A DNA stretch of 8,729 nucleotides, from the IMG/VR virus record IMGVR_UViG_2645727555_000021; one strand, 5' to 3'. A model generated the notes under the pieces. That model searched no databases and was not told where the DNA came from. It worked only from the letters and a program-made list of their open reading frames with translations. Numbering within the stretch: the first letter of the stretch is position 1; every line of letters starts with the position of its first letter. Both the position numbers and the translations under genes were made by a program. The DNA is from a virus (taxonomy: Duplodnaviria > Heunggongvirae > Uroviricota > Caudoviricetes). This document shows, piece by piece, positions 1 through 8,729 of the stretch.

Positions 1-118
1 CCATATAACCACCTGAAAGACAATGACATTGCCTGTTTTTATAACGGTAATTGCAGACCATGACAAGCCGCAGCCGTCAGGCTGCCTACTCGAATGTTTG
101 CCATTATTTTCTCCTGAA

Positions 119-144
119 CGCCCCTTATTCAGGGGCGTGTTTTT
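119..144 (+). terminator. Rho-independent terminator (plus-strand orientation)
   Basis: Seen in sequence: 8-bp GC-rich stem ACGCCCCT (119-126) / AGGGGCGT (131-138), loop TATT, followed by GTTTTT (139-144). Only frame 1 is open from the window start to a TGA at 61-63, so a plus-strand gene may end just upstream; 21 codons is too little to call it. Confidence 0.5.
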
Positions 145-251
145 GCCTTACTTCTGCTTTGTTTTTTTCTGTGCCTTTGAAGTGTTCGCGGCGATAGTTT
201 CACCTTCATCTACGTCAAGTGACGTTGGTGATACCGACACGTTCGCCACCA

Positions 252-1949
252 TCACTTTTTTTCGTTAACCTTGCCTGTCAGCATGTCGATAGCACCTTCT
301 TTGGCACGAGTCAGACGCAGGCGGGTGAAGTAGTTTTCACCGTTGCGAGGATGTACTTCGTTGATGGCACTGCCCCAGAGAGTGGTACGGTTAACGAGAG
401 ACGGATTGGTTTCGTGCACGTAAGGGATTGCTGGGACTGCATCACCAGCAATCAGACCGGCTTTACCGATGCCTTCGCCACGCCCATAGAAGAAGATGTC
501 ATCCAGCCCGAAGTCATATCCCTGTGCCTGGAATTGCTCACAGACAGGTTGCGGCACTTCGTAAATACGAATCGTGCCAAACAGGGTGCCGATGTACTGT
601 ACATACGGCGACTGAACGTAACCTGGTGCGATCTGGAAGTGCTGTGGAGGCAGAGAGCGCAGGAAGTTCGCGGCGTCACCACCAGCAAAGCCGCCACGAA
701 TACCCGTTGTCAGGGTACGATTTGCCATTTCTTGAGACAGAGCGTTTACTACGTGACGCAGGAGGCCGACCCAGGACTCATAGTTTTGAGCTTCCGGCAG
801 AGCCACATCAAATTCACGACCATAAACGGTATGGAATACCAGGGTGCGCAGACGCATGATGTCGGTTTCATGGGAGATCCAGTTACGCATCGCGGAGAAC
901 TGAAGTGCCGCTAATTCAAGGCCGTGCTCACGGCTTAAATCGGATGCGGACATTACCGTGTGTTCGGAAGCAATTACGTACTGGGACGGACGAACTTCGT
1001 ACTTACGCATAGCCTGGTTGATCACCGGAATCAGGCTTGGATTGCGCTCGATGTTAATTTCGACCTGAACAGCAATTTCAGTACCTTCTGGCGGAGCCTG
1101 GGTAAATGTAATGTCAATGACACCAGTGTCATAGGCAACTTTGGCAGTCGCTGAGAAAGCATTACCTTTGCTGTCTTTAGCATTGAAATAAAGGTTGCCA
1201 TCGCCGTCGTCAACTTTGGACGGTTTGCGGTTGATCAGCAGTTTGTTATAACCAGCGCGAAGCGGGCAGGATTGTCCCTCAAAATTTTTGATGTCGAACT
1301 GGAAGGTTTTGGTGCTGCCATCCCCTTTAGTGGAAAGGGTATACAGGCGCTTCATTTGAGAATAAACACCAGCTGACTGCATATTCAGTTCGTCACCTTG
1401 TTTGAAGGTGCCGAATTTTGTGCCTGCTACGTTGACCAGTTCATAAATATTTGACTCGTCACGATCACAAGGAACAAAAGTACAGGCATCACTGGTAGCA
1501 GCGCCCAGAGAGGCAGGCAGAATTAGAGCAGCATATTGAGCAACTTTCATTACGCCGTCAGAGCTACGCATTGATTGCGCGACAGACTCAAACATTGCCT
1601 TACCCGTGCCTTCATGGGTATCACTGGCACATTCAGTCATCAGGCGTTCAAGAGCCATGTGTGCGTTCGCCAGGATGTCACTTGCCGGGTAATGACCATG
1701 TTGACGTTTATACTCATGCAGAGACATAGCCCACCCACCAGTGATCTGACGAGCGACCTCTGGATTTACGCCTTCAAACATAGGCACTTTCTGGATTGCT
1801 TTATCCAGGTTTTCCATCATTACTGCCTGGTCAGCAATCATGTTGCCTGCTGCATCGGTGGTCGGATCGACGGTCATAGCCATGACGCTTGCCGCCCGAT
1901 TCATAATCTCGCGCTCGCGATCACGAGCTGGCTGAATGTTTTTATTCAC
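252..1949 (-). CDS. Hypothetical 565-aa protein, function unknown (possibly a virion structural protein; speculative)
   Basis: Long uninterrupted ORF with a GTG start at 1949 (translation begins NKNIQPA), with AGGG about 9 nt upstream. No Walker A, no transmembrane segment, no recognisable catalytic motif by eye. The antisense ORFs 219..914 and 428..859 have low-complexity, Arg/His/Cys-rich translations and are treated as shadows. Confidence 0.75.
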   Translation of the reverse strand: MNKNIQPARDREREIMNRAASVMAMTVDPTTDAAGNMIADQAVMMENLDKAIQKVPMFEGVNPEVARQITGGWAMSLHEYKRQHGHYPASDILANAHMALERLMTECASDTHEGTGKAMFESVAQSMRSSDGVMKVAQYAALILPASLGAATSDACTFVPCDRDESNIYELVNVAGTKFGTFKQGDELNMQSAGVYSQMKRLYTLSTKGDGSTKTFQFDIKNFEGQSCPLRAGYNKLLINRKPSKVDDGDGNLYFNAKDSKGNAFSATAKVAYDTGVIDITFTQAPPEGTEIAVQVEINIERNPSLIPVINQAMRKYEVRPSQYVIASEHTVMSASDLSREHGLELAALQFSAMRNWISHETDIMRLRTLVFHTVYGREFDVALPEAQNYESWVGLLRHVVNALSQEMANRTLTTGIRGGFAGGDAANFLRSLPPQHFQIAPGYVQSPYVQYIGTLFGTIRIYEVPQPVCEQFQAQGYDFGLDDIFFYGRGEGIGKAGLIAGDAVPAIPYVHETNPSLVNRTTLWGSAINEVHPRNGENYFTRLRLTRAKEGAIDMLTGKVNEKK

Positions 1950-2107
1950 GGTTAAGCCCTAAATTCGGGCGCGGCGTGAAGGTTCTTTTGACGGGCTAAC
2001 AATACCTACTTTGTGATTTAGTCAATAGGTTTAGTAAAATAAAATCTATTAACACACATGTTGTTATGTGATTTAATTTTAGTTTTCTAACACAAATCAT
2101 TAGAGTT
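1950..2107. promoter_or_regulatory. AT-rich divergent intergenic region; presumed promoters for the 565-aa gene (leftward) and the 2108-2975 cassette (rightward)
   Basis: 158-bp AT-rich spacer between two divergently oriented coding regions. No -35/-10 pair could be assigned confidently. Confidence 0.3.
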
Positions 2108-2500
2108 ATGGCGTATCGAATCTTTGTTTCGTATAAAAATGGCGCTAAGAGCCACTCTCTGAACACAACAAGTCGCTTTCTTGTTGAGGCGCAGTTGGCA
2201 TCAATTCTTGCCGAAAGTGAGATACTCTCGCTCGCTGAACGGATCGTTATCCAGTTTTCTGGTAGAGATATACTCAATGTCCCCGCCCTCACCCCGGCAT
2301 CCGAAGTTATGGAATCAATTAAATGGCCTGTATGCGGATGTCCTGCCAGGGTTGAAGAGCCGGTAACTGCAACGCTCTACATGCCGAAAGCTGTAAGAGA
2401 TTGGCTTGCTATGGTTGGCAATGGGAAAGTCAGTGCTGGACTTCGCAAGTTAATTGAAATGGCAGATATTCCTGAGTTAAAAAATGCATGGCGACAATGA
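2108..2500 (+). CDS. Hypothetical 130-aa protein with a C-terminal ribbon-helix-helix-like segment (putative DNA-binding regulator or antitoxin-like)
   Basis: ATG at 2108 with only a weak SD (GAG). The C-terminus TATLYMPKAVRDWLAMVGNGKVSAGLRKLIEMA fits a strand / helix / G-x-S turn / helix RHH pattern. The stop at 2498-2500 is 16 nt before the next gene start, suggesting an operon. The start codon is uncertain. Confidence 0.5.
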   Translation: MAYRIFVSYKNGAKSHSLNTTSRFLVEAQLASILAESEILSLAERIVIQFSGRDILNVPALTPASEVMESIKWPVCGCPARVEEPVTATLYMPKAVRDWLAMVGNGKVSAGLRKLIEMADIPELKNAWRQ

Positions 2501-2516
2501 GTAAACAAGGGACAAA

Positions 2517-2975
2517 ATGAGTCACGTTAACCCATCAAAAACACAATATCGCTTAATGCTGGCGATCGCGTCAGCTATACCAACCAGCCTGAATCCCCCG
2601 GCAGGCTATCCCGCTGTTGTTGATGATTGTTTTCAGTATTACGGAGAAGACATCCTGAGCCAGTCCAAAGCGCTCAAGCAGTTATGTAAGGCAGGTATTC
2701 TTCACTGTATCGGAGATCCGGACGATTTTGTTGTTATGCTGGCGGATCGTGACTCTTTTCTACTGTCCTGGAAAGCCGGTGCGCGCGAAGCACGTTTGGG
2801 GAATGGTATTGGTTACATAGACTATAGTGATTGTCCGCTGGCATTTGCTGGTGGATATATGCATTGGCATGAGCGAAATAGAGGCCGTCAGCGTCAGTAT
2901 CGCTTGAGTGACTTTAACGTCTGTCACGGTTTCGAAGAAGCTGACAGCCAGGACATCTGGCTTCAGGAGCCTTGA
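2517..2975 (+). CDS. Hypothetical 152-aa protein, function unknown
   Basis: ATG at 2517 preceded by AAGGGA 5 nt upstream. Soluble, with no transmembrane segment and no recognised motif; Cys/His-containing (CHG, HWHE). Its 3' end overlaps the convergent lipoprotein gene by 13 bp. Confidence 0.65.
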   Translation: MSHVNPSKTQYRLMLAIASAIPTSLNPPAGYPAVVDDCFQYYGEDILSQSKALKQLCKAGILHCIGDPDDFVVMLADRDSFLLSWKAGAREARLGNGIGYIDYSDCPLAFAGGYMHWHERNRGRQRQYRLSDFNVCHGFEEADSQDIWLQEP

Positions 2976-3295
2976 TCCCCCTTCCCTTCCCAAATCTCCC
3001 TGTTTCTTTGGTTATTCAGTGCGTTTCGTTGGTTGCATTCGTCGATCGTGCTGAATAACTGTTCAGCGTATGTCGGATACTTGTTTAACAGCACTGGCGT
3101 GTCCTCTGGCACTAAACAAGGGGAGTAATCAATCAGATTTGCCTGCGGCTTGCTGGTGGCTTCTACGGTAATTTTCACTGGCACGCTGGTTGATGGCTTT
3201 TGCCCGTTCCCGCTGCATCCTGATAACGTCATCAGGCACACGCACATCGTTAATCCCAGCACGGCGTAACGCATTTTCAAGGCGAGTGATTTCAT
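2963..3295 (-). CDS. Outer-membrane lipoprotein, o-spanin (Rz1)-like
   Basis: N-terminus MKSLALKMRYAVLGLTMCVCLMTLSGC is a lipoprotein signal peptide with lipobox LSGC; the mature part is Pro/Ser/Thr-rich with extra Cys. GAGAGGAAAG lies immediately upstream of the ATG at 3295. The gene starts inside the 3' end of the upstream Rz-like gene in a different frame (overlap 3129-3295), matching the overlapped spanin architecture known for P2 lysB/lysC. Confidence 0.5.
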   Translation of the reverse strand: MKSLALKMRYAVLGLTMCVCLMTLSGCSGNGQKPSTSVPVKITVEATSKPQANLIDYSPCLVPEDTPVLLNKYPTYAEQLFSTIDECNQRNALNNQRNREIWEGKGDQGS

Positions 3296-3587
3296 TCTGG
3301 CTTTCCTCTCGTTGTTTGATTAGGTTGGCATTCAGTTCTGCTGTTTTGCGCTGGTACTCCTTTTCCAGTGCTTTAATTCTTTCGTTTTCGGTCAGCATGG
3401 CTGAGCGAGCGTTCTCACTTAACTGTAATGCGGTAGAAAGCGTGTTGTTCGTGCTTTCCAGTTGTGATTTTGAGTCTTCAAGCGATCGGACATACCTGAT
3501 GTGTTCGATAACTGCCGTCGTTGTTCGGTAAATTCCAGAAATGGCTAAAAGCGCAATTACAATCAAAATTATCTTTTTCAAAACCAT
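3129..3587 (-). CDS. Bitopic inner-membrane coiled-coil protein, i-spanin (Rz)-like
   Basis: The ORF is open to 3602, but the ATG at 3585-3587 (MVLKKIILIVIALLAISG...) is directly preceded by GGAGAGG, whereas the ATG at 3602 has no SD. One N-terminal transmembrane helix, then a long charged coiled-coil-like region (EKEYQRKTAELNANLIKQREESQNEITRLENALRRAG). Its C-terminal region overlaps the lipoprotein gene. Confidence 0.55.
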   Translation of the reverse strand: MVLKKIILIVIALLAISGIYRTTTAVIEHIRYVRSLEDSKSQLESTNNTLSTALQLSENARSAMLTENERIKALEKEYQRKTAELNANLIKQREESQNEITRLENALRRAGINDVRVPDDVIRMQRERAKAINQRASENYRRSHQQAAGKSD

Positions 3588-3658
3588 CCTCTCCAGGTTC
3601 ATTTTTTGGTGTTAAACATGTACCAATTTACATCCTTTTGTGTGCCTAAGTGGTGCTT

Positions 3659-4465
3659 CTATGATTCCTTTTTGGTGTTCTTTTGGAGCGCATCGATAAC
3701 GCCTTGTGGCATGATTAAACTGATTGCCGGACTCATTACTGCATCATCCAGTAGAGAACCAGTTAACGTGATGGCGACAGCGTTCTCTAAACCTTTGGTT
3801 GCCTGAGTGGTTGACGTTTTAATGCGACCTGTAAGGGCTACGACACCCTCACTTGCTGAGTTAATTTCGGAGAGTAAAACTTCGGCGGCTGTCACTGCTT
3901 CCCGTAAAGCATCAATTTCATCCTGAGTAATGACTGGAGCCTGAGCGCCCCCAGCACCACCCTGTCCACCATTGCTTTCACCACCACCAGCACTTCCGGC
4001 AGCTTCAATTTTTGCGTTAATGGCGTTCATGGCGGTTTTCAGAGCATCAAGTTTTAGCGCCGTCAATGCGTCCGTTAGAGATTGCGGAATGGAAACATTC
4101 CCCATTCCCTCAACAAGGGCGAAAGCAGGTATGGGGGTCAGCTCGTTACCTTTTGCGTAGCATTCCCAGCCAATCTTCATCTGTAACAACTCTGATGGCT
4201 TGGTGTATGGGGAAAGAGAATCAGCCAGTAATGAAGACGCTTTGCTGGCCTCATTGAGCTGTTCAGAAAAGCCAAGCAATTGAGTAGTCCAGGCCGAAAC
4301 AGAATCAGGATAGGTTTTATCGGCGTGAACTATTCCCTGTATGGCGCTGGCGAGCGATGAGGCTTTTACAGAAGCTGCCCGGCTTATGGTTATAGATTCT
4401 GGTGTAGAGATACCGGCATCTGACAGAATTTTGAAGGCTTTAACTTCACCTATTGAATCAAGCAT
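3659..4465 (-). CDS. Hypothetical 268-aa Ala/Ser/Gly-rich soluble protein, translationally coupled to the PAAR-like gene
   Basis: The ORF extends upstream to 4564, but its in-frame ATG at 4463-4465 overlaps the PAAR stop (TAATG on the coding strand); the first 33 codons of the longer ORF are shadow of the PAAR gene. Contains a low-complexity linker AAGSAGGGESNGGQGGAGGAQAP between helical Ala-rich halves. No transmembrane segment and no catalytic motif seen. Confidence 0.65.
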   Translation of the reverse strand: MLDSIGEVKAFKILSDAGISTPESITISRAASVKASSLASAIQGIVHADKTYPDSVSAWTTQLLGFSEQLNEASKASSLLADSLSPYTKPSELLQMKIGWECYAKGNELTPIPAFALVEGMGNVSIPQSLTDALTALKLDALKTAMNAINAKIEAAGSAGGGESNGGQGGAGGAQAPVITQDEIDALREAVTAAEVLLSEINSASEGVVALTGRIKTSTTQATKGLENAVAITLTGSLLDDAVMSPAISLIMPQGVIDALQKNTKKES

Positions 4466-4749
4466 TATGCAACCTGAAAAATATCCTCGCCGTTGGCGAT
4501 AACAGAACCACAAGAAAGCGGATCGCCTACACAGACAACTCCCTTTCCACCTATCGAAAACCATACTCGCGTCGATACAGCTGCCCCTGGATGTGCACTG
4601 TTACCGTCAGTGTGACTGGGAAACATGGCACCATCTACAACAACTGGCTTACCGTTAACGGTGAACCAGGGAACGGTTTCTGCTACCAGTCGCGGCGGAA
4701 ATCCTCCGTGACCAGAACAAAGGGTGTCGCTGGTGGCTATTGCGCTCAT
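4465..4749 (-). CDS. PAAR-repeat-like protein (94 aa)
   Basis: ATG at 4747-4749 with AGGAGG 6 nt upstream. Translation shows three repeats of the PAAR type: LCSGHGG, WFTVNGKPVVVDGA and VWFSIGGKGVVCVGD. Size and repeat pattern match PAAR spike-tip proteins of T6SS and T4 gp5.4; assignment is by eye, not alignment. Confidence 0.6.
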   Translation of the reverse strand: MSAIATSDTLCSGHGGFPPRLVAETVPWFTVNGKPVVVDGAMFPSHTDGNSAHPGAAVSTRVWFSIGGKGVVCVGDPLSCGSVIANGEDIFQVA

Positions 4750-4834
4750 TCTTCACCTCCTGGTTATCCTCCTATTGTCATCACTTTGTTATTTCGTCAT
4801 TCAAACGGAGAGTTAAATTTCGGAATATTTTTGT

Positions 4835-4990
4835 ATTCTCAATTCATTCTCAAATAAATCTCACTATCAGACCATCATTCAGTGAGTGATTAAGATATTC
4901 TCAAAATAAACTCAACAAGCGCTCTTTTTTATCTCGTTTGGTGTGGATTTTTGGGTGCTTCTCTTTTAAAATTACATTTTAATTCTCAAA
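4835..4990. repeat. parC-like centromere/operator iterons upstream of parM
   Basis: Four exact copies of ATTCTCAA at 4835-4842, 4846-4853, 4897-4904 and 4982-4989. Degenerate copies sit 11 bp after the second and third (AAATCTCA at 4857, AAACTCAA at 4908), giving two phased runs of three with 11-bp spacing, as in R1 parC. The array lies in the divergent region between the PAAR-operon start and parM. Confidence 0.45.
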
Positions 4991-5015
4991 TGTGTCTCAG
5001 AAGTGGAGCAAGAAG

Positions 5016-5972
5016 ATGCGCATTTTTATCGATGATGGTTCAACCAATATCAAAATGCTGTGGGAGCACGACGGGGAAACTCGCACTCACATCAGCCCTA
5101 ACAGCTTTAAGCGCGGATGGTCAGCAACATTTGGTGCGGGCAAGCCGTTTAACTATGTCATTGACGACGAAAAGTATTCATACGACTTGATATCGCCAGA
5201 TGTTCTGCCGACGAATAATGTGGAATGGCAATACAGCCCGCTTAACGTCCTGGCTGTTCACCATGCCCTGCTGACAAGTGGCATTGAGCCGCAGGAAGTA
5301 GAAATTGTGGTCACGCTGCCTCTGGCGGAGTTTTACGACGACGACGCGCAATACAATCTCGATAACATCGAGCGCAAGAAAGCCAGTCTTATGCGCCCCG
5401 TCACGCTGAATAAAGGCAATGTGTTCACGATTAAGAAAGTTACGGTACGACCGGAGTCTATTCCGGCAGGAATTGGCCTGTGCGACAATCTGAACCCTGC
5501 CCATTCTGTTCTTATCGTCGATTTGGGTGGAACTACCCTTGATGTTTCAATGGTCGCCGGGCAAATGACGGCAGTTTCCCGTGTTTTTGGCGATTCGAAT
5601 CTTGGTGTATCACTGGTCACCAGGGAAGTAAGGCAAGCACTTGCAAGGGCCAATACCGAAACGTCAAATTACAATGTTGATCAGCTCATTATTAACCGCC
5701 ACGATGAAGATTATCTGAACGACAATATCAATGACCCATCAGCGATTGGTGATGTGAAAAAGGCCATTGCCGCAAGCATTGACCGTCTGCGTACCCGCGT
5801 TCTTGATGTGATTGGCGACTTTAAAGGATATACGCATGTCATGGTGATCGGTGGTGGCGCACCGCTGGTGGCAGATGCAATTCGCGAGCAAGTTAATATT
5901 CGTGATGACCGTTTCTTCGTGGCGGATGACCCGCAACTTGCTCTTGTTCATGGCCTGAAAGCAATCGGTTAA
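5016..5972 (+). CDS. parM: Type II partition actin-like ATPase ParM (StbA)
   Basis: The N-terminus MRIFIDDGSTNIKMLWEHDGETRTHISPNSFKRGW closely follows the R1 ParM N-terminus (MLVFIDDGSTNIK...HISPNSFKREW) as I recall it, and the motif NVLAVHHALLTSG is also shared. GGAG lies 7 nt before the ATG at 5016; the tracked ORF start at 4992 is a GTG extension without an SD. 318 aa. Confidence 0.9.
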   Translation: MRIFIDDGSTNIKMLWEHDGETRTHISPNSFKRGWSATFGAGKPFNYVIDDEKYSYDLISPDVLPTNNVEWQYSPLNVLAVHHALLTSGIEPQEVEIVVTLPLAEFYDDDAQYNLDNIERKKASLMRPVTLNKGNVFTIKKVTVRPESIPAGIGLCDNLNPAHSVLIVDLGGTTLDVSMVAGQMTAVSRVFGDSNLGVSLVTREVRQALARANTETSNYNVDQLIINRHDEDYLNDNINDPSAIGDVKKAIAASIDRLRTRVLDVIGDFKGYTHVMVIGGGAPLVADAIREQVNIRDDRFFVADDPQLALVHGLKAIG

Positions 5973-5979
5973 CGAGGTA

Positions 5980-6324
5980 ATGTCCATGTCTCAGGAACGT
6001 AAGAAAGTGATGATTTATCTTCGCCCAGAGGCTTATGCCAATGAAAAGGCGGCGAGCGAGAAGATAAAAAAACATAGCGATATGGCAAGAACCGCATTGT
6101 TGGCAGGGCTTGCGCTGGGAGAAGTCGATAGCAGGCTTCCAGGATTACTGGCTTCCCTGCTGACCGAAGACAATAACCCGGAGCTGATCCGAAAAATGCT
6201 GGCATCCTTCCTGGAACTACCAGCTGCGGTTGAGGAGCGCCCTGCCTCCATTGAGCCAGTGAAGGAGCAAGTTGTTGCCAAAAGCGCGTCGGCGCGCAAT
6301 CTGGCTGACTCTCTACCTGATTGA
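5980..6324 (+). CDS. parR: Type II partition adaptor ParR (StbB)-like DNA-binding protein
   Basis: It lies 8 nt after the parM stop, is of ParR size, and the segment ARTALLAGLALGE resembles RAALTAGLALY of R1 ParR from memory. The start may be the ATG at 5986 rather than 5980, because GAGG at 5974-5977 is better spaced for it. Confidence 0.75.
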   Translation: MSMSQERKKVMIYLRPEAYANEKAASEKIKKHSDMARTALLAGLALGEVDSRLPGLLASLLTEDNNPELIRKMLASFLELPAAVEERPASIEPVKEQVVAKSASARNLADSLPD

Positions 6325-6342
6325 CAGAAAATGTGCTGGTTT

Positions 6343-6367
6343 AAGGCTGCAAATTGCAGCCTTTTTT
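6343..6367 (+). terminator. Rho-independent terminator of the parMR operon
   Basis: Perfect 9-bp stem AAGGCTGCA (6343-6351) / TGCAGCCTT (6355-6363) with a 3-nt loop, running into a T-run that ends at 6367; it lies 19 nt after the parR stop. Confidence 0.7.
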
Positions 6368-6395
6368 ATGCCTTAATGGTGTCTAATTGGTGTTA

Positions 6396-6578
6396 ATCTG
6401 GAACCAGTTAGGTGCTGTTATGATGCAATTTTGTATCTGGTTCCAATTTGGGGCTGATTTCGTGTTAAATAGGATGCAATATAAGGTGTATTTGGTCTGA
6501 TTGATGTTATACTTTGCCAAACATTCATGACTCCATTATAGAGCCTGTCCCGCATCAAGAAGGCTCTTATCTGGAACC
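6396..6578. repeat. Repeated ATCTGG(A/T)(A/T)CC motifs upstream of parA; candidate partition site or operator
   Basis: ATCTGGAACC at 6396-6405 and 6569-6578, and ATCTGGTTCC at 6435-6444. Also ATGCAAT at 6423-6429 and 6474-6480, and AATGGTGT / AATTGGTGT at 6375-6390. The last copy sits in the leader between the putative promoter and the parA RBS. Confidence 0.4.
6505..6513 (+). promoter_or_regulatory. Putative extended -10 promoter for the parA operon
   Basis: TGtTATACT at 6505-6513 matches the extended -10 form TGnTATAAT. No good -35 is present. It lies about 100 nt upstream of the parA ATG. Prediction by eye only. Confidence 0.3.
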
Positions 6579-6611
6579 GTTTTGATACCAAAATCACACC
6601 GAGGAACGGAT

Positions 6612-7253
6612 ATGATTATATTGGTAGTCAGCCAAAAAGGTGGCTGTGGAAAATCAACCACAAGCGTAAACATCTGTGCGGAGCTTGCCCGCGCAAATAA
6701 GGATGTAGTGTTACTAGATGCAGACAAGCAAGGAACAGCTGCCCGCTGGGCAGCTGACCGTAACACGGCAGAGGTTTCTCCTGTTATTCATTGTGTCCAG
6801 AAGTTTGGTAATATTCGAGAAACACTTCTCGATCTGGATAAGCGTTATGAATTTGTTGTTGTTGATACAGCCGGGCGCGATAGCAAAGAGATGCGTACAG
6901 GCATAACCGCTGCAGATATTGTGTTGGTCCCATTCAGACCATCTCAACCAGATTTAGACACGCTGGCACACTTTGTTGAAGTGTTTGAAGAGGCTTTGGA
7001 CCTGATGCCTAATCCTAGCATTAAGGCGTTCGCAGTCTTAACAATGGCCCCATCCAATCCGGTTGTGAATGAAACCAATGAGGCCAAAGAGTACCTGGCT
7101 GAATATCCGCAACTGAAGTTGCTGAAAACCATCATTCGTGATCGTAAGGTTTACCGTGATTGCATGGCTGAAGGGAAGGGCGTTGTTGAGATGGACAACG
7201 GGAAAGCTAAAGGTGAAATCCAGATGTTGGTTAAGGAGTTATTAAGTGATTAA
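6612..7253 (+). CDS. parA: Type Ib partition ATPase, small ParA/ParF-like (213 aa)
   Basis: The N-terminus MIILVVSQKGGCGKSTT is the deviant Walker A (KGGxGKT/S) of ParA/MinD ATPases. The C-terminus (RKVYRDCMAEGKGVVEMDNGKAKGEIQMLVKELL) resembles ParF of TP228 from memory. GAGGAA lies 5 nt before the ATG at 6612; the tracked TTG start at 6582 is an unsupported extension. Confidence 0.85.
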   Translation: MIILVVSQKGGCGKSTTSVNICAELARANKDVVLLDADKQGTAARWAADRNTAEVSPVIHCVQKFGNIRETLLDLDKRYEFVVVDTAGRDSKEMRTGITAADIVLVPFRPSQPDLDTLAHFVEVFEEALDLMPNPSIKAFAVLTMAPSNPVVNETNEAKEYLAEYPQLKLLKTIIRDRKVYRDCMAEGKGVVEMDNGKAKGEIQMLVKELLSD

Positions 7254-7533
7254 GCCTCGTAAATCGGTAAAAGCCCCCGAAGTAAAAGACCCCGATCTTG
7301 AACGCCGAATTGAGGATTTTGCAAGTAAGGCTGATTTGGTGCCGGGTGAGCAACCAGAAGACAACAAAGTGCTCGATAAGGACGCTCCACGTGATTTTAA
7401 ATCTATTCGTGTTGGTTTCAATGAATACGAGTACCAGGTACTTGATGCGTTAAGTAAAAAGCATAATCGCAGCAAATTGAATATGATCCGCCATGCTATC
7501 CTCATGTTAGCGGAGTCTGAAGAAGCAAAATAA
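7246..7533 (+). CDS. ParG-like ribbon-helix-helix centromere-binding partner (95 aa)
   Basis: GTG start at 7246 with AAGGAG at 7233-7238, overlapping the parA stop by 8 nt. The C-terminus SIRVGFNEYEYQVLDALSKKHNRSKLNMIRHAILMLAE fits an RHH fold, and the N-terminus is charged and likely disordered, as in ParG. The only in-frame ATG is at codon 80. Confidence 0.6.
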   Translation: MIKPRKSVKAPEVKDPDLERRIEDFASKADLVPGEQPEDNKVLDKDAPRDFKSIRVGFNEYEYQVLDALSKKHNRSKLNMIRHAILMLAESEEAK

Positions 7534-7640
7534 AGTCTTTCAGGTTGGTTTTAGAACTTAAAAAGTCTTGAACCAAAGGTGCACCAATACACCACTAATT
7601 TGGTGTACCTTTACATCCTTTTTGGTTCCACTTGTGTACC
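7532..7640. repeat. Cluster of short repeats and a palindrome between parG-like and the glnS upstream region
   Basis: AAAGTCTT at 7532-7539 and 7562-7569; palindrome GGTGCACC at 7578-7585; GGTGTACC at 7602-7609 and TGTGTACC at 7633-7640; TGGTTCCA at 7623-7630, which echoes the ATCTGG(A/T)(A/T)CC motif upstream of parA. Confidence 0.3.
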
Positions 7641-7801
7641 ATTTTTCATTAATTTACTTATGCGCAAAAGTGGGCTTCATGAAAAAGCTCATTATTGAAA
7701 TAACGATAGAAAGCAATTTCTAATCAACTAGTGGTTGTCAGCCTATTCGGCTTATAAGATCATACGCTGTTATACGTTGTTTACGCTTTGAGGAATCCAC
7801 A

Positions 7802-8729
7802 ATGAGTGAGGCAGAAGCCCGCCCGACTAACTTTATTCGTCAGATCATCGATGAAGATCTGGCCAGTGGTAAGCACACCACAGTACATACCCGTTTCCCG
7901 CCGGAACCGAATGGCTATCTGCATATTGGTCATGCGAAATCTATCTGCCTGAACTTCGGGATCGCCCAGGACTATAAAGGCCAGTGCAACCTGCGTTTCG
8001 ACGACACTAACCCGGTAAAAGAAGATATCGAGTACGTCGAGTCGATTAAAAACGACGTTGAATGGTTAGGTTTTCACTGGTCTGGCAACATCCGTTACTC
8101 CTCCGATTATTTTGACAAACTCCATGCCTATGCTGTTGAACTGATCAACAAAGGACTGGCGTATGTTGACGAACTGACGCCGGAACAGATCCGCGAATAC
8201 CGCGGCACCCTGACGCAGCCGGGTAAAAACAGCCCGTACCGCGACCGCAGCGTTGAAGAGAACCTGGCGCTGTTCGAAAAAATGCGTGCCGGTGGTTTTG
8301 AAGAAGGTAAAGCCTGCCTGCGTGCGAAAATCGACATGGCTTCGCCGTTTATCGTGATGCGCGACCCGGTGCTGTACCGTATTAAGTTTGCTGAACACCA
8401 CCAGACTGGCAACAAGTGGTGCATCTACCCGATGTACGACTTCACCCACTGCATCAGCGATGCGCTGGAAGGTATTACGCACTCTCTGTGTACGCTTGAG
8501 TTCCAGGACAACCGTCGTCTGTATGACTGGGTACTGGACAACATCACCATTCCTGTTCATCCGCGCCAGTACGAATTCTCGCGCCTGAATCTGGAATACA
8601 CCGTGATGTCCAAGCGTAAGCTGAACCAGCTGGTAACCGACAAGCACGTTGAAGGCTGGGATGACCCGCGTATGCCGACCATTTCCGGTCTGCGTCGTCG
8701 TGGTTACACTGCTGCTTCTATTCGTGAGT
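7802..8729 (+). CDS. glnS: Glutaminyl-tRNA synthetase, N-terminal 309 codons (3' partial, continues beyond the window)
   Basis: The translation [53 protein letters not shown]... carries the class I HIGH motif (HIGH) and VMSKR (KMSK motif) and matches E. coli GlnRS from memory, with a few substitutions. GAGG lies about 8 nt before the ATG. The ORF track missed it because it runs off the window; the antisense ORFs 8066..8647 and 8128..8424 are shadows. Confidence 0.96.

Follow-up and report, generated by a model that had tools for sequence, protein, structure and literature searches.

The major capsid protein (MCP) of phage P1, gp23, was shown by cryo-EM to have an HK97 fold with an insertion domain (I-domain) and to be the dominant head protein, with 775 copies in a T=13 shell (PMC12810830). 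The first 124 residues of gp23, which are cleaved by Pro, are missing from the mature capsid and have been proposed to serve as a scaffold (PMC12810830). In both P1 and Escherichia phage D6, a P1-like plasmid prophage, gene 23 is followed by the sheath gene (22), 21, pmgG and bplB. The D6 counterpart of gene 23, orf51 (H7U15_gp076 / D6_51), is entered in the D6 record as the major capsid protein, with a remark on its similarity to P1 gene 23, and D6 also has homologues of pro, prt, darA, hdf, lpa and pacA/B. Phage T4 uses separate scaffold proteins besides a short propeptide. The capsid proteins 10A/10B of T7 and T3 include a minor form with a C-terminal extension, which arises from a shift into the -1 frame close to the 3' end of the major capsid gene. 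Fraser et al. reportedly described in 2006 how programmed frameshifts append Ig-like domains to structural proteins of phages.

The window analysed here is a whole stretch of 8,729 nt from a virus of the Caudoviricetes (IMG/VR record IMGVR_UViG_2645727555_000021). Positions 87..8729 share 99.0% identity with D6 and up to 99.9% identity with E. coli and Salmonella plasmids of ~75–96 kb. The phage-plasmid origin at which the initial annotation had guessed is therefore borne out: the window comes from a D6-like plasmid prophage, with ParM/StbB and ParA partition genes beside virion genes. These partition genes and a copy of glnS are among the neighbours of the capsid gene. The partition-side neighbours are the same as those of D6 orf51, whereas P1 has parABS upstream in the place taken in the window by ParM/StbB and a short ParA. 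In plasmid CP058021.1, which like D6 is collinear with the window, the capsid gene also heads the late operon 23-22-21-pmgG-bplB, the order known from P1; in the window itself, the downstream side of the gene is interrupted by an insertion sequence (IS) and by the end of the window. Positions 1–93 are 100% identical to a multi-copy sequence in Shigella and ETEC plasmids that adjoins an IS66-family tnpB, and positions 1–86 have no match in D6 or D6-like plasmids. This IS66-family insertion lies ~150 bp downstream of the capsid gene, after ~5 codons of a small Ig-like gene, the remaining frame of which reads MANIRVGSLTAAACHGLQLPL up to a stop codon. In D6, by contrast, the same gene (orf49) is intact and encodes 92 aa. 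The GC-rich hairpin behind the capsid gene unit is probably a transcript end or an attenuator/stabiliser structure. The coordinates of these and the following features are collected in Table 1.

Table 1. Features of the capsid gene region in the 8,729-nt window
Feature	Position	Strand	Remarks
IS66-family insertion sequence, terminal ~89 bp	1..89		Remainder beyond the left end of the window
Start of small Ig-like (Big_2) gene, D6 orf49 equivalent	90..104	-	ATG at 102-104 behind AGGAG; interrupted by the IS
GC-rich hairpin after the capsid gene unit	118..138		All other relatives, P1 included, have a counterpart 3' of gene 23
-1 frame extension (D6 'orf50')	148..255	-	Translation VMVANVSVSPTSLDVDEGETIAANTSKAQKKTKQK, then stop
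Imperfect extended RNA hairpin, possible frameshift stimulator (weak support)	175..248 (approximate)	-	Starts ~4-6 nt after the heptamer
Major capsid protein gene	252..1949	-	Encodes a 565-aa precursor; begins with GTG and ends with TGA; orthologous to D6 orf51 and homologous to P1 gene 23
A_AAA_AAG slippery heptamer, candidate programmed -1 frameshift site	255..261	-	Codons GAA AAA AAG, X_XXY_YYZ phase, TGA directly after
Mature shell-forming part, residues 122-565	255..1586	-	From model secondary structure and Foldseek
Helical N-terminal scaffold (delta) domain, residues 1-121	1587..1949	-	Predicted to be removed by prohead protease; boundary inferred
Shine-Dalgarno-like AGGG	1957..1960	-	7 nt 5' of GTG; kept in 7/7 D6-clade loci

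The capsid gene is the longest complete ORF of the window, and the ORF listing confirmed its extent, its 565-aa product and its GTG start as initially annotated, placing it on the minus strand. The GTG start is supported by the alignment with P1 gp23, which already begins at residue 4, and by the occurrence of GTG at the identical place in all 7 D6-clade loci examined, D6 itself having the same start; P1 gene 23 likewise has a non-ATG start codon, TTG. A scan of positions 1–2600 for sigma-70 promoters gave a site count not above that of shuffled sequence, and none was placed for the capsid gene. The pattern of the P1 late promoter LP23 (AAGTGACTT-N4-TAAAAT, with up to 3 mismatches) was absent upstream of the capsid gene and gave one chance-level match elsewhere. 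Dependence of the capsid gene on Lpa is assumed here by analogy with P1.

We identify the gene product with near certainty as the major head protein encoded by a plasmid prophage of the P1 family and D6 type, and no weighty evidence speaks against this assignment. In tblastn comparisons, it shares 99.6% identity with the D6 MCP over all 565 residues and 44.2% identity with P1 gp23 over 98% of the length. A phmmer search against the PDB matched 'Gp23' (9ukm_A/9vl4, E=3.9e-164, residues 4–560 versus 3–560), and a profile-HMM search, which the initial annotation had proposed as a check, matched PHROGs family phrog_1014 end to end (E=7e-220, residues 1–556 versus positions 1–567 of the 567-position profile). 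Scans of the 565-aa protein against Pfam and NCBIfam each returned 0 matches, and PF07068 (T4 Gp23, gathering threshold 24.4 bits) did not match the window protein at E<=0.01. Among 60 family members, 7 (e.g. P0074, at 34.4 bits) do pass the PF07068 threshold, which counts for the capsid assignment; as the window protein itself does not, the relation to the T4 Gp23 family holds at the superfamily level only. The earlier statement that the protein has no recognisable family features is thus correct for Pfam and NCBIfam but too strong in general, given the matches to phrog_1014 and 9ukm_A; the protein had seemed unplaceable because no Pfam or NCBIfam model reaches it. Its capsid identity was already known from the D6 annotation, and the gene is an ordinary one, not an orphan. 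From D6 and P1 we infer that the protein is present in the particles.

An AF2 model built from a 60-sequence alignment reached a pLDDT of 85 and a pTM of 0.78, while a model from the single sequence was uninformative (pLDDT 35). The top Foldseek match in the PDB was 9ukm_A (E=2e-52, 48% identity, 413 alignment columns versus 440 modelled residues), which is linked to the P1 head by the PDB title of this match, 'Cryo-EM structure of bacteriophage P1 head'. The next ranks were taken by the capsid proteins of S6, T4 (gp23/gp24, PF07068) and phiKZ, which share with the window protein the HK97 core and an insertion domain (Foldseek E values 1e-7 to 7e-15) but differ from it in having only ~7–14% sequence identity, the window protein scoring below the Pfam threshold. 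All 48 matches with E<1e-3 were HK97-fold capsid or encapsulin shells, so that structure prediction followed by fold comparison, the other check proposed initially, returned nothing else. The sequence match to 9ukm and the fold matches to 9ukm, T4, S6 and phiKZ therefore identify an HK97-fold capsid protein. The model predicts that it folds like HK97, with the insertion domain facing outward and a helical scaffold domain at the N-terminus.

In the model, the N-terminal domain consists of helices at residues 6–30, 41–53, 63–84, 90–108 and 117–126, and the shell part contains a beta-rich insertion domain (~160–300) followed by a long spine helix (347–373) and the A-domain. An M-[FL]-E-[SA] motif is kept in 55–60 of 60 homologues and reads M119-F-E121-S122 here; P1 residue 125 aligns with residue 126 of the window protein. 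Based on the conservation of this motif and on the first residue resolved in P1, we propose M119-F-E121-S122 as the candidate cleavage site. The likeness to P1 gp23 (9ukm / 9vl4; PMC12810830) thus comprises 44% identity in full-length homology, the HK97-like fold with I-domain, a helical N-terminal domain of ~120 residues and M-L/F-E-S close to where the resolved part of the mature shell protein begins. If assembly proceeds as in P1, a capsid precursor of 565 aa would be synthesised late during lytic growth, with the helical N-terminal domain of ~120 residues acting as a built-in scaffold during prohead assembly. Several hundred copies (775 in P1, T=13) would assemble around the portal to form the prohead, the prohead protease (the Pro homologue) would then cut off the N-terminal domain, probably after M-F-E121, and the shell would mature before being filled with DNA by the PacA/PacB terminase.

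The initial annotation had guessed at a capsid, portal or another structural protein, and of these only the capsid stands, as orthologue of D6 orf51 and homologue of P1 gp23. A portal, sheath, tail or baseplate protein could be suspected from the size, since the portal and sheath proteins of D6, with 560 aa and 552 aa, are similarly long, and the record of Salmonella phage SJ46 labels a homologue 'putative baseplate protein'. However, homologues of the portal (prt) and sheath (22) genes are separate genes elsewhere in D6, sequence and predicted fold alike agree with the shell subunit that was modelled from experimental data for the P1 head (9ukm), and no portal, sheath or baseplate structure is among the significant fold matches; this reading is effectively refuted, and we give it practically no chance. 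The same is true of an accessory-segment product outside the virion, be it an enzyme or plasmid cargo: the lack of a Pfam or NCBIfam family and the nearby partition genes and glnS copy would suit such a protein, but neither the sequence nor the fold searches gave an enzyme family or fold at any threshold used, a match which the initial annotation had named as what would refute its guess, the strong matches being to capsid proteins only, and the matches to 9ukm in sequence and fold refute it. It also appears quite improbable that the capsid gene is intact but a silent relic in a decaying, non-inducible prophage-plasmid. The IS66-family element ~150 bp downstream and the truncation of the adjacent Ig-like gene count for this, as do the defective D6-like variants described in Salmonella (PMC6799933), and the IS-hit element in the window may not be a fully functional phage. 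On the other hand, the full-length ORF shares 99.6% identity with its counterpart in D6, a viable phage, and there is collinearity with D6 at 99.0% identity for its start, for the slip site described below and for the remainder of the 8.6 kb. Furthermore, the Ig-like gene is absent from P1 and from most relatives and is therefore probably dispensable.

At its 3' end, the capsid gene differs from P1 gene 23, which has a plain TAA end without slippery heptamer, -1 ORF or Ig-like gene and is directly followed by the sheath gene. The A_AAA_AAG slip site, conserved but so far unannotated, is a new observation. It is shared with D6, together with the -1 ORF (orf50). All 22 distinct D6-clade 3' ends have it unchanged and in phase, although the stop after the heptamer varies (TGA, TAA, TAG, or a stop 6 nt further on). 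As an X_XXY_YYZ heptamer in zero-frame phase (GAA AAA AAG TGA), it resembles -1 sites of the dnaX, IS911 and lambda G-GT types. No frameshift is annotated in the D6 GenBank or RefSeq records, where orf50 is a separate hypothetical gene. The -1 frame is open for 21–40 codons in all 22 D6-clade loci and contains a Big_2 strand-A motif (V.V..VSV.P....V..GE). The same tail is found in frame in 3 sister-clade loci (L024, L027 and L052), and the homologous tail is in frame in P0012/P0013. Two Rosenbergiella-type loci of an unrelated clade have G_GGA_AAG, then TGA and a 72-codon -1 ORF; 56 other loci have neither heptamer nor -1 ORF. Since the 25 tail-carrying loci belong essentially to two sister clades, they do not represent 25 independent events.

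These features suggest that a minor form of the capsid protein is likely to be produced by -1 frameshifting. A small fraction of ribosomes would slip back one base on A_AAA_AAG at the last two codons, and the product would be a 600-aa capsid protein (predicted junction ...NEKK-VMVANVSVSPTSLDVDEGETIAANTSK) whose C-terminus would carry the initial beta-strands of a Big_2 (Ig-like) domain. The possible stimulator hairpin has a folding energy of -25.1 kcal/mol in the window (z=-3.1, 0 of 200 shuffles as stable), but over 5 relatives its consensus comes to no more than -12.9 kcal/mol; the covariation term is +0.68, several pairs are broken, and covariation gives no support. No consistent SD-like box was seen upstream of the heptamer in the sequences read. 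The extension evolves fast, with 9–11 nonsynonymous versus 4–6 synonymous codon changes in 35 codons, and codon-position and dN/dS-style counts on it revealed no clear third-position bias or purifying selection.

The -1 ORF could instead exist without frameshift expression, either as the remnant of an ancestral in-frame Ig tail that lost its frame through an indel in the A-run or as a separate mini-gene (GTG/ATG, 250–255). The weak purifying selection on the 35 codons, the missing covariation support for the stimulator and the annotation of orf50 as a separate gene in D6 agree with this, and as the extension begins with GTG ATG, independent initiation is conceivable. In addition, the lysine codons of the heptamer are also kept as protein (…EKK / …GKK), which could alone preserve the A-run. 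We nevertheless consider such an origin unlikely, while granting it an appreciable chance, because the exact X_XXY_YYZ phase is kept in 22 of 22 loci, all with an open -1 frame, despite differing C-terminal residues, stop codons and stop distances. A mini-gene is further contradicted by L025/L029 and L026/L028, whose extensions start with GTA GCA or with GTC CCA/GGA and therefore offer no start codon or SD. Also at odds with a silent ORF are the unrelated clade, in which a different canonical heptamer again abuts TGA and precedes a -1 ORF, and the sister-clade phages, which translate the same tail in frame.

If the 600-aa form is produced by frameshifting, its tail would correspond to the beginning of a Big_2 domain (strands A/A' and the start of B). 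The extension alone has no Pfam match, whereas D6 orf49 alone matches Big_2 (PF02368) with E=6e-8 at profile positions 22–79 (32.9 bits), and an artificial splice of the tail with D6 orf49 covers positions 2–79 (40.0 bits); neither the tail nor orf49 is a complete Big_2 domain by itself. The tail may thus anchor or complete the strand-A-less Ig-like protein encoded just downstream. The likeness to T7/T3 10A/10B and to frameshift-added Ig-like domains lies in the -1 shift near the end of the capsid gene and in the Ig-like extra sequence, both predicted here; the difference is that the tail is a Big_2 fragment of only 24–35 residues and no whole domain, the rest being in a separate gene. A more specific proposal, which we hold to be doubtful, is that, in D6-type phages, the two parts of a divided Ig-like domain together make up a capsid decoration, the frameshift tail donating A/A' and the orf49 product docking to it. 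The missing Big_2 strands A/A' would then be displayed on the C-termini of a minority of capsid subunits, and the downstream protein (Big_2 without strand A, ending in another A/A' segment) would dock by donor-strand complementation, possibly also onto further copies of itself. Should this be the case, the frameshift rate would set the number of decorated sites, and in the sister clade, with the tail in frame, every subunit would be competent.

D6-like P1-family phage-plasmids are common in E. coli, Shigella and Salmonella, and the phage-plasmid nature of this segment is confirmed. The apparent orphan becomes the head protein of a well-described D6-like P1-family lineage, so that the value of this result lies in annotation; it also draws attention to an abundant capsid family that is still without a model in the curated general libraries (Pfam, NCBIfam). 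The slip site, which may add an Ig-like fragment to some capsid subunits, is a modest new lead. If the frameshift is real, D6 'orf50' would have to be read as the trans-frame capsid tail and not as a gene, and the D6-type phages would make it possible to study in a simple system how the stoichiometry of capsid decoration depends on frameshift efficiency.

The initial annotation had described a 565-aa ORF beginning with GTG and showing no recognisable family features. The ORF was confirmed by the ORF listing and is the longest complete ORF of the window. Its lack of family features holds for Pfam and NCBIfam, neither of which gave a match, so that the earlier impression is understandable, but it does not hold generally: phrog_1014 (PHROGs) covers the protein end to end (E=7e-220), and a sequence search of the PDB retrieved the 568-aa 9ukm_A, 'Gp23' (E=3.9e-164, residues 4-560 versus 3-560). 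In tblastn comparisons, the protein shares 99.6% identity with that of Escherichia phage D6, a P1-like plasmid prophage, and 44.2% identity across 98% of its length with gp23 of P1, P7, RCS47, SJ46 and others. PF07068 (Pfam T4 Gp23) was passed by 7 of 60 relatives, the threshold not being reached by the window protein itself; at the sequence level, this capsid family is at the edge of the T4 Gp23 family. The data support assignment of the protein as the major capsid protein (MCP), orthologous to D6 orf51 and homologous to P1 gp23. This identity is not new: the D6 record labels the gene 'major capsid protein; similar to P1 gene 23; orf51', and the structure of the P1 protein is available.

The cryo-EM structure of the P1 head shows gp23 as its major capsid protein, 775 copies of it being arranged in a T=13 lattice; gp23 combines a canonical HK97-like fold with an outward-pointing insertion domain resembling that of T4 gp24 (PMC12810830). 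AlphaFold2 was uninformative on the window MCP sequence alone (pLDDT 35); with a 60-sequence homologue alignment it gave a model (pLDDT 85, pTM 0.78) in which about 125 helical residues at the N-terminus are followed by a beta-rich stretch (approximately 160-300), a long helix spanning 347-373 and a C-terminal part of mixed alpha/beta structure. Fold comparison, which the initial annotation had proposed as a check, was run on this model with Foldseek against the PDB. The best match was 9ukm_A, 'Cryo-EM structure of bacteriophage P1 head' (E=2e-52, 48% identity, 413 columns), followed by capsid proteins of jumbo phage S6, T4 (gp23 and gp24), phi-kp24 and phiKZ and, lower down, by many smaller HK97-fold capsids and one encapsulin; all 48 matches with E<1e-3 were shell proteins. 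Portal, tail and enzyme readings are excluded by this outcome. The original guess of a capsid or other structural protein is thus sharpened to MCP by D6 orthology, P1 homology and the fold search.

The GTG start is credible, since it is preceded by AGGG with a 7-nt spacer, the alignment with P1 gp23 starts at residue 4, and GTG, with the AGGG box ahead of it, occupies the corresponding position in all seven D6-clade loci examined; P1 gp23, in contrast, has a TTG start there. No promoter was found for the capsid gene, a sigma-70 scan being at chance level and the P1 LP23 late-promoter pattern being absent.

In P1, the prohead protease Pro removes the first 124 residues of gp23, which are hence missing from the mature shell, and a scaffold role has been proposed for this N-terminal part (PMC12810830). 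By homology with P1, the 565-aa precursor would be produced late in infection, its N-terminal helical domain would act as internal scaffold while the prohead assembles around the portal, and a Pro homologue would then cleave this domain off. Since D6 carries homologues of pro, prt, darA, hdf, lpa and pacA/pacB, the whole pathway is conserved; no Pfam family matched the Pro homologue of D6. The first resolved residue of P1 gp23, 125, aligns with MCP residue 126, and M119-F-E121-S122 lies four to five residues upstream of the latter, with M-[FL]-E-[SA] kept in 55-60 of 60 homologues. The M-F-E121 motif resembles the L/I-x-E specificity of T4-type prohead proteases, and we propose a candidate cleavage point after Glu121.

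The suggestion of a phage-plasmid origin is borne out by window 87-8729, which is 99.0% identical to D6 (NC_050154.1, 52212-60852) and matches plasmids of E. coli and Salmonella (roughly 75-96 kb) at up to 99.9% identity. In D6, orf51 is followed on one side by orf50, orf49 (Ig-like), the sheath gene (22), 21, pmgG and bplB, and on the other by orf52, orf53, a spanin-like pair, upfB/upfC (PAAR), ParM/StbB, ParA and glnS. Profile scans of the window neighbours (Pfam, PHROGs) agree with this annotation, and P1 has the same order 23-22-21-pmgG-bplB. P1 differs in having parABS upstream of gene 23, replaced in the window by the ParM/StbA-StbB-like and ParA-type systems. The spanin-like ORFs, the shorter of which has a lipoprotein-like signal, are hypothetical proteins in D6 and positional counterparts of P1 ppfA/mlp. 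The P1 upfC and upfB products are baseplate spike components (PMC12810830); the PAAR protein is mislabelled 'alanine racemase' in one plasmid record. D6 carries about 10 copies of a 16-nt motif of the window, TGTGTTAGAAAACTAA, some of them beside c1, lpa and repL and an inverted pair near hrdC. P1 has its C1 repressor operators at these places, which makes the motif a probable C1 operator of D6.

Features of the window and of the related D6 locus
Feature	Position	Strand	Remarks
IS66-family end and truncated start of Ig-like gene	window 1-104		noted together with L002 3001-3093
A_AAA_AAG heptamer, X_XXY_YYZ phase	within window 148-261	minus	final codons GAA AAA AAG TGA
MCP ORF, single	window 252-1949	minus	565 codons, GTG start
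16-nt motif	window 2079-2094	minus	between capsid gene and orf52
Overlapping ORF pair	window 2963-3602	minus	157 aa and 110 aa; match Rz-like spanin families (PHROGs)
upfC and upfB homologues of P1	window 3659-4749	minus	upfC with PAAR motif, 94 aa
Two adjacent partition systems	window 4992-7533	plus	ParM/StbA and StbB-like; short ParA-type ATPase and small downstream ORF
glnS (glutaminyl-tRNA synthetase) start, phage-borne	window about 7800-8729	plus	as annotated in D6 and related plasmids; gene extends beyond window end
D6 orf49, Ig-like	L001 11740-12018		homologues in L024-L029, 92-96 aa

Window 1-86 had no match in D6 or D6-like plasmids, where an Ig-like domain-containing protein is annotated at this place, and window 1-93 matches at 100% identity a multi-copy sequence that, in plasmids of Shigella and ETEC, adjoins an IS66-family tnpB. 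This indicates an IS66-family insertion, by which the Ig-like gene is cut after about codon 5, the remaining frame being MANIRVGSLTAAACHGLQLPL followed by a stop. Since most relatives have no Ig-like gene, the phage is not necessarily disabled by the insertion.

At the end of the capsid gene, the heptamer directly abuts the TGA stop, and the -1 frame past it is open for 35 codons (VMVANVSVSPTSLDVDEGETIAANTSKAQKKTKQK). This extension is D6 orf50, annotated there as a separate hypothetical gene; public records hold no frameshift annotation for orf50 or the capsid-gene end. We compared the 3' ends of homologous capsid genes, 88 of them distinct, drawn from genomic, metagenomic and viral-contig sequences. 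The 22 D6-clade loci (MCP 80-100% identical) have an in-phase A_AAA_AAG, a -1 ORF of 21-40 codons with the same strand-A-like motif and, as the next gene, a small Ig-like gene (92-96 aa). Their heptamer is invariant though the preceding residues vary (…NEKK, …TGKKSQ, …EEKKSE), and the stop codon (TGA, TAA or TAG) lies 0 or 6 nt past it. A sister clade (3 loci, 69-74% identical) carries a homologous tail in frame (…VEGVTLSPASITVSAGDEITAGNTKKDS), followed by an Ig-like gene of the same size. The sheath gene comes next in all other loci: 5 of Serratia/Erwinia type, with a whole Big_2 (Ig-like) domain fused in frame; 2 of Rosenbergiella type (L008 and L078), with another canonical slippery heptamer, G_GGA_AAG, abutting TGA and a 72-codon Ala/Lys-rich -1 ORF; and 56, P1 clade included, with neither heptamer nor -1 ORF. 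The Rosenbergiella -1 ORF is Ala/Lys/Asp-rich, resembling in-frame low-complexity tails of other relatives, and its candidate slip site, of the lambda G/GT type, is a second, independent case in which a capsid gene may be frameshifted.

D6 orf49 matches the Big_2 profile at positions 22-79 only and therefore lacks the first strands, strand A included; its C-terminal end is a second A/A'-like segment (…VSAVSVEPTTKEVTVGDNFTVSES), and the protein looks like one unit in a chain of strand-swapped Ig domains. When the -1 tail was artificially joined to orf49, the match extended over positions 2-79 and scored 40.0 bits, compared with 32.9 bits before, and the tail probably encodes the first strands of the domain.

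With the conserved heptamer and open -1 frame, production of a 600-aa trans-frame form of the capsid protein is fairly likely. Against this count the fast evolution of the tail, with no clear synonymous excess, the lack of a Pfam match to the tail alone, and the downstream hairpin, whose stability in the window exceeds that of shuffled sequence (z=-3.1) but which receives no support from covariation. So does the fact that all 25 tail-bearing loci belong to two sister clades, which reduces the perfect co-occurrence of tail and Ig-like gene to about one evolutionary event. In L039, an IMG/VR contig with a D6-clade variant, a length change in the second A-run of the extension gives the C-terminal end …KAQKKQSRSKAKTRP; the lysine-rich tail end is thus not conserved in detail. 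That the capsid tail serves to complete or anchor the Ig-like protein encoded downstream is a further idea, which we consider unlikely. Frameshifts in capsid genes, exemplified by T7 10A/10B, are of a known kind, and so is the addition of Ig-like domains through a frameshift. What goes beyond existing annotation is only the unannotated candidate slip site and the Ig-like domain that is probably split between the tail and orf49.

Follow-up and report, generated by a model that had tools for sequence, protein, structure and literature searches.

Two adjacent genes encoding proteins of 130 and 152 aa occupy positions 2108–2975 of an 8,729-nt stretch of viral DNA (the window), and the locus raises the question of what such a pair does for the element that carries it and how its expression is controlled. 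The layout had been likened in the original prediction to an autoregulated antitoxin–toxin pair or to an anti-defense cassette of the kind common in plasmid leading regions. The explanation favored here, with slightly better than even confidence, is that the two genes form an early operon, directly controlled by the prophage master repressor C1, in a phage-plasmid of the D6 type (P1 family). This is a statement about regulation and context, where the support is best, and not about biochemical function. The predicted assignment to the C1 regulon is new, and both proteins were already catalogued as hypothetical.

Genomic Context of the Gene Pair

The DNA of Escherichia phage D6, a P1-family myophage whose lysogen is a plasmid, is 98.8% identical to the region. 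A comparison with PLSDB identified 121 matching plasmids of approximately 75–96 kb in E. coli, Salmonella, and Shigella (119 out of 121 non-mobilizable), and the number of matching records was 121 for the capsid gene as well as for the cassette region. The window thus belongs to a D6-type phage-plasmid of the P1 family, which is non-conjugative and has no leading region. The idea of a plasmid leading-region gene was rejected on these grounds: the element is a non-mobilizable phage-plasmid and the pair lies between capsid and spanin genes. Phage-plasmids of the D6 group are found widely across E. coli, Shigella, and Salmonella, among them lineages of clinical relevance, and for the majority of their early genes no function has been assigned. 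Further genes in the window include an upfB-like gene, a PAAR gene, ParM/StbB and ParA/ParG-like partition genes, and glnS.

The first gene of the pair, orf52, is divergent from the major capsid gene (252–1949, minus strand). On the other side, the o-spanin lipoprotein gene (2963–3295, minus strand), which matches Rz-like spanin families in PHROGs, is convergent with the second gene, orf53, and shares 13 nt at its 3′ end with the 3′ end of orf53, marking the operon boundary. The second gene of the overlapped spanin pair (3129–3602, minus strand) is also convergent to orf53. The corresponding map position in P1 is occupied by the par-rep region.

Conservation and Linkage of orf52 and orf53

Both open reading frames were present exactly where they had been predicted, orf52 at 2108–2500 (plus strand, ATG, 130 aa) and orf53 at 2517–2975 (plus strand, ATG, 152 aa), and they form a conserved linked unit in D6-like elements. 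The gap between them is 16 nt in the window and 8–42 nt in relatives. A Shine–Dalgarno sequence read directly from the DNA, AAGGGA (2507–2512, plus strand), is located 4 nt before the orf53 start codon, which makes the earlier description of a strong ribosome-binding site a fair one; orf52 has no clear Shine–Dalgarno sequence. The short gap, the constant order of the two genes in the D6-like loci inspected, and the lack of any terminator-like site within 1800–3400 argue for co-transcription. A search against Rfam returned no match.

The gene names follow the phage D6 record, in which both products are labeled “hypothetical” and a remark on orf53 reads “similar to PAG_00037 of Vibrio phage douglas 12A4.” The same pair is also annotated in RefSeq plasmids, and in the 121 PLSDB phage-plasmids the annotation is “hypothetical” every time. 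The two proteins gave full-length matches to PHROG families 7830 and 8101 (E = 7e-79 and 8e-98), which are catalogued without functional annotation, and a literature search found no paper naming the Orf52 or Orf53 protein accessions.

Comparison with diverged relatives shows that both genes are under purifying selection (dN/dS of 0.05–0.15 for orf52 and 0.02 for orf53), and they evolve at very different rates. The amino acid identity of intact copies in D6-like elements falls as low as 44% for Orf52 and 83% for Orf53. Orf52 shares 81, 65, 50, and 44% identity with relatives whose capsid proteins, where the gene was available, share 81–91%, and Orf53 shares 83–99% within the D6-like elements. 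The dN of Orf52 is 5–17 times that of Orf53. Synonymous divergence between the window and one relative (L024) was 0.37 for orf53, 2.7 for orf52, and 1.9 for the capsid gene; the value for orf53 is far below the other two, and a recombination junction must therefore lie between orf52 and orf53.

The Control Region Upstream of orf52

The divergent control region between the capsid gene and orf52 (1950–2107) was compared in an alignment of the capsid–orf52 intergenic regions of seven diverged D6-like elements. The alignment contains two conserved blocks, one proximal to the capsid gene (approximately 1950–2025) and one proximal to orf52. The capsid-proximal block probably represents the capsid leader plus a late promoter. 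Within it, the box TTGACTAAATCACAAAGT (2008–2025, minus strand) is nearly invariant and probably serves as the capsid gene's late promoter, a control element of the neighbor and not of the cassette. Three further D6 genes or operons (pmgS, upfC/PAAR, and orf80) are preceded by correctly oriented copies of the ACAAAGT core of this box, and an attempt to build a D6 late-promoter consensus from the box had a suggestive outcome at most.

A single sigma-70-like match was found within 1800–3400, compared with 2.4 expected in shuffled sequences. It is a weak match located upstream of orf52 (TTGTGA, 18-nt spacer, TAAAAT; 2011–2040, plus strand), and its TAAAAT −10 hexamer is not conserved across the seven elements. 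An alternative −10 hexamer, TAACAC (2087–2092), lies within the predicted operator described next.

On the orf52 side, a 21-bp sequence, AATTTTAGTTTTCTAACACAA (2075–2095, plus strand), was identified as a predicted operator of the D6 C1 repressor, where binding by C1 is proposed by analogy with P1. Its core, TTTTCTAACA (2083–2092), is situated 16 nt upstream of the orf52 start codon and is invariant in all seven diverged elements (7/7), among which Orf52 itself is only 44–81% identical. The sequence scores 30.2 bits in the weight matrix described below, which places it among the best sites, and it is the only site in the 8.7 kb of the window. An imperfect inverted repeat pairs an upstream arm at 2031–2054 with 2067–2090 (24-nt arms, 75% complementary). 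The upstream arm may represent a second, degenerate half-site of a bivalent operator; two relatives (L020 and L024) carry an inverted operator-like copy at the place where the window has the degenerate arm. The window contains no match to the operator consensus of P1, ATTGCTCTAATAAATTT, and none would be expected if the D6 repressor has a specificity of its own. D6 and P1 are heteroimmune.

A Candidate C1 Operator in the D6 Genome

The core motif recurs throughout the 91,159-bp D6 genome. A first-order Markov model predicts 0.28 copies of the 10-mer TTTTCTAACA, which is present 10 times; for the 8-mer TTCTAACA the count is 12 and the expectation 2.9. The extended asymmetric consensus of the sites is AAATTAGTTTTCTAACAcA. 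A weight-matrix scan with a threshold of 12 bits or more, at which shuffled genomes yield 0–5 sites, identified 18 sites in D6, 17 of which are intergenic. The sites include position 206 (20 nt upstream of c1), 4639 (upstream of lpa), and 22474 (upstream of repL), positions 21269 and 75987 upstream of the two icd-antirepressor operons, and the pair 75987/76639 on either side of ref. Other sites are located downstream of cre and, as inverted pairs, upstream of hrdC and pdcB. Five copies fall within the pmgS–pmgM region, where the genes are called morphogenetic; because of these copies, a regulator other than C1 is conceivable.

In P1, the C1 repressor acts on 22 dispersed asymmetric 17-bp operators with the consensus ATTGCTCTAATAAATTT, and repL and lpa are among the controlled genes (PMC8546580). 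Annotations in the P1 record place C1 operators at ref and mat. The distribution of the D6 motif matches the C1-controlled loci of P1 (c1, lpa, repL, the immI-like icd-antirepressor operons, and ref), and the major late operons of the window lack the motif. The arrangement upstream of orf52 also resembles the C1-controlled early operons of P1 (Oref-ref, Op53 kilA-repL, and Op86 lpa), in which a single asymmetric operator of approximately 17 bp directly precedes a short early unit, and the two systems share the dispersal of many operator copies, including those at c1, lpa, repL, immI-type genes, and ref, over a phage-plasmid of approximately 90 kb. They differ in the operator sequence itself (AAATTAGTTTTCTAACA in D6-type elements versus the P1 consensus ATTGCTCTAATAAATTT) and in that neither orf52 nor orf53 has a P1 homologue. 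Two observations from relatives extend the parallel. Where an icd-antirepressor module takes the place of orf53 in some plasmids, the module carries its own inverted pair of the D6 motif. In L008, a P1-type relative, a gene cluster that contains an orf53 homologue and a dUTPase gene is bordered on both sides by P1-consensus operators, each with one mismatch.

From this analogy we infer that the motif is the D6 C1 operator, and its P1-like distribution suggests that the gene pair would be shut off during lysogeny and switched on early in the lytic cycle. In the plasmid state, C1 would bind the asymmetric operator at 2075–2095, which may overlap the orf52 promoter or sit just downstream of it, and the operon would be off. 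Upon infection or inactivation of C1, orf52 and orf53 would be transcribed together, alongside the C1-controlled early functions lpa, repL, icd-antirepressor, and ref; the predicted bicistronic transcript would begin near 2047 or near 2099. The placement within a predicted C1 regulon shifts the choice of sensible tests toward phenotypes of induction and infection and away from killing upon plasmid loss. It also provides a consensus for the candidate operator of the D6 repressor together with a genome-wide list of sites, both directly testable. These findings fall short of a new mechanism so far.

Properties of Orf52

Orf52 is a basic protein (pI 8.6) that consists of a small N-terminal alpha/beta domain (approximately residues 1–60), a variable linker, and a C-terminal helical segment that resembles DNA-binding domains. 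An AlphaFold model (mean pLDDT 74) contains a beta-alpha-beta-beta domain at residues 3–59 followed by a disordered linker and three helices at residues 94–103, 108–118, and 122–129. Orf52 is restricted in its distribution: 20 clusters were identified among 5.8 billion proteins, and these occur only in D6-like elements of the Enterobacteriaceae. Single-sequence and profile searches with Orf52 and the members of its alignment against Pfam, NCBIfam, PADLOC, and PDB sequences were without match, and a fold search with the model returned nothing significant. The best structural neighbors of the N-terminal domain were AcrIF9 and Dmd, both non-significant.

The claim that the protein ends in a ribbon-helix-helix (RHH)-like segment held in part. 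Residues 86–120 (2363–2467, plus strand) fit the expectation in their sequence pattern and predicted helices. A strand-helix-turn-helix pattern was matched by eye in residues 87–119 (TATLYMP-KAVRDWLAMV-GNGK-VSAGLRKLIEMA), made up of T87-A-T-L-Y-M-P93, a helix, G104-N-G-K, and a second helix, and the helices at 94–103 and 108–118 form a block with a pLDDT of approximately 84 in the monomer model, which shows no strand. Profile comparisons, on the other hand, lent no support: Orf52 matched no RHH family in Pfam, the isolated C-terminal fragments of six Orf52 variants matched no RHH family in PHROGs, hhalign comparisons with the ParG-like and StbB RHH proteins of the window gave probabilities below 1%, and RHH structures were absent among the fold-search matches. 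The RHH assignment is plausible on sequence grounds, with the chances for and against it about equal. DNA binding by the 130-aa product, as originally proposed, is likewise plausible, and Orf52 is a lineage-specific and probably DNA-binding protein. Under C1 control, Orf52 would most likely act as a dimeric DNA binder in which a C-terminal RHH-like fold is joined to a fast-evolving N-terminal alpha/beta domain, and it would add a second level of control either to its own operon or to a different promoter of the phage. The conserved TGTG.TTTAAT element and the capsid promoter block are the first candidates for its binding site.

Properties of Orf53

Orf53 is acidic throughout (pI 5.4). A profile search among 1.84 billion proteins returned 23 representatives, one of which was a repeat artefact, and an alignment of 21 sequences revealed invariant residues at Y41, F81, G88, G95, Y100, F110, G113, H116, and C136-H137-G138. 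In PLSDB the protein was found in 142 plasmids (141 out of 142 non-mobilizable), and the plasmid records listed are mostly approximately 75–96 kb in size with outliers that include 35 and 142 kb. Besides the D6-like elements, the plasmids come from Vibrio (13), Citrobacter (7), and Pantoea (6) as well as Enterobacter, Leclercia, Acinetobacter, Photobacterium, and Aeromonas. Among phage records, Orf53 was found only in D6 and in Vibrio phage douglas 12A4. By sequence similarity, Orf53 is a rare family confined to P1-like phage-plasmids plus one Vibrio phage.

The searches that were negative for Orf52 (Pfam, NCBIfam, PADLOC, and PDB sequences, single and profile) also found no family match for Orf53 and 20 homologues; the earlier statement that neither protein belongs to a recognized family therefore stands, with function-less PHROG entries as the only matches and no characterized family found for either protein by HMM. 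A single weak match to the PADLOC REase_II profile (E = 0.0016) was obtained in one distant Orf53 homologue only. The P1 proteins C8 and Cra were considered as relatives of Orf53 and discarded for lack of similarity. The AlphaFold model, based on 10 sequences, had a mean pLDDT of 46; it was unusable and was left out of the fold search. A helix, helix, beta-hairpin pattern is recognizable in the N-terminal half from the sequence and this low-confidence model (pLDDT 46).

Under the proposed C1 control, Orf53 would be the conserved effector of the operon, a soluble and acidic protein whose C-terminal half contains conserved His and Cys-His residues, and its expected target would be a host or DNA-associated component in early lytic development. 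The family is rare, strongly constrained, and limited to P1-like elements, which makes a specific interaction of Orf53 with some conserved component of the host a reasonable possibility.

orf52 and orf53 Are Separable

In every D6-like locus inspected, the capsid and spanin genes enclose orf52 and then orf53, and the pair is constant in intact D6-like elements. Outside this group, Orf53 homologues with 33–59% identity occur without Orf52 in viral contigs of phage-plasmid size (approximately 46–106 kb). At least 14 such loci were identified (L003–L006 and L008–L017), in addition to Vibrio phage douglas 12A4. In several of them the gene lies between cre-like and ref-like genes, recognized by eye from the translations, and in four Vibrio-type loci a gene for a PadR-family regulator directly adjoins the Orf53 gene, either upstream or downstream. 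In L008 the gene is directly flanked by genes for a helix-hairpin-helix protein and a dUTPase, and in douglas 12A4 it is part of a run of small genes beside RdgC and an exonuclease. The company of the Orf53 homologues includes early genes (dUTPase, exonuclease, HNH nuclease, and the cre-ref interval), in keeping with the proposed early operon.

Within the D6-like plasmids, separation was observed in one direction. Approximately 12 plasmids retain orf52, which is 99% identical up to its last codons, and have lost orf53 or had it replaced, in some cases, such as NZ_CP020051.1, by a module of icd and an ORF6N-antirepressor gene; loss of orf52 with retention of orf53 was never seen. The two genes are thus separable. 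The locus is a recombination hot spot at which relatives show module replacement and extra genes.

Alternative Explanations

An early anti-defense cassette, in which the inhibitor would be either the N-terminal domain of Orf52 fused to its own RHH autorepressor, in the manner of Acr-Aca fusions, or Orf53, is fairly unlikely. This reading agrees with the predicted early, repressor-controlled expression, with the rapid divergence of Orf52, and with the replacement of modules and gain of extra genes at the recombination hot spot, and the top structural neighbors of the Orf52 N-terminal domain, non-significant as they are, are both small phage inhibitors. Like Acr/Aca operons, the cassette is a small early phage operon at a recombination-prone locus that combines a DNA-binding element resembling an autoregulator with uncharacterized small proteins. 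Unlike those operons, it gave no significant match to an Acr or Aca protein in the PDB sequence searches and the Orf52 fold search, and the pattern of conservation is reversed, with a variable DNA-binding protein and a conserved partner. Published screens of P1 and D6 phage-plasmids list other anti-defense genes, and none of those considered here could be assigned to this locus. A known defense system was rejected on the basis of the negative PADLOC search.

A related and unlikely proposal is that Orf53 founds a new early-effector family of P1-like phage-plasmids, acting as a host-takeover or anti-defense factor or in a toxin-like manner, that has repeatedly been captured beside different DNA-binding partners. 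If true, the partners would be the RHH-like Orf52 in the D6-type elements, a PadR-like protein in the Vibrio-type elements, and a helix-hairpin-helix protein in another lineage, and Orf52 would be bifunctional, with a fast-evolving inhibitor or adaptor domain fused to its own repressor domain.

That the genes form a type II toxin–antitoxin pair for addiction or abortive infection, with Orf52 as an autoregulating RHH antitoxin and Orf53 as the toxin, is quite unlikely. The likeness to systems with RHH antitoxins (ParD-ParE, CopG/RelB-type, and HicB-like) is one of layout: two small adjacent genes with sizes in the expected range and a short gap, the first of which encodes a putative RHH protein and evolves faster, as antitoxins frequently do. 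Moreover, the plasmids that lack orf53 retain orf52 and never the reverse within the D6-like group, and the PadR-like DNA-binding neighbor of the Vibrio-type homologues resembles the partner swapping of toxin–antitoxin systems. HicB-like antitoxins combine an N-terminal alpha/beta domain with a C-terminal RHH segment; a C-terminal position is atypical among RHH antitoxins. Neither Orf52 nor Orf53 shows similarity to a toxin, antitoxin, or defense family, and neither the sequence searches with both proteins nor the fold search with Orf52 revealed homology to either class of partner. Pairing is not obligate, given the occurrence of Orf53 without Orf52 or any recognizable partner in many P1-like elements and in douglas 12A4 and of orf52 without orf53 in the approximately 12 D6-like plasmids. 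The two genes also have different recombination histories, as seen in the unequal dS values (0.37 and 2.7) for the same pair of elements, and Orf53 is acidic and larger than most toxins. With the predicted C1 operator, the pair would be silent in the plasmid state, where an addiction module must be on, which argues against such a module, and D6-type elements already carry phd-doc and higBA (PMC6799933). The antitoxin–toxin reading of the original prediction consequently finds little support.

It is likewise quite unlikely that the genes form a purely regulatory pair in which the RHH-like Orf52 and an Orf53 with a winged-helix-like N-terminal half tune the lytic program; targets in this case could be, for example, the divergent late promoter of the capsid gene or the switch from plasmid maintenance. 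The cassette does lie back to back with the strongly conserved block of capsid promoter and leader, the helix, helix, beta-hairpin pattern of Orf53 is of the appropriate kind, and Orf53 homologues often adjoin DNA-binding proteins (PadR-like, helix-hairpin-helix, and small winged-helix-like). Against this, the Orf53 model is unreliable, an hhalign comparison of the Orf53 family with an alignment of the PadR neighbors returned no match, an acidic pI of 5.4 is unusual for a DNA binder, and orf53 is dispensable in the natural D6-like plasmids that have lost it.

Finally, a motif that is not a C1 operator, with the pair active during lysogeny and serving in lysogenic conversion or maintenance, is most improbable: the identity of the operator does rest on inference and several copies are close to genes with a morphogenetic annotation, but the motif is missing from the major late operons of the window and its distribution over c1, lpa, repL, the immI-like icd-antirepressor operons, and ref is that of C1 control in P1.

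Gene replacement and additional genes downstream of orf52

The site after orf52 (2108–2500, plus strand) is a recombination hot spot. In approximately 12 D6-like plasmids, orf53 (2517–2975, plus strand) is replaced by a convergent module of an icd-like gene and an ORF6N antirepressor gene that brings its own operator pair (e.g., NZ_CP020051.1 and NZ_OY757108.1, positions 3900–5700 of both loci). The breakpoint of the replacement lies at the last codons of orf52, and the junction corresponds to approximately position 2496 of the window. Other relatives carry additional unknown genes after orf53, encoding one protein of 82 aa (L028) or two proteins of 112 and 212 aa (L031).

In four Vibrio-type P1-like contigs (L011, L014, L015, and L016), the orf53 homolog (at approximately 5000) adjoins a conserved gene for a PadR-family regulator, with the two genes found in either order. 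With this neighbor, Orf53 is paired a second time, and independently, with a DNA-binding protein. The PadR-like proteins have a long C-terminal coiled-coil-like extension and are near-identical in L011 and L014 (92%), whereas those of L011/L014, L015, and L016 share only 26–37% identity with each other.

Regions flanking the gene pair

Two overlapping minus-strand ORFs at the 3′ side of orf53 form an overlapped spanin pair. The 110-aa o-spanin (2963–3295) carries the signal of a lipoprotein (…CLMTLSGC), and the 157-aa protein (3129–3602) combines a coiled coil with a TM segment at its N-terminus. Both give Rz-like matches in PHROG, with E = 1e-15 for the 157-aa protein. Both ORFs are labeled “hypothetical” in the D6 record (orf54 and orf55), where the orf54 entry (73 aa) is too short. 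The 3′ ends of the o-spanin gene and orf53 overlap by 13 nt, indicating that an early and a late transcription unit converge and overlap.

On the opposite side, the half of the intergenic region nearest the capsid gene (1950–2025) is approximately 90–100% conserved among D6-like elements, and the capsid genes of these same elements are saturated at synonymous sites. This block probably comprises both a late promoter and the leader of the capsid mRNA, where a GCCC…GGGC hairpin may surround the SD. It contains the minus-strand box TTGACTAAATCACAAAGT, whose ACAAAGT core is also located upstream of pmgS, upfC/PAAR, and orf80 in D6.

The predicted C1 operator upstream of orf52 (2075–2095) is the window's representative of a genome-wide set of candidate D6 C1-repressor operators, which has 18 sites in the D6 genome (consensus AAATTAGTTTTCTAACAcA). 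Two inverted pairs are among these sites (64123/64138 and 80716/80731). The pmgS–pmgM region holds five copies, two of which lie inside a 1.2-kb stretch without an annotated gene (7850–9085).

Other genes in the window

A 94-aa, upfC-like PAAR-domain protein that is presumably part of the tail tip or spike of this myophage is encoded directly upstream of, and translationally coupled to, an upfB-like gene, both (3659–4749, minus strand) downstream of a divergent promoter region common to parM. Two different partition systems are found side by side (4992–6324 and 6582–7533): an actin-type ParM/StbB system and one consisting of a small ParA whose gene overlaps that of a 95-aa Arc/ParG-like RHH protein. 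The phage-plasmid-borne glutaminyl-tRNA synthetase gene glnS (D6 orf62; approximately 7800–8729, plus strand) runs off the window end, and a 193-aa minus-strand ORF (8066–8647) is its shadow ORF.

Follow-up and report, generated by a model that had tools for sequence, protein, structure and literature searches.

In phage P1, the tip of the tail spike is a solved structure. The protein UpfC (PDB 9vyi) caps the trimeric spike, as was seen by cryo-EM (PMC12810830; also PMC9024508). Three trimers of a further protein, UpfB, are anchored at the spike tip as a 'tripod', an assignment for which an AlphaFold3 model was fitted into density of medium resolution (PMC12810830). P1 also harbors the predicted spanin genes ppfA and mlp, whose operon is not linked to lyz, lydA/B or lydC (PMC9025707). 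CRISPRi knock-down of upfC, upfB, ppfA and mlp caused no plating defect (PMC10695390). The T4 spanin genes pseT.3/pseT.2 are located away from t and e, and among catalogued spanins the combination of an i-spanin with 0 Cys and an o-spanin with two periplasmic Cys is the commonest (PMC6139136).

Here, we describe a related locus in a stretch of 8,729 nucleotides, termed the window. The whole window shares 99.0% identity with phage D6 and 99.9% with the E. coli plasmid CP058021, and by these values it is a D6-like, P1-family phage-plasmid. A block on its minus strand (2963-4749) leads from a PAAR gene via a gene for a 268-aa protein and an Rz-like gene to an overlapping lipoprotein gene. All four co-oriented ORFs were found exactly in the order and with the limits given in the initial annotation. 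The features are as follows:

4465..4749, minus strand: upfC orthologue, PAAR-type tail spike-tip protein, 94 aa (PF05488, phrog_281, PDB 9vyi)
3659..4465, minus strand: upfB orthologue, all-helical protein of 268 aa, counterpart of the P1 'tripod' protein (phrog_1559, BLASTP to P1 UpfB)
3129..3602, minus strand: predicted i-spanin, counterpart of P1 ppfA, type II inner-membrane protein, 157 aa (PHROG profiles, topology)
2963..3295, minus strand: predicted o-spanin, counterpart of P1 mlp, outer-membrane lipoprotein precursor, 110 aa (lipobox, PHROG profiles)
4750..4991, no strand assigned: divergent intergenic region between upfC and stbA/parM, with the presumed operon promoter and TTCTCAAAT-type repeats

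The upfC stop codon and the upfB ATG share one base (TAATG), a gap of 56 nt separates upfB from the i-spanin gene, and the two spanin genes overlap by 167 nt in different frames. Downstream lie two convergent genes (orf52 and orf53) with no assigned function. Judged by similarity and gene order, the four genes are syntenic orthologues of P1 upfC-upfB-ppfA-mlp. We consider it very probable that the region is the D6-lineage version of this P1 module, which holds spike-tip parts together with a spanin while the other lysis genes are located elsewhere. One gene block combining two unrelated late functions, virion parts and a spanin, is the best explanation of the locus.

We read the first gene product as a PAAR-type spike-tip protein. 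The protein matches PF05488 (27.2 bits, cut-off 27) and phrog_281 (8e-29) and, among PDB entries, 9vyi 'UpfC' (1.4e-35) and T4 gp5.4 (1.4e-5). It is 57% identical to P1 UpfC, and Cys11, His14, His46, His53, Cys73 and Cys80 are all kept between the two proteins. A ribosome-binding site (AGGAGGT) precedes the start codon, and in the D6 record orf57 is already annotated as 'similar to P1 gene upfC'. By analogy with P1, from which the virion location is taken, UpfC would cap the gp5 tail spike as its PAAR-type tip. The 268-aa protein matches phrog_1559 (3e-110) and aligns with P1 UpfB in BLASTP over 263/268 residues (3e-22, 26% identity). It gave no sequence match in Pfam, NCBIfam, PADLOC or PDB. 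An AlphaFold2 monomer model (pLDDT 86) consists entirely of helices with a disordered Gly-rich linker at residues 160-173. Foldseek found nothing significant for this model in the PDB (best E 0.039, TM 0.16, helical bundles), and the best structural matches in BFVD are DUF7217 proteins, not lysins. A structure search for a muralytic fold had been proposed earlier, and such a fold is ruled out here by Pfam, NCBIfam, PDB, the AlphaFold2 model and Foldseek against both PDB and BFVD. Transmembrane segments were found neither in the PAAR protein (hydropathy maximum 1.16) nor in the 268-aa protein (1.39), so that the genes upstream of the pair indeed lack transmembrane helices and muralytic motifs as judged by hydropathy, Pfam and Foldseek. 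Again with the virion location taken from P1, UpfB would be the helical 'tripod' protein attached at the spike tip. An apparent mention of 'upfB' in a paper on phage S144 turned out to be a false string match to the phage name UPF_BP2.

In the third protein, residues 6-24 near the N-terminus form the only hydrophobic segment (Kyte-Doolittle mean 2.48); a Lys-Lys pair (Lys9-Lys10) is given as preceding this segment. It contains 0 Cys and 31% charged residues, and alternative starts at 3587 or 3581 would shorten it to 152 or 150 aa. In the AlphaFold2 model (pLDDT 87) a helix (2-114) is followed by a linker (115-123) and a second helix (124-153), while coiled-coil propensity was estimated by a crude heptad count. 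The protein matches phrog_214 (1e-15), phrog_89 (the P2 LysB family, 1.9e-7) and phrog_2466 (2.5e-4), all of which carry the name 'Rz-like spanin'. Similarity to individual proteins is low: BLASTP to P1 PpfA gave about 21% identity (E 0.086) with a common C-terminal motif R-x-P-x-D-x-x-R, and the hhalign alignment with P2 LysB is marginal and covers a motif of 10 residues. Because these pairwise matches are so weak and short, the assignment as i-spanin rests on the PHROG profiles, the topology and synteny. Topology, helical model and PHROG matches agree with the earlier description of this gene product as an Rz-like inner-membrane coiled-coil protein. A word-based protein search retrieved P1/D6-type contigs only.

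The o-spanin candidate has a lipobox (LSGC) with the lipidated residue predicted at Cys27 and Ser, not Asp, at +2, and the mature part also contains Cys60 and Cys87. The topology and lipoprotein-signal check that had been suggested for both membrane proteins thus gave an N-terminal segment in the Rz-like protein and a lipobox in the lipoprotein. Profile matches are to phrog_456 (the P2 LysC family, 'Rz-like spanin', 1.2e-5) and to phrog_30284 (the P1 Mlp family, 6.7e-4), while the match to Pfam O_Spanin_T7 stays below threshold (16.3 vs a cut-off of 25 bits). All three Cys are aligned with those of P2 LysC in hhalign (E 8e-6, probability 84%). Identity to P1 Mlp is 31% (1e-8), and both proteins have 110 aa. 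A conserved ribosome-binding site, GAGGAAAGCC, is located upstream of the gene. The ORF is kept in P1 and in three further relatives, and the five homologues share 15 invariant columns including the lipobox. Judged by this conservation the out-of-frame lipoprotein ORF is no chance ORF, and the overlapping outer-membrane lipoprotein that had been proposed is confirmed by the lipobox, the overlap and the conservation.

Measured against the criteria for two-component spanins, as set out for Rz/Rz1 equivalents (Summer 2007, Kongari 2018), the pair shows the i-spanin topology, a helical periplasmic domain, a lipobox, the gene arrangement, periplasmic Cys and the profile matches. The cysteine pattern, 0 in the i-spanin and two periplasmic residues in the o-spanin, predicts that cysteines are available for homotypic disulfides. 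In the comparisons made here the pair comes closest to overlapped spanins of the P2 LysB/LysC type, and the best explanation is an ordinary overlapped, P2 LysB/LysC-like two-component spanin, with the activity as a prediction. The N-terminal helix of the i-spanin would anchor it in the inner membrane, from where its two helices would extend into the periplasm. The o-spanin would carry a lipid at Cys27 and be taken to the outer membrane, and both subunits are expected to bind each other across the periplasm. The holin LydA, regulated by LydB, and a peptidoglycan hydrolase, both encoded elsewhere on the replicon, would remove the cell wall first. After cell-wall loss the spanin complex would then disrupt or fuse the outer membrane, leading to release of the progeny.

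The initial annotation was right that no holin or endolysin is recognisable near the pair, as judged by Pfam and PHROG searches with the 10 larger ORFs. The classical holin-endolysin-spanin order is absent, with upfC and upfB directly upstream of the pair. On the closest complete replicons these lysis genes can be found elsewhere. D6 encodes the holin LydA (phrog_1527, 8e-39) at 31.2 kb, the antiholin LydB (PF16084, 1e-24) at 30.7 kb and a CHAP-type peptidoglycan hydrolase (PF05257, 2.7e-7) at 19.3 kb, and its spike-tip/spanin operon lies 24-36 kb away from them at 55.1-56.9 kb. CP058021 carries the same holin, antiholin and hydrolase genes, and over D6 and CP058021 the distances range from 11 to 36 kb. 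The initial annotation took it that a holin and an endolysin normally precede spanins, which does not apply to this phage family, as documented for P1 (PMC9025707), or to T4 (PMC6139136); adjacency to these genes is no defining feature of spanins. The pair lacks a neighboring holin and endolysin because the lysis genes are scattered, as is typical of P1-like phages, and with this simpler explanation the anomaly disappears. In phages whose lysis genes are dispersed, a new function is only weakly argued for by the absence of a neighboring holin or endolysin. The initial annotation therefore holds in its gene-by-gene reading, while its conclusion from the absent lysis genes is not supported, given their presence on the closest complete replicons.

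The initial annotation had offered two readings of the pair, a remnant of a lysis cassette or co-option for exclusion or delivery. That the pair is a decaying, non-functional leftover of a former holin-endolysin-spanin cassette would fit with the missing neighbors, with the P1 orthologues being dispensable for plating (PMC10695390) and with the metagenomic relative L005, in which a single in-frame stop at codon 98 breaks the i-spanin frame. However, the o-spanin is intact even in L005, and both spanin frames, the export signals, the ribosome-binding site and the overlap are kept in the window, in P1 and in the relatives L006 and L007. The 90%-identity cluster of the i-spanin comprises 445 member sequences, with an intact frame in the representatives listed. 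Furthermore, replicons of this type (D6, CP058021) encode holin, antiholin and hydrolase at other loci, and P1 normally has its spanin genes unlinked in the same way (PMC9025707). Decay of a module whose frames, export signals and overlap are conserved across five lineages, the stop in L005 aside, is extremely improbable. The absent plating defect in P1 fits with spanins and spike tips that are dispensable in the laboratory, and it gives no positive support for a function. In the other reading, the pair would have been co-opted for a different task at the envelope that is tied to the spike tip; it might exclude superinfecting phages with P1-like spikes or assist DNA delivery, for example, and this tie would be the reason for its place beside upfC and upfB. 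In five lineages with differing flanks the four genes have stayed together (in the three more distant relatives L005, L006 and L007, UpfB is 38-49% identical and the flanking genes are different), and the spanin role of P1 ppfA/mlp is itself a prediction (PMC9025707). Synteny inherited as part of a late gene block accounts for this linkage equally well, and P2 also has its spanin genes among tail genes. Exclusion would require expression in the lysogen, and the spanin-defining features accessible to sequence and model analysis are all present. The NCBIfam search with both membrane proteins gave nothing above the threshold of E 0.01, and in PADLOC the pair matched only an RmuC-type model, weakly (4e-4) and through coiled coil. 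These searches rule out a known exclusion or defense pair, and as far as it is testable in this way co-option is very unlikely. Neither a muralytic fold nor a known exclusion family, the two observations that the initial annotation had named as speaking against it, was found. It is also highly improbable that the persistent linkage of spanin, spike tip and tripod across the P1/D6 group reflects a functional tie instead of inherited synteny. Such a tie could mean, for example, that the pair acts in the lysogen or late in infection against incoming P1-type spikes, as a periplasmic form of superinfection exclusion, or that UpfB works with the spanins at the envelope.

A further alternative concerns transcription. 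It is the gene spacing that suggests a single transcription unit for the four genes, and we infer late timing of this operon. The promoter is presumably located at 4750..4991. Four TTCTCAAAT-type direct repeats are found at 4832-4999, and the minus strand carries one sigma-70-like site (4853..4824, TTGAGA-18-AATATT), a number within chance expectation. A generic scan for sigma-70 promoters and terminators gave counts at or below chance. The P1-type Lpa late-promoter motif AAGTGACTT-N4-TANNNT, taken from the annotated P1 LP23, had no match at up to 2 mismatches, and the late-promoter 9-mer on its own gave chance-level matches, none of them upstream of upfC or the capsid gene. Two RNA-seq papers on P1 make no mention of upfC, upfB, ppfA or mlp. 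The gene functions could be as in the preferred reading, with upfC-upfB forming one unit and a separately promoted spanin pair the other. The P1 annotation places two predicted sigma-70 promoters, P1ppfA and P2ppfA, inside upfB, from which it follows that the spanin genes may be transcribed apart from upfC/upfB. In addition, upfC and upfB overlap, but upfB and the i-spanin gene are 56 nt apart. However, the gap between the latter two is only 2 nt in L005 and L006, and neither a terminator-like site between upfB and the i-spanin gene nor a promoter-like site in or just upstream of the gap was seen, the total count being below chance. The one promoter-like site nearby (3595..3568) falls within the i-spanin coding sequence. 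We regard two units as rather unlikely.

The arrangement of a spike-tip module with a spanin pair is already known from P1 and is ordinary for this phage family. Its biological weight is small, because the apparent anomaly is the normal layout of P1-family phage-plasmids. Only annotation points are new: orf54 and orf55 of D6 are unrecognised, predicted spanins. In the D6 records both orf55 (the i-spanin) and orf54 (the o-spanin) are labelled 'hypothetical', and the start of orf54 is set 37 codons too late, so that the lipoprotein signal is lost. In the gene table of CP058021 the PAAR gene is labelled 'alanine racemase' and the o-spanin is unlisted. Hundreds of plasmid records from E. coli, Shigella and Salmonella match the window, and hence these annotation errors are probably widely propagated.

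Comparison with known spanins places the locus closest to P1. The P1 order upfC-upfB-ppfA-mlp(-upfA) resembles that of the window in gene order and strand logic, in the overlapping or adjacent upfC stop and upfB start, in the 167-nt overlap of ppfA and mlp and in the o-spanin length of 110 aa. Both P1 and the window/D6 are P1-family phage-plasmids with lydA/lydB elsewhere on the replicon. However, the spanin pair itself is highly diverged (Mlp 31%, PpfA about 21%), and in P1 Mlp a single one of the o-spanin's two periplasmic Cys is present. P1 has upfA downstream, while the window is without an upfA homologue and has orf52 and orf53 there instead. The upstream neighbor is stbA/parM in the window and uhr/hrdC/dmt in P1, and the place of the P1 SAR endolysin Lyz is taken in D6 by a CHAP-type hydrolase. 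Among 50,697 phage records, a tblastn search with the two spanin subunits matched only D6, and homologues in classical cassettes are therefore not locatable by that route. P2 LysB/LysC share the overlapped architecture, and lysB/lysC sit between the tail genes X and R/S just as the pair of the window lies beside genes for tail parts. In P2, however, holin Y and endolysin K are encoded immediately upstream of the spanin genes, unlike in the window. T4 PseT.3/PseT.2 have the same cysteine pattern, 0 in the i-spanin and two in the o-spanin (PMC6139136), but a separated instead of an overlapped architecture, and no sequence relationship to the pair was detected. Lambda Rz/Rz1 share with the pair the two-component logic and topology, the two periplasmic i-spanin helices joined by a linker and weak matches to phrog_2466 and phrog_214. 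In contrast to the pair of the window, lambda Rz/Rz1 are embedded, lie within the holin-endolysin cassette, contain Cys in both subunits and have an o-spanin that is far shorter (60 aa).

At 99.0% identity, the window corresponds to positions 52212-60852 of Escherichia phage D6 (MF356679), a P1-like phage-plasmid; its identity to the E. coli plasmid pRHB04-C06_3 (CP058021) is 99.9%. Matches to some part of it occur in 445 plasmid records, of which 104 span 80% of the window or more. Direct reading of the sequence confirmed the four minus-strand open reading frames between 2963 and 4749 that the initial annotation had described, with the following layout:

4749..4465, minus strand: PAAR gene (upfC-like), 94 aa, with a strong ribosome-binding site (AGGAGGT) upstream
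4465..3659, minus strand: gene of the 268-aa protein (upfB-like), its ATG sharing one base with the TAA stop of the PAAR gene (TAATG)
3602..3129, minus strand: Rz-like gene (i-spanin), 157 aa, separated from the 268-aa gene by a 56-nt gap
3295..2963, minus strand: lipoprotein gene (o-spanin), 110 aa, sharing 167 nt with the Rz-like gene in a different frame

Two alternative in-frame starts of the Rz-like gene, at 3587 (152 aa) and 3581 (150 aa), are each used in public annotations. The spacing of the genes suggests that all four may be co-transcribed, with late timing. A promoter search for the operon identified none, and the late-promoter motif of P1, as derived from the annotated promoter LP23, is absent. 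Since no promoter was found and the P1 annotation predicts promoters inside upfB, the spanin genes could be transcribed separately from upfC-upfB, which we consider unlikely.

In the D6 record the operon is flanked on one side by the major capsid protein gene and on the other by a StbA/StbB partition pair, a ParA-like ATPase and a phage-borne glnS. In the window two partition systems adjoin in the region of 4992-7533 and 7800-8729, StbA/ParM with StbB and then the short ParA-like ATPase, which is followed by a 95-aa ORF. The glutaminyl-tRNA synthetase gene is incomplete, being cut by the window end, and these genes are annotated alike in D6. Between upfC and stbA/parM a TTCTCAAAT-type repeat occurs four times (4832-4999; start spacings 11, 51 and 85 nt); its copies are probably parC-like sites to which the partition adaptor StbB/ParR binds. 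Two of the copies overlap with a minus-strand sigma-70-like site (4853..4824). Bases 1-86 of the window match neither D6 nor CP058021, while the remainder is 99-99.9% identical; the divergence starts about six codons into the orf49 homologue (minus strand, Ig-like domain protein) and suggests a variant or recombinant allele.

The first two genes encode probable spike-tip proteins. That P1 UpfC forms a PAAR-type tip on the gp5 spike was first predicted by HHpred (PMC9024508), and its structure is now solved by cryo-EM (PDB 9vyi). The window protein matches this structure (1.4e-35) and T4 gp5.4 (1.4e-5), and is 57% identical to P1 UpfC with all three cysteines and three histidines kept. The 268-aa protein is 26% identical to P1 UpfB over its full length (E 3e-22). 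UpfB has been described as a 'tripod' of three trimers fixed at the distal spike tip, from an AlphaFold3 model placed in medium-resolution density (PMC12810830). A model of the window protein built from a 26-sequence alignment (pLDDT 86) contains helices only, apart from a disordered, Gly-rich linker (160-173). In BFVD its top hits are DUF7217 proteins from other phages (TM 0.4-0.6, E ~1e-3), with neighbours in Pectobacterium phage Wc4, Serratia phage vB_SmaA_3M and Escherichia phage FEC14; over these three, probability is 0.66-1.0, TM 0.26-0.58 and E ~1e-3 to 0.2. These matches hint that tripod-like spike-tip proteins may occur outside the P1 group.

The membrane pair shows all testable defining features of spanins. 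Hydropathy calculation places a single N-terminal membrane segment of the Rz-like protein at residues 6-24, after Lys-Lys, and the protein has 31% charged residues and no cysteine. In its model (pLDDT 87) a short linker joins a long helix (2-114) to a further helix (124-153). The lipoprotein carries the lipobox LSGC with Cys27, followed by Ser at +2, a signal for outer-membrane sorting (motif calculation), and further cysteines at 60 and 87. Topology and lipoprotein signal, which the initial annotation had proposed to examine, therefore fit an i-spanin and an o-spanin of overlapped architecture. By profile the i-spanin matches phrog_214 (1e-15) and phrog_89 (1.9e-7), the o-spanin phrog_456 (1.2e-5) and the P1 Mlp family phrog_30284 (6.7e-4); P2 LysB falls in phrog_89 and P2 LysC in phrog_456. 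In an alignment of five o-spanin sequences with P2 LysC (hhalign E 8e-6) the lipid cysteine and both periplasmic cysteines align. By these profile searches, the pair is nearest to the P2 type.

Other identities had been considered for these genes. A muralytic fold in the 268-aa protein would make the operon a conventional lysis cassette, but neither sequence nor structure search found one: the protein has no match in Pfam, NCBIfam, PADLOC or PDB sequences, and Foldseek of the all-helical model against the PDB gave nothing significant (best E 0.039, TM 0.16, generic helical bundles), so a lysin is rejected. A known exclusion pair is likewise rejected as the identity of the membrane proteins, which have no exclusion or defence match in NCBIfam or PADLOC. 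The suggestion of a decaying lysis-cassette remnant is opposed by conservation. The order PAAR, UpfB, membrane-anchored helical protein, lipoprotein is kept in three relatives at a greater distance, whose UpfB shares 38-49% identity with the window protein: the JGI metagenome contig Ga0557493_045740, a Citrobacter freundii contig and a Logan assembly. Each of their lipoproteins carries the LSGC lipobox as well as the two Cys motifs, while the flanking genes vary. In the metagenome contig (4768-5400) the i-spanin frame is interrupted once, by a stop at codon 98 that is a nonsense mutation or else a sequencing error, and goes on past it into the conserved C-terminal part, RVPDTVIRMQRER; the o-spanin is intact.

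A Pfam and PHROGs scan confirmed that the larger ORFs of the window include no holin or endolysin, and hydropathy shows no membrane segment in either the PAAR or the 268-aa protein, as had been noted. D6 has a LydA-type holin (phrog_1527, 8e-39) and a LydB antiholin (PF16084, 1e-24) at 30.7-31.5 kb and a CHAP-domain peptidoglycan hydrolase (PF05257, 2.7e-7) at 19.3 kb, far from the operon at 55.1-56.9 kb; the lysis genes of the D6-type replicon are thus dispersed. These three genes are also present in the closest record, CP058021, under the names 'holin', 'lysis protein' and 'TIGR02594 family protein'. Hence the initial reading of the four genes stands, while the apparent anomaly of the missing lysis genes disappears. 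Following established spanin biology, UpfC and UpfB would be produced for the tail tip upon induction, the i-spanin would enter the inner membrane and the lipidated o-spanin the outer membrane, and both would bind across the periplasm. Once LydA and the hydrolase had destroyed the wall, the pair would disrupt the outer membrane.

P1 is already known to have this operon arrangement, and the window is near-identical to a published phage; what remains is a contribution at the level of annotation. The D6 record names orf57 'similar to P1 gene upfC' and orf56 'similar to P1 gene upfB', while orf55 and orf54 (MF356679, 55088-55706) are 'hypothetical'. Moreover, orf54 is annotated from Val38, whereby the lipoprotein signal is lost. 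The CP058021 gene table (7741-9361) calls the PAAR gene 'alanine racemase' and lacks the o-spanin gene.

P1 carries upfC, upfB, ppfA, mlp and upfA in this order on one strand, and its ppfA/mlp overlap is 167 nt, identical to that in the window. The place of upfA, repA and par is taken here by orf52 (130 aa, phrog_7830) and orf53 (152 aa, phrog_8101), two plus-strand genes at 2108-2975 convergent with the operon; orf53 and the o-spanin gene share 13 nt at their 3' ends. The lipoprotein is 31% identical to P1 Mlp, also 110 aa (E 1e-8), and the Rz-like protein about 21% to PpfA by BLASTP (E 0.086; hhalign E 8e-4), with a common C-terminal motif R-x-P-x-D-x-x-R. ppfA and mlp are predicted spanin genes, named o-spanin and i-spanin, respectively (PMC9025707), whereas sequence comparison places the lipobox LSGC in Mlp and the N-terminal membrane helix in PpfA, the reverse of these labels. 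CRISPRi knock-down of each of the four P1 genes left plating normal (PMC10695390). The lysis genes of P1 are likewise dispersed, its spanin operon being unlinked to lyz, lydA/B and lydC (PMC9025707), and T4 too keeps its spanin genes apart from t and e. The window pair shares with T4 the cysteine pattern of none in the i-spanin and two in the o-spanin, the commonest combination according to Kongari et al. In P2 the lysis genes, lysB/lysC included, sit between the tail genes X and R/S, and spanin genes beside tail genes are therefore not new.

Follow-up and report, generated by a model that had tools for sequence, protein, structure and literature searches.

UpfC and UpfB orthologues of a D6-type phage-plasmid and their probable place at the tail tip

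The 8,729-nt stretch of DNA analysed here (the window) encodes a 94-aa PAAR-like protein and, directly downstream, a 268-aa protein. The two are the D6-lineage orthologues of P1 UpfC and UpfB and very likely belong to the membrane-piercing end of a contractile tail. The pair is an ordinary, already described phage tail-tip module and not an orphan part of a secretion system. That it corresponds to the upfC-upfB module of the P1 family with UpfC as the spike tip is almost certain; that UpfB is a virion protein bound to this tip is probable. The following features of the window are referred to below:

252..1949, minus strand: predicted major capsid protein gene of the P1 gene 23 type (phrog_1014, 7e-220; annotated in D6 as 'major capsid protein, similar to P1 gene 23')
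2963..3295, minus strand: Rz1-like gene for an outer-membrane lipoprotein spanin, counterpart of P1 mlp (phrog_456, 1e-5; phrog_17138; weak match to Pfam O_Spanin_T7)
3129..3602, minus strand: Rz-like gene for an inner-membrane spanin, counterpart of P1 ppfA (phrog_214, 1e-15; phrog_17671; P1 counterpart annotated as Rz)
3659..4465, minus strand: upfB orthologue, encoding a 268-aa acidic all-helical protein (phrog_1559, homology to P1 UpfB, AF2 model; D6 note 'similar to P1 gene upfB')
3938..3997, minus strand: codons of the Gly-rich linker of UpfB (residues ~157-176, AGSAGGGESNGGQGGAGGAQ; pLDDT below 50 at residues 160-173)
4463..4467, minus strand: TAATG junction of the upfC stop and the upfB start codon with one shared base, read from the sequence
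4465..4749, minus strand: upfC orthologue, encoding a 94-aa single-domain PAAR-repeat protein (Pfam, phrog_281, PDB 9vyi_A; D6 note 'similar to P1 gene upfC')
4756..4760, minus strand: Shine-Dalgarno sequence GGAGG, read from the sequence, with a 6-nt spacer to the upfC ATG
4750..4991, no strand: 242-nt divergent intergenic region between upfC and parM with a motif copy and repeats

Phage context of the window

Phage D6, a P1-like phage-plasmid, aligns with 99% of the window at 99.0% identity. The window shares 99.9% identity with plasmid CP058021 and 99% identity with about 100 E. coli and Salmonella plasmids of ~92 kb; 445 plasmid records match it. By homology, the window is a slice of a myovirus phage-plasmid of the D6/P1 family, and the predicted capsid gene marks it as part of a tailed-phage genome. 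Neither this gene nor the Rz/Rz1 spanin pair directly downstream of upfB had been drawn on as phage context in the initial annotation. ORF list, Pfam and phrog profile searches confirmed that no VgrG, Hcp, sheath or baseplate gene is present inside the window. This apparent absence of a baseplate context is due to the small size of the window (8.7 kb). The sheath gene of D6 (gene 22) ends ~250 nt left of it, and the D6 spike gene 5 is located 3.3 kb beyond its right end and 7.3 kb from upfC, followed by genes 6, 24 and 7. Within 20 kb, the D6 record contains sheath, tube, baseplate, spike and fibre genes on both sides. The claim of a PAAR gene with 'no T6SS or baseplate context' can thus not be upheld, nor can the novelty that it suggested: tail genes just outside the window had been named beforehand as the mark of an ordinary tail-tip module, and such genes flank it in D6.

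D6 gene 5 (L001, 31951-32604) matches the P1 Gp5 of PDB 9vzk with 2.9e-55. It is the gene, outside the window, that encodes the trimeric β-helix spike lacking an apex of its own, and it is with its product that the PAAR tip physically associates. In the D6/P1 family, structural genes are scattered among plasmid-maintenance and accessory genes.

UpfC and its relatives

The PAAR assignment of the 94-aa protein has been borne out at three levels. Pfam PAAR_motif (PF05488) passes marginally with 27.2 bits at a gathering cut-off of 27.0 bits, phrog_281 ('PAAR motif') matches clearly (8.4e-29), and the solved monomeric spike tip of P1, UpfC (PDB 9vyi and 9vzk), is found as 9vyi_A with E=1.4e-35. D6-type and P1 UpfC are 57% identical over all 94 residues without gaps, which suggests that the D6-type protein adopts the conical three-hairpin β fold of the solved chain. 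By these matches, it is assigned as the UpfC orthologue and monomeric tip of the central spike of the tail. Both proteins share the conserved His and Cys residues as well as the first position of an upfC-upfB-Rz-Rz1 cluster, whereas 43% of the residues differ. P1 UpfC itself had been matched to T4 gp5.4 by HHpred (PMC9024508).

Among other solved structures, 9f4b_BA is found with E=4e-7 and T4 gp5.4 (5iv5/4ku0) with E=1.4e-5 in an alignment over residues 2-87. Relatives of the gp5.4 type are present in 388 phage records. T4 gp5.4 (PDB 4ku0, 5iv5) appears to belong to the same fold family as UpfC and has the same size; its motifs GH..PP, HT, H.G and DP.SCG align with UpfC. In T4, three His and one Cys residue constitute the metal site of gp5.4 (PMC12407873). 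The corresponding residues of UpfC, H14, H46, H53 and C80, align with the GH, HT, H.G and SCG positions and are invariant among 24 distinct orthologues. They are putative ligands of a metal site that would tie the tips of the hairpins together. Both T4 gp5.4 and P1 UpfC are dispensable for plaque formation. Unlike in D6, the T4 tip gene is located beside the spike gene 5 and lacks a partner resembling UpfB, and T4 gp5 carries a lysozyme domain that is lacking in the P1-type gp5.

PAAR proteins of type VI secretion systems (T6SS) that sit on VgrG (VCA0105, c1882, PDB 4jiv) are likewise PAAR-repeat cones binding a trimeric β-helix spike. However, they serve a secretion system, whereas UpfC is a virion protein, and neither VgrG, Hcp and TssBC nor an effector extension or an effector-immunity pair is found here. 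Their chains resemble the 94-aa protein only weakly (4jiv_D, E=0.017; 8gra_J, E=0.5).

UpfB and its linkage to upfC

The mechanical ORF list contained a 301-aa version of upfB starting at 4564. The start used here, which yields 268 aa, is conserved across all relatives and annotated in phage D6. phrog_1559 matches residues 1-265 with 2.1e-110, and BLASTP aligned P1 UpfB collinearly over the full length (27% identity over 263 residues, E=7e-24). By this homology, the 268-aa protein is assigned as a full-length orthologue of P1 UpfB. The suggestion that the partner might be something new likewise goes back to the size of the window. Its description as a low-complexity protein applies only to a Gly-rich linker of ~20 residues; the remainder is predicted to form well-ordered helices, with 14.6% Ala, 11.2% Ser, 10.4% Leu and 8.6% Gly in the protein as a whole. 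The AF2 model of the single chain (mean pLDDT 82.6, pTM 0.74) comprises ten helices and no strands, and the linker separates an N-terminal helical part from a long C-terminal helix. The most strongly conserved stretch of UpfB is at residues 87-118 (PYTxPSELLQMKIGWECYAKGN). UpfB has a pI of 4.65, and sequence analysis revealed neither a transmembrane segment nor a signal peptide or lipobox.

P1 UpfB shares phrog_1559, the position behind upfC and the same arrangement of helical N-terminal part, low-complexity linker and long C-terminal helix. The relatives of UpfB carry such a linker at the same position; it is Gly/Ser/Pro-rich in P1, in contrast to the Gly-rich one here, and Pro-rich in the most distant subgroup. 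Even among near-identical plasmids, its length differs.

The UpfB family is small and uniform: a set of 1.84 billion proteins contains 73 clusters of it at 50% identity, and all ten of the most distant full-length members tested match phrog_1559. In 50 family members, no Pfam domain, including toxin or enzyme domains, was detected. The family has a narrow distribution and is not represented by a Pfam model. A search across viral contigs with the single distant member P0104 found nothing. No solved relatives were found by sequence; the matches were artefacts of the Gly linker that led to designed proteins and scFv linkers. A Foldseek search of the model against the PDB yielded nothing below E=0.03, with BAR-domain and chemoreceptor helical bundles at TM below 0.3. 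In BFVD, DUF7217 proteins from other large myoviruses resembled the model weakly (E=2e-3, TM 0.45-0.53). This may perhaps merely reflect similarity between helical bundles: DUF7217 was found in 0 of 50 UpfB family members in the Pfam search and in none of ten ORFs that surround the baseplate genes in phage CBA120, and no mention of this lead was found in the literature.

The upfC stop codon TAA (4467-4465) shares one base with the upfB start codon ATG (4465-4463), an overlap that the initial annotation had described correctly to the base. The TAATG suggests translational coupling. In all 39 loci from the D6 and P1 lineages (D6, P1, JK004 and 36 IMG/VR contigs, all of ~80-93 kb, i.e. of P1 size), upfC is located immediately 5' of upfB. 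The 1-nt overlap, as TAATG or TGATG, is kept in 36 of them, even where the partner is only 28% identical. In the others, the genes are separated by 8-9 nt with an AGGAG (P1 and JK004; 8 nt and its own AGGAG in P1) or by a 1-nt gap (one further locus). In a distant relative, L040, an apparently frameshifted PAAR gene is found 3 kb from an upfB-like gene, which directly precedes capsid and sheath genes and is not followed by a spanin gene. Across the same loci, UpfB evolves much faster than UpfC (27-59% vs. 53-89% identity).

Downstream, the Rz-like gene is co-directional with upfB and starts 56 nt past it; no terminator was predicted in between. The Rz1-like gene overlaps the 3' part of Rz in a different frame; according to its lipobox, LSGC, the lipidated Cys is residue 27 in the long ORF. 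The order upfC-upfB-Rz-Rz1 (4749..2963 in the window) is common to D6, P1 and JK004. As originally proposed, upfC is the first gene of this co-directional cluster, behind the 242-nt divergent intergenic region. The upstream neighbours differ, with parM in D6 vs. uhr-hrdC-dmt in P1.

The upfC promoter must be located within the intergenic region. A late-operon motif, AAATCACA(A/C)A followed by TAnnnT, is found upstream of the D6 genes R, pmgB, 23, 7 and mat. Upstream of upfC, a degenerate copy with a poor -10 element, TTAATCACTCACTG, is present at 4891-4868 (minus strand). Furthermore, four ATTCTCAA repeats are located at 4832-4999, and there is one σ70-like site at 4853-4824 (minus strand), a count no higher than expected by chance from shuffled sequence.

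Probable place of UpfB at the tail tip

In P1, cryo-EM revealed UpfC as a monomer on the gp5 trimer and an additional tripod density at the tip (PMC12810830). In 2026, this 'tripod' was assigned to UpfB by an AlphaFold3 fit to medium-resolution density only, without an atomic model, and no mass spectrometry was reported for the assignment (PMC12810830). Three trimers of UpfB on the tip are given in one paper vs. three copies in another. In an independent preprint on the P1 baseplate, the tip was modelled with UpfC only and UpfB is not mentioned. The D6 UpfB, only 27% identical to the P1 protein, is known from its sequence and a predicted model.

These data are consistent with the following mechanism. 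UpfC would be a monomeric PAAR-repeat cone, held by the metal site of His14, His46, His53 and Cys80, that caps the blunt end of the trimeric gp5 β-helix spike encoded elsewhere in the same genome. UpfB, predicted to be acidic, soluble and all-helical with a flexible Gly-rich hinge, would most likely assemble on the UpfC cone, along its faces, and so form the tripod that is seen distally on the P1 spike. upfC and upfB would be the translationally coupled first two cistrons of a unit that runs into Rz/Rz1 and is presumably expressed in lytic growth. Presumably, D6 resembles P1 in these respects, UpfB accounts for the tripod density and the module aids penetration of the envelope. Among the options that the initial annotation had offered for the partner, a virion protein comes close to this published view, whereas an effector or cargo protein does not agree with the lack of a toxin domain and of immunity and T6SS genes.

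Could UpfB act before the virion is complete? As a cytoplasmic assembly factor or chaperone, it might keep the small, metal-dependent PAAR cone in its folded state or load it onto gp5 and then be released, and the tripod would be something else. In an LC-MS/MS study of purified P1, UpfB is missing from the main text including Table 1 with its 23 virion proteins, even though peptides would be expected from a 27-kDa protein present in 3 to 9 copies. However, gp5, UpfC, PmgA and gp26, all present in the solved structure, were missed in the same study, so that the absence of UpfB is weak evidence. Strict adjacency to upfC with translational coupling would be as fitting for a dedicated chaperone as for a structural partner, and an acidic, soluble, helical protein is compatible with such a role; the tripod assignment, moreover, is a model fit. 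Against this stand the three-fold density of the right size and shape on the P1 tip, into which the predicted UpfB oligomer is reported to fit, and the faster evolution of UpfB, a pattern more usual among exposed parts of virions than among housekeeping chaperones. In addition, neither T4 gp5.4 nor the single-domain PAAR proteins of T6SS need a chaperone of this kind (PMC12407873). A chaperone function is therefore considered unlikely.

Far less probable is a role of UpfB in lysis or envelope disruption late in infection together with the downstream spanins, with its link to the PAAR protein being a matter of operon layout only. The shared gene order in D6, P1 and JK004 and the short upfB-Rz gap with no predicted terminator would agree with it. 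However, UpfB lacks signal peptide, transmembrane segment and lipobox and can therefore not reach the periplasm where spanins act, and in L040 the upfB-like gene stands before capsid and sheath genes with no spanin gene after it. Knock-down of upfB in P1 caused no lysis or plaque defect. Spanin pairs are known to act as two-component systems that do without a third partner.

PAAR proteins of T6SS cap VgrG spikes and carry effectors (PMC12407873), but a plasmid-borne orphan PAAR protein with a downstream cargo or effector serving a chromosomal T6SS is extremely improbable and was rejected: the element amounts to a complete genome of a myovirus that encodes a gp5 spike itself; neither the ORFs of the window nor 48 kb of D6 include core genes of a T6SS (VgrG, Hcp, TssB/C and others); the nearest solved relatives of the 94-aa protein are phage spike tips, ahead of the weakly similar T6SS chains by 30 orders of magnitude in E-value; and the UpfB family, devoid of toxin and enzyme domains in 50 members and here not followed by an immunity gene, is restricted to P1-size phage contigs.

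UpfB is thus probably a virion protein bound to the spike tip. A more far-reaching proposal, for which the odds are low, is that it represents a new class of fast-evolving PAAR spike-tip appendage that makes the first contact with the outer membrane and is not a passive decoration. Its divergence, three to four times faster than that of the tip, and its lineage-specific flexible hinge would fit such an appendage, doubtful as it is. If this were true, UpfB could adapt penetration to the host's LPS core or to the composition of its outer membrane; by analogy, T4 gp5.4 matters only on truncated LPS. Alternatively, UpfB could be the first protein to reach the periplasm, either by being shed or by injection. 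Given the weak fold resemblance to DUF7217 proteins, tip appendages of this kind might also occur outside P1-like phages. In P1, deletions or knock-downs of upfB and upfC gave normal plaques, i.e. both genes are dispensable for plaque formation and no phenotype links either of them to infection.

As the module is known, its identification in the window adds little. It does illustrate that a PAAR gene is not necessarily an orphan when no tail genes are visible in a window of 8.7 kb, since P1-family phage-plasmids scatter their structural genes. A modest interest remains in the role of UpfB, which evolves fast and whose placement at the tip comes from a model fit. Phage-plasmids of the D6 and P1 type are very common in E. 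coli and Salmonella and spread resistance genes; therefore, whether the tip appendage affects host range is a question of some practical value.

Genomic setting of the upfC-upfB pair

The window is matched by 445 plasmid records, 104 of which cover at least 80% of it. The latter are mostly plasmids of ~92 kb from E. coli, Shigella and Salmonella, the best one being 99.9% identical. Identity is 99.0% to the full genome of Escherichia phage D6, a myovirus of the P1 type whose lysogenic form is a plasmid. In the D6 record, orf57 is labelled 'similar to P1 gene upfC' and orf56 'similar to P1 gene upfB'. These are the two genes of interest here.

Features of the window (positions in the window; strand where assigned)
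252-1949: gene-23 major capsid gene
3602-2963, minus: Rz/Rz1 spanin pair
2963-3295, minus: outer-membrane spanin ORF, 110 aa, with signal peptide and lipobox LSGC (Cys27)
ending at 3659, minus: upfB orthologue, 268-aa ORF whose ATG shares one base with the upfC stop codon TAA
4749..4465, minus: upfC orthologue, 94-aa ORF with GGAGG 6 nt ahead of its start codon
4992-5972: type II ParM
5980-6324: StbB-like protein
6582-7253: short ParA-type ATPase of a second partition system
7246-7533: 95-aa ORF downstream of the ParA-type ATPase
about 7800-8729 and past the window end, plus: glnS (glutaminyl-tRNA synthetase), an annotation shared by D6 and all related plasmids

The coordinates of the pair and its coupling by a TAATG stop/start junction, read from the sequence at 4467-4463 on the minus strand, were confirmed. 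A mechanical ORF list contained a longer, 301-aa version of the second ORF starting inside upfC. The 268-aa start is the form conserved in every relative and annotated in D6.

The initial annotation had also stressed the lack of a T6SS or baseplate context. Within the window, genes for VgrG, Hcp, sheath or baseplate are indeed missing, but the flanks in D6 carry sheath, tube, baseplate and spike genes close by. The sheath gene (gene 22) is located a few hundred bases outside the left end, with tube, baseplate, tape-measure and fibre genes farther out on that side. To the right, past the partition genes, glnS, dmt and hrdC, spike gene 5 is found with genes 6, 24 and 7, at 3.3 kb from the window end. 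The protein encoded by D6 gene 5 hits the Gp5 chain of P1 in PDB 9vzk (E=2.9e-55). The window seems free of tail genes because P1-family genomes scatter their structural genes, as seen in the D6 record. Tail genes just outside the window are what the initial annotation itself had named as the mark of an ordinary phage tail-tip module. The upfC-upfB pair is such a module and already known: The D6 record annotates it, and structural work has described it in P1.

The spike tip UpfC and its proposed partner UpfB

The proposed PAAR nature of the 94-aa UpfC orthologue holds. It passes the Pfam PAAR_motif model narrowly (27.2 bits, cut-off 27.0) and phrog_281 clearly (8e-29). Among all PDB sequences, its best match is 9vyi_A, 'UpfC' of P1 (E=1.4e-35), followed by the T4-type tip proteins 9f4b, 5iv5 and 4ku0 (E=4e-7 to 3e-5), while T6SS PAAR chains only appear at E=0.017 and above. 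It is 57% identical to P1 UpfC over all 94 residues without a gap, and tblastn found gp5.4-type relatives in 388 phage records. The alignment with T4 gp5.4 places H14, H46, H53 and C80 at its conserved GH, HT, H.G and SCG positions, and all four residues are unchanged across 24 distinct UpfC orthologues. In T4 gp5.4, a metal bound by three histidines and one cysteine holds the hairpins together (PMC12407873). Two cryo-EM studies, one of them PMC12810830, placed a single copy of P1 UpfC at the tip of the gp5 trimer, a location foreseen earlier from HHpred (PMC9024508). Deletion of P1 upfC left plaquing unaffected (PMC9024508). It is essentially certain that UpfC is the spike tip.

The UpfB orthologue is an end-to-end match to phrog_1559 (2e-110). 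It aligns over its full length with P1 UpfB (27% identity, E=7e-24). A word-indexed search yielded 39 clusters with identities down to 37%, all unnamed, and a profile search of 1.84 billion representatives just 73 clusters, nearly all of 240-265 aa. All ten of the most distant full-length members tested match phrog_1559. A Pfam match is absent in the window protein and in all 50 family members examined. Judged by these searches, the family is small and uniform and without a curated model. The 268-aa protein had been described as low-complexity. This applies only to a Gly-rich linker of ~20 residues; the remainder is predicted to form ordered helices. The AlphaFold2 model (24-sequence alignment; pLDDT 82.6, pTM 0.74) comprises ten helices, with residues 160-173 disordered and a 58-residue helix (residues 181-238) after the linker. 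Linker composition varies: It is rich in Gly in the window, in Gly and Ser in P1, and in Pro in the most distant subgroup. The most conserved stretch comprises residues 87-118 (PYTxPSELLQMKIGWECYAKGN...). Among viral folds, the model scores best against DUF7217 proteins encoded by Pectobacterium phage Wc4, Serratia phage 3M, Salmonella phage 38 and Escherichia phage FEC14 (Foldseek probability 1.0, TM 0.36-0.53, 12-14% identity).

Linkage was investigated at 39 loci from D6, P1, Cronobacter phage JK004 and 36 IMG/VR contigs, nearly all of 30-93 kb. In all 39, a UpfC homologue is encoded immediately upstream of a UpfB homologue, and 36 display the 1-nt stop/start overlap, even where UpfB identity is just 28%. 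P1 and JK004, by contrast with the window type, have an 8-9 nt spacer with AGGAG. The order upfC-upfB-Rz-Rz1 is common to D6, P1 and JK004. UpfB diverges much faster than UpfC (59% vs 89% and 27% vs 56% identity at example loci), and both identities are correlated across loci (r=0.95). In a distant P1-like contig of 87 kb (L040), an upfB-like gene with a Pro-rich linker (10001-10765) is located directly ahead of capsid and sheath genes. Its PAAR gene (6662-6938) lies ~3 kb upstream, with a DNA methylase gene among those between. A C-rich run breaks this PAAR gene into two frames, through either a frameshift or a sequencing error.

The best-supported view, to which we give roughly two chances in three, is that UpfB is a tip-bound virion protein. 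Two observations agree with it: Coupling to upfC is conserved, and UpfB diverges fast, as exposed virion parts typically do. In P1, a 'tripod' anchored to the spike tip was assigned to UpfB in 2026 by cryo-EM (PMC12810830). UpfB itself was not resolved; an AlphaFold3 trimer was fitted to medium-resolution density, and mass spectrometry is not mentioned in that paper. A later paper modelled three UpfB copies on UpfC. The main rival is a chaperone function. UpfB is absent from the main text of PMC9024508 including its Table 1, which comprises 23 P1 virion proteins detected by LC-MS/MS; gp5, UpfC, PmgA and gp26 were likewise missed. Plaquing was normal after both deletion and CRISPRi knock-down of P1 upfB and upfC. 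A role in lysis is unlikely despite the neighbouring spanin genes, because the acidic UpfB (pI 4.65), for which neither a transmembrane segment nor a signal peptide is predicted, has no way out of the cytoplasm.

Other genes in the window

The D6 record annotates only a 73-aa outer-membrane spanin (about 2963-3184) without the lipobox. Similarly, the annotated Rz1 start in P1 record MH422554 (position 7277) is downstream of an LSGC lipobox. Both annotated starts are probably wrong. Two partition systems are located side by side (4992-7533). For a temperate phage, the phage-plasmid-borne glnS is unusual cargo.

The first 86 nt of the window match neither D6 nor D6-like plasmids; all those matches begin at 87. 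Positions 1-111 match ~1,270 plasmid records, often several times each, and in one record adjoin an IS91-like ISEc37-family transposase gene. Taken together, these matches suggest that in the source of the window an IS-associated segment replaces most of D6 orf49 ('structural protein with Ig domain'; start codon expected at about 104). At orf49, the prophage is possibly altered or defective.

Upstream region and expression of upfC

A 242-nt region separates upfC from the divergent parM and must contain the upfC promoter. In a sigma-70 scan, sites were no more numerous than expected by chance. The motif AAATCACA(A/C)A, with TAnnnT 8-10 nt after it, lies ahead of five late operons of D6 (R, pmgB, gene 23, gene 7 and mat).

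Minus strand, 5923, 13299, 21932, 35201 and 39908 in a 48-kb D6 stretch and 2018 in the window (before the capsid gene): AAATCACA(A/C)A motif

This is a candidate D6 late-promoter element, dissimilar to the inverted repeat of 9 bp known from the late promoters of P1. Upstream of upfC, only a degenerate copy was found at 4891. Late expression of upfC-upfB is thus no more than plausible. The same region carries a direct repeat in four copies that share the core ATTCTCAA (units of 21 nt at 4832, 4843, 4894 and 4979, spanning 4832-4999). They could plausibly serve as a parC-type centromere for the ParM/StbB system starting at 4992.

Upstream of P1 upfC, ATATTTATTAGAGCAAT is present at 5613-5629 of the P1 record; no equivalent of this site was seen in the D6-type window. 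It is nearly the reverse complement of ATTGCTCTAATAAATTT, the operator consensus of the P1 C1 repressor. If this match is true, C1 would control the upfC region of P1.

Follow-up and report, generated by a model that had tools for sequence, protein, structure and literature searches.

Candidate ParMR centromere and adjacent predicted late promoter between parM and the upfC-like operon of a D6-like phage-plasmid

A partition operon and a leftward operon headed by a gene for a PAAR protein diverge from one short spacer in the viral DNA analyzed here, a stretch of 8,729 nucleotides (8.7 kb) that is called the window throughout. The spacer holds an array of short direct repeats in front of parM. 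Two questions arise from this arrangement. Is the array the centromere of the partition system, and does the protein complex that would assemble on it also control the divergent PAAR operon? An earlier note, made from the letters of the sequence, had suggested both.

Escherichia phage D6, a plasmid prophage of the P1-like kind, matches the window at 99% identity. The 2-kb stretch that was searched, positions 4400-6400, is 100% identical to the E. coli plasmid CP058021. Of 72,556 plasmid records in PLSDB, 113 contain at least 80% of the region, and the host family consists of ~90-kb non-mobilizable plasmids from E. coli, Salmonella, and Shigella. On these matches, the window comes from a D6-like phage-plasmid of E. 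coli. The gene order was taken from the GenBank and RefSeq annotation together with our own scans of the window, and the coordinates are given in Table 1. The annotation of D6 includes a small ORF, orf54, which overlaps the 3' end of the spanin gene. The phage-borne glnS at the right end is an unusual cargo for a phage-plasmid. Three terminator-like sites were found in 6300-6600, where 0.1 were expected.

Table 1. Genes and predicted elements of the 8.7-kb window, in order of position
Feature	Position	Strand	Remarks
P1 gp23-like capsid gene	252-1949	(-)	
Two small ORFs	between capsid and spanin genes	(+)	
Rz-like spanin gene	3129-3602	(-)	phrog_214, 9.8e-16; final sizeable gene in the PAAR operon
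upfB-like gene	3659-4465	(-)	upfB homology
PAAR/upfC-like gene	4465-4749	(-)	57% identity to P1 UpfC; Pfam PAAR_motif
Spacer, 266 bp	4750-5015		between the PAAR gene and parM
Lpa-type late promoter predicted for the PAAR (upfC) operon	4774-4794	(-)	AAATAACA-AAGTGAT-GACAAT; predicted TSS near 4767; SD AGGAGG at 4761-4756
Distal parC iteron cluster (predicted)	4832-4864	(+)	three units, TGTATTCTCAA, TTCATTCTCAA, ATAAATCTCAC, at 4832-42, 4843-53, 4854-64
Middle parC iteron cluster (predicted)	4894-4937	(+)	good units GATATTCTCAA, AATAAACTCAA at 4894-4904, 4905-15; degenerate in-phase units CAAGCGCTCTT, TTTTATCTCGT at 4916-26 (CTCT), 4927-37 (CTCG)
Predicted sigma-70 parMR promoter	4944-4972	(+)	TGGATT-17 nt-TAAAAT; read from sequence
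Proximal parC iteron cluster (predicted)	4979-5000	(+)	two units, TTAATTCTCAA, ATGTGTCTCAG, at 4979-89, 4990-5000
parM (stbA), actin-like partition ATPase	5016-5972	(+)	SD GGAG at 5005-5008
parR (stbB), ribbon-helix-helix (RHH) centromere-binding adaptor	5986-6324	(+)	alternative ATG at 5980
Intrinsic terminator closing the parMR operon	6343-6368	(+)	9-bp stem then T run; inverted repeat I4
ParA-like ATPase gene	6582-7253	(+)	
RHH-like gene, 95 aa	7246-7533	(+)	weak Arc/RHH match
glnS, 5' part, phage-borne glutaminyl-tRNA synthetase	7800-8729	(+)	right window end

The repeats were counted and compared with shuffled sequences. The exact sequence ATTCTCAA was found on the plus strand at 4835, 4846, 4897, and 4982, all within the spacer, and a further, unrelated copy lies on the minus strand at 1356. 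These five matches in the window compare with 0.46 expected, and none of 200 shuffles reached five. Within 4750-5015, seven CTCA cores form four pairs that are exactly 11 bp apart. When the core was widened to CTC[A/T/G], ten cores and six such pairs were found, and almost no core pairs appeared at the other lags from 4 to 33. The units, nine in all, are 11 bp long, have a (T)TCTCA(A) core, and form three clusters (3 + 4 + 2) that span 4832-5000, and the middle cluster ends immediately 5' of the predicted -35 of parMR.

The earlier note had described iterons in an 11-bp phase that fill the spacer. The phased iterons are real: the 11-bp pairing was matched by none of 20,000 dinucleotide-preserving shuffles, in which the maximum was two pairs. 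The phase itself applies inside the clusters, and the register is lost between them, where the unit starts are offset by 40 and 52 bp. The array fills the spacer from 4832 to 5000. No iterons were found in the first 82 bp, 4750-4831, which contain the late-promoter element instead. An inverted repeat, CTCACT...AGTGAG, at 4860-4886 between the distal and the middle clusters was also considered, and it was rejected as a functional element because D6 itself and other relatives carry it in broken form.

The two proteins encoded to the right of the array are partition proteins by homology. ParM matches the Pfam families StbA_N (1.7e-69) and ParM C-terminal domain (3.3e-55), and it is 54% identical to R1-type ParM over 319 aa. 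ParR matches Pfam Plasmid_stab_B (3.5e-11) and the partition protein family phrog_8671 (8.6e-60). It was also matched to the pB171 ParR structure 2JD3 (E=1.1e-6), and its identity to R1 ParR is 31%. The stop codon of parM and the start of parR are separated by 8-14 nt. An actin-like ParM, an RHH ParR directly downstream, and a repeat array at the promoter are the features of a type II (ParMRC) system, and all three are found at this locus.

We infer that TGGATT-17-TAAAAT is the parMR promoter. It sits in a 41-bp iteron-free gap, 4938-4978, between the middle and the proximal clusters. The proximal iterons cover about +1 to +22 of this predicted promoter, which is an operator position. A strict sigma-70 consensus scan of 4650-5100 did not call it, and it has a weak -35 (3 of 6). 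The alignment of relatives, A1, comprises 10 sequences at a mean column identity of 72%; it shows no change in the TAAAAT, in the TGG of the -35, in the proximal iterons, or in the SD.

The array was then compared among relatives. In spacers that are 78-83% identical to that of the window, or alignable only near parM, the CTCA and CTCT cores stay 11-bp phased. The proximal cluster is present in all 10 aligned relatives, and the cores of the middle cluster are conserved. The D6-like relatives have the distal cluster, and so do non-phage parMR loci of Klebsiella and Providencia. Arrays of CTCA iterons in 11-bp phase also lie 5' of parM beside unrelated neighbors, which are melB in Klebsiella, umuD in Serratia, and DUF4942 on a Providencia plasmid. 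In a Serratia fonticola plasmid, 3+3 ATTGTTCTCAA units flank the parMR promoter. Two plasmids differ from their nearest relatives by an exact 11-nt insertion, which gives one extra distal unit in the first (L006:1548-1830) and a third proximal unit in the second (L007:1548-1830). The array is assigned to parMR because the same arrays occur beside unrelated neighbors and because the copy-number indels are exactly 11 nt long.

Several individual loci deserve mention. Plasmids that are otherwise near-identical carry different numbers of iterons. The Salmonella plasmid pSa1423-160k (L013:1551-1824) has a decayed distal cluster and a proximal pair with a spacing of 13 bp. The ParR of Serratia fonticola pR28_180 (L019:1500-1795) is 24% identical to the window ParR, and its ATTGTTCTCAA iterons are nearly the same. 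The TCTCA core may be read by the N-terminal strand [KR]K[VI][ML]xYL that is common to the divergent ParR proteins. In Klebsiella pneumoniae (L012; CP125156.1, 261674-266759), the parM-parR cassette and the iteron array adjoin melB. CP125156.1 is a 5.37-Mb record listed as 'plasmid' in PLSDB, and the cassette looks chromosomal or integrated.

The reading of 4832-5000 as the parC of the ParMR system, its centromere and operator, is supported by the R1-like layout and the homology of the two proteins, by the conservation of the cores and of the -35/-10, by the exact 11-nt indels, and by the co-occurrence with parMR in unrelated contexts. This reading is held with high confidence, and the suggestion of a centromere-like array that embeds the parMR promoter is borne out by the same evidence. 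The repeats could otherwise be replication iterons, sites of another protein such as Rep or a phage repressor, or functionless slippage repeats in AT-rich DNA. The spacer is AT-rich (33% GC), direct repeats in such DNA are common in plasmid origins, and the unit-length indel polymorphism is compatible with slippage too. However, repA of D6 is ~10 kb away and has its own tandem repeats beside it, and the arrays accompany parMR into plasmids and one chromosome with unrelated replicons. The iteron cores are kept while their flanks diverge and while ParR identity falls to 43-62%, and the 11-bp unit and the promoter-flanking layout are those of R1 parC (PMC2241845). An Rfam scan of the window found no family. 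We therefore consider it extremely unlikely that the repeats are something other than a ParR centromere.

If 4832-5000 is the parC, its function can be outlined as follows. ParR dimers would bind the nine 11-bp iterons cooperatively in three clusters. The ParR complex bound on the clusters that flank the promoter would repress parMR. As in plasmid R1, the same complex would cap the ParM filaments, and these would drive sister prophage-plasmids away from each other.

The leftward operon was analyzed by the same comparative approach. The P1 counterpart of the PAAR protein, UpfC, is the tip of the P1 baseplate needle according to a cryo-EM preprint (bioRxiv 10.1101/2025.07.21.665459). The operon starts with upfC, followed by the upfB-like gene and then by the Rz-like spanin gene. 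This mirrors the order upfC-upfB-ppfA-mlp in the P1 operon, in which mlp is an Rz-like spanin gene. By homology, the "PAAR operon" is a P1-type upfC (spike tip)-upfB-spanin late operon. Since virion and lysis genes are carried in it, late expression is to be expected.

The P1 Lpa box, AAGTNACTT-N4-TANNNT, was searched for first as a known late-promoter element. It has one perfect match and four one-mismatch matches in the D6 genome, none of which is among the 12 late-promoter sites described below. It has no match in the spacer, and its matches in the window are at chance level. The D6 motif was therefore sought de novo by inspecting the regions upstream of late operons, and AAATCACA-N7-TAnnnT was found. 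A PWM was built from nine other D6 sites, with the PAAR site held out. On the D6 genome, scores of 18.1-26.3 are reached by 12 sites, followed by a next best of 13.2; the score of the held-out PAAR site is 18.2. All 12 sites are intergenic, correctly oriented, and 5' of structural or lysis genes. The genes behind them are R, mat, pmgB, prt, the orf16 hydrolase gene, gene 7, lydA, ddrB, gene 23, gene 26, darB, and upfC. A second copy of the motif in the window is located at 1999-2019 on the minus strand, 5' of the capsid gene, with a score of 19.2.

The predicted late promoter of the PAAR operon is conserved. The site is found in all PAAR-bearing relatives, the divergent versions of the E. marmotae type and of Enterobacter among them, with scores of 18.2-19.8, and by the PWM non-phage parMR loci do not have it. 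In A1 the block shows no variation, and it is the longest invariant block on the PAAR side. A candidate activator is encoded by orf4 of D6, which matches the Lpa-like activator family phrog_1704 (2.8e-60) and is 31% identical to P1 Lpa (E=1e-16). The D6 late sites are probably Lpa-dependent. This dependence is drawn by analogy because neither the sequence nor the spacing of the D6 box is that of the P1 box (AAGTGACTT-N4-TANNNT). During lytic growth, the D6 Lpa homologue would activate the promoter at 4774-4794 (-) through the AAATCACA-type box located 7 nt 5' of the -10. The promoter would then drive the operon for PAAR/UpfC (tail-spike tip), UpfB, and spanin.

With both elements located, the coupling of the two operons can be weighed. 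The earlier note had placed the ParR-parC complex on the promoter of the PAAR operon as well. The complex could control the PAAR/upfC operon through a sigma-70 promoter that overlaps the iterons, or through the nearby late promoter. Such control would make the expression of tail-spike and lysis genes depend on partition. For the sigma-70 route, the iterons read TTGAGA on the minus strand, which is 5 of 6 of TTGACA, and one sigma-70-like leftward match, TTGAGA-18-AATATT at 4853-4824, was found in a scan of 4650-5100. However, with 1 found and 1.0 expected, this match does not exceed chance, and its -10 varies among relatives: it is AACATT in L005, different in L008, and deleted in L009. The match was rejected as the operon promoter on these grounds, and the conserved, genome-specific predicted late promoter already explains leftward transcription. 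For the late-promoter route, only 37 bp separate the late-promoter box from the outermost (distal) iteron, and cross-talk between divergent operons is reportedly a property of parC1 in pB171's double par locus. Among relatives, however, this gap is 16, 36, 37, 47, 53, or 99 bp. The range from 16 to 99 bp and the decayed distal cluster in pSa1423-160k indicate that no geometry is conserved. The distal cluster is also present in loci without a PAAR gene (L012, L020), and in R1 the ParR protein is confined to the iterons (PMC2241845). Control of the PAAR/upfC operon by the ParR-parC complex is not supported with the predicted late promoter outside the array and the gap so variable, and we regard it as very unlikely.

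An indirect effect may also be imagined, as a bulky or bent segrosome at this distance could influence the late promoter. The three-cluster segrosome would then serve as a boundary or silencer, by which the upfC-spanin operon is kept off in the plasmid state or tuned in lytic growth. If this were true, the phage-plasmid lifestyle would have given rise to a functional link of a plasmid centromere to phage morphogenesis or lysis genes. We hold this role to be highly improbable. The spacer is very probably composed of two independent cis-elements placed back to back, which are the parC at 4832-5000 and the late promoter at 4774-4794 (-). The late promoter stands outside the array and is most likely regulated independently of ParR. 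The idea of a spacer common to both promoters holds in that the same 266 bp contain the two; the elements themselves are adjacent and separable, without overlap.

A second partition module follows in tandem after the parMR terminator, with the ParA-like gene and the gene of the 95-aa protein. Exact palindromes, TGGAACCA/TGGTTCCA, are located upstream of this module at 6399 and 6438 and downstream of it at 7623. These palindromes could be type Ib centromere sites. Together, parMR and the second module would be a tandem double par locus.

These results have practical value, as they give coordinates for the unannotated ParMR centromere/operator of the widespread D6-like phage-plasmids. The (T)TCTCA(A) iteron class is common to several enterobacterial ParR lineages, and it is relevant to partition incompatibility. 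The analysis also provides a usable late-promoter motif for D6-type phages. No new mechanism emerges from the analysis.

Each of the elements has a known counterpart. P1 has 11 late promoters, which are activated by Lpa and combine a 9-bp box near -22 with a -10 (PMC10695390). The predicted D6 sites, 12 in number, resemble P1 late promoters such as LP23 and LPpac in having a conserved box centered near -22 and a TANNNT -10 without a -35, located before structural and lysis operons, and D6 encodes an Lpa homologue. The two boxes are related but distinct: in D6 the box is AAATCACA(A) and stands 7 nt from the -10, whereas the P1 box is AAGTGACTT or ATGTGACTT, placed 4 nt from the -10, with the consensus A[A/T]GTGACTT, a 9-bp inverted repeat. 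No annotated P1 late promoter was found in front of upfC.

The two par loci of plasmid pB171 are divergent, whereas the second par module of D6 stands in tandem after parMR. In pB171, ParMR is paired with a type Ib ParA system, as it probably is in D6. The central centromere region of pB171 is said to lie between the divergent operons and to mediate regulatory cross-talk. The divergent neighbor of the D6-like parC is a phage late operon, whereas that of the pB171 centromere is a partition operon. The ParR of pB171 par1 (parMRC), structure 2JD3, is the closest solved ParR to the window ParR, and pB171 ParR was reported to bind two 10-bp repeats (PMC9426499).

The closest parallel in layout is the parA locus of R1/NR1, the prototype of type II partition, where ParM is followed by a small ParR and 11-bp direct repeats lie 5' of parM, as in the window. 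The parC of R1 has two iteron sets, each with five 11-bp units, around a 39-bp promoter region; R1 ParR binds the iterons, represses the par promoter, and leaves the DNA between the iteron sets free (PMC2241845). As two iteron sets flank the promoter gap in R1, the centromere doubles as an operator, and the D6-like locus has the same layout, with a gap of 41 bp compared with 39 bp in R1. The differences lie in the repeats and in the host. The iterons are (T)TCTCA(A) in the D6-like locus and A/C-rich 11-bp repeats of the AAACCCA type in R1. The clusters are three (3+4+2) instead of 5+5, and the host is a P1/D6-type phage-plasmid. R1 ParR differs from the window-type ParR in the N-terminal beta-strand region, and the difference in the iterons matches this divergence of the proteins. 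The D6-like parC is almost certainly an ordinary, previously unannotated type II (R1-type) centromere with different iterons and three clusters.

Follow-up and report, generated by a model that had tools for sequence, protein, structure and literature searches.

Tandem type II and type Ib partition loci beside a host-derived glnS copy in a D6-type phage-plasmid backbone

The stretch of DNA analysed here, referred to as the window and 8,729 nucleotides in length, carries on its plus strand, head to tail, a type II parMRC locus and a type Ib locus, and after them the first part of a glnS gene (Table 1). An earlier sequence-only reading had described two complete par loci, one type II and one type Ib, in this orientation, and all four genes are indeed present in that order. 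Each locus is accompanied by repeats with centromere-like features, and these repeats are real. Their periodicity was measured by autocorrelation against shuffled sequences, which gave z values of 3.4–3.9 across the three arrays of the window, and an 11-bp period was found in all arrays and all alleles examined. A loose regular-expression count of heptamers across the window was uninformative, and a consensus promoter scan returned no more sites than shuffled sequences did, the promoters named below being weak matches to consensus.

Table 1. Features of the window, with positions counted from its first nucleotide.
Feature	Coordinates	Strand	Remarks
Foreign repeated sequence, probably a mobile-element end	1..86		Outside the par region; breaks into orf49, the Ig-like structural gene of D6
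Candidate parC centromere/operator	4830..4999	+	About 7 iterons of 11 bp with (A/T)TCTCA core
parM (D6 orf58, StbA type), actin-like segregation ATPase, 318 aa	5016..5972	+	Pfam, R1 ParM, PHROG
parR (D6 orf59, StbB type), centromere-binding adaptor, 112–114 aa	5980..6324	+	D6 ATG at 5986
Intrinsic terminator between the two par operons	6343..6371	+	9-bp stem AAGGCTGCA/TGCAGCCTT, then T-run
Upstream centromere/operator-like array, type Ib	6374..6515	+	About 12 11-bp units; degenerate TGGTGYY core
parA (D6 orf60), small type Ib ParA/ParF-like Walker ATPase, 213 aa	6612..7253	+	Pfam, ParF
Predicted type Ib centromere-binding protein (D6 orf61), 95 aa	7246..7533	+	Fold and remote homologues
Downstream repeat array, candidate second centromere site	7540..7645		TGGTGYACC / GGTTCC motifs in both orientations, 11-bp period
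Left part of the 1.74-kb E. coli-chromosome-like glnS cassette	7714..8729	+	Continues past the window; RBS and glnS codons 1–309, CDS from 7802

The product of the first gene is matched by the Pfam models for StbA_N (1.8e-69) and the ParM C-terminal domain (3.5e-55), by the PHROG 691 partition protein (3e-76), and over its full length by the R1 ParM structures (E 1e-111, residues 1–318 against 1–319). The sequence-only reading had opened the par region at position 4992. The genes are real, but the candidate parC begins earlier, at about 4830, and the start of parM is likely ATG 5016 rather than GTG 4992, given that residue 1 of R1 ParM pairs with MRIFIDDGSTNIK in the alignment. In the candidate parC, the iterons are laid out in groups of 3+2+2 at 4832–4864, 4894–4915, and 4979–4999, with a conserved AT-rich promoter-like stretch ahead of the last pair. 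A lag of 11 is the top autocorrelation lag in this segment (z 3.9 versus shuffles), and two diverged relatives, L006 and L007, share this layout; ParR would presumably bind these iterons. The parR gene starts 8 nt past the parM stop and encodes a protein matching Pfam Plasmid_stab_B (3.5e-11), the StbB/ParR protein of pB171 (2JD3, E 1e-6), and PHROG 8671 (1.7e-60). The terminator that follows it is kept in all relatives read.

The type Ib locus begins with an array for which a lag of 11 is again on top (z 3.7) and a lag of 22 second. This array leads into an extended −10-like TGTTATACT at 6505–6513, and extra copies of ATCTGGAACC lie at 6396, 6435 (there as ATCTGGTTCC), and 6569. The divergent parA/RHH alleles of four relatives (L005, L006, L007, and L014) each have an 11-bp array of their own at the corresponding position (z 3.8–5.1), and the array is a candidate protein-binding site. 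ParA has a deviant Walker A motif, KGGCGKST, and is without an N-terminal DNA-binding domain. Its start is most likely ATG 6612, since a GAGGAA Shine-Dalgarno sequence precedes it and it is also the start annotated in D6. The protein matches the Pfam families AAA_31, CbiA, and MipZ, and over its full length (residues 3–211) TP228 ParF (4DZZ/5U1G, E 1e-18); the NCBIfam ParA_partition model scores it at 162.6 bits, below the cut-off of 180, and it is thus not an equivalog-level member of that family. Downstream of the operon, the second array contains an inverted repeat, AAAGGTGCACCAA/TTGGTGTACCTTT, and the direct repeat GTGTACC(T/A)TT, with lag 11 as its top lag (z 3.4). The type Ib arrays on both sides of the operon change along with the parA/RHH allele in relatives.

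The gene whose first 8 nt lie within the end of parA corresponds to orf61, which is labeled hypothetical in the D6 annotation, where orf60 is merely a 'possible ParA'. Taken alone, the orf61 protein gave no usable match in Pfam, NCBIfam, or a phmmer search of the PDB. Ten close members of the family had no Pfam match even at E 10, a profile built from these ten sequences was likewise fruitless, and none of the curated ParG/ParB family models match the protein. A PHROG Arc-like repressor, however, matches residues 53–94 (1.8e-4), and an exhaustive search recovered 123 remote homologues of similar size. Among 85 that were aligned, Pfam recognized a NikA-like ribbon-helix-helix (RHH) domain in 29 and RHH_1 in 24; ParG (PF09274) was absent from the families matched by these 85 relatives. 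The orf61 profile found CopG as its best PDB match (E 0.15, spanning the RHH) and had no PDB sequence match to ParG 1P94. An AlphaFold model from a shallow alignment reached a pLDDT of only 59.5 and its Foldseek matches were meaningless, so a deeper alignment was used, from which residues 50–90 were modeled at a pLDDT of 94–98. Foldseek matched this model to CopA_SO, CopG, Arc, and ParG 1P94, with an rmsd of 1.2–2 Å for CopA_SO and CopG; the resemblance to ParG is at the level of the fold only. The protein is laid out as a conserved N-terminal MxKxR tail, a helix at 16–29, a flexible linker, and a C-terminal RHH at about 52–92. In addition, four remote homologues (P0016, P0025, P0040, and P0091) are each encoded directly downstream of a gene for a protein of 209–212 aa, which bears ParA Pfam domains in three of the four. 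Together, the modeled fold, the homologues, and the gene neighborhood allow orf61 and its relatives to be newly named as the predicted RHH centromere-binding partner of the type Ib ParA.

The replicon status described here is that of relatives, the window itself covering only 8.7 kb. Escherichia phage D6 (MF356679 / NC_050154) is a 91-kb circular P1-like phage-plasmid whose orf58–orf62 have their counterparts in the window, and D6 52212–60852 is collinear with window positions 87–8729, gene for gene, at 99.0% nucleotide identity across 8.6 kb. Plasmid pRHB04-C06_3 is 99.9% identical to these positions, and about 100 plasmids, each of about 90 kb, also match positions 87–8729 at 99%. The D6 annotation has capsid, upfB/upfC, and PAAR genes to the left of the par genes, and the D6 gene order is reproduced in the window as capsid, upfB/upfC, parM, parR, parA, orf61, and glnS. 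D6-like plasmid prophages such as pYU39_89 have gene content and order in common with the window, which differs from D6 by a few substitutions (e.g., GlnRS L276Q) and by 86 nt of foreign sequence at the site of the Ig-like gene of D6. D6 and all D6-like plasmids align to the window only from base 87 onward, and copies of bases 1–86, up to 100% identical, occur 461 times across 291 plasmids of E. coli/Shigella. Around one copy of this 86-nt end, PLSDB annotates nothing except a Tn3-family transposase at a distance of about 470 nt.

Between the par loci and glnS, the sequence-only reading had counted 268 nt, which holds exactly (orf61 stop at 7533, glnS ATG at 7802), and had placed an element boundary within 7534–7740. 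The junction alignment against the nagE–glnS region that it proposed does show homology shifting at about 7714, which is 87 nt ahead of the glnS start; this shift marks a glnS cassette within the phage-plasmid rather than the boundary of the element. When 7300–8729 was used as query, chromosomal matches started at query positions 415–435 (95.3–95.9% identity), and in all but one of 5,426 complete E. coli genomes the chromosomal glnS match starts only at the breakpoint. In D6, homology to K-12 runs from −87 through to 13 nt before the glnS stop (codon ~550) at 96.8% nucleotide identity. A promoter-like TTGTCA-17-GATCAT, a weak consensus match, lies at 7735–7763, upstream of the gene.

The sequence-only reading had called glnS chromosomal and had offered, besides an assembly mis-join, the options that a plasmid or phage-plasmid was integrated next to this housekeeping gene or that a chromosomal island had captured the par loci. 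The DNA from about 7714 is indeed 95–97% identical to the E. coli nagE–glnS region, but this chromosome-like segment is just 1.74 kb long and ends near the glnS stop, after which dmt (a phage methylase), rdgC/hrdC, and baseplate genes follow in D6, with phage genes next in related plasmids also. Moreover, nagE and its terminator are missing upstream of the glnS copy. The par region itself was found in 101 of the 5,426 complete genomes, in all 101 on plasmids (relatives of about 90 kb, circular) and in none on a chromosome. The D6 gene context, the limits of K-12 homology, and the 0/5,426 chromosomal placements refute chromosomal integration, which retains a negligible probability. A second explanation would be an assembly chimera in which plasmid and chromosome contigs were joined at a repeat. 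Nothing favors such an artifact beyond the shift at about 7714, although bases 1–86 do place a foreign repeat against D6 DNA at the opposite end of the window. The finished D6 genome has the identical par–glnS junction, and so do more than 100 closed circular plasmids, about 90 kb in size, which were assembled independently in unrelated studies and drawn from E. coli, Salmonella, and Shigella hosts; a misassembly is accordingly extremely improbable. The sequence-only reading had itself allowed that a plasmid-borne glnS would remove the integration interpretation, and the same junction places glnS on a plasmid. Thus, with a probability of roughly 0.9, the window is D6-type phage-plasmid backbone carrying tandem type II and type Ib par loci and an inserted, host-derived glnS.

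The alignments identify this glnS as a plasmid-borne copy of host origin, not the chromosomal gene, and the sequence points to its being kept functional by selection. Its reading frame proved correct, its product matches Pfam tRNA-synt_1c (1e-122), its HIGH and VMSK motifs are intact, and glnS dN/dS is 0.034. Within the 309 codons of the window, GlnRS differs from that of K-12 at 4 positions, and the full-length D6 enzyme differs by 5 substitutions and an altered C-terminal end. Five D6 relatives (L007, L014, L015, L018, and L019) have the same four par genes and no glnS; in these, the RHH gene is followed by a 137-nt array and terminator, then directly by dmt. These newly noted relatives amount, by their gene order, to an apparent empty site and define the glnS cassette as an insertion. 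The array at the downstream position in these relatives differs from that of the window and has an 11-bp period of its own (z 4.6). The capture of glnS came with a different downstream centromere-like array, and the gain of cargo may have remodeled a partition site. glnS has already been described as a moron in D6-like genomes (PMC6799933).

The sequence-only reading had called a tandem arrangement next to glnS unusual, a claim that weakens on comparison: a type II system combined with a type I RHH system has been counted on 971 PLSDB plasmids (PMC13245405), and the tandem order is invariant in 8/8 D6-type elements in which gene order was read. Both loci are intact in all eight, and the repeat arrays of each were confirmed in the six elements whose intergenic DNA was read. 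The four par genes are also intact in six diverged elements and are under strong purifying selection (dN/dS 0.01–0.23 overall, 0.01–0.05 for parM, and 0.03–0.05 for parA), with synonymous divergence saturated. In L005, parMR is 99% identical and parA–RHH 76%, and L014 has the reverse pattern, which indicates that the alleles of the two loci shuffle independently and that the loci diverge separately.

It could be argued that partitioning of the element depends on one locus alone. The second locus would then be redundant or host-specific, or it would be retained mainly for incompatibility with related phage-plasmids, for their exclusion, or for transcriptional regulation. Of the par systems on the dual-par plasmid SCP1, parABS1 is the only one that matters in the laboratory (PMC13245405), and the independent exchange of D6 alleles is the pattern expected under diversifying pressure on specificity or incompatibility. 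Against this stand the retention of both loci with their arrays across D6-type elements and the strong purifying selection that persists on each of the four genes although synonymous divergence is saturated, and this alternative is considered unlikely. Also more doubtful than not, and offered tentatively, is the idea that the two loci form a combinatorial specificity system, in which each locus, its proteins together with its repeat arrays, is swapped independently by recombination and incompatibility types arise. If this were true, related phage-plasmids could co-reside or displace each other. The independent shuffling of alleles could interest those who study phage-plasmid incompatibility. 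No paper describing combinatorial par specificity or glnS-linked remodeling of arrays was found.

From these features, the following mode of action can be proposed. A D6-type phage is temperate, its prophage is a low-copy circular plasmid, and the backbone carries two independent segregation machines in tandem. In the first, ParR would bind the 11-bp CTCA iterons of parC, where it would repress the parMR promoter and cap filaments of ATP-bound ParM, which would push sister plasmids apart. In the second, which lies beyond a strong terminator, the orf61 RHH dimer would recognize TGGTGYY heptamers that recur once per helical turn in two arrays, one ahead of the operon and over its promoter, the other behind it. 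The small ParA ATPase, bound to the nucleoid, would be stimulated by the N-terminal tail of the orf61 protein; plasmids would therefore be spaced over the nucleoid. The 1.74-kb glnS cassette, with a putative promoter of its own, is an insertion that separates the type Ib locus from the convergent phage methylase gene. We infer the DNA binding, the autoregulation, the contribution of each locus to stability, and the role of glnS.

Since D6-type phage-plasmids have a glnS of their own, a housekeeping-looking gene beside plasmid genes does not here point to integration, and this corrects the earlier interpretation. The stretch is ordinary, having previously been sequenced in D6-type elements, and represents an extension of known biology rather than a new kind of system. 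What is new is confined to small details, namely the RHH assignment of orf61, the 11-bp period of the arrays, and the glnS-less relatives. The annotation gains a named RHH partner, the positions of the likely centromere arrays, and a defined insertion.

Comparable cases are known for each part of this arrangement. Plasmid copies of aminoacyl-tRNA synthetase genes, such as cysS on a Salmonella ST313 plasmid, likewise provide a second copy of an essential host-type synthetase on a plasmid that is stably maintained, and they have been proposed to serve fitness or maintenance (PMC6799933). The D6 case differs in that some D6 relatives are without glnS; any such function of the D6 copy is a putative one. 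The type II locus resembles R1 parMRC in the full-length homology of ParM, in upstream 11-bp iterons that bracket a promoter-like region, and in a small downstream parR. The R1 iterons are arranged 5+5, unlike the 3+2+2 layout of about 7 iterons in the D6-type parC, and the D6-type ParR is nearer to the StbB type of pB171. The ParM of D6 scores 376 bits against R1 ParM in the PDB search and 261 bits against the pB171-type ParM in a pairwise alignment, two values obtained by different methods. The type Ib locus resembles parFGH of TP228, whose ParF is the best solved homologue of the window ParA, and the orf61 protein has the architecture of ParG, a flexible N-terminal tail and a C-terminal RHH, with ParG 1P94 among its fold matches. 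In contrast to TP228, the orf61 sequence does not match ParG, the repeat motif and spacing differ, and the window has an additional downstream array.

The closest parallel in the pairing of systems is pB171, in which the same two kinds stand side by side (par1, type II, and par2, type Ib); the comparison was read from a pB171-type plasmid, CP012495.1, located through the ParR sequence of 2JD3. Identity to the pB171-type proteins is 43% for ParM, 32% for ParR, and 43% for ParA, whereas the RHH proteins of the two types are not alignable outside the fold, and hhalign of the orf61 profile with the pB171-type ParB gave no significant match. The loci of CP012495.1 are transcribed divergently from a shared intergenic region, whereas those of the window are in tandem on the plus strand with the terminator between them, and the array period is 7 bp in the pB171 type and 11 bp in the D6 type. 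Common to both is a par2-like layout of a small ParA, an RHH protein of about 91–95 aa, and arrays on both sides of the operon, with the downstream array of the window positioned like parC2 of pB171 par2.

In its par-glnS arrangement, the window corresponds to the backbone already known from D6-type phage-plasmids. Positions 87 to 8729 of the window share 99.0% identity with Escherichia phage D6 (91,159 bp, circular) and 99.9% with plasmid pRHB04-C06_3. About 100 non-mobilizable plasmids of roughly 90 kb, carried by E. coli, Salmonella, and Shigella, match at 98-99%. In the D6 record, orf58 and orf59 are StbA-type and StbB-type, orf60 is a "possible ParA", orf61 has a hypothetical label, and orf62 is glutaminyl-tRNA synthetase; beyond it lie two genes for DNA methylases, then hrdC/rdgC and genes for the baseplate. 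Thus, glnS is flanked by phage-plasmid DNA on both sides. The identity and composition proposed here, D6-type phage-plasmid par loci with glnS as cargo, are given a probability of about 0.9. Bases 1-86 are foreign to D6, which, like all relatives, carries an Ig-like structural gene (orf49) there. This 86-nt end has 461 matching places in 291 E. coli/Shigella plasmids, with up to 100% identity, and looks like a mobile-element end inserted into orf49 of the window's source.

As the sequence-only reading stated, a type II locus (parM, parR) and a type Ib locus (parA and a 95-aa gene, D6 orf61) lie in tandem on the same strand, and 268 nt separate the 95-aa gene from glnS; the ORFs and protein families required only small coordinate corrections. 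Read from its ATG, parM encodes MRIFIDDGSTNIK, and this aligns to residue 1 of R1 ParM. The minus-strand genes upstream of the par region look like phage genes and include those for a capsid-like protein of 565 aa and a PAAR protein. The PAAR match (Pfam, 4.5e-6) is barely above the cut-off, and its gene overlaps that of a 301-aa Gly/Ala-rich protein. These two genes are homologues of P1 upfC and upfB located directly upstream of the par region, and "alanine racemase" is a wrong annotation of the PAAR gene in one plasmid record. Two further overlapping ORFs, annotated as hypothetical in D6, look like an overlapped i-spanin/o-spanin pair, with the first encoding a protein of 157 aa that is hydrophobic near its N terminus and has a long charged segment, and the second containing a lipobox (LSGC) and a weak match to the T7 o-spanin (E 0.01).

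Features of the window and of related loci lacking glnS
Feature	Position	Strand	Description or source
Overlapping ORF pair (D6 orf54 and orf55)	2963-3295; 3129-3602	-	
301-aa Gly/Ala-rich protein	3659-4564	-	
PAAR-motif protein	4465-4749	-	
Candidate array upstream of parM	4830-4999		~7 units of 11 bp, TCTCA core
ParM-like ORF, 318 aa	ATG 5016; longest ORF from GTG 4992	+	ORF list, translations
parR ORF, 112-114 aa	5980-6324	+	ORF list, translations
Strong hairpin and T-run	6343-6371	+	sequence
Candidate array upstream of parA	6374-6515		~12 units of 11 bp, degenerate TGGTGYY core
ParA-like ORF, 213 aa	6612-7253	+	ORF list, translations
95-aa ORF, overlapping parA	7246-7533	+	ORF list, translations
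Candidate array downstream of 95-aa (RHH) gene	7540-7645		TGGTGYACC/GGTTCC motifs, both orientations
glnS	from 7802, past window end	+	ORF list, translations
Downstream array and terminator, glnS-less relatives	L007 3450-3586; L015 4202-4338; L014 4192-4326		counterpart of window 7534-7713

ParM matches Pfam StbA_N (1.8e-69), the ParM C-terminal domain, and R1 ParM structures over its full length (E 1e-111), while ParR matches Pfam Plasmid_stab_B and the pB171 StbB/ParR structure 2JD3 (E 1e-6). ParA contains a deviant Walker A motif, and among solved structures it is closest to TP228 ParF/ParA (4DZZ, 5U1G; E 1e-18, whole length); its NCBIfam ParA_partition score of 162.6 bits is below the 180-bit cut-off. 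The 95-aa protein, singly or as a shallow profile, had no sequence match in Pfam, NCBIfam, or the PDB, and the sole early hint was a PHROG "Arc-like repressor" match (1.8e-4) over residues 53-94. An exhaustive profile search recovered 123 small relatives, and the aligned relatives matched the NikA-like ribbon-helix-helix (RHH) family in 29 of 85 cases and RHH_1 in 24 of 85. The orf61-family profile also aligned to CopG across the RHH (E 0.15). Built from a deep alignment, an AlphaFold model has high confidence for residues 50-90, and its top structural matches are RHH proteins only (CopA_SO, CopG, Arc, and ParG 1P94), with an rmsd of 1.2-2 Å to CopA_SO and CopG. In addition, four remote relatives each lie directly 3′ of a gene for 209-212 aa, three of which encode ParA Pfam domains; the contig of a fifth is too short to show the neighboring gene. 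On the basis of these matches, the model, and the gene pairing, orf61 is the predicted RHH centromere-binding partner of the type Ib ParA. It resembles ParG in architecture, yet falls outside the ParG sequence family.

The strongest autocorrelation is at lag 11 in all three candidate centromere-like arrays of the window (z 3.4-3.9 versus shuffles), and the corresponding arrays of diverged relatives likewise peak at lag 11 (z 3.8-5.1). The array upstream of parA leads into TGTTATACT, which resembles an extended -10 element. Where the parA/RHH allele of a relative has diverged, its arrays occupy the same positions with different sequences, which is what co-evolving sites for putative protein binding would look like. 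Downstream of the RHH gene, relatives without glnS contain different 11-bp repeats and a bidirectional terminator, so the glnS-bearing lineage differs by this array as well as by the added gene.

The sequence-only reading placed the par loci beside a chromosomal glnS, as an integrated element or an assembly chimera. Among 5,426 complete E. coli genomes, the par region (5016-7713) is present in 101, as one copy each, and in no chromosomal place; an ordinary chromosomal glnS was found in all but one of those genomes. The reading of this glnS as chromosomal is refuted, as are integration beside it and a chimera. Chromosomal glnS copies match the window only from ~7714 onward (95.3-95.9% identity among the matches listed), and alignment with the nagE-glnS region shows that the chromosome-like stretch begins right past the nagE terminator position and includes the promoter-like TTGTCA-17-GATCAT. 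In D6, this stretch begins 87 nt ahead of the ATG and ends 13 nt short of the stop codon (1,740 nt; 96.8% identity to K-12). Five D6 relatives without glnS (L007, L014, L015, L018, and L019) keep all four par genes, with the RHH gene separated from a methylase gene by just a short array and terminator, which span 137 nt in L007 and L015; L007 and L015 are without D6 positions 15444-17415 of locus L001. The breakpoint expected within 7534-7740 therefore exists, but with reversed polarity: the absence of chromosomal par places, the cassette limits, and the glnS-less relatives show that glnS entered the plasmid. These relatives also show that glnS, which has been called a moron of D6-like genomes (PMC6799933), is not universal in the wider D6 group. 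At the methylase position, L014 (from E. marmotae) encodes a single 762-aa Dam-family methylase (4327-6615) versus two methylase genes in D6, and other relatives contain a truncated methylase pseudogene; the DNA to the right of the par loci thus varies.

The encoded GlnRS has few residue differences from K-12, with HIGH and VMSK intact, and glnS has a dN/dS of 0.034 and a dS of 0.115 relative to K-12. Codon 276 (window 8627-8629), a few residues past VMSK, encodes Gln in the window and pRHB04-C06_3 and Leu in D6 and K-12, which is probably a neutral polymorphism.

All four par genes are intact in six elements, up to saturated synonymous divergence (dN/dS 0.01-0.23). Compared with the window, L005 is 99% identical in parMR, 76% in parA, and 75% in the RHH gene, whereas L014 has the opposite pattern (parM 80%, parR 64%, parA 92%, RHH 95%). 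These identities indicate that the two loci diverge independently, with whole par modules apparently exchanged by recombination. Such exchange among D6-type plasmids (L005, L006, L007, and L014) suggests distinct partition or incompatibility types. In the proposed mechanism, ParMRC would push the low-copy plasmid prophage by filament growth and, together with it, ParA/RHH would provide nucleoid-based positioning, while the adjacent glnS would be a selectively maintained, host-derived cargo gene with its own promoter. Confidence in these individual biochemical steps is lower than in identity and composition. The additions to existing records are modest, namely the RHH assignment of orf61, the likely centromere location and periodicity, the empty-site relatives without glnS, and the observation that the two par loci shuffle independently.

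The double par locus of pB171 is described as divergent. A pB171-type locus, found by way of the 2JD3 ParR sequence, has the divergent order parR<-parM, parA->parB (CopG-family). Its proteins are 43% (ParM), 32% (ParR), and 43% (ParA) identical to those of the D6 type, its RHH protein is not alignable by sequence with the D6-type RHH protein, and the arrays flanking parAB have a 7-bp period versus 11 bp in the window. The tandem arrangement had been considered unusual; the combination of type I RHH and type II systems is common, occurring on 971 PLSDB plasmids in a 2026 survey in which 19% of plasmids having any system had multiple (PMC13245405). The divergent order of the pB171-type locus makes the tandem order of D6-type loci a real difference from pB171.

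Follow-up and report, generated by a model that had tools for sequence, protein, structure and literature searches.

Phased repeat arrays around the parA-orf61 operon of phage-plasmid D6 as probable sites of a type Ib partition system

The repeats on the two sides of the parA-orf61 operon of phage-plasmid D6 are, in our judgment and with fairly high confidence, the cis-acting sites of a type Ib partition system made of a short ParA and a small ribbon-helix-helix protein. This reading draws on the arrays themselves, on how they are phased and conserved, on their exclusivity in D6, on the fact that they co-occur with the orf61 family, on the fold predicted for orf61, and on the plasmid context. 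The DNA analyzed here (the "window," 8,729 bp) matches D6 at 99% identity over 8.6 kb, spanning orf51 to orf62, and about 100 plasmids of 85 to 97 kb match it at the same identity; the window is phage-plasmid DNA and not a chromosomal island. Of the three options offered by an earlier sequence-only reading for sites on both sides of the operon, a split centromere and/or a second operator is favored, and an element boundary or attachment site is not.

Degenerate units in an 11-bp register

The most conspicuous repeat words were already picked out in that reading. ATCTGG(A/T)(A/T)CC, said to occur three times upstream of parA, has exactly three copies in the window, at 6396, 6435, and 6569, each of them indeed upstream of parA (0.06 expected; three reached in 0/200 shuffles). 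The downstream words, including those of the GGTG(C/T)ACC type, exist as well and by themselves are only weakly significant: GGTGYACC at 7578 and 7602 (0.41 expected) was equaled in 5/200 shuffles, the copy at 7578 being a palindrome and thus counted on both strands, and TGGWWCCA at 6399, 6438, and 7623 (0.6 expected) reached three copies in 11/200. Taken together, the upstream and downstream repeats are far above chance.

These words are the most visible members of degenerate units that recur in an 11-bp phase, each an A/T-rich spacer followed by a GGTRCC-like box. Boxes in the D6 variant are degenerate, with many unit scores under 6 bits and a few below zero, and the simple words GRYRYC, GGYRYC, GGNNCC, and KRYRYC failed to capture the arrays; an 11-mer weight matrix was therefore used instead, trained on relatives only, with the window left out. 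The box is nearly palindromic, so the orientation of a unit is not assignable. At a threshold of at least 4 bits, the matrix finds 12 matches upstream (6365 to 6611) versus 1.9 ± 1.3 in composition-matched shuffles, and 7 downstream (7534 to 7660) versus 0.84 ± 0.87. Pairs of matches separated by multiples of 11 bp number 13 upstream versus 0.16 in shuffles and 10 downstream versus 0.03, and neither the match counts nor the phasing was reached by any of 5,000 shuffles on either side. All the words listed in the earlier reading are themselves matrix matches, both upstream (AATCTGGAACC at 6395, TATCTGGTTCC at 6434, and TATCTGGAACC at 6568) and downstream (AAAGGTGCACC at 7575, TTTGGTGTACC at 7599, TTTTTGGTTCC at 7619, and ACTTGTGTACC at 7630).

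Table 1. Features of the D6 par region and its surroundings, in window coordinates
Feature	Position	Strand	Description
Array D	3603..3679	+	7 units in exact 11-bp register, ~2.7 kb from the par operon; proposed extra site
Intrinsic terminator of the parM-stbB (type II) operon	6343..6363	+	9-pair stem AAGGCTGCAA/TTGCAGCCTT, then TTTTAT
Array A	6362..6504	+	~13 repeating 11-bp units ahead of the par promoter; proposed main centromere-like site
Putative extended -10 of the parA operon	6505..6513	+	TGTTATACT, read from the sequence
Array B	6524..6600	+	seven 11-bp units within the 5' leader; proposed autoregulation operator
parA (D6 orf60)	6612..7253	+	213-aa Walker-type ATPase, short (type Ib)
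orf61, centromere-binding-protein candidate	7246..7533	+	95 aa; annotated hypothetical in D6
Array C	7564..7640	+	core made up of seven 11-bp units, downstream of orf61; proposed second centromere-like site
Conserved hairpin	7575..7612	+	arms 7575-7587 and 7600-7612, 12-nt loop; two inverted boxes; U-rich tail after
glnS cassette, host-derived, D6-borne	7714..8729	+	chromosomal matches at 94-95% identity

When a phased-array score was run over all 91,159 bp of D6 (genome mean, -84; standard deviation, 20), exactly four outliers emerged, at 23 to 44 bits, with the next best at about 3 bits, and three of the four flank or lead the par operon (Table 1). Array A has the top score of the whole genome (42 to 44 bits), with matrix matches at 6362, 6373, 6384, 6395, 6406, 6417, 6427, and 6434; it includes ATCTGGAACC (6396) and ATCTGGTTCC (6435), and a 6-bp shift in phase follows its seventh unit. 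Array B, which ranks second or third depending on the strand (24.5 to 26.5 bits), has matches at 6535, 6568, and 6579, holds the third ATCTGGAACC (6569), and stops directly at the Shine-Dalgarno sequence GAGG. Array C is an outlier on both strands (23 to 24 bits), with matches at 7564, 7575, 7597/7599, 7619, and 7630; it takes in the downstream words GGTGCACC, GGTGTACC, and TGGTTCCA, and weaker units stretch it to about 7542 to 7651. Array C is a short one, and some of its signal is contributed by a hairpin for which a terminator alone could be explanation enough. Array D ranks second or fourth, again by strand (22.9 to 27.7 bits), and lies between orf56, an upfB-like gene whose 3' end is overlapped by the last two units, and orf55, an Rz-like spanin gene by its PHROGs assignment. 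Array D is in register in three divergent D6-like plasmids, and we propose that it would be an extra binding site, either centromere or operator.

Among relatives, the register is retained more faithfully than the letters. Array A units are in register in nine D6-like sequences despite their divergence, and in D6-like relatives with a parA region just 78 to 82% identical, unit sequences change while the register is kept. In the register of array B, relatives have clearer boxes (for example, GTTATTGCACC, GAAACGGTACC, and AAAGCAGCACC in lineage L007), and array C is nearer to consensus in L005 and L006. The 180-bp stretch containing array C is confined to D6-like plasmids (98 records); D6-like plasmids without glnS have a different array there, of 10 to 11 boxes, which begins right after the stop codon of the small gene and is followed by a separate canonical terminator.

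Farther afield, the boxes recur in other Gammaproteobacteria. We compared 15 homologous loci in which parA is paired with a gene for a centromere-binding protein (CBP). At several of them, namely, those of Serratia, Rahnella, Chimaeribacter, and an uncultured gammaproteobacterium, this box type flanks the operon on its two sides amid unrelated genes, as it does on two plasmids, that of Chimaeribacter and Kacie_13. At the Kushneria and Hahella loci, boxes are clear only downstream. Some distant family members have few matrix matches, on both sides at L022, L025, and L028 and upstream at L023 and L026; such sparse loci would reflect either a differing specificity or dual arrays that are not universal in the family. 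The earlier suggestion that the two repeat blocks are akin and go with the parA/small-protein operon is supported.

The operon, its proteins, and a proposed mechanism

D6 ParA, an ATPase of the deviant Walker A kind, begins directly at its P-loop (MIILVVSQKGGCGKST), without the N-terminal DNA-binding extension of type Ia proteins, and matches the Pfam families AAA_31, CbiA, MipZ, and VirC1. Its nearest solved relatives are TP228 ParF (4dzz; E value, 1e-18) and 5u1g, deposited as "ParA" (E value, 1.2e-18), and it is 43% identical over its full length to a pB171-type ParA and 44.5% identical to a pESBL-type ParA. The GTG start of orf61 overlaps the end of parA by 8 nt. Judged from its sequence, the D6 parA-orf61 pair has the features of a type Ib system, that is, a short ParA, a small downstream protein, and adjoining repeat arrays.

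For the product of orf61, a ribbon-helix-helix protein is predicted: a basic N terminus, a helix, and a linker precede the C-terminal ribbon-helix-helix domain. An AlphaFold2 model built from a 60-sequence alignment (pLDDT, 85) places a strand at residues 52 to 57, in the predicted beta strand KSIRVGF, and helices at 60 to 73 and 77 to 91, with pLDDT above 90 over residues 41 to 90; the model from nine close sequences was poor (pLDDT, 58). The best Foldseek matches in the PDB are nearly all ribbon-helix-helix proteins (CopG, CopA_SO, ParG 1p94, and Arc), with weak E values. No Pfam model matches D6 orf61 itself, and 19/60 members of its family match RHH_1 or NikA-like models; against PHROGs, orf61 matches an "Arc-like repressor" (E value, 1.8e-4). 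Searches of solved structures with the single sequence or a shallow profile returned nothing significant, and a deeper profile gave only weak CopG matches (E value, 0.16). A word-indexed protein search found close relatives only, and the family as a whole comprises about 124 clusters at 50% identity. The description of this gene as parG-like holds for the predicted fold and role and fails for the sequence family, since searches with orf61 detected no sequence similarity to ParG.

Two elements at the upstream edge frame the proposed transcription unit. The parM-stbB and parA-orf61 operons are codirectional, and the terminator that parts them is kept in all D6-like relatives. Beyond array A lies the motif TGnTATACT (TGTTATAGT in L005), which sits equally far from the ATG in each of the nine D6-like sequences and is putatively the promoter element of the parA operon; it has no recognizable -35 and was not listed by a consensus promoter scan in which a -35 hexamer was required.

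In our proposed mechanism, orf61 dimers would bind cooperatively to the GGTRCC-like boxes, which lie one helical turn (11 bp) apart. Arrays A and C would act as two centromere-like sites, like parC1 and parC2 of pB171, and would load the ParA-stimulating complexes that drive nucleoid-based positioning of the plasmid. Array B, which lies between the extended -10 element and the ribosome-binding site, would double as an operator for autorepression, and array D, near the spanin genes, may be a further binding site. Finally, two inverted boxes within array C would pair in the RNA as a hairpin stem, the probable end of the par transcript.

We also speculate, as a rather doubtful extension by analogy with the omega protein of pSM19035, that orf61 could be a multisite regulator of the D6 prophage and not solely a partition adaptor. 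Four arrays are conserved, one of them immediately upstream of the Rz/Rz1-like spanin genes and another with boxes that are at the same time the stem of the probable par terminator. If orf61 were such a regulator, its binding there would couple partition to control of a lysis gene transcript and to read-through into the cargo gene glnS.

Terminator, glnS, and iteron explanations

The strongest rival holds that the downstream block is nothing but the terminator or 3'-end hairpin of the par operon, that its likeness to the boxes is incidental, and that D6 has a single upstream centromere. The hairpin itself is conserved. Its stem consists of the two GGTG(C/T)ACC copies inside array C, all 13 pairs are formed in 100% of cells in six sequences, and three pairs show compensatory double changes, all of them from the single lineage L007. 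G-U wobbles are compatible with plus-strand RNA only, the RNA fold z-score is -1.96, a U-rich tail follows the stem, and clear terminator hairpins made of inverted boxes occur at the equivalent place in other family members. A search of Rfam with 6200 to 7900 recovered no RNA family, the sole match being a chance microRNA (E value, 0.97), and the window as a whole has no tRNAs. We think the structure is probably a terminator or 3'-end structure of the par mRNA. As the whole explanation, however, the hairpin is unlikely. Boxes in the 11-bp register extend beyond it on both sides (7564, 7619, and 7630), its loop in L005 and L006 holds a good box (AATGTAGCACC), the region is among the genome-wide phased-array outliers on both strands, and the plasmids without glnS have their boxes and their terminator as separate elements. 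The terminator and binding-site roles of array C are compatible and not mutually exclusive.

A second set of explanations turns on the neighboring gene. The glnS cassette has 89 bp of DNA native to the region before the gene, including a promoter-like site (TTGTCA-17-GATCAT at 7735 to 7763), and then glnS from its ATG at 7803. On its 3' side in D6 lie a methylase gene, rdgC, and tail genes; glnS is an internal cargo gene. One rival reading takes the downstream repeats for what is left of an element boundary or attachment site, created when a mobile element inserted beside the chromosomal glnS. The adjacency of glnS and the presence of an inverted repeat are all that speaks for this, and we consider it very improbable: the window lies inside the circular 91-kb genome of D6, phage genes go on past glnS, there is no integrase nearby, the junction with host DNA lies at about 7714 (70 bp past the repeats), and box arrays are present in D6-like plasmids that have no glnS.

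Could the boxes instead be iterons or copy control sites for the RepA-like protein of D6? Iterons can form several arrays, and the RepA iteron begins with GGTGTA and is the fifth-best, very weak, hit of the phased score. Nevertheless, the iterons of D6 are 22 bp long (GGTGTAAGATTTGCCCTCAAAA), well conserved, and spaced at 22 to 23 bp, as opposed to degenerate 11-bp units, and they flank orf42, 12 kb away; moreover, the boxes accompany parA-CBP pairs also where the replicon has a different Rep type. We give this explanation very little weight.

The least probable reading, to the point of being negligible, is that the repeats, which sit between the small par gene and glnS, are regulatory DNA of the native glnS promoter region carried along with the gene, in which case, as the earlier reading pointed out, they should be conserved upstream of glnS in genomes lacking the element; they are not. 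A query of 7500 to 8100 was matched by 5,425/5,426 complete Escherichia coli genomes, and in all 29 chromosomal matches sampled across the ranking, similarity begins at query position 215 or 227 (window 7714 or 7726) and none starts further upstream. Pairwise alignment with the nagE-glnS region agrees on a start near 7714 to 7726 and places the 3' end of nagE plus unrelated DNA opposite 7534 to 7713, with no counterpart of the 7564-to-7640 repeats upstream of the native chromosomal glnS. The glnS cassette lies outside the par system and marks where par-specific DNA ends.

Significance and comparison with known partition systems

In total, these observations give a likely function to orf60 and orf61, D6 genes whose annotation is poor ("possible ParA" and "hypothetical," respectively), and define the likely centromere boxes of a phage-plasmid family that is widespread in E. 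coli, Salmonella, and Shigella. Such a definition should help in predicting incompatibility and in the engineering of vectors of the D6 type. The analysis also corrects the impression of a chromosomal island next to glnS and defines a family of some 124 sequence clusters of predicted small ribbon-helix-helix partition proteins. Dual flanking arrays, furthermore, are the norm among characterized relatives of D6 ParA. The expectation that type Ib centromeres usually lie upstream only does not hold for pB171, pSM19035, and pESBL, each of which has repeat arrays both upstream and downstream according to PMC7602700.

With pB171, D6 shares the adjacency of a type II and a type Ib system, the latter flanked by arrays on both sides, and upstream arrays that straddle the promoter (arrays A and B in D6); array C would be the analogue of parC2. 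We take our locus L013 to be a double par locus of the pB171 type, from its architecture and protein sizes; D6 ParA, ParM, and ParR are 43%, 43%, and 32% identical to its products. The two operons of D6 are in tandem with a terminator between them, whereas those of pB171 diverge around a shared parC1, as do par1 and par2 at L013 in their arrangement. The (T)TCTCA boxes of the D6 type II system are its own and lie upstream of parM. The type Ib boxes of D6 are GGTRCC-like at 11 bp, against what appear by eye to be TCAYA-type hexamers at L013. D6 also differs in having a fourth, remote array. By hhalign, orf61 is not alignable with the pB171-type ParB (probability, 0.6%; the alignment stops after the first 26 residues), and the orf61 family has no detectable sequence similarity to it. 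In pB171, parC1 and parC2 have been used as separate elements (PMC4270457).

The IncI1 plasmid pESBL likewise combines a short ParA, a ParB of about 100 aa without a recognizable motif, and arrays on both sides, and its upstream and downstream repeats, direct and inverted, bind ParB in electrophoretic mobility shift assays, as reported in PMC7602700. At a pESBL-type locus (L012), GATAACAA octamers lie on both sides of the operon. These units are contiguous 8-bp repeats, unlike the 11-bp units with spacers of D6; the orf61 family has no detectable sequence similarity to the pESBL-type ParB; and pESBL is a conjugative plasmid, whereas D6 is a phage-plasmid.

TP228 offers a structural parallel, in that ParF is tied with 5u1g as the nearest solved relative of D6 ParA and ParG, a ribbon-helix-helix protein with a flexible N-terminal tail, is among the fold matches of orf61. 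Its centromere, parH, is known from upstream only and is built of ACTC tetramers; the D6 boxes are GGTRCC-like and lie on both sides of the operon. PMC3130281 describes parH as a single site of about 100 bp with degenerate short boxes and AT-rich spacers.

Finally, the delta/omega system of pSM19035 resembles that of D6 in using a ribbon-helix-helix centromere-binding protein on short repeats at several separate sites, and the omega sites are also operators of several promoters. This arrangement sets a precedent for having more than two arrays and for giving them a regulatory role, even though pSM19035 is a Gram-positive plasmid with 7-bp heptads and an unrelated protein sequence; its multiple arrays are noted in PMC7602700. 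Set beside these systems, the D6 arrays look like ordinary flanking binding-site arrays of a plasmid partition system and would leave the current understanding of partition mechanisms unchanged.

The repeat unit and its arrays

The short repeats on both sides of the parA operon are best read, from their sequence and spacing, as putative dual centromere and operator arrays of that operon. A sequence-only reading had taken them for related sites of the par operon, and this part stands; its account of the genomic setting and of the rarity of two-sided sites does not. The three words it reported do lie where it placed them. The window contains three copies of ATCTGGWWCC, all upstream of parA (0.06 expected; 0 of 200 shuffles reach three), and TGGWWCCA (three occurrences) and GGTGYACC (two sites) are each only weakly unusual alone. 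Together they form only a small part of a broader pattern. When the intergenic regions are compared with those of plasmids resembling Escherichia phage D6 (par region 95%, 93%, 82%, 78-79%, and ~80% identical) and of two plasmids from other genera, the repeat unit proves to be 11 bp: ~5 A/T-rich bases and then a six-base box near GGTRCC, with variants that include GGTGTC, GGCACC, GATGCC, and AGCACC.

An 11-mer weight matrix, built by expectation-maximization on the relatives only (i.e., with the window excluded), matches upstream at 6351, 6362, 6373, 6384, 6395, 6406, 6417, and 6427, at 6434 after a phase shift, and then at 6535, 6568, and 6579; downstream, it matches at 7564, 7575, 7597/7599, 7619, and 7630. 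Every word of the earlier reading is one matrix unit. At 4 bits or more, the upstream region gives 12 matches (shuffle mean, 1.9) with 13 in-phase pairs (0.16), and the downstream region 7 matches (0.84) with 10 in-phase pairs (0.03); none of 5,000 composition-matched shuffles equals any of these counts. The first ATCTGGAACC is simply a degenerate box, since close relatives have ATCTGGCACC or ATCTGGCGCC there.

Features of the window, with phased scores of the 11-bp arrays in bits
Feature	Position	Strand	Remarks
Major capsid protein	252-1949	minus	
Two small genes	between capsid and spanin genes		function unassigned
Rz1-like spanin (D6 orf54)	2963-3295	minus	matches Rz-like spanin families; annotated hypothetical
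Rz-like spanin (D6 orf55)	3129-3602	minus	matches Rz-like spanin families; annotated hypothetical
Array D (remote)	3603-3679 (D6 position 55738)		23-28 bits
upfB-like gene, PAAR protein	beyond spanin genes	minus	
(T)TCTCA box clusters	4835-4863, 4897-4914, 4982-4999		upstream of parM
ParM/StbA	4992-5972		
ParR/StbB-like protein	5980-6324		
parM-stbB operon terminator	6343-6363		
Array A (upstream)	6362-6504		~13 units in register; 42-44 bits
TGnTATACT element	6505-6513		conserved
Array B (5' leader)	6524-6600		7 units; ends exactly at Shine-Dalgarno sequence; 24.5-26.5 bits
ParA, 213 aa (D6 orf60)	6612-7253		annotated "possible ParA"
95-aa protein (D6 orf61)	7246-7533		annotated "hypothetical"
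Array C (downstream)	core 7564-7640; weaker units to ~7542-7651		7 core units, after 95-aa gene's stop codon; 23-24 bits
Hairpin arms	7575-7587, 7600-7612		the GGTG(C/T)ACC copies
Phage-borne glnS segment	7714-8729		includes 89 bp native upstream DNA; glnS from 7803

Even where a relative's intergenic DNA barely aligns, its units keep their phase with the terminator, the -10 element, and the start codon; on these alignments, a register kept despite such divergence bears the mark of selection acting on binding sites at set distances, not on the sequence as such. The TGnTATACT element is a putative extended -10 promoter, which a consensus promoter scan requiring a -35 did not report. The 95-aa gene has a GTG start and shares its first 8 nt with the end of parA (7246-7253), an arrangement that suggests that translation of the two partition proteins is coupled.

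How specific is this pattern? With every position of the whole D6 genome (91,159 bp) scored for six consecutive in-phase units, exactly four outliers appear on both strands, namely, arrays A to D; the next best signal is ~3 bits, and all else falls below -7 (genome mean, -84; sd, 20). That ~3-bit signal is the RepA iterons. Could the boxes themselves be iterons? This is ruled out, as the RepA iterons lie 12 kb away and are well-conserved 22-bp units whose sequence is quite different. These iterons (GGTGTAAGATTTGCCCTCAAAA) flank the RepA-like gene orf42 of D6 (D6 45698-45821 and 46056-46892): five precede the gene, spaced by 22-23 bp except for 32 bp after the first; one lies inside the gene; and more copies follow it, some inverted. 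The layout is similar to incC/incA of P1.

Array D consists of seven units in exact 11-bp register (TTTTTGGTGTT AAACATGTACC AATTTACATCC TTTTGTGTGCC TAAGTGGTGCT TCTATGATTCC TTTTTGGTGTT) between the upfB-like and Rz-like spanin genes, ~2.7 kb from the par operon. The last codons of the upfB-like gene overlap two units, and the register is kept in three divergent D6-like plasmids. The adjoining orf55 combines an N-terminal membrane segment with a coiled coil, and orf54, which overlaps its end, carries a lipoprotein signal (LSGC); the two resemble an i-spanin/o-spanin pair. In plasmid pAPEC201603 (4090-5303 of locus L001), ORF6N-domain antirepressor-like and icd-like genes lie opposite window ~2100-3600, where the window has other small genes, so the capsid-to-spanin region is variable among D6-like elements.

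glnS and the downstream block

D6 is a P1-like phage that is maintained as a circular plasmid. Window 87-8729 is 99.0% identical to it (MF356679), and 6300-7800 also matches ~100 non-mobilizable plasmids of 85-97 kb in E. coli, Salmonella, and Shigella. The view that the repeats belong to an element beside a chromosomal glnS is therefore wrong: in D6 and its relatives, a methylase gene, rdgC, and tail genes come after glnS, which is thus phage-plasmid cargo, not chromosome beside an inserted element, as already noted (PMC6799933).

Are the downstream repeats host regulatory sequence that lies upstream of native glnS? They are absent there. The phage-borne glnS segment is 94-95% identical to chromosomal glnS, and query 7500-8100 has matches in 5,425 of 5,426 complete E. 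coli genomes; in all 29 matches sampled across the ranking, chromosomal similarity starts at 7714 or 7726. Opposite 7534-7713, direct alignment places the end of nagE and unrelated DNA, and these 180 bp are confined to D6-like plasmids. A published survey found glnS in all D6-like genomes; in contrast, three D6-like plasmids here (L003, L008, and L009) are without it. Their breakpoint coincides with the small par gene's stop codon, and 4 bases past that codon they carry a different array of 10-11 boxes, followed by a canonical terminator. Since glnS-less plasmids also have one, a downstream array goes with the par operon itself, irrespective of what adjoins it.

The downstream block probably has two roles, one within the box array and one at the 3' end of the par transcript as its hairpin, because its arms are boxes, their pairing is conserved, a U-rich tail follows the stem, and relatives have terminators with box stems. 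All 13 of 13 pairs are standard across six sequences from three lineages; three pairs show compensatory double changes, all from the E. fergusonii plasmid L007, and single-sided changes are G-U wobbles compatible only with plus-strand RNA. In several distant family members, obvious terminators at the corresponding place have stems made of two inverted boxes (e.g., AAAAAGCACC-TGAAC-GGTGCTTTTT in L021). With 12 nt, the loop of the 7575-7612 hairpin is long; its fold z-score reaches only -1.96, and a terminator scan did not list it. Boxes that double as a terminator stem and an array beside spanin genes are the parts that might repay work.

The partition proteins and their relatives

ParA is a short Walker ATPase, with ParF of TP228 and 5u1g (deposited as "ParA") as its closest solved relatives (both ~E 1e-18). 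The 95-aa protein has no Pfam match of its own. An AlphaFold2 model from a 60-sequence alignment (pLDDT 85) predicts a helix and a flexible linker, followed by a strand-helix-helix module that spans residues 52-91. Nearly all Foldseek matches in the PDB are ribbon-helix-helix proteins (including CopG, CopA_SO, ParG, TacA1, NikA, and Arc), with target-normalized TM-scores up to 0.8 and weak E-values, as expected for a domain of 40 residues. Pfam RHH_1 or NikA-like is matched by 19 of 60 family members, and the D6 protein matches the PHROG "Arc-like repressor" (E 1.8e-4). On this combination of fold model and matches, we accept the 95-aa protein as the candidate centromere-binding protein of a type Ib system, with binding inferred.

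Its profile gathers 124 clusters (50% identity) with members of ~85-100 aa, which share a basic N terminus (MVKRR), a helix (IExFAxxAD), a variable linker, and a conserved C-terminal module (FKxIRVPFNEYEY...GRSKLNxIR). The basic N terminus may be a peptide that stimulates the ParA ATPase. In D6 it reads MIKPRK (window 7246-7290, family alignment); the unrelated pB171-type ParB also starts with MVKKP.

Among fifteen loci encoding relatives of this protein (in Sodalis, Serratia, Rahnella, Chimaeribacter, Kushneria, Hahella, and uncultured bacteria), a short parA lies immediately upstream of the small gene in 14, the exception being a truncated contig. In several, units of an A/T spacer plus a GGTACC/GGCACC-type box flank the operon on both sides at 11-bp spacing. 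Within 300 bp, matches scoring 6 bits or more (background, ~2 per 300 bp) number 15 upstream and 16 downstream in L021, 16 and 9 in L016, 8 and 15 in L024, and 7 and 8 in L029; enrichment is clear only downstream in L023 (Kushneria; 0 and 10) and L026 (Hahella; 2 and 7). L022, L025, and L028 have few on either side, so either the specificity has drifted or not every family member has this layout.

Comparison with known partition loci

Type Ib centromeres had been taken to lie usually upstream only. This fails for the nearest relatives, as PMC7602700 describes arrays both upstream and downstream in pESBL, pB171, and pSM19035. A pESBL-type locus has a ParA 44.5% identical to that of D6 and GATAACAA octamers on both sides. 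The D6 proteins share 43% (ParA), 43% (ParM), and 32% (ParR) identity with their counterparts in an IncF plasmid whose divergent parMR/parAB architecture is pB171 type; given these identities and the two-sided arrays, the D6 locus is related to the pB171 double par locus. There are also differences. The operons are divergent in the pB171 type, whereas in D6 they are in tandem, with a terminator between them as insulation. Upstream of parM, the D6 type II system has separate (T)TCTCA boxes, spaced 11 bp apart and conserved in relatives, which are probably the parC site of StbA/StbB; being distinct from the GGTRCC-type boxes, they point to separate sites for the two partition systems. The small proteins of the pB171 and pESBL types are not alignable with that of D6; the box sequence differs; and D6 has a fourth, remote array. 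The D6 par locus is a further example of an already known type of partition system.
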